Source: the human T2T-CHM13v2.0 reference genome, Homo sapiens
NCBI RefSeq assembly: GCF_009914755.1
Contig: NC_060926.1
Strand: one strand, 5' to 3'
Length of the DNA: 64,000 nt
Positions 1-64,000 of the stretch are shown here, one piece after another. Below the pieces are notes generated by a model. That model made no database searches, was not told where the DNA came from, and saw only the letters and a list, made by a program, of their open reading frames with translations. The position numbers and the translations under genes were made by a program. Numbering within the stretch: position 1 is the stretch's first letter; each line of letters begins with the position of its first letter.

Positions 1-817
1 TGTTTCATTTTGTTTTATTTTGGTCTTCATTGAGTTGTAAATATGTTAATAACAGTTATGATCTTGTCATGGTAGTAGAGTTTGGAATTTTTCAAAATAT
101 CCTGAGATTCATCAAAGCCTTTGTATTCTCAATTTGTGTGTGAAGTATAGAATAGTTTTGCAAGCACAAATGAAACCAATGATAAAGACATACACAATAC
201 TTACAGGATAGTGATAAAAAGACACGCAGCTCTCCAGATGTAAGTAATGGAGCTTAAATTGTGTCCTCAAAAACTATTAAAAAGAAAATTGGAAGAAACT
301 AATTACAAATTACGGAAAATTGGAAGCATTTCTCCTTATTACAAAAATACATTCCTAAGCATTAGATATATTACCCCAGGGTTGGTTATAGAAATATAAT
401 AACGTTCAGTGGGTTTATTGAGAAGCTCTATGTTGAATTTTCTTCACAAACTCAACGTTTTCAGTGTTTGCATTTCGTCTTTGTAAATAAGCATGCTCAT
501 AATCCAATTTTGCATAATTCAACATTTCTCATGACATGTTACATTCAATTATGTCACCCACACGTTTCTCCCCCACATTTGCAAAGTATTTCCTCCTTCT
601 CAAGTTCATTTACTAAAGTAGTTTGATATTTTGCTTCCTCCTCATATTCTAAGATAATAAAACTGGATCTCTTAAAACTGTTTTAGCCATACATTTTCAT
701 TAACAATTTCAAATACATTTATGCATATATGTAATACATTCTTGCCAACTGATATATTTAAATTTTGCAAGTCCTAATATATCTCAGTATACTTGACTCA
801 GATAAATATAATATTAG

Positions 818-1230
<413 letters not shown>

Positions 1231-1844
1231 GCAAAGGCAGTCTTTTTATCCACTTATAAGACATGTTTAATCCATCATAGTCCACAAACATTTTTCCGAA
1301 CAAGTTCACCTAAGAGATTCATGGGAATAAATGATGTAAGCACAAATATTTAAACCCAATGCTCACTAATGGAAATGAAATTAGGAATATATGCACATAG
1401 GGAAACACTTCTAAAACCTCTGGAATCAAGGAAGAGTAAAACTCCATGTAACAAACTTTGAGGGATTCTTTTTCATTAACTGCAGAAATGTCAAGATTTT
1501 AGGAAGACTAATTGATGACTTTACCATCCTGTAAAACATAACAACAAAAAGAAAATGTGAGCTTCTGTAACATATAATTAGAGGAGCTGAGGGCAAAAGC
1601 AAAGGTAGGAGAGGGGTCACATCATAACCACTCCACTTTGAATAACTTCCCATTCAACTGGCTTAATGATATTTGAATGGAGTAGCAATGGAAAAAGCAA
1701 AGCAAACGTAATTATATTAGCCAGGAACAGTTAAGTAACAGCCTTTATTTACTTCATTGTTTCTATCACTTTGCATGTAAGCATCAGAAAGAAGGCCATT
1801 TGAACGTTATGTCATATCATCCCCATTCCAATTACTAAGCATCA

Positions 1845-2205
<361 letters not shown>

Positions 2206-2499
2206 CTATCTCCTCCAGGTTATTTTACCAACACCATGCTTTTTACCCAGCCTCACACATATCAAGCCATTCCTGCGTCTAAGACTTATGATTCACAATC
2301 TCTTTTTACAGAATAATTTATCCCAATATTTTTTAGTTCTCAAGTCACTCGGGTATGTGCTCAGATTGTAACAGCGAATAAATGAAAATAATTCAAATGT
2401 CCAGCTTAAGGGGAATAAGTATGTAAACGATGTGGGATGTTGTGAAGCCATTAGAATAACACTGATAAGAAGATCCAGGAGCAATAATTTCAGTGAAAA

Positions 2500-4020
<1,521 letters not shown>

Positions 4021-4025
4021 AAGGG

Positions 4026-6012
4026 AAATTTTGGGAGTAATATCACCTCTCCCCATGTGGTTATTAAGGACAAAATGCCAGGGTGGCTGTACAGTTCCTA
4101 CGTTGTTGGCAGTAATATCATCCACTCACCCTCTGGATATGAGGAACCACATCACAGAAGAGGTGTACACCCCCTTCGATATTGTCAGCAATGTCATCCT
4201 CTTCCCTCCTGGATATTAGGAACAATACCCCGGGGTTGGGGGCAGTGTATACCCACTGCGATATGGAAAGTAATATCAGCCTCTTTCCCACTGGATATTA
4301 GGAACTATATCACGTGTGTGTGTGCACCTTCTGGGATATTGGGAGTAATATCAGCTTCTACCCCGCTGCATATTAGGAACAATATACGGGGGGCGGGGAG
4401 GGTTACACCCCCTGCGATATTGAGCGTAATATTATTCTCTTTTCCCTGTGCATTAGGAACTATATCACAGGGGTCTGTACACCTTCTGCGATATTGGGAT
4501 TAACGTTATCCTCTCCCTCATTGAATATCAAAAACAATATCACAGAAGGGTGTACACCCCCTGTGATATGGCCAGTAATATCATCGTCTCTACCTTTAAA
4601 TACTAGGAACAACATCACAGAGGGTGTCTACACCCCCTGCGATATTGGGCATAATGTTATCCTCTCTTCCCCTGGTTATTAGGAACAGTATCCCTGGTGG
4701 GGGGAGGTGGAGTACATTAAGAACATCACTGGGTGGGTGTACACCCTCTGCGATATTGGGTGTATTATCCTCTGTTTCCCAGGATATTAAGAACAATATC
4801 ACAGGAGGGGTGTACAGCCCCTGCGTTTTTGGGAGTAATAGCATCCTCTCCCCCTCTCGATACAAGGAACAATATCCCAGGGTGGGTGTACATCCCCTGC
4901 GCTACTGGGCGTAATGTCATCGTCTCCCAACGTGGATATTGGGAATAATGTCACAGGGGGGTGTTCACCGTCTTCGATATTAGGAGTAATATCATCCTCT
5001 CCCCTCAGGATTGTAGGCAAAATATCGAAAGGGTTTTACAACTAGTGCGATATTGGCAGTAATATCATCCTCCTCCAACCTAGATATTAGGAACTTTATC
5101 ACAGGTGGCTGTACACTTCTTGCCATATTGGGAGTAATATCATCCTCTCCCATCATGGATATTAAGAACAATATTACAAAGGAGGTGTACACCCCCTGCA
5201 ATATTGAGAGTAATATTATGCTCTCCCCTTCGGGATATCAGGAACAATATCGCAGGAGGTGTGTACAACCCCTGTGATATTGGGAGTAATATCATCCTCT
5301 CCCCCTGAATAGAAGAAACAATATCACAGGAGGATGTACACCCCCTGCCATATTGGGAGTCCTATCGTTTTCTCCCCCTCTGGATATTCGGAACAATATC
5401 ACGGTGGGTGTGTACACCCCCTGCGATATTGCCGCTAGTTGTTTCATCGTCTCCCTCCCAGCATATCCCCAGCATATCAGGAACAATATCACAAGGGGGT
5501 GTACACCCCCTGCGATATTGGGGGTAATATCTTCCTCTCCGCCACTGGCTATTGGGAACAATGTCACAGAAGGGGTGTACACCCCCGGCTCTATTGGGAG
5601 TGATATCATTCTCTCTGTCCCTGGATATTAGGAACAATGTCGCTAGGGAATGTACACCTCCTGCAATAGGGAGACTGATATCATCCTCTCGCCCCCTGGA
5701 TATTAGGAACAATATCACAGGGTTGGTGTACACCCCCTGCGAAATCGGAAGAAATATCACCCTCTCCACCTTTGGATGTTAGGGACAATATCACGGGGAG
5801 GTCTACGCCCCTGGGATATTGGGAGTCGTATCATCCTCTCCCACCCAGGATATTAGGAACAAGATGACGGAAGGGATGTACACCCACTGCGATATTCTCA
5901 ATAATGTCATCCTCTACCCCCTGGCTATTAGGAATAACATCATAGAGGGGTGTACACTTTCTGCGCTATTGGGAGTAACATCATCCTCTCCCCCCCGGAT
6001 ATCAGGAACAAT
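4026..6012 (+). repeat. SATR1/SATR2-like ~75-bp satellite, left arm (~26-27 monomers)
   Basis: Tandem diverged monomers, consensus approx. GATATTGGGAGTAATATCATCCTCTCCCCCCTGGATATTAGGAACAATATCACAGGGGGGTGTACACCCCCTGC. Confidence 0.9.
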
Positions 6013-6740
6013 TATATTATTATTAATATTAATAGACATAATAAAAATTAATAGTATTCATCGATATTAATAATTACAATAAAGATAGTAATTAATCCGA
6101 TATCAGGAACAATTATATTATTAATATTAATAGACATAATAAAAATTAATAGTATTCATCGATATTAATAATTACAATAAAGATAGTAATCCTGGTTAAA
6201 AATATTAACCATTAGTATTAATAATTAATAGTAATATCACTATTAATAAAATGATGATACCGGTAATTAATGTTACTTAAATCAATAATAAGTCATCAAA
6301 ATAATTTGATAAATTATTAATAAATTAATTTTCAATATATTTTTAATAAAATTTTATATAAGTATAAATAATTAATGTTTATTAATTATTTATAAATAAT
6401 TAATGTTTATTAATTATTTATAAATAATTAATATTTATCAATTATTAATAAATATTATAATTAAAAATATGAATTATACTATATAATATATTATATATTA
6501 TTGATTTATAAATAATTAATATTCATTAATTATTAAGGGATAATAATTAATAAATTAATAAATTAATTAAGATTAATAACTGATATTACTGATAAATGAC
6601 ATTAATATCAATAATTAATTTTAATCGTGCATGATCGTATATTTAAAATAATTATCGATATTTAATAATGTTACACTATTAATATTAACGTTGATAATTA
6701 CTACTAAAATTGATAACTGGTGTTTAATAATTGATACTAT
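6013..6740. repeat. Extremely AT-rich low-complexity core between the inverted satellite arms
   Basis: Almost only A/T with many ATTAAT/AATATT dyads. Contains a ~95-bp duplication and a 28-bp x3 tandem repeat. Confidence 0.92.
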
Positions 6741-9357
6741 TATTACTCCTAATACCGCAGGGGGTGTACACCAACCTGTGATATTGTTCCTAATATCCAG
6801 GGACGGAGAGCATGATTTTTAGTTTTAATATCGCAGTAGGTGTGCATTCACCCTGTGACATTGATCCTAATATCCAGGGGGTAGAGTATGACATGACTCC
6901 CAACATAGCAATGAATGTACAGCCACCCGGTGATACTGCTCCTAATATTCACGGAAGAAGCGTATGCTATTATTCCCAATATAGCAGGGAGTGTACACCT
7001 CTTCTGTGATATTGTTCCTAGTATCCGGAGGGGGAGAGGATGATAATAATTCCAGTATCGCAGGCTGTGTTCACCCGCCCTGTGATATTGTTATTAATAT
7101 CCTGGAAGGGAGAGGATGATATTACTCCCCATAGAACAGGAGGTGTACATCCACCGTGGGTTATTGTTCCTAATCTCCATGGAGGGGAGAGGCTGATATT
7201 ACTCCCAATATGGCAGGGGGTGTACATCCACCCTGTGATATTGTTCTTAATATTCAAAGGCCGAGAGGTTGATATTACTCCCAATATCGCAGAAAGTGTA
7301 CACTCCCGTGTGATACTGTTCCTGATATCCAGAAAGGGAGAAGATGATATTCATCCCCACATCGCAGGAGGTGAACACCCACTCTGTGATATCTTTCCTA
7401 ATATGCAAGGGGAGAGAGGATAATATTATTCCCAATACTGCAGAAGATGTACACGCCCCCCCCCCCGCCCCGTGATATTGTCCTTAATATCCTTCTCTGC
7501 CCCAGGCAGAGAAGATGATATCGCAGAAAGTGTACACCCTCCAGTGATACTGTGACCATGATCCAGAAGGGAAGAGGATGATACTACTTTCAATGTCGCA
7601 GGGGGTGTACACGCCCCCAGTGATAATGTTCCTAATTTCCACGTGGGAGAGGCTGAGTTTACTCCCAATATCGCAGGGGTTATATACACTCCTTCGATAT
7701 TGTTCCTAATATCGGGGGGGAGGAGAGGATGATATTCCTCCCTGTATTGTAGAGGGTGTACATCCGTCTTTGATATTGTTCGTAATTTCTAGACGGGGAG
7801 ATGACATTACTCACAAAATCGTAAACATGCTGTGTGTCCAACGTGGATCCTAATCCAGGGAGGGATATTATTCCCCATATCGCGGGGGTTGTCCACCCCT
7901 CCTGTCATATTGTTTCTTATGTCCAGGGAGGAGAGGATGATATTGCTACCAATATCGAAGAAGTGTACACGCCCCCTGTGATATGGTTCCTAATATCCAC
8001 GTTGGGAGAGGATGATATTACTCTCGATATCACAGGGGTTGTACACCCCGCCTGTGAATTTTTCCTACTATCCAGAATAAGAGAGAATGATATTATTCCG
8101 AATAGTGCAGGGGGAGCACTCCCCACCCCCCATGGGATATTGTTCTCAAGAGCTAAAGGAAGAGAAGATCATATTACTCTTTGTACTGCAGGGGGTGTAC
8201 ACCCACCTGTGATACTGTTCCTGTTATCCAGGGAGCGAGAGCATGATATTACCCCCAATATCGCCGTGGGTGTTCACCCACTTTGTGATATTGCTCCTAA
8301 TATCCATGGGGTAGTGTATGACATTACTCCCAATATAACAGTGGGTGTACATTCACCCGGCGATATTGCTCCTAATATTCAGGGAAGGCGAAAATGATAT
8401 TACTCCCCAAATCGCAGACAGTGTACAACCCTTCTGTGATATTGCTCCTAATATCCGGAGGGGGAGAGGACGATATTACTTTCAATATCGCAGGTTGTGT
8501 ACACCCACCCTGCGATATTGTTCCTACAATCCAGGAAGGGAGAGGACGGTTTTGCTTTCCATAGAGTAGGAGGTGTACACCCACGCTAGGATTTTGTTCC
8601 TAATATCAAGGTGGGGAGAGCGTAATATTACTCCCAATATGGCAGGGGGTGTACATCCCCCCTGAGATATTGTTCTTGCCATTCAAAACAGGAGAGGATG
8701 ACATTACTCCAGATATCGAAGAAAGTGTGATATTGTTTCTAATATCCAGAAAGGAAGAAAAGGATATTAATTCCCGTATCGCAGGAGGTGTACACTCACT
8801 CTGATATTTTTCGAAATATGCAGGGGGGAAAGAGGATAATAGTATTCCCAATATCGCAAGGGTTGTACACCCCCGTGTGAGACGATGGTCCTTAATAATA
8901 TCCCAAGGCGGAGGGGATGATATTACCACATATATCGCAGAAAGTGTACACCCCCCAGGGATATAATTTCCATGATCCTGGAGGGAAGATGATATTACTT
9001 TAAATATCACAGAAGGTGTACACGCCCCCCGTGATATTGTTTCTAATTTCAACGTGGGAGAGCAGGATATGACACACAATATCGCAGGGAGTAGAACCAC
9101 TCCTGTGATACTGTTCTTAATATTCAGGGAGGAAGAGGATGATATTGCTCTCAATACAGAGGGGTGTACACCCTCTGTACAACGAGGGTGTACACCCGTC
9201 TGTGAAATAGTTCATAATTTCCAGAGGGAGAGATGATATTACTCACAACATCGTAAACAGGCAGTGAGTCCACCATGGCTCCTAAGAGCCAGGGGGGGAG
9301 AGGGGGTGGCTCTTAGTCCCCGCATCGCGGGGGGTGCCTCACCCTCCTGCGTTGTGG
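6741..9357 (-). repeat. SATR1/SATR2-like ~75-bp satellite, right arm (~34-35 monomers), inverted relative to left arm
   Basis: Monomers read GTGATATTGTTCCTAATATCCAGGGGGAGAGGATGATATTACTCCCAATATCGCAGGGGGTGTACACCC, the reverse complement of the left-arm unit. Confidence 0.9.
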
Positions 9358-11899
9358 ATTTTATTTTGTTAGTTGTTTTTTATGCGTAATTGAGGCAAAA
9401 TAGAACAAAGTGTTGAGACTTAATTCAATCTCTTTTTTTTAATGAAGGAGCTCACAGGTTGTTGGTGGAATGACTGACCTATGTCAAACGTTTATCGTTT
9501 ATTTTATCATGCCCATCCATAACTGAGAATATAATGGGCAAAAATAAGGTTATTTATTGATATAGGTGAAATAACTCAATGAAACCCCCCATACAAATTG
9601 ACATTTTTTCTTAATTATGCTGAAGAATATAGCTAACAAAACACTGCTCAGAATTTTTTGTATTAGGAAGCTCCAAGTCAGTTTGTATCTCTTGAGCCAT
9701 AAGCAGTGAAGTTAAATTTACCTTAACTTGTGATTCAAAAACAACAGAAATCTCTAGCTTATTGAGTTTTAGAAATACAATTCAACAGTGAAACAGCAGA
9801 TTCTTTCATTTTGTATTTATGTAGACTGTCATCCCAGGTCATTATAAAATAACAATTTTATTTATTTATGCTATTATTTTTATTTGCCTTGATTATTATT
9901 GTTTAGAAATGTGATTTTTATTTTTCCCCGAAGTTCATATCTAATGTCTTTTTTTTTCTGCCTACACAAATCAGTTGCAACTTCTTAGTCATAAACTATA
10001 CCTCTGATTTTGGTGATTGCTGTGTGCATGGTGTCAGACTCCTCACAAGAGGGTTCTCAATGAACAATGCGTCATGACAGCTTATCAGCTCAATAGGAAA
10101 GAAAACAAATAGGCACAATACAGGTTTTTAAACTGTATTGAACAGGCTTTAATACTGAGTTATTATGAAACAAACGCCTCATTTTATTTACCAGGAAATT
10201 AGATAAGAAATGTCAAACAGGTAGCTTGTCTTCTAGCATGATTTGTATCAATGCATTTTATCTGAAATGAGCAAAACTCCTTCCTGTGTATTGTATATTT
10301 TCATTATGGTGTTGATTTTTCTAACATTTTAAAATCTTGTTTCTAAACAACACAACCCCACTGTTAATAAGGATATTGTGCAAAAGATAGTAAATTCAGT
10401 AGGTTTAATATTCTTTATGATTAGTGCTGCCCAGTTTTGCTCCTAAGATAAACTTAAATCTAGTCATTTGATGCCAAACATCAATAAGATGATATTCAGA
10501 TAGGTACAGCTGAAGTATACAATTCATGCAGTAAAGGAGATTACTAAATTACTAAGGGAAGCAGGTAGATACGTATAAGTTAGACCCAGTCTTCCTTGTA
10601 TATATTTCATTTAGTGATATGTGAAGAGAACGTAGTAATCCATGCTGTCAGTCATATATCTAAATTTACTAATGTGATGTATATAAAGCCATCAAAAATG
10701 CTTTAAATGACAGAAAATACTTCCCAAATGGAACACAGATAATTCCTTCCAGCACAACATCCTTTTGAGAAGCATCTTGCACCAGCATCCCTCCAATATC
10801 AGGATATTAATTCAAATGCCATAGCAGAAAAAAATGCAAATTTTAGAAGTGGATCTCAAAGCTTCGTGCACTTCCTAGACACTGACTGCACATTTTTCTA
10901 TGCATTTGCTTGTGTTTGGTACTTAATTTGTGTTGTCTCTTTTCCCATACCACACATGAAAATTATATCCACCATTAAAAAAGATAAAGAAGATTTTATC
11001 TAGATAAATAAGACCAAGGAAATGCTGCTTTGGGTTTATAGATTAGATATGGATGCCAAAATTGGAGGTTGCAAGAGACAAGAAGAGAGACAACGTATAG
11101 ATAACAACTCAGTCAAAATGAAAGGTTTCCAGATATACACTACACATGACAGTGATGGCAGTTCCACAAAGGCTTCAACAATTCAGATTTGTCATCTCAG
11201 TGTATCTTCAATGTAGTGTAGCTTTTGTTCTTGTGTTCTAAGATGAAAAGGAGTAAGAATGCTATGCCTCCTTACTTCAAAAAGAATTCCCAGGAGTAAC
11301 ACTAAAGGATGTATAGGTAAATGTTTATTTCAAAATTTATTGTATGATTGGTACTTACTGTTTACTTAATGTTTATATTGACATCTCTAGTTCTGAAAAG
11401 ATAAATGATTGCAAGTTTATTTGCTAATAAATAGTGTCATTTGTAATTTCTTTTTCTCTTACATTCAAGGAGTTAAAATGAAACCTAGGACTCTACTGTA
11501 ATGCTTATTGAGAGATACTGTCTCTTTAAAGGAGACTACTTTGGGTCCCTGGTGTAATGTATTTAGAAGAAAATATTTATCAATACAAAACTTGTTTTTG
11601 TTCTAACTCCCCTCTCAAATAAAACAATTTTTTCAGGCTGAATAGAATAAAATAACATTGGCAATGGCAAAGACGTGGCGAAACTGCTCTAAAAGATTGT
11701 CAGAGAGCCTTGTTTCTCTAATTGAATTCAGATAGCCTCACTTTATTATATCTTACTCCAGATACAGCAAAAGCTCAGAGATAGAATGCCTTGTCATTAC
11801 TCTGGATCTATAAGACAATGGTTCAGGAAAGCATTTGAAGATTGGCTTTTTCTATCAGTGAAACTTACGCATAGTGTAGCAGATAGAGTTTGCAAACTA

Positions 11900-12440
11900 T
11901 ATAGCGGTATTGATCTTGTGCAAGATCATGAAAGGGATGATTTGTGAGTCACCTAAAAAACTGGTGATGCAGAATGAGAAAAAGAAGTAAAGAATTAAAA
12001 ATAGTAAAAATGACATGTTTGAAGATCAATATCTGGAAAGATATTTAGTATATTCCAGGAACTGAAAAATACGATTGTGGATCTAGCCTAGAAAATAAGT
12101 GGGAGAGTAGCATGAGATGTATGAGAGAGGTAGAATTGACCAGCAATGATTCTGTGTATCTTAATTACAAAGGGAAACCACGAAAAATTTTCAGCAGAGA
12201 AACGTTAAGATTAAAGCTGCTTTTTTTTACAAAGGAAACTTACTTGCTGCAATATGAAGAAACTATTAGAAGGAATGTATTTGTAAAACAGGAGATCCAT
12301 TAGAAAGATATTGCAGGGTTCAGGTAGATAATGCAGGCAGTAATGGTAACATTGGAGGTAAGTGGTTGGATTGAAAAGGGAAACAGGCAGTGGAATCATA
12401 GGCCATGGGACTTAAACGCATTTGGGTGTGAGGGAGAGAG
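11900..12440 (-). mobile_element. L2 LINE fragment
   Basis: Purine-rich degenerate sequence resembling the reverse strand of the L2 3' half. Confidence 0.45.
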
Positions 12441-12449
12441 GGCTGTCGA

Positions 12450-15010
12450 TCACTTTTCTAAGCTACACAAACTGTCCTTCTCTCTAACCTTTGTCATTAT
12501 CCTTGTTGATTTCAATATCTACATGAGAAATTCATGCAATGCTTGAAATCATGACAAGTTTGACCTTATTTCCAATGAACTTTGCCCAGTTTTAGCAAAT
12601 AAGTATCACAGTTACACCCTAGACTTTAACATTCACACCAAACTGATGGTAATGTAAAACTAATAATAATAGAACTCCGCTCTCTGCATGCCACTTCTGA
12701 GAGTTATCCTCCCCATCAAGGCTTCTGGTTTATTGGCATACATAGTCATGATTATATATTAACTTCTTATATCTTTCATTTTACATACTTTATCTAGTCC
12801 ATCATTTCAATAATTTTCTAATCAATATCAAAAGGTTTTGTGCCCCTCTGTAAATTCCTTGCCCTCTTCTGTTATTCTGGATCCACTCAACTGTTAATTT
12901 ATTCATACTTTACTTGGGCCTCTATAATCCACTGGGTCTTGTAAGTTTTTGGCCATTTCAGACTTGATCTTCTATTTTACATAGGCCTTAACATTGCTAA
13001 GAAAATATTCAATGTTTTCTTAATTGGGTTTTTCATTACCCCCAACATTTATTTTAGAATTTCACAATTTTTCTCAAATCTCCTACTCCATAATCTCTCC
13101 AATTATAGTTGCCCCTCTTTAGGGGTGGGTTCCCCATTTATGGATTCAGCCAATCATGGATCAAAAATATTTGGAAAGAAAACAACAGTAAAACCATATA
13201 AATAATACAAGTTAAAGAAAATAAAAAACATTCAAACCTGTCTTTATCTTTTTATAGTTAGGTTCATTCTAGTTCAAGTTATCACCATTTCTCACTGACA
13301 TAGCACTTACATTGTATTAGGTATTGTAAGTAATCTAGAGATGTTATAAAGATAGGGGATAATGTGCATAGGTCATATGCAAATACCACGCCATTTTCTA
13401 GAAGAGACTTGAGCATCTGAGGATTTTGGTATTCATGAGGGTCCTGGAACCCATCACCCCTGAATTAGGAGGGATGGCTGTATAGAAGCAGCAAAATTCA
13501 CAGAAGAAATAGAATGTGTCAAACTAAAACTGGAAGACTTCCACTATTAAATAAAATAGCTAAACACATCTACATCCGTTTCCTCCTCCCTGGTCCTTAT
13601 TATTTTAGATTTGGTGGGCTCTTCTTGTCAAACACTAGGTAGCCTCTTCCTTTCAGAGACTAGTCCCTCTTCTTTGTCACATCTGTTCCTAACTTCTCAG
13701 TTACCATTTCATATTAATTAACACTTACTCTTTATAATCTGCAACTTCTGCTCCTGTGTTGACTCCTACAACCATCATACAGACAAAGCAAATGTTTTTC
13801 CTTCACTGCCATTTATTTATTCAACTAAAGTTCTACATGTGCCTTCAATTACCTTTTCAAAATATTTCCTGTATTTTCTGCTTTTCTTCACCTCTCACTC
13901 ATTTTTAAGCTGACTTCATTCTGGCCTTGATTACTGCAAAAACTCCTATTATTTCATACTTTTCCATTTTCTTCCTAGATATCAGGACATATATTCCCTC
14001 TTTGACTACATTGCTGGCTCTTTTATCACTACTCAGCACTCTTCAACACACAGAAACCTTCCTTTTTTCTCATATGATACTTTTCCAAAGTTATTCATCC
14101 ACGCTCATGTCTTTAAATGCCATATATACACCCTGAAAGTCTGATTTTAAATATTATTTATATGGCCATGATGCACATATCCATTTTCAAACTATTCCCT
14201 GTGCTGCTGTTGGTCCCTCTTCCCATTCAACAATCCCACTTTATAACTCAAAGAGAGCTAAGATATATCACGTCCAATACGTATTTCATAACATTCTCCA
14301 CTTCACCTGATTCCCATTCACATTCTCCTCCTCTCCATACTTAGATACATCGCCATTTTCTTATTTTGAACTTTGCCTTCTGAAAGCTTGAGTTGACACT
14401 TCCCATTTCCTCAATCCCTACAACCAATCCATTATCAAATACTCCTGATTTTATATTAAAAAATATCCAAACATATATTTATCTTTTTATTGTTGTATTT
14501 ATTATAAATCAATCACCATTTCTTATATATCATTAAGAACATTAAACCCTCTCTCCCTACACCTAAAACCCCTCAATTGTTTCAATTCATGATTAGTGTA
14601 AACATGTAATTTTTTAATTAATCTATTATCCCTTTTTAAAATTTATTTGGTATCTCTCCCTTCTGTTCTAACTGGCTTATTTTCACCATCTATTTAGTTT
14701 TCAATGCCTCCTCCTCCATCAGGATCTGCCTGCAGTTTTCCTACTCCCTTCCCGTGGACATGCTAGGGGAGTTTTCTCTGACATGGCCAGAGTTGGTTAG
14801 AAGCACTATCTTGCATAGAATAGCATCCACTTTTAAAATTTGCATCCCAATTGTTACTTGCAAATGTGTGTAATTGGCAAGTTAATACTTTCTCTGTATA
14901 TTAAACTATAAGTTTCATGAGAGAAGTGTCCCAGAATATTTTGACCATCACCATTACACTTATTGTTTGATGTTCCATAAACCTTTATGAAACAAATGAG
15001 GAACGGGCAG
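12450..15010 (+). mobile_element. L2 LINE, long degenerate ORF2/3' remnant (interrupted by MER2)
   Basis: Translation IILVDFNIY (ORF 12331-12546) resembles the APE endonuclease IILGDFNIH motif. Pyrimidine-rich L2-like sequence follows. Confidence 0.6.
13106..13481 (-). mobile_element. MER2-like TcMar-Tigger non-autonomous DNA transposon
   Basis: GTATTAGGTATTGTAAGTAATCTAGAGATG...GGGTCCTGGAACC...GAGGGATGGCTG-TA, flanked by TA. Confidence 0.8.
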
Positions 15011-15481
15011 TAAATGCCTCTGCCCAAAGTATCAAGAGAGATGGTAGTATTGAATTTGATGGTGTGTAAAATCAGGAGAAAAATGGTAAAAAAAAAAAAA
15101 AAAAAAAAGTAAGCATTTTTTTTTTCATAGCATGACATGTAAATTAGAAAAACAAGTGGCAAAAGTGTTGGGAAATACTGATCATGAAAGAAATCTATAT
15201 TGGAAAATGTATCATATTTAATTAGTGGGTATGTCAGTCAGTAAATTTAGGAACGATAAGAGAAAAACGTGCATAACTGGCTAAGACAATTGCAATAAGA
15301 ATGTGGTTGTACACTAAAGAACCTAAAAGTGAGATGAGCAAGAACCTATAGGAGGTTGGCGACATAAAAGAGAAAAGTCTGACGTTAGTTGCTGCTCTAC
15401 AAAGTCTAACTTACGTGGTTTTCTCCTTTTGTTTTTTGATATTACATTAAGAAACAAGAAAGGAAAACACAATTTATTGTA

Positions 15482-15818
15482 CAGTCATATGCCTTTTAGC
15501 AACATTTCAGTCAATGGTGGACCACATACACAAGGGTGGTCCCATGAGACTATAATACAACATTTTTACTGTATCTCTACTATGTTTAGATATATTTAGA
15601 TGCACAATACTTACCATTCAGTTATAATTCCCTATAGCATTCAGTGCAGTAACATCCTGTACAGGTTTGCATACCTAGCTATACCACATAACTAGGCCTA
15701 TGGTAGACTATACCATCTATGTTTGCGTAAGTATAATCTACTATGTTTGCACTATGACAAAATCACCTAATGATGCATTTCTCAGAATATAGCACCATCA
15801 TTAAGTGACACACAACTG
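15482..15818. mobile_element. Tigger3a/MER7-like DNA transposon
   Basis: Termini TA-CAGTCATATG...CACAACTG-TA with a typical internal sequence. Confidence 0.8.
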
Positions 15819-15989
15819 TAATTATTGCAGGGAACTCTCTCTTTTCAACTATGGGAAGTTCTTTGCAAGAGTTTGGGGGTGTATCTACATAATGCAAAAA
15901 GAATGACACCTAAACATATAATATTGGGTTAAACATTAAATTGAATAAAAATGAGCTTATGAGCTAGGAAATTTCTTAGGTGTACCCAA

Positions 15990-16068
15990 TGGCTAATGGC
16001 TACTATATTGGACAACATAGATTATAGACCATTTTTATATCTCAGAAAGATCTATTGGAAGCCCATTC
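15990..16068. mobile_element. MER3/MER33-like hAT-Charlie fragment
   Basis: GGCTAATGGCTACTATATTGGACAACATAG...AGAAAGATCTATTGGA. Confidence 0.55.
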
Positions 16069-16075
16069 TATAGAC

Positions 16076-16249
16076 CAGTGGTTCTCAAAATGTGGCTCAG
16101 AACCAAGAACGTCAACATTTCTTAGGAATGTCTCCAAAGGCAAATCCTCAGGTCCACCCCAGATCAAAACTTAGGGTTGAGGTGGCAGCAATCTGTTATA
16201 GAAAGTCCTCAAGATGACTTTGATCCATGCTAAAGTTTGAGGATCACTG
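16076..16249. mobile_element. MER5A hAT-Charlie MITE
   Basis: Terminal inverted repeats CAGTGGTTCTCAAA / TTTGAGGATCACTG. Confidence 0.85.
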
Positions 16250-16262
16250 TAATAGGTCTGTT

Positions 16263-16278
16263 TCTCTCTCTCTCTCTC

Positions 16279-16350
<72 letters not shown>
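16263..16350. repeat. Compound microsatellite (CT)n(CA)n
   Basis: Read directly from the sequence. Confidence 0.97.
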
Positions 16351-16607
16351 CTTCGTAGCTCTTAAATGACTTAAATGTCTGTGTCTCCATATTACCACAA
16401 CTGTTCTACAGAGAAGGCATTATCGCACCAAAGCAGAACCCGGAATTGGGAAATGGTCGAGTTCATCATGTTCATCTGATAGTTTTAGTAATAAATTACA
16501 CTTTATTACCCTGATTTATCTCCTTATCTGTCATTGCCACACAAAAAGTAGAAGCATTTTCAAATGGTTAGGTATACAAAAGAAACCCATCCCACTAGGT
16601 AAGACAC

Positions 16608-17088
16608 ATGTCTTAGGTCACGTTCCCTAGAAGCATAAGCAGAGAGAGGAGCTGCTGTGTAAGTTAGTAGGGAGGTGCTTCCTGGTAAAACTCAAAATAG
16701 AGTGAAGGAATCAAAACAGGACATGGGACAAAGCAGGCAAATTAGTGCATTCAGCTGAAGTCTAGGCTCATTCTCATCCCACAAGAATCTCAGAAACATT
16801 AAAGCCAATACAGTACTACCAACCTGAAGCAGGAGGCCTAGAATATTGTACACTTTTATGACTCCATTATTGGCTGGATAAGGACAGTACTAGGATGAAG
16901 AAATTACCTCCCAGGCATTTCAAGATGAAATGGCTTCTGATGGCTAAGGGAAATTCTCAGAAGAAGGATATAGCTGTGAGCTCTGAGCTGGTAGCAGCCA
17001 ACATTCACAGCTGTTAGGGTTTGTGTCTCCCTGGCTGGCAGACTAGCTCTGGACAGAGCACTCAAACTATCCACTGTCGAGTCCAACA
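16608..17088 (-). mobile_element. Old ERVL solo LTR (LTR16-like)
   Basis: TGTCTTAGGTCACGTTCCCTAGAAGCA matches the reverse-complemented LTR16-type 3' end. Has TG...CA termini. Confidence 0.6.
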
Positions 17089-18789
17089 TTGCAAAAGGGA
17101 CATATGAGAGAAAAGTCAGAGTTCAATTTTACTAATGGTGATTCTAATAGAAATGTCTCCATTCCAGATATTCTCTTCTCTGTGACTTGCTAGGTGGCAA
17201 TTAGATATAAGAGTATACTACATTATCAGACTTGAAATGGATTTAAGAAGAAAATAAAGTATCTCTTCTTTGTAAGCCTTTTGAAATAATTGATCAATTG
17301 ATCAAACTTTCTCATTTTGTATTCAATGGAACTGGGCTATAGAGAGGAACATGATAAATATGATGTTGGTGACTTAGTGAGTCACTAAATATGCAGTAGA
17401 TTCAAAATGTTGTCATTGTCCAGTGTTAATCTATCAAACTAACATTGAGCAACTAAAGGTTAAAAGAAAGTAGAGCCTCTTCCAGTTAAAATATGTGCTG
17501 TTTATAGTAATTTTCTTTAAGCACTCTTTTTTACTTGTCCTACTACTTGCGATTCTTGAAAAAATAATCTACTTTCGCTATGAGTACAGACTTTTGCTAG
17601 TTCTCAGTTCTCAGTAAAGCTGCAGCAGCTTCTATTTATGAAGCTGGCCCTAAGGGACCATGTGATAGAGTGCTGAGGGAAGTAATCTGTCACCTACTAC
17701 ACCCAGTCATCGTGGAATATTGACTCCCTCATTATCACTTTGTGCAAGTCATCCACTTGCCCAAATGGATGCATTTGTCATAGAGCCCTATGGGGAAAGC
17801 AACATTTTTTGCTGTTGAATTGTAAAATTTCTTAGGTCCTTAATTACACTTAAAACAATCTACAGATATTTATCTTCCTCCTCCTTTCCTGAAGGCTCAC
17901 CCTGCTGTGAGACAGTGCCTGCTCTGGGAAGAAAGCATTTCTGTGAGAAAAAATAAAAAGCATTTTTACACTCGCTAACCAAGACAGACTGATCATAGTC
18001 TACCTGTAAGAGCAGGTGAGCAAAAGAGCTTAGGAGCTTAATGACCTTCGTCATTCTCTCCTTTCCATTCACTCTGATCATGTTATTCTTACTTTTATCA
18101 AATTTTGAAGTACATATTTTATATACTAGTTTAATTATTTCTTGCAATAAATATAAACGCAAATTAATTGAGTTATTAAGACATCAATTTGTTTTTGTTA
18201 TCCAATAATTGGTGTTTTAGATAATGTTTATTTACAAAATACATTTCTATGATTATTCAAAGGGTGGTATTATTAGCTACTTTTCTGTTTCCCTGAAGAG
18301 ACTGGCTATTGGCTCCTTTGGTTTCTAAGTTCCTTGCATGGCCAGGTAATGGTGTATAAAAGACAGAAGGAATAGAAATATGACATTCGTGGTGAATTCT
18401 CTGCCTTTAAGGAATACCCTCTGTCTCTGAAACCTCACACCTTTCAATGCTGTTTGTGACACTTACGAAATATGGGAGGGTTGACTCCAATTACAGAGTA
18501 GACAAAGATATTGAGTAATATAATATTGGATAGGAAAGAGAGATTTAGGCCCACTGTAAATCCTTTGCAGCTAGTTGTGGAAGCTAACACACAGGCAAAC
18601 ATTCTTGCTTCCAAAGGTGTGATTTTGCTCCTTGCCAGATACTGATGATTTCTTTATTTTATCACCAATGTGAACTAATATGGGTTAGCATAATTTTAGT
18701 TATTCTTTATTTATTCAGTTGCAAAGGTACAGCAGACTTAACTTATATTCTGTCATTGTGGTGAGTTAACAAAAATAAATCAGTCCATG

Positions 18790-19342
18790 TGTTACTGGAA
18801 AGGGCTCCCGATCCAGACCCCACGAGAGGGTTCTTGGATCTCATACAAGAAAGAATTCAGAGCAAGTCCATAGATTAAAGAGAAAGCAAGTTTATTAAGA
18901 AAGTAAAGGAATAAAAGAACGGCTACTCCATATGCAGAGCAACCCCAACGGCTGCCGATTGCCCATTTTTATGGTTATTTCTTGATGATATGCTAAACGA
19001 GGGGTGGATTATTTATGCCTTTCCTTTTTAGACCATATAGGGTAACTTCCTGATGTTGTCATGGCATTTGCAAACTGTCATGGCGCTGGTGAGAGCGTAG
19101 CAGTGAGGATGACCAGAAGTCACTCTCATTGACATCTTAGTTTTGATGGATTTAAGCAGGCTTCTTTACTGCATGCTATTTTATCAGCAAGGTTCTTATG
19201 ACCTGTATCTTGTGCTGACCTCCTATCTCATCCCATGATTTAGAATGCCTAACCTACTGGGAATGCAGCCCAGCAAGTCTCAGCCTTATTTTACCCAGCC
19301 CCTATTTAAGATGAAGTTGCTCTGGTTCAAACGCCTCTGACA
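18790..19342 (-). mobile_element. MER41A-like ERV1 solo LTR
   Basis: Minus strand starts TGTCAGAGGCGTTTGAACCAGAGCAACT. TG...CA ends and a perfect 4-bp TSD CATG at 18786-18789 and 19343-19346. Confidence 0.92.
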
Positions 19343-19983
19343 CATGTGTTTGCTGAAACTTAAAAAAAAAAAAATGAAATGCTACGGGTATGTTACCAGG
19401 CTGACAAATTTCTGTGGCAGGATATATTTTAGGAGTGTGTGGATGACCCATAGATGTGTCTGTGATAGACAGGAAGAGGAAGGGAAAAGAAACAGAAGAA
19501 ATTACAGAATCCGATTTCATCTCCTCACCCTCTCCACTTCTCCACCTCCTCCACCAGCAGTCCCTCAGTGGAGGAGAGTCTGGAGAAACGTGTTCAATCT
19601 AAACTCTTCAGCATTTGTTTTATGTATTATAATGAACACACCAGGTAAGAACATTGTTCTTGACAATTACTATTTGAAGTCTATCTAAAGTAGTAACAGG
19701 ATACAGAAACAGATAGATGAAACAAGTAGAGGACTGTGTAAATGGTGGAAATAGCCTATACAATTAACTGGTAGAATAAGGCATTCTTCTTTTTCTACAT
19801 GTTCATACCAGTACTGCTCCTATGTTTACAGATAATGGTTGTGAAAAAATGCTTACTTAAAATTTTGATCTATTCTGGACTAGAATTTAAAAAGATAATA
19901 TTTCAGATATAACGCTGCATTTGAATAGTTAAACTTGTCAATCAATGGCAGAAGGCACAGACATTTGAGAAAAAATGTAATGG

Positions 19984-20758
19984 TATTATGGACTGAGTTT
20001 TGTGTCCCACCTCCACAAGATTAATATCTTGGAGTCCTCGCCTTCAATGTGAAGATATCTGGAGGTAGGGCCCTTGGGAGGTAATCAGGGTTAGATAAGG
20101 CCACAAGGGTTGTATTAGTCTGTTCTCATATTGCTATAAAGAGATATCTGAGACTGAGTAATTTATAAAGAAAAGAGGTTTAACTGGCTCACAATTCTGC
20201 AGGTTGTACAGCTGTCATCTGCTCAGCTTCTGGGGAAGCCTCAGGAAACTTACAACTATGGCAGAAGGTGAAGAGGGAGCAGGCAGGTCACATGGCCAGA
20301 GCAGGAGCAAGCTAAGGGGACCGAGGTGCCACACACTTTTAAACGACCAGATCTCAGGAGAACTTACTCACTATTATGAGAACAGCACCAAGAGGATGGT
20401 GCAAAACTGTTCATGAGAAATACATCCCCATGATCCAATCACCTCCCACCAGGCCCCATCTTCACTGGGAAATACAACTCAATATGATATTTGGGCAGGG
20501 ACAGATATCCGAACTATATCAACAGTCAATCCTTTATGATGGCATCATTGTCCTTACAAGAAGAAGAACCCAGCAAGAGCTCTCTGTCTCCAAGAACAGG
20601 CACTGAGGAAGGTGGCTGGGAAGCTGGCCCTCACTGGACACAGAATGTGCCTGAACTTTAATCTTGGACTTTGCATTGTTTAGAAGTGTGAAAAATAAAT
20701 GTTAGTGATTTCAGCCATACAGTCAATGGTATTTTTTATAGCAACCTGAAGTAAGACA
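19984..20758 (+). mobile_element. MLT1A-like MaLR LTR split by an MST LTR
   Basis: TATGGACTGAGTTTTGTGTCCC...GGGAGGTAATCAGGGTTAGATAAGG. Resumes after 20521 and runs through AATAAATG to TAAGACA. Confidence 0.8.
20111..20521 (-). mobile_element. MSTA/MSTB MaLR solo LTR nested in MLT1A
   Basis: TGTATTAGTCTGTTCTC...GGGACAGATATCCGAACTATATCA. Confidence 0.88.
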
Positions 20759-21783
20759 AATAGACTTTGGAAAGCAGAAATAATTAATATACAATTATTG
20801 GTTTGTTCGATTATCTCCCATCATCTTAGAGTTTAATGCCCTATTCAACCTTCATGTTTCATGTAGACTCATCTACAAGGATCTTTGTGTTAGTGATATT
20901 GTGGAGGGAAATAATATGGCATCATTAATATCACCTTTAAAGCGAATAGTACTTGAAATATTGATTGTAATTATATCCAAATAATTGACTACATTATAAA
21001 ATATAAATAATTAAGAGAAATGAGAATCCACACTCTGGATGGTGACTACCTTTTTTCTGAATTATTTCTTACTAAATTTTTTAAGTTGTAAGAAAAAGAT
21101 CGCCAAAATACAAACAATTGTGATTTCTAGGTGGAAGGATTTGAAGCACATTTTAACATTATTTATATTCTTCCATGTTAAACAAATCTAAAATGTGTAT
21201 ATATTTCAACTTATATTTTAATAATTTGAAATGAATAAATTACTTGATCAACCTTTTAGTCTTGTTACATAACACGTTGATTTCCTACTTTCAGATTAAC
21301 TTATTGTTTTCCCACATCTCAAAATAACATTGAGTTTGAATAGATATATGCAACTTGTTACTTTCTTGGGGGTAGAGAGTGAGAGACTGCCTTACCTCTG
21401 CTTGTATTCTCAGTGATAAAAATTAACTTATTGATGAATAAATAAATGAATAATTACAAAAGCTAATGTTTCATTTCCTTAATCCAAAGTCTGCATTTGT
21501 TTCTCATTGCTTACAATATATAAAGTTCATATGTCCCAAACAGTATAGGATTCATTTCTATATCGTAATTAAAACTAAATTTTATTCAGGTGATAGAGAT
21601 TAGTTTAACTTCCCACCAGAGCTACTGTGAGAGTCATGCTAGCCTGTCTCAATGGAGTAAGATTGAATTCCATGAAAATATAAATTTATTACACATACAA
21701 AATCCCATTCAATACAGAAACTGTAAATATAGTCCCTAAAAAGAAAACTCCCTCTTTCCAGGTGAAGAAAATTGTTACAGATA

Positions 21784-22553
21784 CAGAAGGTCCCCAACTT
21801 ACCATGGTTCAATTTAGGATTTTCTCTTTTTTTACTTCTGATATGGTTTGGCTCTGTGTCCCCATCCAAATCTCATCTCAAATTAGAATCCCCATGTGTT
21901 GAGGGAGAGACCTGCAACCCCCATGTGTGGAGGAAAGGAAGTGATTGGATGATGGGGGCAGTTTTCCCCATGCTGTTCTTGTGATAGTGAGTGAATTCTC
22001 ACAGTAGCTGATGGTTTGAAAAGTGGCACTGTTTTTCTGCACTCTAACCTCTCTCTCCTGCAACCTTGTGAAGAAGGTGCCTGCTTAACCTTCCATCATG
22101 ATTGTAAGTTTCCTGAGGCCCCCTCCCCGCTCAGCCATGTGGAACTGTGAGTTAAATAAACCTGCTTTCTTTATTAAATTACCCAGTCTCGGGTAGTATC
22201 TTTATAGCACTGTGAGAACAGACTAATACAACTTTACCATGGTACAAAAGCAATGCACATTCAGTATAAACCATACTTTGAATGTGGAATCTTGACCTTT
22301 TCCCAGGCTAACAATATGCGGAGGGAAGCTCTTAAGATGCTGGGTGCCAATAACTCCCAGTCAGCCAAGTGAACATGAGGGTGAACAACCAATACTCTGC
22401 AGTGCACTATGCTGCCAGTGCTTTAGGGATAGTGTGTTTTGTGTGTTTGCATTCAATTATATCTACAAAATTCCCATTTTTAACTTAGGGTATTATCAAC
22501 TTATGATGGGTTTATCAGAATGTGACCCTAGCAGAAGTCCAGTAACATTTGTG
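21784..22553. mobile_element. MER82-like Tigger element split by a THE1/MST LTR
   Basis: TA-CAGAAGGTCCCCAACTTAC...CAACTTATGATGGGTTTATCAG...TGTG-TA. Confidence 0.65.
21839..22230 (+). mobile_element. THE1D/MSTA-like MaLR solo LTR
   Basis: TGATATGGTTTGGCTCTGTGTCCCC...GACTAATACA, with 5-bp TSD ACTTC/ACTTT. Confidence 0.9.
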
Positions 22554-23761
22554 TATCATTACCAGTTAGTACAACTTACGTGGAGGAGGCATTTTTAGCT
22601 TAAGCATGTATCAGAAGATGCAGAGAATTAAAAACCTGGGAAACAATGCAGGGATTGATATGTGGTCCTGCTGTCTTCCACTGTCAGCAAAGCTGGCTCT
22701 GTTTTTCCTCCAAATGTTTTTGAGGCCCTGGGAAGCAAATTCTGTCAGGCAGCTTCCAGACCTCCTAATGGAAACTCAATATTCACATCCAGACTTGTCC
22801 AAGACAGATGTTTCTACCCATGGCATAAGAAGCTGCCCAAGTCTGACATTTGCCTATTTTCATAAATTGCACATAAAGGCATTTTAAAGTTCACTGCTGA
22901 CTTTGTAAGAATGGTAAACTTCTTCACTGCAAATCATTTTTTTTTCTTTGACTTCTTCAAATTTCCTTTTGTAAAAAAGGGATTCATCAGGACTAACGTG
23001 ATTATTATGAAAAAAATAGACATGTCCATTGAACGAGACTGGATAGGTCAGGAAAATTTGTCAAGACTACCCATAATACAAGTCATTTTTTTCTTGATGC
23101 TTTTCTCCTCCTCATAATTCCTTTTTTCTCCCAGCATATGATTCAGTATCCTCAGGTGTCTCCCTAACTAGATCACCTGAGTCTGTGTCATGTCCTCTAT
23201 TAGAAAAATGCTCCATTCCAAAAACTAGCCCTCCCTTCAAAAATATTCTGTAAAAAAATAAGGTTTAGCTATTTATTTAGAGAACAGTATTTTAAAAATC
23301 AACACTAAACTGCTTACCTTTGGACAATTAAATCGTAATGTTTTAGGAAATCTTCATTTTAAAAGGGGAAAACTTTGCATTATATACAAAAATCCCTTTT
23401 TGTATATAATGTATATAATATTGTATACAATGTTAAGCATTGCACATATCAGTATAAATTCTGGAGAGCTATTAGAAGAAAACAAAATATATTTTTAAAA
23501 ACTCATACAAATATTTATTCCAGTAGTGTTTATAATATTTAAATATAAAACACAATCACTCAGGAATAGCTAGATTATAGTACAATACTATGTACAATTA
23601 TGTAAAATTATGTAGAATTATGCAACAATTAACAATTATGTTTATTAATAGTTCATGAATTCATTAAAACATTTTTATTTCGTCTTCAGCATGCTAAAAT
23701 TTAGGCTTATTAAAGGTATAAATACAAACCTTAACATACATGATTATATGAAACATAGAAA

Positions 23762-24482
23762 TGATTTTTATTTGTATAAATGTATGGGGTACAAGAGTAA
23801 TTTTGTTACATGCATAGATTGCACAGTGGTGAGGTTAGGGATTTCAATATATCTATTACCGTAATAACATACATTGTATCAATTAAGTAATTTATCCTCA
23901 TTCACCCCCTCCCAACCTCCACCCTTCTTAGTCTCCATTGTCTGTTATTCCACACTCTACATCCATATGTACACATTTAGTTCCTACTTATAAGTAGGAA
24001 TATGTGGTATTTGTCTTTCCATGTCTGAGTTGTTTCACTTGAGATAATGGCCTCCAGTTCCATCTACATTGCTGCAAAAGACATGATATCATTTCTTTGT
24101 AAGGCTGAATAGAATTCCATAGTGTATATATACAATATTTTCTTTATCCAATAATCCCTTGATGGACACTTACGTTGATTAGATGTCTTTGCTATTGTGA
24201 ACAATGCTGTCATAAACATAAAAATGGAGGTATCTTTTCAATATAATGATTTCTTTTCCTTAAAGTAGATACCCAGTAGTGGAATTGCTGGATCAAATGG
24301 TACTTCTATTTTTAGCTCTTTGAGAAATTTTTATACTGTTTTCCATAGTTTGTACTAACTTACATTCCTAGTAACAGAGTATAAAACTTCCCTTTTTTCC
24401 ACATCCTTGTCAACATCTGTCATTTTTGTCTTTTAGTAATAGCCATTTTGATGGGTTTAAGATTATATTTCATTGTGATTTT
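23762..24482 (-). mobile_element. L1MA-type 3' end
   Basis: Reverse-strand L1 3'UTR and ORF2 C-terminus (CCCAGTAGTGGAATTGCTGGATCAAATGGTA). Confidence 0.88.
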
Positions 24483-25593
24483 AGGAGTAATAATTAATAC
24501 ATTCTGTGAGAGCATGGATTATATTTCATACTGATACTAATCTCAATTTCAGGTTTCCTATCAGGAAGATGTATATTTTTATTATATAATAGGATAGAAC
24601 TTTATTTTTCAAAAACTCCAGCATATGTTATACTAGAAACTAAATACAATGTAGAAAATAACACACACAGATATATTCCACAGGATTTTAAATTTCATAG
24701 AATTTTAGCAGATAATATTTTTATACATTTTATAAATGCATAAGTAAATTATTAGAACAAGAATATATTGAATGCTATTTTGTAACCAATTGTATTATGT
24801 CAATAAATTAATATAATTTTGTACATAGAACTAATAATTATACCCCTTCTATTGTTTTGAATACAAAATTCCTTAACATATCTCTATACTACATTTGATT
24901 TACCCCCACTTGGAGAGCCCAAGAATGTCCTTTGGAGTAATAGACTCAAGTTTGAACACCACTGAACTAATAGATTTTCAGTAAACATTTGTTGATGTAA
25001 AACAAGTGTTCTTCTAGGAATTAATTCACAAATACCAGTTGATGACCTAAATGGTATGCTAACTTTTAAAGTTCTTATTTTATGTTGTAGTCTTATCAGA
25101 AAAATATTAACTTTTGATCTCACCAGCTGTGCCTGAAAGTTCCCATTTATCTGTACAGGTGCCAACACTAAATAGTAGCATAAAAATACTACAAAAAGAA
25201 AAAGAATGATAAAGATAATAACACTTTTTTCAGTTTGACAAATAAAATTCTACTTCTTTATTATTTTAAATTATATTTATTTGACATAATTTGTAAATTT
25301 GTACATTTTTCAATTGCAAATTAACTCTATATTTTTTATTTGGTGAATTTTCTTCACATATATCTAATTAATTTAGTATTAGAGTTTATGTTTTTCATAT
25401 TAATTTTAAATATTTTTGGTGTGTGTAGATGGGATTATTAGCATGCAGTTGTTCGTTTGTTCCATTACATTTTTGTAAAGAATGTTTTACTGAAAGACAG
25501 TCATGCTCATTTGTTTATGTCTTTGTTCTACAGTCACAGAGTAATTATGACAGAACTTCATCACCTGCAAATGAAAATATTTATTATCTAGTC

Positions 25594-25902
25594 CAGGAGT
25601 CCCCAGTCCCCTGGCCATGGACTGGTATCTGTCCACGGCCTATTGGGAAACAGGCCACGCAGCAGGATGTGAGCTACCCCAGAGCCAGCATTACGGCCTG
25701 AGCTCCGCCTCCTGTCAGATCAGCAACACATTAGATTCTCATTGGAGCACAAACCCTATTGTGAACTGTGCATATGAGGCATCTAGGTTGTGTAATCATT
25801 ATGAGTTAGAACAGTTTCATCCTGAACCACCTCCACCCCCAAACCTCCCATGAAAAAAATTGTCTTCTACGAAACTGGTCCCAAAACGGTTGGGGACTGC
25901 TG
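25594..25902. mobile_element. MER1B hAT-Charlie element inserted into a MER58-like fragment (~25465-25935)
   Basis: TIRs CAGGAGTCCCCA / TGGGGACTGCTG. 8-bp TSD ATCTAGTC/ATCTCGCC. Confidence 0.82.
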
Positions 25903-26639
25903 ATCTCGCCCTTTAAGATAATCATCACTCCCTGTAACAGATAAATTAAAAATAAGGTGGAAAAGTCTTTTGCATTTATCCATATGTTTAATCTTCATCT
26001 TTTAAATGTTTCATTCAGATTAGTTCTTGATATCAGATTCTTTTGCTTTAAGTATATTTTTAAAACATTCCTTAACTTCCAGTTTGCTAGCACTAAATTC
26101 TCTAATAGTTTGTCTAAACCATTTTTATTTTACATTCTTTTTTATTTAATATACATTTTATTTCAGAAGAGTCTGACATTTACATAAAAGTTACAAATAT
26201 ATTACAGAGTTCTCATGTACCTCATAACCCCTATTATTGAATATTCTTTAGTATTGACATTTTAGTGTTGCATATTTGTTATAATTAATGATTCAATGTC
26301 GATACATTATTATCCAATCAGTGCATACTTTATTCAGATTTCCCCAGTTTTTACCTATGTCCTTTTTCTGTTCCAGGACCCCAACCAAGATAGACATTAT
26401 GATTAGTTATTATGTCTCCTTAGGGTCTTTTTGGCTGTAACAGTTTATCTGACTTCCTTCTTTTTATGACCTTGGCAATGTAGTGCCTTGAAGGTCAGGC
26501 ATTCTGTAGAATGTTCCACATGATTATACTGGCATAATGAGTGTTTGGGAGGAAGATTGCAGAGGTAAAGTACCATTCTCATAACTTCACATGAAGGATA
26601 CATGCTCCCAAGATGGTTTATCACTATGTTTTCTCTTAA

Positions 26640-28143
<1,504 letters not shown>

Positions 28144-28847
28144 TTGGCTGAGGAAGCATTTATCAGATTTCTCCCCTGGAAGTTTACTGTCCCTCTACCC
28201 CTACCCTTTCTATACTGCCTTCTGGAAAAAAATTAAATGCACAACCCCCACACATAAGGGGTGGGGAATTATGCTCTACCTCTTTGAGGGTAGATTATAC
28301 ACATACATTTTTTGAATATTTCTGTAAGAGAGTTTTATTCATCCTTTGCCAATATTTATTGATTCAATCCTGCTCTTATATCAGTGTAGACCCATAGATA
28401 TTCATTTTATATTTTCTCTGTTAATGCAATTATTTACACATTTTGTTGCTCAAATTATTTCAACTTTGGCCATTGGGAGCTCCTTTTGTTGACCCCCCAT
28501 GTATTTTTTAACATACCCAATACCCCTGCTGGTGTGTGGGTTTGGGTGTGTAGCTCTTATTTTCTGGCATTATAAAATGTTGCAGACTAATATTGTGTAC
28601 TTCACATCCTAGTCTAGAATCAACCATTTATCCAAGGAACACTGGTTGCTTTTACTGGAGATGGTATTATAAACTATGATCTAGGCATTAGATGTGTTCT
28701 CATTTCCTTTTCCTACCTTTTTTTTTTCTGTTTCTTTTTCTTTCTTTCATCTTAGAATTTTTGTTCTGGAATTATTTCTTAATTTTTAAGTATATTATTT
28801 CAGAAATTCCTTGAGTGTTTGCTGGTATTGGATTTTCACATTCTTAG

Positions 28848-29183
<336 letters not shown>

Positions 29184-29256
29184 TGAATCTTAAAAAAAAT
29201 TTATAAAAATCCAGGCTTTACTTGTTTTATTACACATAATAATAAAACAAATAATT

Positions 29257-29303
29257 ATTAAAAGCAATGATAAAAACCAAAATTAGTTTTGCACGAACTA
29301 ATA
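29257..29303. mobile_element. Half of a MADE1 (Hsmar1-derived) MITE
   Basis: ATTAAAAGCAATGATAAAAACCAAAATTAGTTTTGCACGAACTAATA resembles one mariner TIR arm. Confidence 0.6.
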
Positions 29304-30925
29304 TACATAACCTTTTCCTCACAATTTTTTATTGTTATATATTTCTTATTGAATAACATGCTGAGTAATTGTATAGAGTTCCTTGTTTTGTAATGTATTC
29401 GAAAGAATTTACTTTAGAGGATTTTATGGTAAAGGTGTTTTTTTTTCCACTGCCTTAACTCATATTATAAAAGAAATAATTTTGTAATCATTTTCAAACA
29501 AAAATCAATGTGTCTACAAAGAAATAAACTGATGAGCATCATATTTCTCCTCCTTCATGATTTAATGTCATAGGCATACATAATAATGATCACAATAATC
29601 TGATATAAAAAGATACTGATCTATGAATTATCCAACCAATCATAAAGCTAGCTCTATCTATGAGTCATGATCCATGCTCTCTCCCTCCCTTCTTCTTATT
29701 TTCTATTTACTCCAACATTCTAGTTATAGTTATTCTATCCTTTTAAATATGCTTTGCAAACTTTAATTTAAATTGACTAATTTATTAATGTGTAATGTTT
29801 TAACAAAGAATAATGATTAGAGTTATATGTTATGTCACTCTGCTGATTAGGTAAAAAATAAGTAGGTAGAATTGAATGATTCCAGAGGTAGAAAATCAGA
29901 TCAAGTGAAAGATGATCAATCCCTGAAAATAAAATCTGAAAATTATTGTGCCAGGCTTTAAGTTTTTATTGTAGAAAGAATTATTTCAACTTACAAGAGT
30001 ACTGGTAACTTGAATCGGGGCCATAATAAAGAACAAAGCAGAAAATATTTCTAAATTAATCATTTGTCTGAATATGTTAGATATGGTGCAGTTTAGTGAG
30101 ATAATAAAGAGACAGTATAAATTGGACCAAGGATATTGGGATCCTTTCATGCATATAGGTAATGTGTCTCTCTGTTCATTAGGTAACCAAAGATGTTAGC
30201 CTGCCTCTCCTAAGATATCTGAGCAGAACATAGATTTAGGATTATTCAACATACTGTTGGTTCTTGATGATATGGCCTAGGATAGCAAGTAGAGCTGTTC
30301 TATTTTATCACAAAGCATAATTTGATATGCTGCTCAGTTAGACTAACTTTTGATATGTGTTTAACTATCTGATACACTTATCTACGTATATATAATCTAC
30401 CAAATTATCTATAAGTCAGTTCTTTCTAAATAAAATTTATAAATATAAGTAGTCTTCACCATAAAATCTAAATGGAAGATGGAAGCCCCATTTTTTTCTT
30501 GCACAATGTCAGGCTGTTTGTCAATAATCTGTTTTTAAATGACAAGGGAGACTTTCTGATTTAGAAAACTATTGAAGGAGATTATTAAAATTCTCTACAC
30601 AAATCTGTTACAAACAGTGTTTTGCCCTTTAGAAAACAAAACCTCACCACATTATCAGTGTATGTAGGGTTTTAAAATATCTGATAAAAAATTGGAACAT
30701 GTGCATGCATGATATTTAAGACTACATCTCAAATCTTGAATGTATCATCGTCAGAAGACTTGGCTCAGATCAATTTGGTAAGCAAGCTTCTTGTTCAGTA
30801 AACCTCCTTTCTCCACTGAGATCTATGCTTTACTGTAAAATTTATAAGAAGCCTCAGCTGTCTTAAATGTTTGCTGTAATATTAGAACTGGTTAAGTCTT
30901 TGCGTGGTTAAGGCTTTGCAAAATA

Positions 30926-30936
30926 TCTCTCTTGCG

Positions 30937-30968
<32 letters not shown>

Positions 30969-30992
30969 TTGTTTCTCCCTATCTCTATCTCC
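30926..30992. repeat. (CT)n microsatellite
   Basis: Read directly from the sequence. Confidence 0.9.
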
Positions 30993-33900
30993 TTATTTTT
31001 TCTCCCTCTCTAATGTAAAAGAAAACAAGCCACCTCCATTTAAGTTATGTAATACAGTAACAATGATGAAATATATAGAAATTGGAAGAATAGTGAAAGC
31101 TGATTATTCATCATTGATTAATAAACATGCGGATGAAATTGCCTGGGCTTTTAACTCAGTAACCCAAGGGCTTATTTCTGAGGAAACATTCTATAGAATT
31201 ACTCTTCATAAATATGATCTCGTGGCCATGTATATCAGAGTAAATTTTTAAGAGCAAATTAGATTTGTTTAGTCTTATAAGAGTAATATTGCATCATGTG
31301 ATTAATAAAAACATATCTACCACAACACAAATTTAGTTCAGGAATTTATTCCTCCCTCACAGAACTCATGAGACTTAGGGGAAATAGGGAATAACCCATT
31401 CACAGTTTGTAAGGAAAGCATTAATAATTCCAAACCACTAAACTAATTATGATAATGCCACCCATTTTGCCCTAAGTAGATGCTAGAAATCAGAATTAAC
31501 AAAATCTGTTAAAAGAATTGTCTTAGAAACAGTCAACTGGCTCTGAGGTATACAAGTGATTAAAATTGTCCCAGTGTAGTGATTAGAAGATACTTTATTC
31601 GTTAGTTGGTAGAGATACCTTAGCTCTTCTGGCACCTCACTCAAACACAGTAGCAAATTGCTCCAGTTGCTTCCATGGCCTTTATTTAACCATAAAGAAA
31701 ATAAGAGATGAGAATGTAGTGAAATGGAGCCGAAGCCCTGGTCATGGACCTGGGGGTATCCCTATCCTATTTTGTGAATTTTAAGTCTGGGTTCTTCCAA
31801 TTGTTAGCCAAAAACATCTGTCTTAATTAGACCATAATTGAAGTCATTAGTGTTATATGGCATTGCTTAGAAGAACATGAAGTATAAAACAAACTAGGGT
31901 ATTAGATGAAGAGAACTATTCAATCTTGATGCAACTCATGGAGGAAGCATATATACAGTTGGAATACTTATAAGTGATAAGTAAAACTAAATAGCAGTAT
32001 TTGAAAATATATGTTTATACCTAAACATTAGCTAACATGACAATTACCCTGGAATTTGTGTAGCCTCCATGTTTATTACAGCAATAATGGCTTAGTACTC
32101 TGATACATAAAGCATAAATACTTTGAGGGTAACGGCATAGTGTGTCACTTCCAGTACTTGCGCTGTCAATTGTTATGACAGTTGTGTAATATTATTCTCA
32201 GAAAGGGAAAACAAAATAAAACATAAATAATAATGTTATGCTTAATTCATGGTAATTTGAGGTCCTTATTTTTTATGATCAGAATAAAATAGCTAGTGTA
32301 ACATAATATATTTTATTTATTTTATACCAAGTCTTTATTATGAGGCCTATAAAAGTATCAAATAGTTACAACAAACAGTTTAGTTGGAACTTATTACTAC
32401 AAATAACTTCCAAATTGAAATGTTAGCTTTAATAATTTTAAAAAAGTAGCAAAAACAGAGAATGCCAAGTACTGTTGAATACCCCATGGAGTGAGCTAAC
32501 ATACTGTGATGTCTGTCTTTAAAAAGATCCCTTCCAGCTGTCCACTTAGCACTGGAAAGGTGTGAACCTACTTTGTTATTATAATTATTTTTTTTCTCCT
32601 TTGCCAATTGCATGTGAAGTTGCCATTATGTTGCCTACTCCAAAATGTTAAAGACATATTCTACTGAAATATACTGGCATACAACATTAAGTTGAATATT
32701 TTCTTTTAGCTGTTTTGAAAGAAGATGTTAAGTTCTCAGATACAGAATTTTTGCCTTGAAGGTTAATAGAGGAAAGAAGACTCATGGGAGGTGAGAGAGA
32801 CAGTAACTGAATTCCAAGGGGCCAGAAAATGATAAGAAACAAAATTCTTCTTAAAACACTGGATATGCCCCACCATTATTGAAGGACAGATGCAATTGCA
32901 TCTCAATCACCTATCAATGGTGCTTGGAAAAATTCTAAATTGGGGAAATTTTTTCTTGAAGACAACTTCCATTAAAAGAATGAGTTAGTAAAACAAACGG
33001 ACAGCGCTAAAAACTGACCCTTATTTCCAAAATTGCAGGATACAAATATAAAACTTGAAGGTTTACTTATAGTCCTTGAACATTCTACAAGTAAATTTAA
33101 ATTTTTTTCTTTTCCTATGCCTCACTGATGAAATCTGTGCATATTCGTTCTTGGTGGATTCAACATATAATCAAGATGGATCTTGGTAAAGCTTTGCTAC
33201 TCACTGACTTCTATTTTCTGGATTTCAGTGCTCAGTAAAATGTACTAGGAAAGGAAAATAACACTAGGAGATTATAAAGACTTATCTTTGCTGTAATAAG
33301 GCTATAAGGGCACTGGCCAAAGATCTCCTCTCACTGAGATATATACACCTCGCTTCCTCAAATAACATGAGGGTTACAGAAGATAAACAATTATCAAAAT
33401 CTTTCAGTCATGGGTAATCCAAAACTTGGTTAAGTCATGATTTTAAATATTCCAATGTTTTCTACATTCAAAAGATATGAAGGTATATCAAATCAGCTAA
33501 TTTATTCTTCATACAGTGATATGGAGAATTGTTGGAATTGGAGGGTGGGGTTAGACAAAAAAAAAAAAAGGAAAATGAAAGTAGAAAAATAATAGAAAAA
33601 TTTATTGTTAACTATAGTATTTCTTCTTCCTTCTTTATCTATTCCTCAACATTTTCCCTATTCTTATTTCAAATCAAATGTGTGGTGTTTTTAATTTTAT
33701 CATAATATATTGATATTGTCATTGAATACTGTAGGCATTCATTATCCCTCCCTACCCCACAAACACACACAAGCTGTCAATAGTGATAATGCTAATGATT
33801 TAAGGTAATTAAGTTGTGAGGAACTTTTTATATTTTACATACTCTCTGATAATAAATAAAATCATCTATCTTAACAGATTAATTTTTTAAATAATTCAAA

Positions 33901-34167
33901 TGTATTTTTTTTTTAATTTCTAAAGGTTCCACAGAAAAGTTTTTCTCTGGCTTAGATTCTATACATTCTACTGGACTACTTCTACCTCAAGGAATGAAAA
34001 GTGTTGGCAATAATCACAGTGATTTCTCACTGTGATTATAAGGGAGAAGGCTCAAGTATCTTTTTTATTAATGATTAATATGATATAGCTAGTTAGCTAG
34101 TTCTTGTGTATACATTGTAAGAATTTTCTTATTAAAATTACTTTCTTTCTCTGACCTCCAATGACTC

Positions 34168-34463
34168 CTTTTTTTTTTTCTAGACAGAGTCTTGCTCTGT
34201 CGCCCAGGCTAGAGTACAGTGGTGGGACGTCAATTGGCTCACTGCAGCCTCTGCCTCCCAGGTTCAAGCGATTCTCAGGCCTCAGCCTCCCGAGTAGCCG
34301 GGATTACAGGCACCCGCCACCACACCTGGCTAATTTTTGTAGTTTTAGTAGAGACGGGGTTTCACCATCTTGGCCAGGCTGGTCTCAAACTCCTGACCTC
34401 GTGATTCACTTGCCTCCACCTCCCAAAGTGCTGGGATTACAGGTGTGAGCCACCACACCCGGC
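34168..34463 (-). mobile_element. Alu SINE (AluS)
   Basis: Full reverse-strand Alu with poly-T tail. Confidence 0.96.
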
Positions 34464-36179
34464 TGATTTCTTTCTAAATTGACATAGCAAATTGCTTCTG
34501 AAGGTCATAAGATAAAATACTCAACTTTTGAAATTAAAATGCCATCATTTTAATTACTTAGTGAGAAAATATGTTATTTAAAAATAATTTATGGTAATAA
34601 AGTTATGGTTATGAGACACATTTCTAGTATTGTTATTTTACCTTTGTCTTGCTCTAGTGAATACATGTGAGATTTTAATAAACATTTTTGATTTTTCAAA
34701 TTATATCTCCAAGTCATATAGACATTTCTAGTTCTAGCCTCTGTTTGAGAGGCTACAAGCATGCAATGTTCTAGACCTGTGAGAAGAAAAAATTTTTTAT
34801 ACTACCTCACTGACTTTTTATGTTGTCACCACTAGCCTTTGTGACACATCCAATATTTAGCATAAAACATAATTTTTAAAAACTCATTTACATTTGATTT
34901 ATTTAAGAAAAAAATTGGGGAAACTAGTGCAACGGGAATTGAGCTTTTCTAGGTAATTTACACATATTATCTCATTTATTCCTCACAGTAGCACTAAGAA
35001 GAAGAGTAATATTTTCTTTTTCATTATACAAAATGAAGTGAGACACAAAGATAATAAAGTAGTACCCTAAATTAATGGTATATATGGTCAAGCCAGGTTC
35101 AAAAATGCATGATCTTAACCATTATCACCACACTGAGACACATTGAAAACAGAAAATGTGTATTTGCATAAATAATCACACATATATGGCAAAGTGAAAA
35201 AGATGTTCTTGATTATCCTATTCTTACAATTCCTCCTCATATTAAACCACATATAACAATATTTAGCATTCTAAATATTGCATAGCACAAAACCATGTAA
35301 AATATATACAGATGAGTATATTTTGTATGTTATCTTTTATAAATTGCATCATTGTGAACATATTACTCTTATCACAAGCACATCACAATGATCACACATA
35401 TCTTCCTCATATATTTTACCTAATACACAGACTTTCATTGTGTAGATTCATTACAATTTATTGTTTGATATAGATGTAAACTTCTCAAATTATAAAATGT
35501 ACCTCTTATTGTACAAATTAATTTTACAACACAAATGAAGCTTATAACTCTGCATCATTTTTATATGTGCAGCTAATATTGAAGATAATATGAGCAATCT
35601 TTGGACATAGAACAATAGAACAGGGTTACAAATAAAATTCTATGAAAATATACTTAAGGGGAATTGAATTTAGGAAAATGGTGCATTGGATTTTAATTAT
35701 TACATAGGTAGAAAGCCTTGGGCTCACACCTGGTGAGTTTATTGAAATTGAGGTTCATGCATAAAGCAGAGACACAATAAAACTATAGACTTCATAGTTT
35801 TTATAACTCATTATTTCATTATGTTCAACAAGAAAAAAGATGGCATAGTCAACTAAGTCATCCTTGTCTCTTGAAGAAAATAATACGAAAATAATATTTC
35901 TTGAAATTTTGAAACCACATTCTAGTCCTCCAAACAGCTTAGGTATGAATTTACATAATTCTATCTTGCAGGATTCACCCAAACATGTAGGTAAGTAACA
36001 TTAACTGTGTTAATAGTTATGAAGCACTTACGATAATGCCAGTTAAATAGTGAATGCTGTTAAATAAATACATATATATAGGTATATATTTCTACTTATA
36101 TTATTTTTTGTTTTTGTTTCATTCAAGCTAATCTATAATTTTTATTTAAATCTTTCTTTGGTCACTGGCTTATTTTAAT

Positions 36180-37040
36180 AACCCAGGGGTCAAATTACTT
36201 CCAAAAGAATGAGACTCATACATAAGAAAAGAAAAACAACAACAACACTCCACAGAAACTTTCTCTCAAGGATCCAAGATACTGGACTTGGCAGACAAAA
36301 ACCATTACAGATGTACCCTAAGAAGTAATATAAAAAAATTTTTATATAATTAAGAAACAGTAGGATAATCATGATTACTTAGAAAATACCAATAAAGAGA
36401 TTAAAATTGTGCACACAAAAAATTCAAATGAAAATTATAGAGTTAAAAATTACAATAACCGAAAAAATTGATTACATGCATTGGAGAGAAGATTTAAGTG
36501 GAAGAAAAAAAAATCAAGATAGATCAATAGAGATTGTTCAATCTGAAAAAGAAAAAGTAAAAAAAAAGAGTGAAAAATATTAACAACGAAGTCTGAAGAG
36601 ATGTGGAACACCATTGACCATGCTGATGTACACATAAGTGGAATAACAGAAGGATAGGAGAGAAAGAGAAAGGAACAAAAAAAGTTTGAGGGAATAATGT
36701 CCTAAAACTTCCTGAATATATGAAAAATATTAGTTATGTACACATGTAAAAATTTTACACATTTCAAATAGGATAAATACAAAAGACACCCACTTGTAGA
36801 CCTAACATAGTTAAACTGTTGAAAGCCAGACAAAGAGAAAAGCTTGAATAAAGAAAGAATAATGTTTCATCATGTAGAAGGAACAAACAATATTAGTTGC
36901 TGACAAGATCAGACACCATGTAGGGCAGAAGGCAATTGGAAGACATATTCAAAGGACTGAAAAAGAACTATCAGCCAATAATTTCATATCTATAACAATG
37001 ACAAATAAGCAATGAAGCCAAAATAAAGATGTCCTACAGC
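36180..37040 (+). mobile_element. Old L1 (L1M) ORF1 remnant
   Basis: A-rich, with L1 ORF1-like motifs (GAGATGTGGAACACCAT; CAGAAGGCAATTGGAAGACATATTCAAAG). Confidence 0.7.
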
Positions 37041-40000
37041 AACAAGCCTACGTTAATGGTATCAAATGAGATTTTGATTCTGACAGAATAATTTTTTCTT
37101 CTAAAAACTCTGACCTCCAAAAATGTAATTTGGGAATTGTTCATTTGCTTGAAAAACTACTAGGTTTATTAGACAGACTTCCAACCTAAAATAAAGCAGA
37201 AGTTAATAGAAAATAATGTATAAACTTATAAAAGCAGATACTACGGTAGACTTTGAATATCATACAGAAGTGAGATCAACCAAGGGAGATTCCTTGTAAA
37301 TCCAATAATATAAGTGAAAAGTGAATTATAAACCATATTGATATACTACAATATTCATATACAAGTACAAAAAACATACATGTTAGATAAAATCAAACAA
37401 TATTTCAAAATAAAAGAGATTACTACAATCTTAATAGAGTTACTGAAACCTGATGGAATAGGCTCAGTCTACAAACAAAAAATAGGAAATATAATTTTAA
37501 AAAATATGATAAATTCATTTTTGTGATAATTTAAGCCTGGGAGTGGGAAAAACAGAAAATTGATGTTCAATGAGAATAATAGTAGTGGTTAATGAAAGTG
37601 GCTGATTCAACCTATATGTTACTGACCATTTGGTCTGATGGAGGAAAATATTGATATTTTCCTTATAAAGATCATATGACAATGCAGTTTATAGGAATGC
37701 AATTTATAGGTAAGAGACCTTTCAAATTACAGAACAACAACTAGGCATTCAAGTGAGAAGAGGATGAAAATAATATGGTTACAAATGTTCATAGGTGGTG
37801 ATGCGCTGGAGAAAACTTGTTATATCATTTATATTTTCTCTGAAAATATAAATTAGATTAATTATTTTAGAATGACAATAGGAGAAAAGATGTTGGAACT
37901 TGGAGAGAAAAGAAATAAGTATCCAGGAAAATAGGAGAGTAAGTAGATTCAGAAGTGGTACCATTATTGCATATAAACATTAAGGGCCAATTTGAGGGTG
38001 GTGAAACTGATAAACATAGCTGAGTGTCTTGTCTAGTCACATACAGCTGTATGGATTCAGGCTCAGAGTAAGCAGAAACCCAAACATGACTTAGGTTTTT
38101 GTCAAGTGTTATGAGGGTTGTGGTTTTGTTAAGTACAGTGAAGAGAGGAAGGGGAGTAACAAAAGTACATAAGAGACTGACTATGATTATTGACTATGAA
38201 ATGCAGTTTGGATGTAGAAGAAAATGATGGTATGAGAACAATGATATAGAGATAAAATTTGCCATTATTTATTAATTCTATGTCACTTAAAAATGTAAAG
38301 GTCATTAGAATCTAAACATTTAAAAAAGCATAGGAGAGTTGAAATTGAGATAGTGTAAATGTGATAGCTATTGGTAATTTCACATTGTGGGTCTCATATA
38401 GGGTACAGTATATAAGGTAGAGTCAAAGGCATCAACACTGGAGGGGAAAGGTCAGGGAACTAAGAATATGGGATGTTGCAAATATTAGCTGCATAAGGAC
38501 TCCATAGAAATCATGGTAAAAAGGATGATGAGACTTTTTTTTTAATTAAGAGAAATGACTCTAAAACTAATAGGCGTATATTAATTCAAGGTCTTCTGAT
38601 TTGAAATGTCATGCAACTTTTCTTACATAAACCAAAGTCAGTTGAATTTGTAGTAATCTGTTAATAATTTCCAACAAACCAAAGTGAATTATGTCATCTG
38701 GCTTCTGTCCTACTTGAACCACTTGAAGGAATGTAATACTATCAATGTTCTCTTGTCTATCCTCATTCTCCATCTCTGATAATCATGCTTTTGCTTTCTA
38801 ATAGTCTCTATAGTAATAACATTTACTCAACCAGAAAACACACTAAAAATATTAGTGAATGTGAACAATTAATACTTTCTAAAACATAAAGAAGAAAGCT
38901 AGAGACAACACTAATAGTGCTAACAAACTCTTACATGATCTAATATTATAAGCACTGGCCTACATCTTTTTATAGATATTAGCTCAGTTAATTTTTATAG
39001 CAAAGATATTAATGTACCTCCACATATGACATATATAAACCTTCCTGGGATTAAAGTCTCAATGTAGATATATTTTCATTATTATTTGCTTGAAGACTTT
39101 TAAGATCATGGCTTTGAAATTCTCAGATAATTGTTATGAAAATATTATGTAAGAGCTTGAGGCTCACTACACTGGGTCCAACAAGTAGCCTTAACCTTGA
39201 ATCATATTTAAACCATTGACTCTGTATTTAAAGCAAATGAAGGCAGAATGTTTTTGTCAAGGAAGATGAATGTAAGCTATTGGGAGATTTTTTTATACTG
39301 CTTTATTCTTTTCCACTAACATCAGTAGTAATGACAATGGTTTATGGTTTTTTTCACCAGGAAAGTACACATTAAAATTACATGTTGCTAAATATAGAAA
39401 ATTTGCTTACCTCATTCAATTTCACAATCCATTTTTAATGAAATATCTAATAGCAAAATGCAAAATAGTAATTGGAATACAAATGGAACTGAAATATTAT
39501 TACTCCAGATATATTTTAATTATACATTGATTGAAAATAGGCCACTGGACATTGCAATGAAGCTCAGTATTATTGAAATATAACTTAAGTGATGAGGCTT
39601 CCCATGCTACGTTTCTCACCTTTTCTAAAAATACAATTTTAGTGGAAACCAAGTGATGAAATTGAAGTAGTTGAGAGCATGATTTTTCTTTGAGTATGAG
39701 TGGGTCATTTTATTCTGTCCAGAAAGTAAAAATGCATGCTTCTTACAATATTACTTTTTTTCAGTTGGAAAAATGCATGATTTTTTGTAAATTCTACATG
39801 TTTGTTTTTATAAGTCCTCTCTCTAGAGTACAATTTTGTGATTCTGTTCTTAGATTTTTATTTAACCCCGTAATCAATTCCTTACTTGCAGTTTGTTGAT
39901 AACTCTTTCCTTTCCGTGCCAATCTTATTGCTCACATTAAAATGATGGCAACAAAGTACCAGAAATTTACCTTCAAATTTATTGAGATTTTGATAAACTA

Positions 40001-40676
40001 TTTATTTTAAAAATTGTCTCATCTGTAATCTGCCTCTTCTCCCTATAATAATAATAATAAATGTATGGGCTCTAGAATAACTTAGTCTAGGTATATATGC
40101 CTCAGACACTTGTGGAAGGTAGCAACCTAAGCCCATTAAATTAATTATTTTTAGGCAATTTTCACAGTAGCCCTAGAGGTTAGATACTATTAGTCTCCTC
40201 ATGTAATAAATGCAAAAATATAATGTTTACATAATATATTTTGCTTAAGATCACACAATAAGAGAGAGTAAACTTCAAACTCAAGTCTGTCTGATTTCTA
40301 AGACTATGGCATTGAAGAAAAATGACCCTATTGACTGTAATATTGCTGGAGACTTATAAATCCCAGTTTCAATGCATGCTTATGTCTTAGCCAAAACAAA
40401 ATAATGATATAACTGATAAATATTTGACAATGGACAAAATACAGTCAAATGTTATTATGTAAAGCAAGAGACAATGTGGCATATTTCCAGAAGAACTGAT
40501 GTGAAGTTATCACTACATTTAGTATTTAGGGTGAAATGGTGAAGTGAAAGTCAGAACCATCATACAGGAGATCCATGGTTAAGCCTGTTTAAAAACCATT
40601 TCTATGCTGCTCAATATTTAGTTACCTTGAATCTTCAACAGTCTTATTTATTCTTCAAGAAATTCAGATTTATTAT

Positions 40677-41336
40677 GGAGAGGATGTGGAGAAATAGGAA
40701 CACTTTTACACTGTTGGTGGGACTGTAAACCAGTTCAACCATTGTGGAAGTCAGTGTGGCAATTCCTCAGGGATCTAGAACTAGAAATACCATTTGACCC
40801 AGCCATCCCATTACTGGGTATATACCCAAAGGACTCTAAATCATGCTGCTATAAAGACACATGCACACGCATGTTTATTGCGGCACTATTCACAATAGCA
40901 AAGACTTGGAACCAACCCAAATGTCCAACAATGATAGACTGGATTAAGAAAATGTGGCACATATACACCATGGAATACTATGCAGCCATAAAAAATGATG
41001 AGTTCATGTCCTTTGTAGGGACATGGATGAAATTGGAAATCATCATTCTCAGTAAACTATCGCAAGGACGAAAAACCAAACACCGCATGTTCTCACTCAT
41101 AGATGGGAATTGAACAATGAGAACACATGGACACAGGAAGGGGAACATCACACTCTGGGGACTGTTGTTGGGTGGGGGGAGCGGGGAGGGATAGCATTAG
41201 GAGATATACCTAATGTTAAATGACGAGTTAATGGGTGCAGCACACCAGCATGGCACATGTATCCATATGTAACTAACCTGCACATTGTGCACATGTACCC
41301 TACAACTTAAAGTATAATAATAATTAAAAAAAAAAA
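40677..41336 (+). mobile_element. Young L1PA (approx. L1PA3/4) 5'-truncated 3' end with ORF2 C-terminus, 3'UTR and poly-A
   Basis: ORF 40742-41113 WKSVWQFLRDLELEIPFDPAIPLLGIYP...HRMFSLIDGN is the L1 ORF2p C-terminus. G-rich 3'UTR and A tail follow. Confidence 0.96.
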
Positions 41337-41944
41337 GACTTGGGAAAAATAATGTCTACCCTACTTTCCTTATAAGTTTCCACCTTGTGAGGAAGAGAGG
41401 AGATACTCTTTGCCAAGTATCTTTTAAGTTGTAATGAAATATGTGCTTGCATGCACACAAACATACACAAACAAACATGCATTCTTTTATATGTGGAATA
41501 AACTTATATTTCATGGTGCTGATTAGCCCATTTTCTTCCTTCATTTATTGATATTCCTTCTGTCTCCCTCTGGAAGCTGTCCTTTTACTACATAGTGACA
41601 TGTTTTACATAAAAATGTCTCCCAGTCAAGCAATCTGATATTCAAAAGTGAACATGAAATAAAATTTACAAAATTAATTTGTTCCAAGATTTGATTTTTT
41701 CTCTCCTTTAATAAAGTGAATTACAAGAAATAACAATTGTAAGAAACAATTATGAGATTTTCCAACCTCAATGCAATAGTAGCGTATGAGACGACACTGT
41801 GATTATCAAAATGGTATATTTTGGATACCCACAGATATCTATGTCCTATGTTGTACAGACTCAGGCATGAATATAGGTGAATGATTGGTAGGAGATGATA
41901 TCCAACATAGGAATATTTTAATAAAAAATAACTATCCAAATGTT

Positions 41945-44840
41945 AATGATGACATCCAGTTTCAGCTCTGAGATGTAAAAAACCTGGAAGTCATCACCCC
42001 TGTTTTTACAATAACAAAGACCTGGGAAAATTAAAACTAAATTACTTTCCATGGGCTCATCAAAGAACTGAATTTATGTGTCAAATTGCCACCCCAAAAT
42101 CTGATAGACAGTTAAATCCAGAGAGTTACAGCCAATACCCATTTATGTGGAACAGAAGCTGCTGGAGTCATAAACTAGTAAAAACACATAACTGGTAAAT
42201 TTGATGTATTGATAAAGATTGATTGAACATCAAAATAAGATTTGGAAACTCCTATGAGCTAAATTTTTAGGGAGCCTTCATATTTTCTGAACTTTACTTC
42301 TAAGATTCCATCAGAGGCAAGATAGACTTCCTCTTGCAAGTAACAAGGAAAGGGAAAGAGTAATTCTTGTGAAATATGCCAAGCGTGTTCTCCATCACAA
42401 AGACCTAATTTTCAAGGTAAAAATGTCACCAGAGTCTTGTTTAAGAGCTATGAGAGAAGGCATTTCTTACACTTCAGGTGCTTTAGATTTTATGTCTCAT
42501 CCAATAGGAAAAGAGAAAAATATACAAAACAAAATAATTACTCGGTCTGCAGGGCAGAGAAACATACCTACTAAAAGCCTGAAATTTAATTGAGGCATTG
42601 TGGAGTGCTACCGTTCCCTCATGCCTTACTACTACACTCCAGTATCATACTGGTGGATTATAGAAAAAGGAACTGCAAGACAGCCTCTATCTGAGAAGTA
42701 CCTAGGAAACTCATAGAAAGGAGAGAAGAATAAGAACAGTAGAAGAATTTGTATCTCTGGCAACTACAGCTACAGAAAATATAAAACAAATTCAAGATCC
42801 TAGCCAATATAACAGATTCTGTTACCTGATACAACATGTCTGACTTCCTTTTTTTTTTTTTTTTTTTTTGAGATGGAGTTTCACTCTTGTCCCCCAGGCT
42901 GGAGTGCAATGGGCCATCTCGGCTCACTGCAAACTTCGCCTCCTGGGTTCAAGCGATTCTCCTGCCTCAGCCTCCCGAGTAGCTAGGATTACAGGCATAT
43001 GCCACCACAGTTGGCTACTTTTTTGTATTTTTAGTAAAAATGGGATGTCACCATGTTAGCTAGGCTGGTCTCAAACTCCTGACCTCAGATGATCTGCCCA
43101 CCTTGGCCTTCCAAAATGCTAGGATTACACACATGAGCCACCGCGTCTGGCCCATGTCTGACTTTCAACAACAAAAAAATGTATACAGCACATTAAGGTC
43201 AAGAATAAAACAGCTGAAAAGGCAAAAGCAGCATCAGAACCAACTCATATATGACACATGACATAGATGATAAAACGATAAACCAGGGAAATTGAAATTA
43301 CAATGGTAAATATTTTCAGGGCTCTATTGAAAAAAAAATCTAGATAACATGCATTAACAGACATTTAACCTAAGCAGAGAATTGGGAATTCTGTGAAAGC
43401 ATTAGAAGGAAATGCTGGAAACAAATAAATAAGCCACTGTCATAGAAATGAAGAATGCCTTTGATGAGCTGCACAGTAAGTTCAATATAAGCAAGGAAAG
43501 AAAGAGTGAGGTTAAAGACAGGTAAATGGAAACATCAAAAACCAAAGTTAGAGGAGAAGAAACACAACAGAATATTCAAGAACCATAGGAAATTTTAAAA
43601 TTATAAATTGTAATAGCAGAAGGAAAAGAGAGGGAAAACAAAAAGCATTTGTAATAATAATGGCCAAAAAGTTTTCAGAATTATTGACAGACAGCAAACC
43701 ATAGATTCAGGGATCTCAGAGAACACCAAGAATACATTTTAAAAATCAACTTGGGAAAGTTATATTGAAACTCCAAAAAATTAAATTCAAAGATAAAACC
43801 TTGAAAGAAGCCAAAGGGGGAGAAAATCTATATCTGCAGAGGAACAAGGATAAGAATTACAGTAGACTTCAAGTCAGAAATCATGGAAGCATGAAAAAAA
43901 CAATTAAATATTTAAGATATTGAAAGAAAAAAGCCATCAACACAGAATTTTATATTTTGTGAACTTTCTCTTCAAAAATGAAAAAGTAAAGATCTTTTTC
44001 AGTCAAATAAAATATGAACAAAAAGTATCATTAGTAGATATTTCCTGCAAAAAAAAATTGAGAGTATTTTTTAGGTAGAAGGAAATTACATGTAATAAAC
44101 TGAGATATACACCAAGAAGCACATAAGAGAAAGAATAAATAAAAGCAAATACAAACTTATATTTTGATTATTCCTAATTGATCTAAAAATAGCTATAGAA
44201 AATAATGCTACTAATTATGTATTGGGTGAATATAGTATATGAATAAGTGAAATGACTTATCACAAAAGTGGTAGAGGAGATTTGAGAAGAATATTATAAG
44301 GTATCTTTACTACACATGAAGACAAATAGCTTTATTTTAAGTTTAACTTAGAGTAGTTTAAAATGTATATGCAAACTTTATAGAAAACATGATTTTTTGG
44401 AAATACTTACAAATGGCATGCTGAGAGATGGCATAAAATAAAATTATACTAGATGCGCATAAAAACCAAAGAAGTCAGGAAAAGAAGCCTCTGGCAAGGA
44501 ATATAATAACATTTACAAACATGGTTGATATTACTCCAAATATATAAATAATCACTTTAAAAGTGAATGTTCTAAATGCGTATTAAAACACGCACGCTCT
44601 CACACACAAATGAATACTATGTTGTCTACAGGAAACCCGTATTAAATGTTAAGACAAGATAGGTTAAAAGTTAAAGAATGGAAAAAGATATACCATACTA
44701 ACATTAATCAAACAAAAGCTGGAATACATACATTAATTTCAGAGAAATCAGACTTCAGAAAAAAAGTTGTCAAAAAGACAAAGACAATACATAATGATAA
44801 AGGGATCAATTATCCAAAAATATAATGTAATTCTAAAATG
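41945..44840 (+). mobile_element. Old L1M 5'UTR-ORF1-endonuclease remnant
   Basis: ORF1-like and EN-like stretches (ATAATCACTTTAAAAGTGAATG; TGTTGTCTACAGGAAACCC; GGAAAAAGATATACCAT). Confidence 0.78.
42847..43152 (-). mobile_element. Alu SINE (AluSq/Sp-like) nested in L1
   Basis: TSD CATGTCTGACTT at 42835-42846 and 43153-43164. Confidence 0.96.
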
Positions 44841-45646
44841 ACATATATTTATCCCATGTGGAAATCTGTTGGGAGGCAGTTGATGGCCAACAATATAACA
44901 TTCATAGGCTAAAGTACCCTGATTCCTTTTATTAATTTATTTCCATGTGTAGCCTTCATTCCCATGATGAATTTATACCCAATTAATTAATCAAGCTCCC
45001 ATAATCAATTTTCATTCTACTCAGCAAGAATAAAAAAAATACTGTTTTGTCCTCTGCTTAGAAAAATATGTCACTGCCATTTAGATTCCTTTGACTAGAG
45101 TTTATACTACTTGGTTACAGATAGCTGCAAGGGAGACAAGAACATGTAGTTTTTCTTTAAGGCGAACCAGCCCAAACCATAGGAAGATGCAAAAGATGTT
45201 ATAACTAGTTAATTTTGCCACTTTCCATTTGCTTAGTGAACATCTTTGAAACAGTCAGTAGTTTGCTCTTAGCAAAGAGGCTGATATGGTAAAAAGAAAA
45301 TAAAAATAGATAGGTACATCTTCTGTTCTTGATTTAATCTAGGCCTCCCAATGTGGTAGAAATATGTCCATGTATTCCATAAATTAATATACTAATTAAT
45401 ATGTTTCAAATAAGGCACAGTGACTCAAATGATTTATTAAAAATGCATCCTTGAGGAAAATGAAAACTATATAAGCAAGTTATGAAATTGGTGTATTATA
45501 AATAAACTAAAGGATAGCTTGGGCAAAGTGAAAATCTATCAGATATAACTAGAATATTCAGGCAAGCCACTGTGAGGGAGATAATAGATGCTGGAAGTAT
45601 TGACAAAAAGAAATACTTTATGGGAATTTTGGCAGAGTGCATTTCT

Positions 45647-45696
45647 TTCTTCTTTCCTTTCTTCTTTCCTTTTCTCCTTCCTTCCTCTTTCTTTCT

Positions 45697-45751
<55 letters not shown>

Positions 45752-46049
45752 CTTTTTTTTCACAGGGTCTCATTCTGTTGGCCAGGCTGGACTGCAGTGG
45801 CACAAACACTGCTCACTAAAGCCTTGACTTCCCTTTTCCAGGCTCAAACGATCCTCCTGCCTCAGCCTCCCAAGTAGTTGAGACCATAGGTGCATGATAT
45901 GGTACCCAGCTATTTATCACTTTATCTTCTGTAGAGACAGAGGTTCCCTTATGTTGCCAGGCTGGTCTTGAACTCCTGGGCCCAAGTCATGCTCCTGTCT
46001 CAGCCCCCCAAAGTGTTAGGATTACAGGCATGAGCCACTGTGCCTGGCC
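45647..46049 (-). mobile_element. AluJ SINE with tail expanded into a (CTTT)n microsatellite (45647-45760)
   Basis: Diverged Alu. TSD CAGAGTGCATTTCT (45633-45646) and CAGAGTTCATGTCT (46050-46063). Confidence 0.92.
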
Positions 46050-46379
46050 CAGAGTTCATGTCTATGCATAAATGTGCAATAGGAAATAACCCAAGTCTAA
46101 TGGGAGTATAGATTGGATTGGATGGTTGGAATTAGATTGAAAAGCTAAAAATCAATAATGTTATTCTATGGGCATGGTGCATAAAAGAGTGTTGAGCATG
46201 ACAACACAATGATCAGAAGAGTATTTTCAGAAAGTTAATTTATAGTTAGTGTGAGGAAGTGGAGATGATTCCATTGAAGGAAAATATAACAGTAAGTTGT
46301 ACTCCATAACTGTTGGGAAAATGTAAGGGTAATTAAAGACGTAGGGATTCAAACTCTAATTAAAGTAAATCTTAGCATT

Positions 46380-46742
46380 GGACAGAGAAACTGGAAAGAG
46401 ATAACAAGGAATGGGAAAGGTGGGTGGTGGAAAGGGGGCATGAAGAGACATTGGTTATGGATACAAACATACAGTTAGAAAAAAATAAGATCTAATGTTT
46501 CACAGCAGTTAGAAAAAATAAGTTCTAATGTTTCACAGCAGACTATGGTAACTATATTTAGCACAAGTATTATGTATTTTTCAAAGGAACCAGAAGAGAG
46601 GACTTGAAATGATACCAACACATAGAATTGACACTCAAGATGAATACCCCCAAATACCTTCACTTGATCATTACAAATTCTATGCATTTAACAACAAACA
46701 TACATATCCTATAAACATGTAAAATATATATCAATTAAAAAG
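46380..46742 (+). mobile_element. L1MA-type 3'UTR fragment
   Basis: GGATACAAACATACAGTTAGA...CAGAAGAGAGGACTTGAAATG...TATCAATTAAAA. Confidence 0.75.
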
Positions 46743-47664
46743 CATCAGGTATCTTTAAAGATATTTGAGGACAATAGGAGGTAATTGATGTTAACATACT
46801 TTGTATGTTAAGCTTGCATAAATTTAGTAATTGCATAGACTAACATGATTATATAATATCTCTAGTACTAAATAAGCAACATTACATCCTGCTATATTGC
46901 TGAGGAATTATGGGTTAAAAGATCATAATTCTTTTGTTCTTTTCCAAGTAGGTTATGCTGAATTATCTAAGACAAAAGTCTCCTGTGAGTAAGACAAAAC
47001 CAGGAGACTGACATAGCACTGGCGACAGATTTCATCCACTTTTGGGAAATAGAGGAAAAGCATGATATGAATGATCTTATTTAAATTCCATTCCTTTGAG
47101 TATAATATAATTTTCTGTAGCAAGGGGCAAAGAAAAGTCAGGATGTGTGACAACTGTGTTTAGTTCCCTAATTTTTAAAAAATTTATCCTTTAAATGTAC
47201 ATAACTAGGCTGCATTCTAATTCACAGGATTAGTGTGAAAATTTTTTTAAAAATAATGCGAGTAAAATGCATGATAAAATGAACCTCTATACAAATTTTG
47301 TATAATTCAACATAAAGTGTTATATACAGCAGAATGTTACCAAGTAACTGTAATAATAGCTAATATATATGATACACTTTTTATTCCAGATTCTGTAATA
47401 GAAGTTTTATAAAAGATTTGCTGATCAAAACACTTTAATAATTTCTCACTGACAAATTTCATTGGTTAGTACATCAAAATATGTTTGCAGTTGACTTTTA
47501 ATTAAGTAAAAAAAAGATAATTTGATGCTGGCTTCTGATTCATGTGACTTATCCCAAGAAAATTGGTTTATCTCTTTTTTTACTGTCACAATTTCTGTCT
47601 ACTGTGAATTTAGTAGGACTATTTTGTACTTAAAACTAACTTATCTGACCTAAGTAGAGGATGC

Positions 47665-48713
47665 TGTTGGAGGAAGTCAGTGACCCCAAATGGAGGGACC
47701 GGCTGAAGCCATTGCAGAAGAACATAAATTGTGAAGATTTCATGGACATTTATTAGTTCCCCAAATTAATACTTGTATAATTTCTCACGCCTGTCTTTAC
47801 TGTAATCTCTGAACATAAGTTGTGAAGATTTCATGGACATTTATCACTTCCCCAATCAATACTCTTGTGATTTCCTATGCCTGTCTTTACTTTAATCTCT
47901 TAATCCCATCATCTTTGTAAACTGAGGGTGTATGTCACCTCAGGACCCTGTGATGATTGCGTTAACTGCACAAATTGTTCATAAAGCATGTGTGTTTAAA
48001 CAATATGAAATCTGGGCACCTTGAAAAAAGAACAGGATAACAGTGATGTTCAGGGAACAAGGGAGATAACCATTCGGTTTCGCTGCCTGAGAGCCGAGCA
48101 GAACAGAGCCATATTTCTCTTCTTACAAAAGTGAATAGGAGAAATATCACTGAATTCTTTTTCTCAGCAAGGAACAGCCCTAAGAAAGAGAATGTGTTCG
48201 TCTGTCTTATATGGTTGAAGATAAGGGGTGAAATAAGCCCCAGTCTCCTGCAGAGCTCCCAGGACTATTAGGATGAGGAAATTCCTGCCTAGTAAATTTT
48301 AGTCAGACTGGTCGTCTGCTCTCAAACCCTGTCTCCTGATAAGATGTTATCAATGACAATGCGTGCCCAGTGGGACATGAAACTTCATTAGCAATTTTAA
48401 TTTCGCCCTGGTCCTGTGATCTCGCTCTGCCCCCATTTGCCTCGTGATATTTTGTTGCCTTGTGAAACATGTGATCTCTGTGACCCACACCCTGTTCATA
48501 CACTCCCTCCCTTTTGAAAATCACTAATAGAAACTTGCTGGTTTTGCGGCTTGAGGGGCATCACGGAACCTGCCGACATGTGACATCTCCCCTGGACACC
48601 CAGCTTTAAAATGTCTCTCGTTGGTACTCTTTCCCTTTATTTCTCAGACTGGCCAACACTTAGGGAAAATAGAAAAGAACCTATGTTGAAATATTGGGGT
48701 GGTTCCCCCAGTA
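47665..48713 (+). mobile_element. MER11 (HERV-K11/HML-8) solo LTR
   Basis: TGTTGGAGGAAGTCAGTGACCCCAAATGGAGGGACCGGCTGAAGCC...GGTTCCCCCAGTA. 6-bp TSD GGATGC/GGGTGC and an internal ~93-bp duplication. Confidence 0.92.
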
Positions 48714-49865
48714 GGGTGCTTACTAGAAAGTTCCTCAGCAAATCACGTACTCATTTTGGAAAGTCAGCTACAGCTAAAAAATACAATTTAGATACTATGA
48801 CCATTATTATTTTCAGTTAAATAGACATTTCCATCTAAAATTATAAATTAAACTGATGAGTTGGCAAAGCAATATCCCATTCATTCAGATGTAATTGATA
48901 TGAGGATAGTTTATATCCATTTTTTTTTTTGCTGATGTAATTCCAAGAGTCAAGTATTGGTGTCAGTGTGTATATGTGTCCTTGTGTATTTTAGAATTAT
49001 GATCAGAGTTAAAAACTATAAAAAGAAGCAGAATTAAAAACTTATGTAGTTCCTAGCTCAGAATTCAAAGCATGAACACACAAATTGAGAGATGGAGCTA
49101 AGTATCAGAGATGAAGGAAAGTATCCCAAGATCTAAAACAAGAAGTGGATTTACAAACTGAACAGTAAGGTGATTACTCATCCTGCAGAGAAAGGTAATA
49201 TTTACCAACTGTCATGATTATAAATTCCTCATATGAATTATCTCCTGATATGATAAAGGCGTCAATTGATTATAACAGCAATGTCAACTCTCAGAGACGT
49301 CTAGATAATGTTGGCAAATTATATCTAATTTTTTGTTTCTTCAAGTTTCTGAGGATTCACAAAGTATTCTTCAAAAAGCACATAATCTTCAAGCCCCATG
49401 TGAACAATGAAGCAGGCAGAAAAATTGCAAAATATTTACTGAGATAAGAGAACAGCCTTGGAATAAGTGTGTATCTAGTCAATTCACATGGATGGTTATG
49501 GTAATGGTTTATTATTTATATAACAGAAGAGCTATCACAAACACAAACACACACATCCAAGCAAACGTGCATTCAACTATTCCATGGACAGGCTGTATTA
49601 TGAAAATTAAGTAAGATGAAAGGGCTTAGTGACTTATAACTTAAAACTATCAGGTTTAATTGATAAGAATGTCAGGGTCACAATGAGAAAATTTCAGAAA
49701 GCAACATTAAATAAAAGATAGACTGTCTTATATTAATACTAAAGTAGTAAATACAACCATACAATCAAAGTTAAGTGGGTAAATATTATCAGACACAAAA
49801 AGTTCAAGAATGAGAATAAGCAGTGAATGGAACTATCATAAGAAATATCAAAATGAGTTAATATG

Positions 49866-50700
49866 ATTTCATGTAATTTCACTTGTCTATTTTTTTGTTT
49901 ATTGCTTACAATTTTGGTGTTAAATCCAGTAAATCATTACCCAGATTGAAGTTAGGTGGTTTTTCTCCTATGCTTTCTTCAAGAAAGTTTAGAATTTCAG
50001 GTCTTATGTTCAACTTATTAATCCATTTTGAGATTATGTTGTATATGATGTGAAATGAGGGTCTAACTTAATTATTTTGCAAGTGCACATGGAGTTTTCA
50101 CAGCATCATTTATTGAAGAGACTTCTTTCTTCATTGTGTGTTCTTGATAACTTCATCAAAAATAAGTTGACAGTGCCTGCTTGGATTTGCTTTTGGCTTT
50201 CTATTATGTTCCATTGGTCTAGGTGACTGTCTTTATGCCAGTATCACATTGTTTCAATTACTGTAACTTTGTAACATATTTTGAAATCAGAAAATTTGAT
50301 GCCTCCATAATGTTTCTTCTTCTTTTTCAAGACTAATTTGGCTATTTCAAATCTTTTGTGCTTCCATACAAATTTTGTGAGTGTATCATTCATTATCATT
50401 TAAAAATGTCATTGGAAAGTTGATAAGAATTACATAGAAACTAAAAAGATTTGCACAGCAAAGGAAACAATCAATAGAGGGAAAAGGCAACCTATGGAAT
50501 GGGAGCAATTATTAACAAACTATATATTTGATAAGAGATTAATAGCCAAAACATGTCATAATTTACTGCAACTCAGTAGAAAGAAACATAATCCAATTAA
50601 TAAAAAAAATGGAGCAAAGATTTGAATATACATCTTTTCATAAAAGATATACAAATGCCCTCCAGGTATATAAAAGGGTGCTTAACATCATTAATTATCA
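49866..50700. mobile_element. L1 ORF2 fragment with internal inversion (minus 49866-50435, plus 50428-50700)
   Basis: The minus segment is the L1 sequence immediately upstream of the plus segment (AAACTAAAAAGATTTGCACAGCAAAGGAAACAATCAA). Confidence 0.8.
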
Positions 50701-51194
50701 AATATCAAAGAGCTGACAACCTAGCAAAGGATTTTCAGGCTAAAGAAGAAGGGAAATTAAAAACCAAGAGGGTAAATCCTAAAGCAACTTTTTTTCTGAA
50801 GACATTTATTGATATGGGAGAAAAGAAACTTAGTTTGTGATGATTTTGAAGACACGGTGGCAGAAGTTAAAGCCTGAAGCCCACAGAAAATACAAAATCT
50901 ATTAGAGAATTTACCCATAACAAGTTGAACTCACAAAGAACTGTAACTTCAGATTAAGGCTAACAAAATCAAAGTACTCAATGTTTTTCAAGAAAGTGTA
51001 TCTTGTCTCTAAGCACAATACGTAGGAAAATTTGAGATAAGTTAAACACAAGTCAGGTTTCGTAAAGGTTTGCCACCCAAATATACCCTACCCGGGTAGA
51101 ATTAAAACAAAAAAAATGAACAAAAAACAAACTATTTCACTTTGAAATTTAGTGTCTCAGGACATATGGTAGAAGTAAAAGATAAGCCATTTAT

Positions 51195-52085
51195 TCATTT
51201 TTTTCTAGTGCTGTGTATTTTCAAATAGCCTTCCTTCCTGCTCACTATTTCCTTCTTCTGCTTTATCAGTTCTGCTGTTGGGATTCTTCTATGCATTTTT
51301 CAGTTCAGCCAATGTATTTCTCAGTTCCAGACTTTCTGTTTCATTTTTTAAAAATTATTCTCTTTGTTAAGTTTCTCTTGTATATGTCTGAATTGATTTT
51401 CTGTGTTGTCTTGAAGTTTCTTTATTTTGCTTACAACTTCTATTTTGAATTTTTGATCTAGGAGCTCACTTATTGCTGTCTCATTGGAGTCAGTCACTGG
51501 TTCCTTGCTTTGTCCATCTGGGGAGGCACTGCTTCCCTGTTTGCTGTTGCTTCTGGTGGACATACATCTACTTTTTTTGGCATTGAAGAATTAGTTATTT
51601 ATTCTGGTATTGCTGTCTGAGTCGGTTTGCTCTTTATGGAATATGTGTGTTTAGGTTTTGCTTGGTTTTGTCTTTATAGCATATGTGTGTCTGTCCAGTT
51701 TGCCTGTTGATTCCCACAATCCTAGATTGCCACCTTTCTTTCAACACTAAATAACACCCTAAGCCCAGGTTTGCTGCAGCTGTCAGAAAAGTTTGAAGCA
51801 CTACTCTTCCTAGATGAAGGGGCCAGAAAATCCCAAGGGGGATTCCCTCTCTGTGTGGTGAGGCTGGCTAGGGGACTGTGCCAAAAGGACCCATGGAGCA
51901 TGCCTCCTACAGCATGGTACAGCTGAATCACGTCTCTGATTTGGCATCCCCTGCATGTGAGATAAAGAGGAGCTCCCAAGTTTCACACACTAGGCTGCTA
52001 AACCCACCTTCATTGTTTGTCTTCAGCTGCATTCTGGGGTCCCTGTCCTTATAGGTACTTGCACACTTCCCGTTCCTTTTCTTCC
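51195..52085 (-). mobile_element. L1 5'UTR/ORF1 remnant
   Basis: ORF 51348-51563(-) ...ISELLDQKFKIEVVSKIKKLQDNTENQF resembles the L1 ORF1p N-terminal coiled coil. Confidence 0.75.
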
Positions 52086-52109
52086 CCAACTCAATGCCTC
52101 GCAGCCATT

Positions 52110-53690
52110 GATCCTCTGTCTTCATAATGTTGCCTTTTCCATAATGAATGTCATAGAGTTAAAATTTTATAGTTTACAGATTTTTAGGTTGGTTTCTTTC
52201 ACTTAGTAATATGTGTTTAATATTTCTTCATAGTTTTTTGTGGCTTGATAGTTTTTATTTTTAGTACTGAATAATGTTCCATTGTCTGGATGCACTAGAG
52301 TTCATCCATTTACCTTCTGAAGGTCATTTTGGTTGCTTTCACATTTTTGATATAAATACAGCTAGCTGCTCTAACATCTTTTGCAGGGTTTTTTTTTTCT
52401 GCACATAAATTTTCACCTACTTTGGGTAAATACCAATTAATGTGATCGTTGGATTGTATGAAGAGTACGTTTAGTTTTGTAATAATTTGCCAAACTACTT
52501 TTCAAAGTGGCTGTGCCATTTTGCATTGCCATCAGCAAAAAGAGAGTTTCTGTTACTCCACAATCTGCACAGCATTTGTTGTCAGTTTCCTTGATTTTTG
52601 CCATTCTAAAAAGTGTACAGTGGTATCTCGTGGTGGTTTTAATTGCATTTCCCTGAAAACATATCATGTAGAGCATCTTATCATATTCTTATTTCCATCT
52701 GTATATCTTCTTTGGTGAGGTGTCTATTAAGGTCTTACATTTTACTCAATTTGTTTTTTTTTCTTATTGTTGAGTTTTAGAGTTCTTTGTATATTACAGT
52801 TAGTATTTCCTTATCAAATAGGTCTTTTGCAAATATTTTATTCCAGTCAGTGGCTTGTGTTTTTATTCCCTTGACAATGTCTTTCACAGAGTACACCATT
52901 TTAATTTTAGTGAAGTCCAATCTATCAACTATTTACGTTATGGATTGTGCCTTTGATGTCATATTTAAAAGTCATTTCCAAACCGGTCATATAAATTTGT
53001 TTGATCATCTAAATTTTATTCTATATTATGTTCTAAGAGTTTTATAGTTTTATATTTTAATCTTAGGTTTGTGGTCCATTTTGAGTTGTGATTGTATTTA
53101 AGATCTGTGTCTAGATTTTTAAAAAAATATTATTATTATTCTTTGCAATTTGATGTCTAGTTGTTCCAGCACTGTTTGTTGGAGAGTTTATCTTGCTCCA
53201 TTGTATTTCTTTTATTCTTTGGTCAAAGATCAATTAGCCAAATTAATGTGGGTCTGTTTCGGGGTTCTTGAATCTGTTTCATTGGACTATTTGTTTATTT
53301 TAAAAATTAACACCACATTCTCTCAATTACTGTGCATTTATAGTAATTCTTGAAGATGGTATTGTCAGTCATCCAGCTTTTATCTCTTTCAATATTATGC
53401 TGGCTATGCTGGCTATTTTCCCTCTCCATATAAACTTTAGAATTTGTTAATATCACAAAATAAATTGCTAGATGTTGATTGGGATTGCATTAAATCTGCA
53501 GATCACATTAGGAAGAACTGATGTCTCGGCAACATTGAGTCTTCCTATCCCTGAGCATGGACTATCTCTCCATTTACTTATTTTGTTTGTTTGTTTCTTT
53601 CATCAGAGTATTGTGGTTTTCCTCATAGAGCCCTTGTACATATTTCGTAGATTTTTATCTATGCATTCTACTTTTGGGGTGCTAATGCAA
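52110..53690 (-). mobile_element. L1MB/MC ORF2-3' fragment
   Basis: ORF 52437-52676(-) IKTTTRYHCTLFRMAKIK matches the L1 ORF2 C-terminal region. Confidence 0.85.
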
Positions 53691-53763
53691 AAGATATAGG
53701 GGAAGTGACATAAATTATCTTGACAGTAGTCTCAGAGTTACATATGTGAAGCGACAGTCATAA

Positions 53764-54121
<358 letters not shown>

Positions 54122-55102
54122 AAACACAAGAGATGTTAATACCTGTCTTTCCCTTCGGCACCACATTCTTTAATACCACATTGTTCCTATTATTTTAAGT
54201 GAACTACATGATTTATCATAGTGTGTCTCTTATCAATGATGCTGGTATGTTTGTGTGTGAATGTGTGTTTGTGATCTACTGTTAGCTCCTTGATGACAGG
54301 GAAACTGTGCTTTCTCTTTGTGCTTCACTCTATATCTTAATCTAGCAGAAGCTGGGTATATAACAGCCATTTAAAAAACATATGTTGAAAGTATCTGTTT
54401 TTTATGTTAATGCAAAAGGTACGTAGAATTCACAACTTTCAAGTATTTCTTTGTCATGGGTGCGGCATGATGTTTTTCTACCTAATCACATTTAATGATA
54501 CTCTGAAACCATTCCTGAACTGGCAATGCAAATTAAGAATAAAATAAATACATTGCCCTCATCCCCAGAATTAAAATGAATCTGAGACTGCATAATGTAA
54601 CTAGGCAGTAACATAATAAACAACTTATTCCATTTTGCTTATCTCTCCTGTTCTCTTTGTTTTAACTTCAGTGTTTGAGAATGGCATTGTACTTTATGGT
54701 AGAATTTACATATGTTGGACATAATAGAGGTTGGAATTACCCTGTGCGTTCAATAGGATGACTTAAGTGTTTGGTTTGTTAAAAAATCTTTGACAATTAT
54801 CTGCCGTTTGGAAATTCAAAGCCCCAGTATTAATTCAATTTGTTTTCAATGCATTTTTCTTTGGGAACCACCTCCATTTCTTTAGGGAGAATAAAACAAA
54901 ATAGGATCCACAAAAAAAGAAAAACAATGTTAGACAGCAACTATTTTAAAAAAATCCACACCTGCACAACAGAGCAATTTTCTTCATCTCCACCAAACTA
55001 AAGTAATTATGTTTAGTAAACACCTTATGAAAATAACTTGGCAAGCCTTGTTGAATCAGAAACAAACTTTATGGTGCCCTACTTGGCTTGGTTAGCATCC
55101 AG

Positions 55103-55116
55103 GTTTCCATGGAAAC
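55103..55116. promoter_or_regulatory. Perfect palindromic RFX X-box motif GTTTCCATGGAAAC
   Basis: 14-bp palindrome matching the RFX consensus in apparently unique sequence. Function is not shown. Confidence 0.35.
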
Positions 55117-56091
55117 TGAATCATATCACAGCTTAAAAAAATTAATCTAATGCTTTTAATGTAAACAGGACTTTGTACTAAATTACACATCAATATGTTT
55201 TTATATGCACTTTATTTAAAAATATAGCTCTGTGTTGGATTGCTATATGATACTAGCCCATGACATTTCAAAGAAAATACAAAGTCATAAACAAAGGGGA
55301 TAAAAAATAAGGATGAATCTCCAAAGGGTTTTATTTAATAAATTTAAGGAAAGTTGTGCAGTGGGAGTGTAAGCTAAGTTTAGGTTTTTGCTTAGGTACA
55401 AATGTGTACCTACACTGATGGTTTCCTATTAACTACCTTTTAGCTCAAAATTCCTTTCTGGACTGCAGTTAGTGGCTGGGTACATACTTATTCCTTAGTC
55501 ATTGTTTCTCATAATATTTTCTATAGTTCGTTTTGTAGAAATAAGAGAAAATTCTGGGCTCAGGTAAAACCATCAAATTCATCATCATCAGTGTCATCAC
55601 TATCAGCATTACTGGTTCAGTGATTCCCAATGTCCAAAATGATTTTCAAAGGCAGTGCATTATAGATATGACTAACAAACCAGCAGTACAACTATATTTT
55701 CTAAAAATGTATGGCCAATATAACTGAAACTGAAATAAATGAGTTACCTACCTCGCATTTACACAATAAAACAATTAGTGGTTCCTAAAATGGAATGAAG
55801 TTATCCTGATCCCAAATCAGTAGTAGTACTTTCCATTTCCTAGCTGTGAGAACTTAGGTCAGTCACCTGCACTCAAAGTTGTTTAGAGGCACCATGGAGG
55901 TGCGATATGAGAAATCACTTTGTGAAATACAAAGCAGGCTATATATGTAAAATACTAGGAAAGACCATAAGCATATAGAAAAATTACAAAACTAAAAAAA
56001 AAAAAACACAAAAACAAATTATTATATCCTATAATATCTTAAACATGCAAAGAAATGTCTTAAATCTATAATGTGTAAATAAATGTTGAGA

Positions 56092-56516
<425 letters not shown>

Positions 56517-56579
56517 TCATTGTTAACTCAATGTAAGTTTTGATCTATCTTGTGTTAGTGATAATAATTATGGCAATCA

Positions 56580-60170
<3,591 letters not shown>

Positions 60171-60876
60171 TGTCAGCAGCCCATATTCAGCTCACAATAA
60201 GCTTCTAATTGAAATTATACACATTTTATACAAGCAGCCACTCAATCAAGCTTCAAGCAGTGAGATAATTTGAGATAAAGTAGCAATCTATGTGAGATAT
60301 CCATGTCAGCTTCTTTCTATCTTTCACAGATATTCTTGATATATAAAATTTCAGAGTCCCAGTCTTTGTCTCTCTAGCCTTAAAATGCTGTTGAATGTCC
60401 TCTTCAGGCTTATGGACTCTCACACACCTTCCAAAACCATTCGATAACTTCAGGAGGTAAAGCAACACCAATGCTTCACTCCAAAGTTATCAAATTCAAC
60501 ATCCAGCTTCGTTCTTAAACTATCCTATTCAATTTCCAGTGCCTTTAGGTAAGTGGCTCCCAATCATCTAATATAAAATTCTCACAAATCCCCTTATTTT
60601 TAAGGGAAAGTAAGGTAACAAGGAGGAATAAGGTATATTAATTCCACTTATTATTAAGACCTACTGTTAAATGCTGTTTTCATATTACTGATAAAATGAA
60701 ATTATCTTCTGATAAAATTTGTACTTATGATGCTCTTTTATTTAGGTGTTTTGAAAAAAATTGTTTTAAGTGTATTATTTTATTTAAGTGAAGTGGAAGG
60801 CTTTTATGAAATCCAGCACAGGTATCACTAGCAAGACAACAATATCGTTTTCTTTGTCTAGTATAGCTACTTCTAG

Positions 60877-61122
60877 TTTATTTATTTATCTAATTTTTTA
60901 AAGATAGGGTTGTCTCTGTTGCCCAGGCTGGAGTACAGTAACTTAAGCATAGCTCAGTGTAACTTAAAACTCCTGGGCTCTAATTAGCCTTCTGCCTCAA
61001 CCTTCTAAGTATCTGGGATTATAGGTGTGTACCACCACACTTGGCTAATTTTTCAAACTTTTTTTTAGAGACAGGACCTCCCTATGTTGCCTACACTGGT
61101 CTCAAACTCTTGGCCTCAAGCC
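60877..61122 (-). mobile_element. AluJ SINE, 5'-truncated and diverged
   Basis: CTCTGTTGCCCAGGCTGGAGTACAG...CTCTTGGCCTCAAGC. Confidence 0.88.
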
Positions 61123-63157
61123 AATGTAGCTAGTTACAAATGAACAAAACTTCATAATATTTGTCAGTGTCAAAGTGAAACTGACACATCGATACATACG
61201 TTGGTCTATTTAGAAAATCAATTGGATGATAATATAAAGAATGTAAAACAATATTTCTTTCATTGGAAATGTATTCTAGAATTGAGGGAAAACTATCATA
61301 TATATTAATTCCACCTGCAAAAATAAAAAAGAGCAAAGAGGAAAGGGGAGAATTTATTTATAGAATCTGTGAAAGCATTTTATGTGCTTTTAAAAAACGT
61401 GAAGCAACAAAATATTTAAAAATTGTGATAGAAGCAACTACAATTTTGGCTTTGTGCAATAAGGAATGTAACTAATAATTAAAAGAGGCCCATCTGTTTC
61501 TGCAAGCATTCTTGCACTATCATTGCTGGATGTGTTTGCATATCTGCCTTCCCTGTTAGATAATGAGTGTTAAGGACAATAATCTGATTCTATTCAGCTT
61601 CTTTTCTGTCGTTGATATGCCTATCAATATACAATCTGTTTTTCCTTATTTTTCATTCTCTTCTATAACCTGAGATTTGATTTCCAATGTTCCTATCCTC
61701 ATTAACAGCCTTTATCAAGGTCACTGATGACATGATGATGCTGAATTTGCTGAACATTTTGCTGTCCTTACCCCAGTTAGTTATTCAATAGCATTAGCTA
61801 AGTTATCACCAATTCGAGTTTGAGTCTCTGCATTTACTCTTTTTACCTGCTGCCCTGAATTTCCAGCCCATGATGTACTAACATCAGCACAATGCCAGCA
61901 TGGTTCAGGAATAATCCTACTCAATAGCACATTCAATAAAAATAAAGCTTTTATTAATAGGCCAATATCATAAACTATGGTTCATATTCCAAAGTATGCA
62001 CTACCTTAGTTTAGTTACTTCTATGGTTGCATGTTTTTATACCCACCTATTCAGCCAAACCTTGCTTCAAGTCCCCTAAACACTCTGTCACCTTATATGT
62101 TTAATTTTGGCTGGAAACAAATTGTCTCCCGATGTTTGTTCATTTGATTGGTTTTGTTAGTGTCAGTATTCGGATAAATAAGAAGTATATTTGTAAATGG
62201 CTATTTTTCAAACTAAACACATAAAGACTAACTTCATAACAAAGTTTTTGTTACTGAATGGAAGCCACACTTTTAATTTGGGCTGCAACATAGATTTGCT
62301 TTCTGAGTGCATTTTTTATACTTCTATAATTATGTCACTGGCATTCAGCATATCTTTTTAAATTACTTCAGGTTCTGCATGTGTGGTTTGATCTTCCAGC
62401 CAGGCAGATAATGGAGTCTTGAGGCATTTCACAGTAGGTTGTGGAGGCCACTTCAATACAATATGTCCGTGTTTGTCTCCCCTCTGATTTAGAATATAAA
62501 ATAAGATTATATTAATGTTATACAAGTAGTCATACCATATTAGAAGCATTTATAGCAAAAAGATGGTAGTTAAAGGGGTTATTTTCCTGCTATTTTGAAA
62601 TAATACTTCATTATGTTTATTTTTTATTTATGCTCAAGATGGTAGAGAAATGGGAGGGAAACATAAGTGATATTGTGCTTTAGGCGAAAATCCAAAATGT
62701 TTAAGTTTGTGGATTGGACCAGCTGTCCGGTGCAATCTGAGGGCTCTGAAAGAGAAATAAAAAAGAAAAAAAAAGTCCTAAAATTAAGTAGAGCCTCTCT
62801 TAGTCACCAAGAGAAGTTTCTCCCACGTGAATATATTCTCTCTTGCATCTACTTGATTTGTTTGAATATTAGGCATTCCTTATTCAGCTTGACTGTTACA
62901 ATAATACACATTCTCTTCCCTTCTGGTAGTAGCAAAGATAGCAGATCAGTTTATTAACTACATGCCAACTGTTCTGTTGCATTTCTTAAAATATGCAAAA
63001 GTCTAGAAAGTTAAAAATATTACCTTTGTCCAATAATCATATAGCCCAGAATTTGCACATACCTGAATTCTGCCAAGTAGATATACTCAGGAGATACTAA
63101 AAAGGTGGTTGGTGTTTCTGCTATTTCTGCCACTTCTATTCTAGTGTATGGGCTTTG

Positions 63158-63189
63158 CGTGTGTACGTGTGTGTGTGTGTTTGTGTGTG
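63158..63189. repeat. Imperfect (GT)n microsatellite
   Basis: Read directly from the sequence. Confidence 0.8.
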
Positions 63190-64000
63190 GTAGTAGCAGC
63201 AAATATTATTTGGATTTACAAATGTCTAAAAGCAGGCCACAGTGCATCTGTTTGTGTTGTCGTGGGATCACAGCTGAAATAGTGTCCTCCTGAAGCAAAC
63301 AGCTTCCATGTGACCCAGCTTGCCGCCCATTGCCCTCCTTCCTGACAGTGGCAGATACTGCTACACTCTTGCAAAAAGAGTTTTAAATGTCATAGGAGTA
63401 TTTCTGAAAGTTTGGCCTACAGCTATCTCCCCTAGCACTTCCAATAATTTTTAAACATCTACTTCTTTGAATTACATCTTTTTCTGCATAAGCTAGCTAG
63501 AGTGGCTTTGGTGAGCTGCAATGGAACCCTAACCAGCACTCTTTTTACCCTTTCTTCAATAGTTTTTCTTCCAAAGAATTACTGCATTCTTAAATATTAC
63601 TTTAATATTTTCCTGAAGGACGGTGTTCATAATGTTAGATGTCTCCAACGGTTCCTTCCTAACTGCAGTGAAAATTCTCGCTTCCCTCCCAATAGCTATA
63701 AAAGCCTTTGATAATCTGGCTCATTGTGTGAATGTGTTTTCTCCTCTTTTCTTTCACATAACTAACAATAATGAATGTTGTCAATCATTAGGGAGAAATG
63801 CTTAATGATAAAGTATTTATAAGCAATACAACTACGTTTTTACACTATGGTTTTGTGGATCAATCAAAGAAATAACTTTAAGAAACTTAGTTTCCATGTG
63901 TAAGAAACTTCCTTATTAAAAGAGGCAAGAAATTGGAAATGTTTTGAAGAAACTGAGGCTGGATTAAGAATTATGAAATGAGATAGACTGTAATCCTGAA

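What the first reader, a model, noticed from the sequence alone, without database searches (positions are those of the whole stretch)
4026..9357. 5.3-kb foldback-like unit: two inverted satellite arrays around an AT-rich palindromic core
Seen: ~2.0 kb of ~75-bp monomers on the + strand, then ~730 bp of almost pure A/T, then ~2.6 kb of the same monomer on the - strand, set among ordinary interspersed repeats. Known: the monomer matches what I recall as human SATR1/SATR2, normally annotated simply as satellite. SATR blocks have been linked to segmental-duplication and breakpoint regions. Long inverted arms built of tandem subunits around a loop is also the layout of Drosophila Foldback (FB) elements. 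Inference: this may be one organised, dispersed non-coding element (arm-core-arm) rather than three unrelated repeats. It could be a non-autonomous mobile or self-amplifying unit, or a protein-binding array plus a DNA-unwinding element, as in an origin or recombination hotspot. No transposase or other ORF is present.
Basis: partly seen in the sequence, partly recalled or inferred. Interest (0 to 1): 0.85.

Follow-up and report, generated by a model that had tools for sequence, protein, structure and literature searches.

The report
Solo copy of composite SATR1 satellite
This 5.3-kb block is one old, isolated copy of a primate satellite unit built from two opposed arrays of a 76-base repeat around a shared AT-rich spacer, a layout repeated at dozens of human sites and probably prone to folding back on itself, but with no sign of being a true jumping gene.

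Summary
Window 4027-6011 holds 26 monomers of about 76 bp on the + strand. Window 6012-6740 is 729 bp at 12.6% GC. Window 6741-9357 holds 34 monomers on the - strand. Published SATR1 primers hit only this block, so the monomer is SATR1.

This is not a one-off inversion. The AT-rich core is a homologous sequence of about 390 bp found in at least 39 places in the same assembly. In 29 of 29 other loci examined it lies between a distinguishable left arm and right arm, always in the same relative order and strand.

The arms align in register to copies on other chromosomes at 80-93%, while monomers within an arm are only about 70% alike. The whole unit was therefore copied as a block.

The copy here shares no flank with any paralogue. 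Its left end breaks in mid-monomer, and the right end closes with one GC-rich variant monomer.

It has no defined shared termini, no consistent target-site duplication and no Pfam-recognisable ORF. The core diverges faster than the arms.

A 2025 macaque T2T preprint describes the same layout. Verdict: a solo relic of a known composite satellite. The organised-unit idea is supported. The foldback-transposon and origin or hotspot ideas are not.

The parts
4027..5247 (+). Outer left arm: SATR1 monomers on the + strand. Present only in 'long-type' copies. The outer end breaks in mid-monomer.
   Evidence: HMM hits all +. Aligns in register to C2:193.09 Mb at 89% over window 4027-6091. 11 of 11 in-register paralogue hits (82-93%) start at window 4027.
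5248..6011 (+). Inner left arm: ten SATR1 monomers on the + strand next to the core. Conserved in both short-type and long-type copies.
   Evidence: Aligns at 83-90% over its full length in most of 29 loci and is always on the same strand as the core. About 17 short-type loci start exactly at 5248.
6012..6740 (+). AT-rich core (12.6% GC). It is a polar homologue of a spacer of about 390 bp shared by the family, enlarged in this copy.
   Evidence: 61 matches elsewhere at 68-89%. Multiple alignment of 30 cores gives 74-86% identity to this one. The core lies between the left and right inner arms on one strand in 29 of 29 loci.
5998..6190 (+). A 98-bp tandem duplication (two copies, 96-100% alike) spanning the last 14 nt of the left arm and the start of the core. 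Found only in this copy.
   Evidence: Other copies match the core only from query position about 88 onward.
6295..6574 (.). Expansion of 28-bp A/T repeats found only in this copy. It carries the strongest hairpin (a stem of about 25 bp).
   Evidence: This stretch falls in alignment columns that the other 29 cores lack.
6741..7443 (-). Inner right arm: SATR1 monomers on the - strand next to the core. Distinguishable from the left arm.
   Evidence: 80-93% in register in 29 loci, on the same strand as the core. K2P distance 0.06-0.07 to C22:36.15 Mb and C9:117.99 Mb.
7444..9276 (-). Outer right arm: SATR1 monomers on the - strand. The last ~380 bp, together with the terminal monomer, form an end module (window 8900-9357) that is conserved in 40 scored hits.
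   Evidence: The whole right arm (6741-9357) aligns in register to C9:117.994-117.996 Mb (87%), C5:147.76 Mb (84%), C9:10.97 Mb (83%) and C13:61.16 Mb (81%). Window 8900-9357 aligns at 84-90% in 40 hits.
9277..9357 (-). Terminal GC-rich (70% GC) 81-bp variant of the monomer, in right-arm orientation. It occurs once here and as short tandem runs at the ends of paralogous units.
   Evidence: Local alignment to the reverse-complemented monomer scores 59, against a shuffle maximum of 29 (0 of 1000). Tandem copies occur at C9:117.9975, C5:147.7703, C12:30.99 and C9:77.052-77.055 Mb.

Best explanation
The block is a solo, decayed copy of a composite SATR1 satellite unit. The unit reads: left array of 76-bp monomers, a specific AT-rich spacer of about 390 bp, a right array of the same monomer in the opposite orientation, then GC-rich variant monomer(s).

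Shown: the unit already had its position-specific monomer sequence when it spread, because copies on other chromosomes match in register far better than neighbouring monomers match each other.

Shown: this copy carries no flanking DNA from any other copy. Its left end breaks in mid-monomer.

Inferred: it was seeded here as a DNA fragment of less than one period. Its closest relatives are the short tandem clusters at C22:36.15 Mb and C9:117.99 Mb. The copying was probably by break repair or template switching, not by a transposase, roughly 15-35 million years ago.

Inferred: it has drifted neutrally since then, with slippage in the AT core (the 98-bp duplication and the 28-bp repeat expansion).

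Inferred: it has no coding or sequence-constrained function. What it does is structural. When single-stranded, the opposed arms can pair, each monomer carries its own hairpin, and the AT core melts easily. Such units are therefore plausible sites of fork stalling and breakage. That would fit published reports of SATR1/SATR2 at duplication breakpoints and in hard-to-assemble palindromic satellite regions.
For: Identity. SATR1 consensus primers from the supplement of PMC3606032 hit 27 and 18 sites at up to 3 mismatches. All lie inside 4206-9130 and are strand-consistent, against a chance expectation of 0.03 and 0.00.

Organised unit. 30 of 30 core-selected loci show + monomers, then AT, then - monomers. 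29 of 29 have the left inner arm, core and right inner arm colinear on one strand, and the core is 375-416 bp in 27 of 29. Two loci found by arms alone (C18:27.08 and C11:43.33 Mb) also have left-arm and right-arm hits on one strand, with gaps of 344-448 bp.

Block copying. The left arm aligns in register at 89-90% over 1.2-2.1 kb, and the right arm at 81-89% over 1.9-2.6 kb. Monomers are only 68.6-71.8% alike. C9:117987301-117993484 is colinear with the whole unit.

No shared flank. 11 of 11 left-end hits stop at window 4027 and 40 of 40 right-end hits stop at window 9324-9363. Otherwise only the flanking Alu matches.

Age. K2P distance is 0.06-0.08 to the nearest copies, and this copy sits in a starred clade with C22 and C9:117.99.

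Neutrality. Mean p-distance is 0.122 for the core against 0.095 and 0.094 for the arms, and the core is the larger in 234 of 276 pairs.

Structure. The inner arms plus core fold at -260.3 kcal/mol with arm-to-arm pairing, against -187.5 for the three parts folded separately. Five monomers and the GC-rich end unit give fold z-scores of -1.3 to -6.3.

Literature. The macaque T2T preprint (section 7 read) describes a core unit of a GC-rich SATR1v array, inverted SATR1, an AT-rich uncharacterised repeat and forward SATR1. PMC5088589 (passages) places SATR1/SATR2 at an 8p23.1 duplication breakpoint.
Against: The seeding mechanism is inferred from the absence of transposon hallmarks, not observed. 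No empty orthologous site could be examined. Boundaries defined by where alignments to this copy stop show where this copy ends, not where the others end.

A 5-6-bp AT word (ATTTT/ATTTTG) lies within a few bases of both junctions of this copy (and by eye). It could be a target-site duplication.

At least nine loci have flanks that match no other flank. Such dispersal without flanks is transposon-like.

The fold gain has no shuffle control above 1000 nt. Structure formation in vivo, breakage and replication effects were not tested here.

The 29 loci are not independent. Several are near-identical duplicates of one another. Each genome search scored only 15-40 of 247-471 candidates, so the census is incomplete.

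Truncated copies exist, for example C4:9.76 Mb with one arm and a partial core.

The age rests on a recalled neutral rate.
Confidence: 0.68

Rival explanations
1. A non-autonomous foldback-type DNA transposon. The long inverted arms of tandem subrepeats would serve as terminal repeats and be mobilised in trans by an unknown transposase.
For: The arms are inverted, built of subrepeats and surround a loop-like core. Solo copies occur on many chromosomes, with flanks that match no other flank in at least nine loci and in this one. A 5-6-bp AT word lies near both junctions here. Single-stranded DNA is predicted to fold back.
Against: The arms are not mirror copies. Left-right monomer identity is 70.3%, equal to within-arm identity, with no diagonal at any offset. 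The left and right arms are distinct sequences with fixed polarity. Outer ends differ between copies. The left arm runs 300-700 bp further at C2:193.09, C9:117.99 and C5:147.77 Mb, and here it breaks in mid-monomer. No target-site duplication was found at 0 of 3 other loci with both ends in view. 5 of 5 ORFs of 80 aa or more lack Pfam domains. Units also occur as direct tandem periods, as a satellite does.
Confidence: 0.08
2. A functional non-coding module: a protein-binding array (monomer palindromes) flanking a DNA-unwinding element, acting as a replication origin, boundary or recombination hotspot.
For: Each monomer carries a near-palindrome of about 30 nt centred on GTGTACAC. The core is extremely AT-rich. 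Papers report ZNF141 ChIP enrichment and ZBTB24 ChIP reads on SATR1 (passages). The architecture is retained in macaque.
Against: The core diverges faster than the arms (234 of 276 pairs). Core length and content drift by slippage. Many copies are truncated. No PRDM9-type 13-mer occurs anywhere in the window. No functional element is annotated in the window (hub note). KZFP binding is typical of repeats that are silenced rather than used (general knowledge).
Confidence: 0.07
3. A passenger inside a larger segmental duplication, or a one-off local inversion of a plain satellite array.
For: Some family members do travel inside duplications. C4:8.937, C7:6.97 and C3:75.666 Mb share flanks at 93-97%, and C9:0.10 and C2:113.9 Mb at 98%. 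The Xiao/DA literature agrees.
Against: For this copy, no paralogue alignment extends past 4027 or 9363, and the flanks tested (3000-4026 and 9364-10400) match only Alu elsewhere. The same layout with a homologous core at 29 other loci excludes a local inversion.
Confidence: 0.03

Closest known systems
SATR1 satellite (Repbase/Dfam name; monomer of about 76 bp)
   Same: Primers designed on the SATR1 consensus match the monomers of both arms many times and nowhere else in the window. The arrays are tandem.
   Different: The arrays are usually annotated as plain satellite. Here the arrays are position-specific, non-homogenised sequences that form two distinct arms around a specific spacer. I could not compare directly with the Dfam consensus.
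Macaque SATR1-SATR1v 'core unit' (T2T-MMU8v2.0 preprint, 10.1101/2025.08.04.668424, section 7 read)
   Same: The order of parts is the same: GC-rich SATR1 variant, SATR1 in one orientation, an AT-rich uncharacterised repeat, then SATR1 in the other orientation. This matches GC-rich end monomer / arm / AT core / arm here.
   Different: In macaque the unit is amplified into subtelomeric arrays of megabase scale with short arms (589 and 191 bp). Here it is a single interstitial period with arms of 2.0 and 2.6 kb and only one GC-rich monomer. Homology of the human core to the macaque AT-rich repeat 'rnd6' could not be tested because no sequence was available.
Xiao/DA core duplicons with SATR-HERVE-SATR flanks (PMC2700803 and PMC5088589, passages read)
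   Same: Same satellite family. Short-type units at C4:8.9-9.8, C8:7-12.4, C3:75.4-75.7, C11:68-71.8, C12:8.4 and C7:6.97 Mb lie in those duplication families and share flanks.
   Different: This copy has no shared flank and belongs to a different, long-armed clade. It is not part of a Xiao/DA element.
Drosophila Foldback (FB) and FB-like elements such as Tetris (recalled, not read here)
   Same: Long opposed arms made of tandem subrepeats around a central loop, no coding capacity, and a link between such elements and satellite arrays.
   Different: FB arms are true inverted copies with defined ends and a fixed target-site duplication. Here the arms are not mirror copies, ends vary, and no consistent duplication is seen.
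Palindromic AT-rich repeats (PATRRs) of recurrent translocations (recalled, not read here)
   Same: An AT-rich stretch of several hundred bp with hairpin potential. The family is associated in print with rearrangement breakpoints.
   Different: PATRRs are near-perfect palindromes. This core is polar, and its halves are no more alike inverted than direct. None of the family loci found is a known PATRR site (recalled positions).

Membership tests
SATR1 satellite | Monomer sequence matches the SATR1 consensus | tested here: met
   [quoted passage not shown] All lie inside the two arms and are strand-consistent. Shuffles give 0.03 and 0.00. No direct alignment to the Dfam/Repbase consensus was possible.
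SATR1 satellite | Head-to-tail tandem arrays | tested here: met
   TRF periods of 75-76 bp. 26 + 34 consecutive HMM hits.
Composite SATR unit (as described for macaque) | Two SATR1 arrays in opposite orientation separated by an AT-rich non-SATR repeat | tested here: met
   There are no significant monomer HMM hits inside 28 of 29 other cores.
Composite SATR unit (as described for macaque) | GC-rich SATR1 variant array adjoining the unit | tested here: met
   One 81-bp monomer variant at 70% GC lies at 9277-9357. Runs of 1-5 copies bound paralogous units on both sides in direct orientation. That this is what is named SATR1v or SATR2 is assumed, not tested.
Composite SATR unit (as described for macaque) | AT-rich spacer homologous to the macaque repeat 'rnd6' | not testable with these tools
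   No macaque sequence or Dfam entry is available. bioRxiv supplements are closed.
Foldback-type transposon | Arms are inverted copies of each other (terminal inverted repeats) | tested here: not met
   Left-right monomer identity is 70.3%, against 71.8% and 68.6% within arms, with no diagonal at offsets -8 to +8. The left and right arms are separate conserved sequences.
Foldback-type transposon | Defined termini shared by copies, and a target-site duplication of fixed length | tested here: not met
   Outer ends differ between copies. Only a 5-6-bp AT word lies near both junctions here, and none was found at 3 other loci whose boundaries are fuzzy. No empty site is available.
Foldback-type transposon | Copies at unrelated sites without shared flanks | tested here: met
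   This copy. At least nine other loci have flanks that match no other flank.
PATRR-like palindrome | Near-perfect AT-rich palindrome | tested here: not met
   Canonical core, left half against the reverse-complemented right half: 77.7%. Against the direct right half: 76.7%. Inverted beats direct in 15 of 27 loci.
Xiao/DA duplicon flank (SATR-HERVE-SATR) | Embedded in the shared duplicon with common flanks | tested here: not met
   No paralogue alignment extends beyond 4027 or 9363. This copy is in a different clade from the duplicon copies.

The most novel reading that the evidence does not exclude
The composite SATR unit could be a structure-driven, self-seeding module. Its foldback-prone arms and easily melted core would provoke breaks and template switching. 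Those events would copy the unit to new sites without a transposase and would also nucleate larger duplications (Xiao/DA, macaque subtelomeres). On this reading the GC-rich end monomers and the AT-rich core might both be compositional derivatives of the same 76-bp monomer at the two kinds of arm junction.
Probability: 0.15. Interest if true: 0.75.

Novelty: new member of a known kind. Interest (0 to 1): 0.4.

Why it matters
It shows that what repeat annotation treats as plain satellite next to low-complexity AT sequence is a single polar unit with a conserved spacer. The unit is shared by dozens of human loci and, going by a recent preprint, by macaque subtelomeric arrays. That gives a concrete sequence definition: left arm, spacer of about 390 bp, right arm, GC-rich end. 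The definition can be used to annotate these loci and to date their spread. It also makes one question testable: is the link between SATR repeats and duplication breakpoints caused by the foldback architecture? For this locus itself the result is ordinary: an old, neutral, non-coding relic in a gene desert.

Tried and rejected
1. Mirror-image origin of the arms. The monomer-by-monomer matrix shows no register.

2. Core as a transition-degraded monomer array. The purine/pyrimidine pattern match is 0.625 against 0.635 for shuffles. nhmmer with filters off finds no significant monomer hit in 28 of 29 other cores. A transition-lenient alignment gives only a weak signal for the left half (5 of 300 shuffles as good) and none for the right half. 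I keep this as a lead only.

3. Core as an ancient global palindrome. The self-alignment spans positions 11-366 of 392 with a central axis. The direct-orientation control scores the same, so I rejected it as a low-complexity effect.

4. PRDM9-type 13-mer (motif recalled): 0 matches in the window.

5. Rfam: no family reaches its gathering score inside the element. The only notable hits are Alu-derived miRNA families in the flank.

6. Target-site duplications at three other loci: none found, and the boundaries are fuzzy.

7. A 10-kb right-flank search for a larger duplication was swamped by a high-copy repeat of about 555 bp. It did not even list the self-match, so it is uninformative.

C11:43.33, C15:79.57 and C18:27.08 Mb were therefore judged from search coordinates only.

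10. Literature. 'SATR1' (28 papers hold the term, 24 listed), the query 'SATR2 / SATR1v / SATR-1 / SATR satellite' (37 papers, 30 listed) and '8p23 / 4p16 / AT-rich / palindromic' (31 papers, 12 listed) gave no description of the human arm-core-arm unit in the listings or in the passages I read. bioRxiv supplements, including the macaque repeat tables, were closed.


Full report
**Observation**

Tandem Repeats Finder finds periods of 75-76 bp (and 152- and 228-bp multiples) at 4111-6012 and 6741-9173. I built a monomer HMM from the window. It gives 60 best non-overlapping hits:
- 26 on the + strand at 4062-5991;
- 34 on the - strand at 6741-9255;
- none between the arms and none against the pattern.

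A whole-window run gives no hit outside 4000-9400. Between the arms, GC drops to 4-17% in 200-bp windows, and 6012-6740 is 12.6% GC.

The monomer is SATR1. Two primers that a gibbon study designed on the SATR1 consensus (supplement file 3 of PMC3606032) match 27 and 18 times at up to 3 mismatches. All matches lie within 4206-9130, with strands that flip between the arms. Shuffles give 0.03 and 0.00.

**It is a recurring unit, not a local accident**

The window's own assembly could be searched. Contigs are numbered, and the window is C2:82522001-82586000.

The AT core alone (window 6010-6745) has 61 matches at 68-89% identity, with 40 of 247 candidates scored. These amount to about 39 cores in roughly 27 locus clusters on C2, C3, C4, C7, C9, C11, C12, C13, C14 and C22. 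A C23 (X) hit matches only the low-complexity part, and I do not count it.
- In 30 of 30 fetched loci (this one included) the core has + monomers on its low-coordinate side and - monomers on the other, whichever way the core itself points.
- I tiled the loci with six segments of this copy. The left inner arm (5248-6011) and the right inner arm (6741-7443) turn out to be different, recognisable sequences.
- In 29 of 29 other loci the left inner arm, core and right inner arm are colinear on one strand.
- The unit is therefore polar. The canonical core is 375-416 bp in 27 of 29 loci. The outliers are 294 and 524 bp, and the latter includes two extra monomers.
- These 29 loci are not independent. 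Several are near-identical duplicates.

**The arms are copied as blocks**

Monomers within and between the arms are only 68.6-71.8% alike, with no mirror register at any offset. Despite this:
- Window 4780-5995 aligns in register at 89-90% to C9:77.04, C9:117.99, C9:42.18, C9:80.49 and C2:193.09 Mb.
- The same stretch aligns at 81-83% to C14:45.95, C9:10.97, C11:43.33, C15:79.57 and C18:27.08 Mb.
- Window 4027-6091 aligns at 89.3% to C2:193.09 Mb.
- The whole right arm (6741-9357) aligns at 87%, 84%, 83% and 81% to C9:117.994, C5:147.76, C9:10.97 and C13:61.16 Mb.
- Putting the tables together, C9:117987301-117993484 is colinear with the entire unit, with about 1.2 kb extra inside its right arm.

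About 17 'short-type' loci keep only the inner 745 bp of the left arm. They start exactly at window 5248. They also keep the inner right arm plus the end module. Many of these loci lie in the 4p16 / 8p23 / 3p12 / 11q13 / 12p13 / 7p22 duplication family.

**The ends**

The last 81 bp (9277-9357, 70% GC) is a GC-shifted version of the same monomer in right-arm orientation. Its alignment score is 59 against a shuffle maximum of 29 (0 of 1000).
- At paralogues this variant forms runs of 1-5 copies on both sides of the unit, in direct orientation.
- The period is therefore: left arm, AT core, right arm, GC-rich monomers. Tandem periods exist at C9:117.98-118.00, C22:36.15-36.16, C9:77.04-77.055, C3:75.66 Mb and elsewhere.

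For this copy, 11 of 11 in-register left-end hits begin at window 4027. 40 of 40 right-end hits (84-90%) stop at window 9324-9363, and 31 of them at 9354-9363. Nothing else in 3000-4026 or 9364-10400 matches elsewhere except the Alu at about 3330-3650. This copy therefore shares no flank with any paralogue.

These stops show where this copy ends, not where the others end. At C2:193.09, C9:117.99 and C5:147.77 Mb the left arm runs 300-700 bp further and then meets GC-rich monomers. Position 4027 is in mid-monomer. The copy is thus a fragment of slightly less than one period.

**Relatives and age**

In a maximum-likelihood tree of 30 left-plus-right inner arms, this copy groups with C22:36.152 and C22:36.158 and then C9:117.991 (support 97/89 and 100/100). 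C9:10.975 joins them in a long-armed clade, apart from 25 others. K2P distances to the nearest copies are 0.062-0.079. With recalled neutral rates of 1-2.2 x 10^-9 per site per year, that is roughly 15-35 million years. This is an inference.

**How it spread**

Some members travel inside duplications. C4:8.937, C7:6.97 and C3:75.666 Mb share flanks at 93-97%, and C9:0.10 and C2:113.9 Mb at 98%. At least nine loci, plus this one, have flanks that match no other flank.

Against a transposon:
- the arms are not inverted copies of each other;
- the termini vary;
- no target-site duplication is seen at three other loci with both ends in view, and here only a 5-6-bp AT word (ATTTT/ATTTTG) lies within a few bases of both junctions;
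- the five ORFs of 80 aa or more (longest 171 aa) have no Pfam match.

I therefore favour DNA-level copying of array fragments by break repair or template switching. This step is inferred.

**The core**

This copy's core is 729 bp because it adds two things to the canonical sequence. One is a 98-bp tandem duplication across the arm-core junction (5998-6190, 96-100% alike). The other is about 240 bp of 28-bp A/T repeats that the other 29 cores lack.

The core folds better than shuffles (z -3.27, 0 of 20), but the 25-bp stem lies in the part found only in this copy. Cores are more self-complementary than dinucleotide shuffles: 0 of 200 for this one and for the canonical core, and 6 of 200 for each of two real cores. 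The canonical core aligns to its own reverse complement across positions 11-366 with a central axis.

However, the two halves are equally similar in direct orientation (76.7% against 77.7%). Inverted beats direct in only 15 of 27 loci. The 'palindrome' therefore reflects short self-complementary AT words, not a preserved mirror duplication.

The core is not a recognisable monomer array. A transition-lenient alignment gives only a weak hint for its left half. The core diverges faster than the arms: mean p-distance is 0.122 against 0.095 and 0.094, and the core is the larger in 234 of 276 pairs. There is thus no sign of constraint.

**What it can do physically**

Each monomer carries a near-palindrome of about 30 nt around GTGTACAC. 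Five monomers and the GC-rich end unit were folded as single-stranded DNA, with z-scores from -1.3 to -6.3.

As single-stranded DNA, the inner 370 nt of each arm plus the core folds at -260.3 kcal/mol, with arm-to-arm pairing in both the minimum-energy and the centroid structures. The three parts folded alone sum to -187.5 kcal/mol. No shuffle control is available at that length.

This supports a capacity to fold back. Whether that causes stalling or breakage is inference. It fits two papers:
- PMC5088589 (passages) maps an 8p23.1 duplicative-transposition breakpoint to SATR1/SATR2.
- The macaque preprint reports that palindromic satellite arrays are the main assembly obstacle.

No PRDM9-type 13-mer occurs in the window. 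Rfam gives nothing above its gathering score in the element.

**Comparison with what is known**

The macaque T2T preprint (section 7 read) describes a core unit made of a GC-rich SATR1v array, a 589-bp inverted SATR1 array, an AT-rich uncharacterised repeat, a 191-bp forward SATR1 array and one more repeat. These units are amplified at subtelomeres. The order of parts is the same as here.

The Xiao/DA papers describe SATR-HERVE-SATR flanks (passages). Other papers mention the following (passages only):
- ZNF141 ChIP enrichment on SATR1;
- ZBTB24 ChIP reads on SATR1/SATR2;
- a SATR1-derived miRNA;
- SATR1 expansion at gibbon centromeres.

In the listings and passages I saw, nobody describes the human unit as polar with a conserved spacer of about 390 bp and position-specific arms. 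Supplements I could not open may bear on this.

**Verdict**

This locus is an ordinary, ancient, solo member of a known composite satellite kind. The mobile-element and origin or hotspot readings lack support.

Noticed in passing
window 5998-6190: A 98-bp tandem duplication (two copies, 96-100% identical) that spans the last 14 nt of the left arm and the start of the core. It is absent from the 29 other cores examined. It looks like a recent slippage or duplication event at the arm-core junction.
   Followed up: partly
L031-L050: C3:75.66, C7:6.97, C7:99.19, C4:8.93, C4:9.49 Mb (maps, tiling): In the duplication-type loci a further partial unit recurs. A short AT-rich patch sits directly next to the outer right arm starting at its position 728, followed by GC-rich monomers and then a full short unit. 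This may be a deletion variant that joins the core to the mid right arm. The AT patch was not among the core hits.
   Followed up: no
L031/L032 (C2:71.05 Mb), about 12,400-12,870 of the joined 20 kb: An AT-rich stretch of about 480 bp lies between monomers of the same orientation, which is an exception to the + / AT / - rule. It did not match the core query. It may be an unrelated insertion.
   Followed up: no
L033/L034 (C2:113.9 Mb) and L049/L050 (C9:0.10 Mb): These two copies share flanking sequence at 98% in reverse orientation. This fits the known paralogy between the 9p subtelomere and the 2q fusion region (recalled).
   Followed up: partly
C12:30.99-31.00 Mb and C9:77.052-77.055 Mb (coordinates): Longer tandem runs of the GC-rich 81-bp monomer variant. 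These are probably what T2T annotation calls a SATR1 variant. No sequence was fetched.
   Followed up: no
window about 18790-19344: A repeat of about 555 bp with very many genomic copies at 85-88% identity. It swamped the right-flank search. It was not identified.
   Followed up: no
window 3327-3650: An Alu element with a poly-A tail directly upstream of the unit. It gives the Rfam sub-threshold hits to mir-3135 and mir-1268 and hundreds of genomic matches.
   Followed up: partly
C23:149.718 Mb: Matches on both strands, but only to the 28-bp A/T repeat part of the core that is specific to this copy. This looks like low-complexity similarity rather than a family member.
   Followed up: no

What the first reader, a model, noticed from the sequence alone, without database searches (positions are those of the whole stretch)
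9276..9357. Terminal GC-rich monomer with compensatory substitutions that keep both hairpins
Seen: the last monomer differs strongly from the consensus, but in a paired way. The standard AATATC...GATATT around the purine tract becomes AAGAGC...GCTCTT, giving a perfect 10-bp inverted repeat CTAAGAGCCA (9282-9291) / TGGCTCTTAG (9307-9316) with a 15-nt G-rich loop. The standard AATATCGCAGGGGGTG-TA-CACCCCCTGTGATATT becomes CCGCATCGCGGGGGGTG-CCT-CACCCTCCTGCGTTGTGG (9320-9357), which is still self-complementary. Inference: this covariation suggests secondary structure (two tandem stem-loops per monomer in ssDNA or RNA) is conserved. The cause could be selection or intra-hairpin template switching. 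The distinct monomer may mark a defined terminus or the start of a second satellite subfamily.
Basis: partly seen in the sequence, partly recalled or inferred. Interest (0 to 1): 0.75.

Follow-up and report, generated by a model that had tools for sequence, protein, structure and literature searches.

The report
GC-rich end unit of SATR1 satellite
The odd last repeat is the first unit of a GC-rich relative of the human SATR1 satellite, cut off here after one copy, and its hairpin-keeping base changes were inherited from that subfamily rather than made at this spot.

Summary
The sequence facts are correct. CTAAGAGCCA (9282-9291) and TGGCTCTTAG (9307-9316) form a perfect 10-bp inverted repeat. 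9320-9357 is a second, imperfect hairpin. Each folds better than all 200 shuffles.

The array is SATR1: a published SATR1 primer matches it. The locus reads inverted SATR1, AT-rich spacer, forward SATR1, then one GC-rich unit. The junction plus GC unit recurs at 39 other genomic places at 83-88% identity, where more GC units usually follow. The unit therefore starts a second subfamily that is truncated here.

Its stem alleles are inherited. The same 8-nt arm pair, differing only at the outermost position, occurs in 27 of 101 sampled GC units. Across subfamilies, about six stem pairs switched on both sides. K-type versus AT-type consensus gives 5 pairs changed on both sides, 1 on one side and 7 unchanged (my arithmetic p about 0.003). 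This covariation rests on a few old events:
- Ordinary SATR1 units show compensation only at chance level.
- Decayed GC copies are uncompensated.
- The relatedness-robust covariation measures are not significant.

I favour arm-to-arm templated mutation in quasi-palindromes over ongoing selection. In the composite, orientation flips occur at the second hairpin.

The parts
4030..6012 (-). Inverted SATR1 array, about 26 units of about 76 bp. Its outer end is cut inside the 5' arm of a hairpin-2 and carries no GC unit.
6013..6740 (.). AT-rich spacer (731 bp, GC 0.13) between the inverted and forward arrays. It is homologous to the 333-395-bp, 12-19% GC spacers at the same place in other loci, and is expanded here by a 98-bp duplication and AT-rich repeats.
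6741..9275 (+). Forward SATR1 array, about 35 units. It contains an old 1431-bp duplication (6741-7904 against 8172-9349, 75.8% over 1216 columns).
7846..7904 (+). Internal paralog of the terminal unit: the last unit of the first 1431-bp copy. It is an intermediate or decayed GC-type unit that keeps the TCCCC linker and the CGCGGGGG run. It folds no better than shuffles (z -0.46).
9210..9275 (+). Degenerate 'junction unit' that precedes the GC block in all 31 aligned junction copies.
9276..9357 (+). Terminal GC-rich unit (K-type). It is the first and here the only unit of the GC-rich SATR block. Homology to other loci stops at 9357-9363.
9282..9316 (+). Hairpin 1: arms 9282-9291 and 9307-9316 (10 bp, perfect) around the purine loop 9292-9306.
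9320..9357 (+). Hairpin 2: arms 9320-9336 and 9340-9357 with loop CCT. It has 16 pairs, one mismatch and one bulge.
9276..9291 (+). Competing small hairpin TGGCTC/GAGCCA with loop CTAA, created by a private A>C change at 9279.
9358..9500 (.). Non-satellite flank. The monomer HMM finds no SATR unit anywhere else in the window.

Best explanation
Window 4030-9357 is one diverged copy of the composite SATR satellite: inverted SATR1, AT-rich spacer, forward SATR1, then a GC-rich block. The finding is the first unit of that GC-rich block. The copy breaks off after this one unit, one step before the point where other copies flip orientation.

The two hairpins and their 'compensated' arms are inherited from the K-type GC subfamily. 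They were not made here.

At family level, the GC-block subfamilies (stem alleles H, I, J and K) differ from SATR1 and from each other by a small number of old changes that hit both arms of a hairpin in a complementary way. I infer that most of these arose by templated, arm-to-arm mutation in quasi-palindromes. That means intrastrand template switching, or correction within a hairpin, during replication. After that the units decayed neutrally.

Shown: identity, architecture, inheritance of the arms, concordance of the arm changes, and absence of ongoing compensation. Inferred: the templated mechanism.
For: Identity:
- TRF finds a 76-bp period.
- The published SATR1_L primer (PMC3606032, supplementary file 3) matches the arrays 12 times at 2 or fewer mismatches, with 0 expected.

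Architecture:
- The unit maps of the window and 20 other loci show the recurring order forward AT-type units, GC units, inverted units, about 385-bp AT spacer.
- The window's spacer is homologous to those spacers: 80% over 195 columns and 74.7% over 190 columns.

Inheritance:
- The 35-mer has 13 other hits at 3 or fewer mismatches, against 0 for the reversed control.
- The 128-nt junction is full length at 39 other places at 83-88% identity.
- The arms CTAAGAGC/GCTCTTAC occur in 27 of 101 unique GC units.

Concordance of arm changes:
- Of 13 A:T pairs in the SATR1 consensus, the K consensus has 5 changed on both sides (4 to the complementary pair), 1 on one side (to G.T) and 7 unchanged. Placing 11 changes at random on 26 sites gives so few singletons with p = 20592/7726160 = 0.0027 (my arithmetic).
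- Cells with a change on both sides: 187 against 119.7 +/- 8.1 in shuffles (0/500). Covariation score 0.187 against 0.049-0.097 when partners are slid. The 35 GC representatives behave likewise.

Pointers to templating:
- In K the 3' arm CTGGCTCT is a contiguous rewrite, including one inserted base. It makes it the exact complement of the 5' arm and adds three inner pairs.

No ongoing constraint:
-.
Against: - The direction of change (AT to GC or the reverse) is not polarised, because no outgroup species was available.
- Stepwise intermediates exist, including the I-type with one switched pair and GTCATATC/GATATTAC with one side changed (4 units). Three subfamily-level one-sided changes are all G.T wobbles. 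This pattern is what selection on point mutations would give, and a one-step templated event would not.
- Units that combine a K 5' arm with an H or J 3' arm (3 of 101) could be recombinants rather than intermediates.
- The T-A/C-G switch next to the hairpin-2 loop can arise from CpG decay in both arms without any coupling.
- The relatedness-robust measures are not significant.
Confidence: 0.6

Rival explanations
1. The two stem-loops are a selected structure in single-stranded DNA, a cruciform or a transcript. The paired substitutions are classic compensatory evolution under that constraint.
For: - Arm changes are concordant.
- All three one-sided subfamily-level changes keep pairing as G.T.
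- GC-type units fold far better than shuffles. The K unit L009:5124-5204 gives -29.9 kcal/mol, z -5.7.
- GC units hold a fixed place at 3' array ends and next to the orientation flip.
- One paper states that hsa-mir-3683 derives from SATR1 (PMC3059204, passage).
Against: - In AT-type units, double changes are paired 59 times and broken 95 times (38%, the chance level), with 1042 one-sided breaks.
- G.T does not exceed A.C on the purine-loop strand: 194 against 262 among representatives.
- 8-10 loci share an uncompensated AAAAACC version of the K arm.
- Window AT-type units fold like shuffles, z -0.07 to -1.3.
- No Rfam family reaches threshold.
- The robust covariation measures are not significant.
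Confidence: 0.2
2. One reading: the compensations arose in this very monomer, which marks a defined terminus of the array.
For: - The exact 35-mer is unique in the genome.
- The outermost C-G pair, made by G at 9316, is seen in only 1 of the 20 aligned K-type junction copies.
- This arm combination occurs in no other of the 101 sampled GC units.
- Against its closest paralog on chr9 (L014, 86.8% over 1205 columns), hairpin 1 differs by two fully compensated pairs.
Against: - All other arm states are those of the K subfamily. Descent from, or conversion by, a K-type unit therefore explains the differences from L014 at once.
- Private changes are mixed: 9316 gains a pair, 9306 loses one, 9345 and 9352 weaken hairpin 2.
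- The mirror array's outer end has no such unit.
- In other loci the block continues beyond this unit.
Confidence: 0.05
3. There is no coupling between arms. A regional AT-to-GC drive (biased gene conversion or mutation bias), together with CpG decay, changed both arms independently. Because the arms are the same sequence read on opposite strands, the same hotspots were hit.
For: - Every subfamily-defining change is AT to GC.
- 5 of 8 unpaired A/T columns changed as well.
- The T-A/C-G switch beside the hairpin-2 loop lies in CpG context on both arms.
Against: - The concordance of 5 both, 1 one, 7 none has p about 0.003 under independent placement (my arithmetic).
- The hairpin-1 switches are transversions outside CpG.
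- The K 3' arm also gained an inserted base that extends the stem.
Confidence: 0.1
4. The arms were made alike by gene conversion or recombination between units lying in opposite orientation. Forward and inverted arrays are neighbours in the composite, so conversion could act between molecules or arrays and not within one hairpin.
For: - Forward and inverted arrays adjoin the GC block.
- The monomer HMM gives weaker reverse-strand hits over hairpin 2 throughout the arrays, so antiparallel pairing of units is possible.
- Chimeric units exist.
Against: - Hairpin-1 arms of GC units have no close antiparallel partner in the neighbouring inverted AT-type units.
- I ran no direct test.
Confidence: 0.1

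Closest known systems
SATR1 satellite, with SATR2, of the Xiao/DA core-duplicon flanks
   Same: - 76-bp unit.
- Matches the published SATR1 primer.
- Related copies lie at chr8 7.69 and 12.96 Mb, chr4 about 9.5 Mb, chr3 about 75.7 Mb, chr7 about 7 Mb, chr12 about 8.4 Mb and elsewhere. This is the kind of place where SATR1-SATR2 are reported to flank Xiao elements and SD breakpoints (PMC5088589 passages; PMC2700803 passage).
   Different: This chr2 copy stands alone in a window with no annotated gene and is truncated on both sides. I could not tell which part RepeatMasker names SATR2: the GC block, or the spacers of about 333-395 bp. No Dfam or Repbase model was on hand.
SATR1v (GC-rich SATR1 variant) mixed arrays in macaque T2T (preprint 10.1101/2025.08.04.668424); SATR1 variant of T2T-CHM13 (10.1101/2021.07.12.451456)
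   Same: The reported core unit is GC-rich variant array, inverted SATR1, AT-rich repeat, forward SATR1 (passages). The window and the 20 loci show the same order of parts.
   Different: The reported SATR1v GC content is 81%. The unit here is about 65% GC. Reported sizes (589-bp inverted, 191-bp forward) differ from those here. Neither paper, in the passages I saw, mentions hairpins within a unit or paired substitutions. The preprint's supplements could not be read.
Template-switch / quasi-palindrome mutation (PMC5453318, PMC8794818, PMC3820800; search listing and start of abstracts only)
   Same: Clustered changes that raise or keep complementarity between the arms of an imperfect inverted repeat, including an indel that lengthens the stem.
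   Different: Here the process is inferred from subfamily consensus sequences of a satellite, not from polarised ancestral reconstructions. Stepwise wobble intermediates also occur.
Dyad-symmetric satellite units in general (recalled, no call)
   Same: Tandem units carrying short inverted repeats able to form hairpins or cruciforms.
   Different: I tested no centromeric role or protein binding. This is an interstitial array.

Membership tests
SATR1 satellite | Tandem unit of about 76 bp | tested here: met
   TRF gives a 76-bp period, with 152- and 228-bp multiples, at 6741-9173. HMM tiling agrees.
SATR1 satellite | Sequence match to the SATR1 consensus | tested here: met
   The primer SATR1_L, designed on the SATR1 consensus (PMC3606032, supplementary file 3), matches 12 sites at 2 or fewer mismatches with 0 expected. 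By eye it equals the HMM consensus across the unit boundary.
SATR1 satellite | Match to the Dfam/Repbase model (RepeatMasker call) | not testable with these tools
   No repeat library is on hand.
GC-rich SATR block (SATR1 variant or SATR2) | GC-rich units in mixed arrays with SATR1, in a fixed order with inverted SATR1 and an AT-rich spacer | tested here: met
   Unit maps of 21 sources. 41 of 71 3' ends of SATR1 runs adjoin a GC unit, against 4 of 72 5' ends. Spacers are homologous.
GC-rich SATR block (SATR1 variant or SATR2) | GC content as published for SATR1v (mean 81%) | tested here: not met
   GC is 0.65 at 9250-9349. The name SATR1v is therefore not asserted for this unit.
GC-rich SATR block (SATR1 variant or SATR2) | Match to the curated model | not testable with these tools
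   No Dfam model is on hand. The preprint's supplements are unreadable.
Conserved nucleic-acid secondary structure (covariation-supported) | More compensated pairs than relatedness alone explains | tested here: inconclusive
   Cell-based measures beat all 500 shuffles and the slid controls. Pairs with a change on both sides (25 against 23.7; 10 against 8.2) and further pair types do not.
Conserved nucleic-acid secondary structure (covariation-supported) | Ongoing compensation within a subfamily | tested here: not met
   AT-type double changes are 59 paired against 95 broken. K-type deviations are one-sided. Window against paralog: 44 one-sided changes show no trend.
Known RNA family / miRNA precursor | Rfam covariance-model match at the gathering score | tested here: not met
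   No hit at gathering in 4 loci. In the window the best hit over the unit is FinP, 23.2 bits against a gathering score of 45, E 0.36.
Template-switch (quasi-palindrome) mutation | Clustered changes in one arm that equal the reverse complement of the other arm, indels included | tested here: met
   The K-type 3' arm is a contiguous rewrite with one inserted base, complementary to the 5' arm.
Template-switch (quasi-palindrome) mutation | A single event on one branch, polarised by an outgroup | not testable with these tools
   Only the human genome is held.

The most novel reading that the evidence does not exclude
The hairpins inside SATR units are active cis-elements. The strongly folding GC-type units, and above all the hairpin-2 palindrome, would act as the hinge at which replication folds back. 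That fold-back would create the forward/inverted SATR architecture and seed the breakpoints of the Xiao/DA segmental duplications and the 8p23.1 rearrangements. On this reading the paired arm substitutions are the footprint of repeated fold-back synthesis at these sites.
Probability: 0.15. Interest if true: 0.7.

Novelty: new member of a known kind. Interest (0 to 1): 0.35.

Why it matters
The element itself is a known human satellite, so the locus is ordinary. Two things go beyond the papers I could search.

1. SATR units carry two hairpins whose arms changed together between subfamilies. This is a clean natural example of quasi-palindrome maintenance in a satellite.
2. In the composite, the orientation flip runs through the hairpin-2 palindrome next to the GC block.

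SATR1-SATR2 are reported at breakpoints of large duplications and inversions (PMC5088589). A hairpin-prone hinge there gives a concrete, testable mechanism for that instability.

Tried and rejected
- Rfam scans: only sub-threshold chance-level hits (mir-2147, mir-2944, STnc310, FinP) and none at gathering in four related loci. A known RNA family is rejected.
- Strand-specific structure: I tested it through G.T against A.C counts and found no excess on the purine-loop strand.
- In-situ compensation in this unit: rejected from the private-change list.
- My first script to find the flip axis found nothing above its score threshold, because its scoring was too strict. A gapped self-alignment gave unstable centres. 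I then used the printed sequences by eye and the hit gaps.
- Supplements of the macaque preprint, which might hold SATR1v or SATR2 consensus sequences, could not be read. Its reference list is not held.
- Literature: 'SATR1' with 'hairpin' gives 3 papers. 'SATR1' with 'palindrom' gives 4 papers. None describes hairpins within a unit or paired substitutions, and 'palindromic' there refers to whole arrays.
- A Helitron-like terminal hairpin and a tRNA-sized origin of the 76-nt unit were considered from memory only and dropped without a test.
Full report
**1. The observation**

The letters and coordinates are as reported.
- CTAAGAGCCA (9282-9291) and TGGCTCTTAG (9307-9316) are a perfect 10-bp inverted repeat around a 15-nt purine loop.
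- 9320-9357 is a second, imperfect palindrome.
- Folded alone as single-stranded DNA, the first gives -7.7 kcal/mol (z -3.9) and the second -13.0 kcal/mol (z -3.8). In each case 0 of 200 dinucleotide shuffles fold as well.
- In the whole 85-nt unit the best fold uses a competing 6-bp hairpin (TGGCTC 9276-9281 with GAGCCA 9286-9291), and z is -2.8.
- The unit is a true but divergent copy of the repeat. It scores 28.9 bits against the monomer HMM, where most units score 40-70. GC reaches 0.65 there.

**2. What the array is**

Tandem Repeats Finder gives a 76-bp period over 6741-9173. A primer that a published study designed on the SATR1 consensus (PMC3606032, supplementary file 3) matches the arrays 12 times at 2 or fewer mismatches, with none expected. 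The satellite is therefore SATR1.

The window holds a mirror arrangement:
- about 26 units on the minus strand (4030-6012);
- a 731-bp spacer of 13% GC;
- about 35 units on the plus strand (6741-9275);
- the one GC-rich unit.

The forward array contains an old 1431-bp duplication: 6741-7904 against 8172-9349, 75.8% identity, against 66-72% out of register. No other SATR unit lies in the window.

**3. The GC-rich unit is not a one-off**

- The 35-nt hairpin has 13 other genomic hits at 3 or fewer mismatches, against 0 for the reversed control.
- The 128-nt stretch 9233-9360 (the degenerate junction unit plus the GC unit) is found full length at 39 other places at 83-88% identity. There it is often followed by further hits to the GC unit alone at steps of about 80 bp. 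These counts are lower bounds, since 40 of 216 candidates were scored.
- I fetched 20 of these places at 9 kb each and tiled them with an HMM of the unit. They share a composite order: 12-15 forward AT-type units, 1-4 or more GC units, about 10 inverted units, an AT-rich spacer of 333-395 bp (12-19% GC), then forward units again.
- The window's spacer is homologous to those spacers (80% and 74.7% over its two halves) and is expanded internally.
- Among 73 runs of 5 or more same-strand AT-type units, 41 of 71 non-edge 3' ends adjoin a GC unit, against 4 of 72 5' ends.
- In 31 aligned junction copies, the unit after the junction unit is K-type or its decayed form in 22, J-type in 6 and other GC-type in 2. 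The remaining one is the window's own internal paralog.
- Homology of the window to the other loci stops at 9357-9363.

The window therefore holds one truncated copy of the composite, cut after the first GC unit.

This matches what is in print at the level of architecture.
- SATR1-SATR2 flank Xiao/DA core duplicons (PMC5088589, PMC2700803; passages).
- A macaque T2T preprint describes core units of a GC-rich SATR1 variant, inverted SATR1, an AT-rich repeat and forward SATR1 (passages).
- Which part carries which curated name I could not settle, because no repeat library was available.
- The published 81% GC of SATR1v is not met by this 65% unit.

**4. Where the paired substitutions come from**

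I aligned 101 unique GC-type units (58% GC or more) from the 21 sources. Hairpin 1 occurs in a few stem alleles:
- H: GTAATATC/GATATTAC, 4 units;
- J: GTCATATC/GATATGAC, 11 units;
- I: GTAATAGC/GCTATTAC, 1 exact plus variants;
- K: CTAAGAGC/GCTCTTAC, 27 units. In full, the K stem is a 10-bp stem TAAGAGCCAG/CTGGCTCTTA.

The window's arms are the K arms. Against the consensus of 20 K-type junction copies, its private differences within 9276-9357 are these:
- 9276 C>T;
- 9279 A>C, which makes the competing hairpin;
- two loop positions;
- 9306 C>G, which loses the innermost K pair;
- 9316 C>G, which gains an outer pair and is seen in 1 of the 20 copies;
- 9345 C>T and 9352 A>T, which weaken hairpin 2;
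- 9355 G>T, a state shared with 5 of the 20 copies.

So the 'perfect 10 bp' is the K stem shifted outward by one pair. This copy shows no net compensation of its own.

The closest paralog (chr9:117.99 Mb, locus L014; 86.8% over 1205 columns) has an I-type unit at this place. Over the 15 paired units of the two loci:
- 8 of 306 stem pairs changed on both sides, and 4 of them stay paired. Two of those four lie in hairpin 1 of the terminal unit.
- The 44 one-sided changes show no trend: 15 lose pairing in the window copy, 10 gain it, 10 stay paired and 9 stay unpaired.

Descent from, or conversion by, a K-type unit explains the terminal unit's differences in one step.

**5. Is there covariation at family level?**

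Yes, but it rests on few events.

On 148 representatives (one per cluster of about 90% identity; 35 GC-type and 113 of the 163 AT-type representatives, taken at random), with the two-hairpin structure that I wrote:

| Measure | Observed | Control |
|---|---|---|
| Cells forming a standard pair | 69.7% | 66.4 +/- 0.3 in shuffles (0/500) |
| Cells with a change on both sides | 187 | 119.7 +/- 8.1 (0/500) |
| Covariation score | 0.187 | 0.049-0.097 with partners slid |
| Pairs with a change on both sides | 25 | 23.7 (153/500) |
| Further pair types | 71 | 70.5 (259/500) |

The last two measures are the ones robust to relatedness, and they are not significant. The 35 GC representatives alone behave the same way.

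The signal sits in about six pairs:
- three T-A or A-T to G-C or C-G transversion switches in hairpin 1;
- two A-T/T-A to C-G switches in the outer stem of hairpin 2;
- one T-A/C-G switch beside the hairpin-2 loop, which CpG decay in both arms can produce by itself.

For the K consensus against the AT-type consensus, of 13 A:T pairs, 5 changed on both sides, 1 on one side (to G.T) and 7 not at all. Of 8 unpaired A/T columns, 5 changed. Random placement of 11 changes on 26 sites gives so few singletons with p = 0.0027 (my arithmetic). An AT-to-GC drive without arm coupling is therefore unlikely.

**6. No sign of a standing constraint**

- In 848 unique AT-type units, pairs changed on both sides are paired 59 times and broken 95 times (38%; 6 of the 16 possible base combinations form a pair). 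There are 1042 one-sided breaks in hairpin 1 alone.
- G.T does not exceed A.C on the purine-loop strand: 194 against 262 among representatives.
- Deviations from the K, J and H stems are almost all one-sided. They include an AAAAACC arm shared by 8-10 loci.
- AT-type units of the window fold like their shuffles.

**7. Mechanism**

I favour templated arm-to-arm mutation in quasi-palindromes (confidence about 0.5 for this step).
- The changes are concordant.
- In hairpin 1 they are transversions with no wobble intermediate.
- In K the 3' arm is a contiguous rewrite with one inserted base, which makes it the exact complement of the 5' arm and adds three pairs.
- This is the known signature of template switching (PMC5453318, PMC8794818, PMC3820800; I saw only the search listing and the start of the abstracts).

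Evidence on the other side: stepwise intermediates, and three wobble-compatible one-sided changes. These keep selection on a hairpin alive as a rival (0.2).

**8. A link to the array architecture**

In all 11 orientation flips that lie next to a GC unit in the fetched loci, the stretch between the last forward hit and the first reverse hit is a single hairpin-1 (10 K-type, 1 I-type). In the 7 flips that I printed, the sequence reads linker, hairpin-2 palindrome, reverse-complemented linker (by eye). The axis of the flip is therefore hairpin 2. The window's copy ends one step before that hinge. This fits fold-back synthesis at the palindrome but does not prove it.

**9. Verdict**

It is partly wrong: the compensation did not arise in this unit, and there is no evidence of conserved function. 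The element is a known satellite. In the papers I could search, the hairpin covariation and the hinge are not described.

Noticed in passing
window 6000-6231 and 6298-6619: The AT-rich spacer carries a 98-bp tandem duplication (1.9-2.3 copies) and AT-rich short-period repeats. These make it 731 bp long, against 333-395 bp at the same place in other loci.
   Followed up: partly
window about 4030 and 9357: Both ends of the SATR block fall at a hairpin-2. The left array stops inside a 5' arm (ACTCCCAAAAT, then unique sequence). The right array stops just after a 3' arm. With n = 2 this may be chance.
   Followed up: no
window 9156-9205: One unit holds a local duplication of the hairpin-2 core (GGGTGTACACCC appears twice with a short piece between), giving an over-long unit. 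The same over-long unit is present in L009:4878-4978, so it is old and shared.
   Followed up: no
window 9292-9306: The hairpin-1 loop GGGGGGGAGAGGGGG is a homopurine mirror repeat. Such tracts can form triplex or G-rich structures, which would compete with the hairpin. I did not test this.
   Followed up: no
window 7455-7475: A long C run (about 14 C with one G) replaces the usual C tract in the 3' arm of one hairpin 2.
   Followed up: no
window 3335-3654: An Alu-like element with a long T run (as read on the minus strand) lies about 400 bp outside the left array end. The name comes from the look of the sequence, not from a tool. The stretch is masked in NCBI's file.
   Followed up: no
L002 (G000 chr3:75675732-75678766), around locus position 1300-1600: Three GC-type units stand alone between GC-rich non-satellite sequence and unique sequence, with no AT-type SATR1 beside them. 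GC blocks can therefore occur detached.
   Followed up: no
L009, L012, L013, L015, L016, L019, L021, L025, L026 (first GC unit after the junction unit): A shared AAAAACC (once AAAACCC) version of the K 5' arm carries two G>A changes with an unchanged 3' arm. It is an uncompensated decay inherited by a group of duplicated loci.
   Followed up: partly
window 9278-9362: There is a weak Rfam match to FinP (23.2 bits, gathering score 45, E 0.36). It most likely reflects only the two-stem-loop shape.
   Followed up: yes
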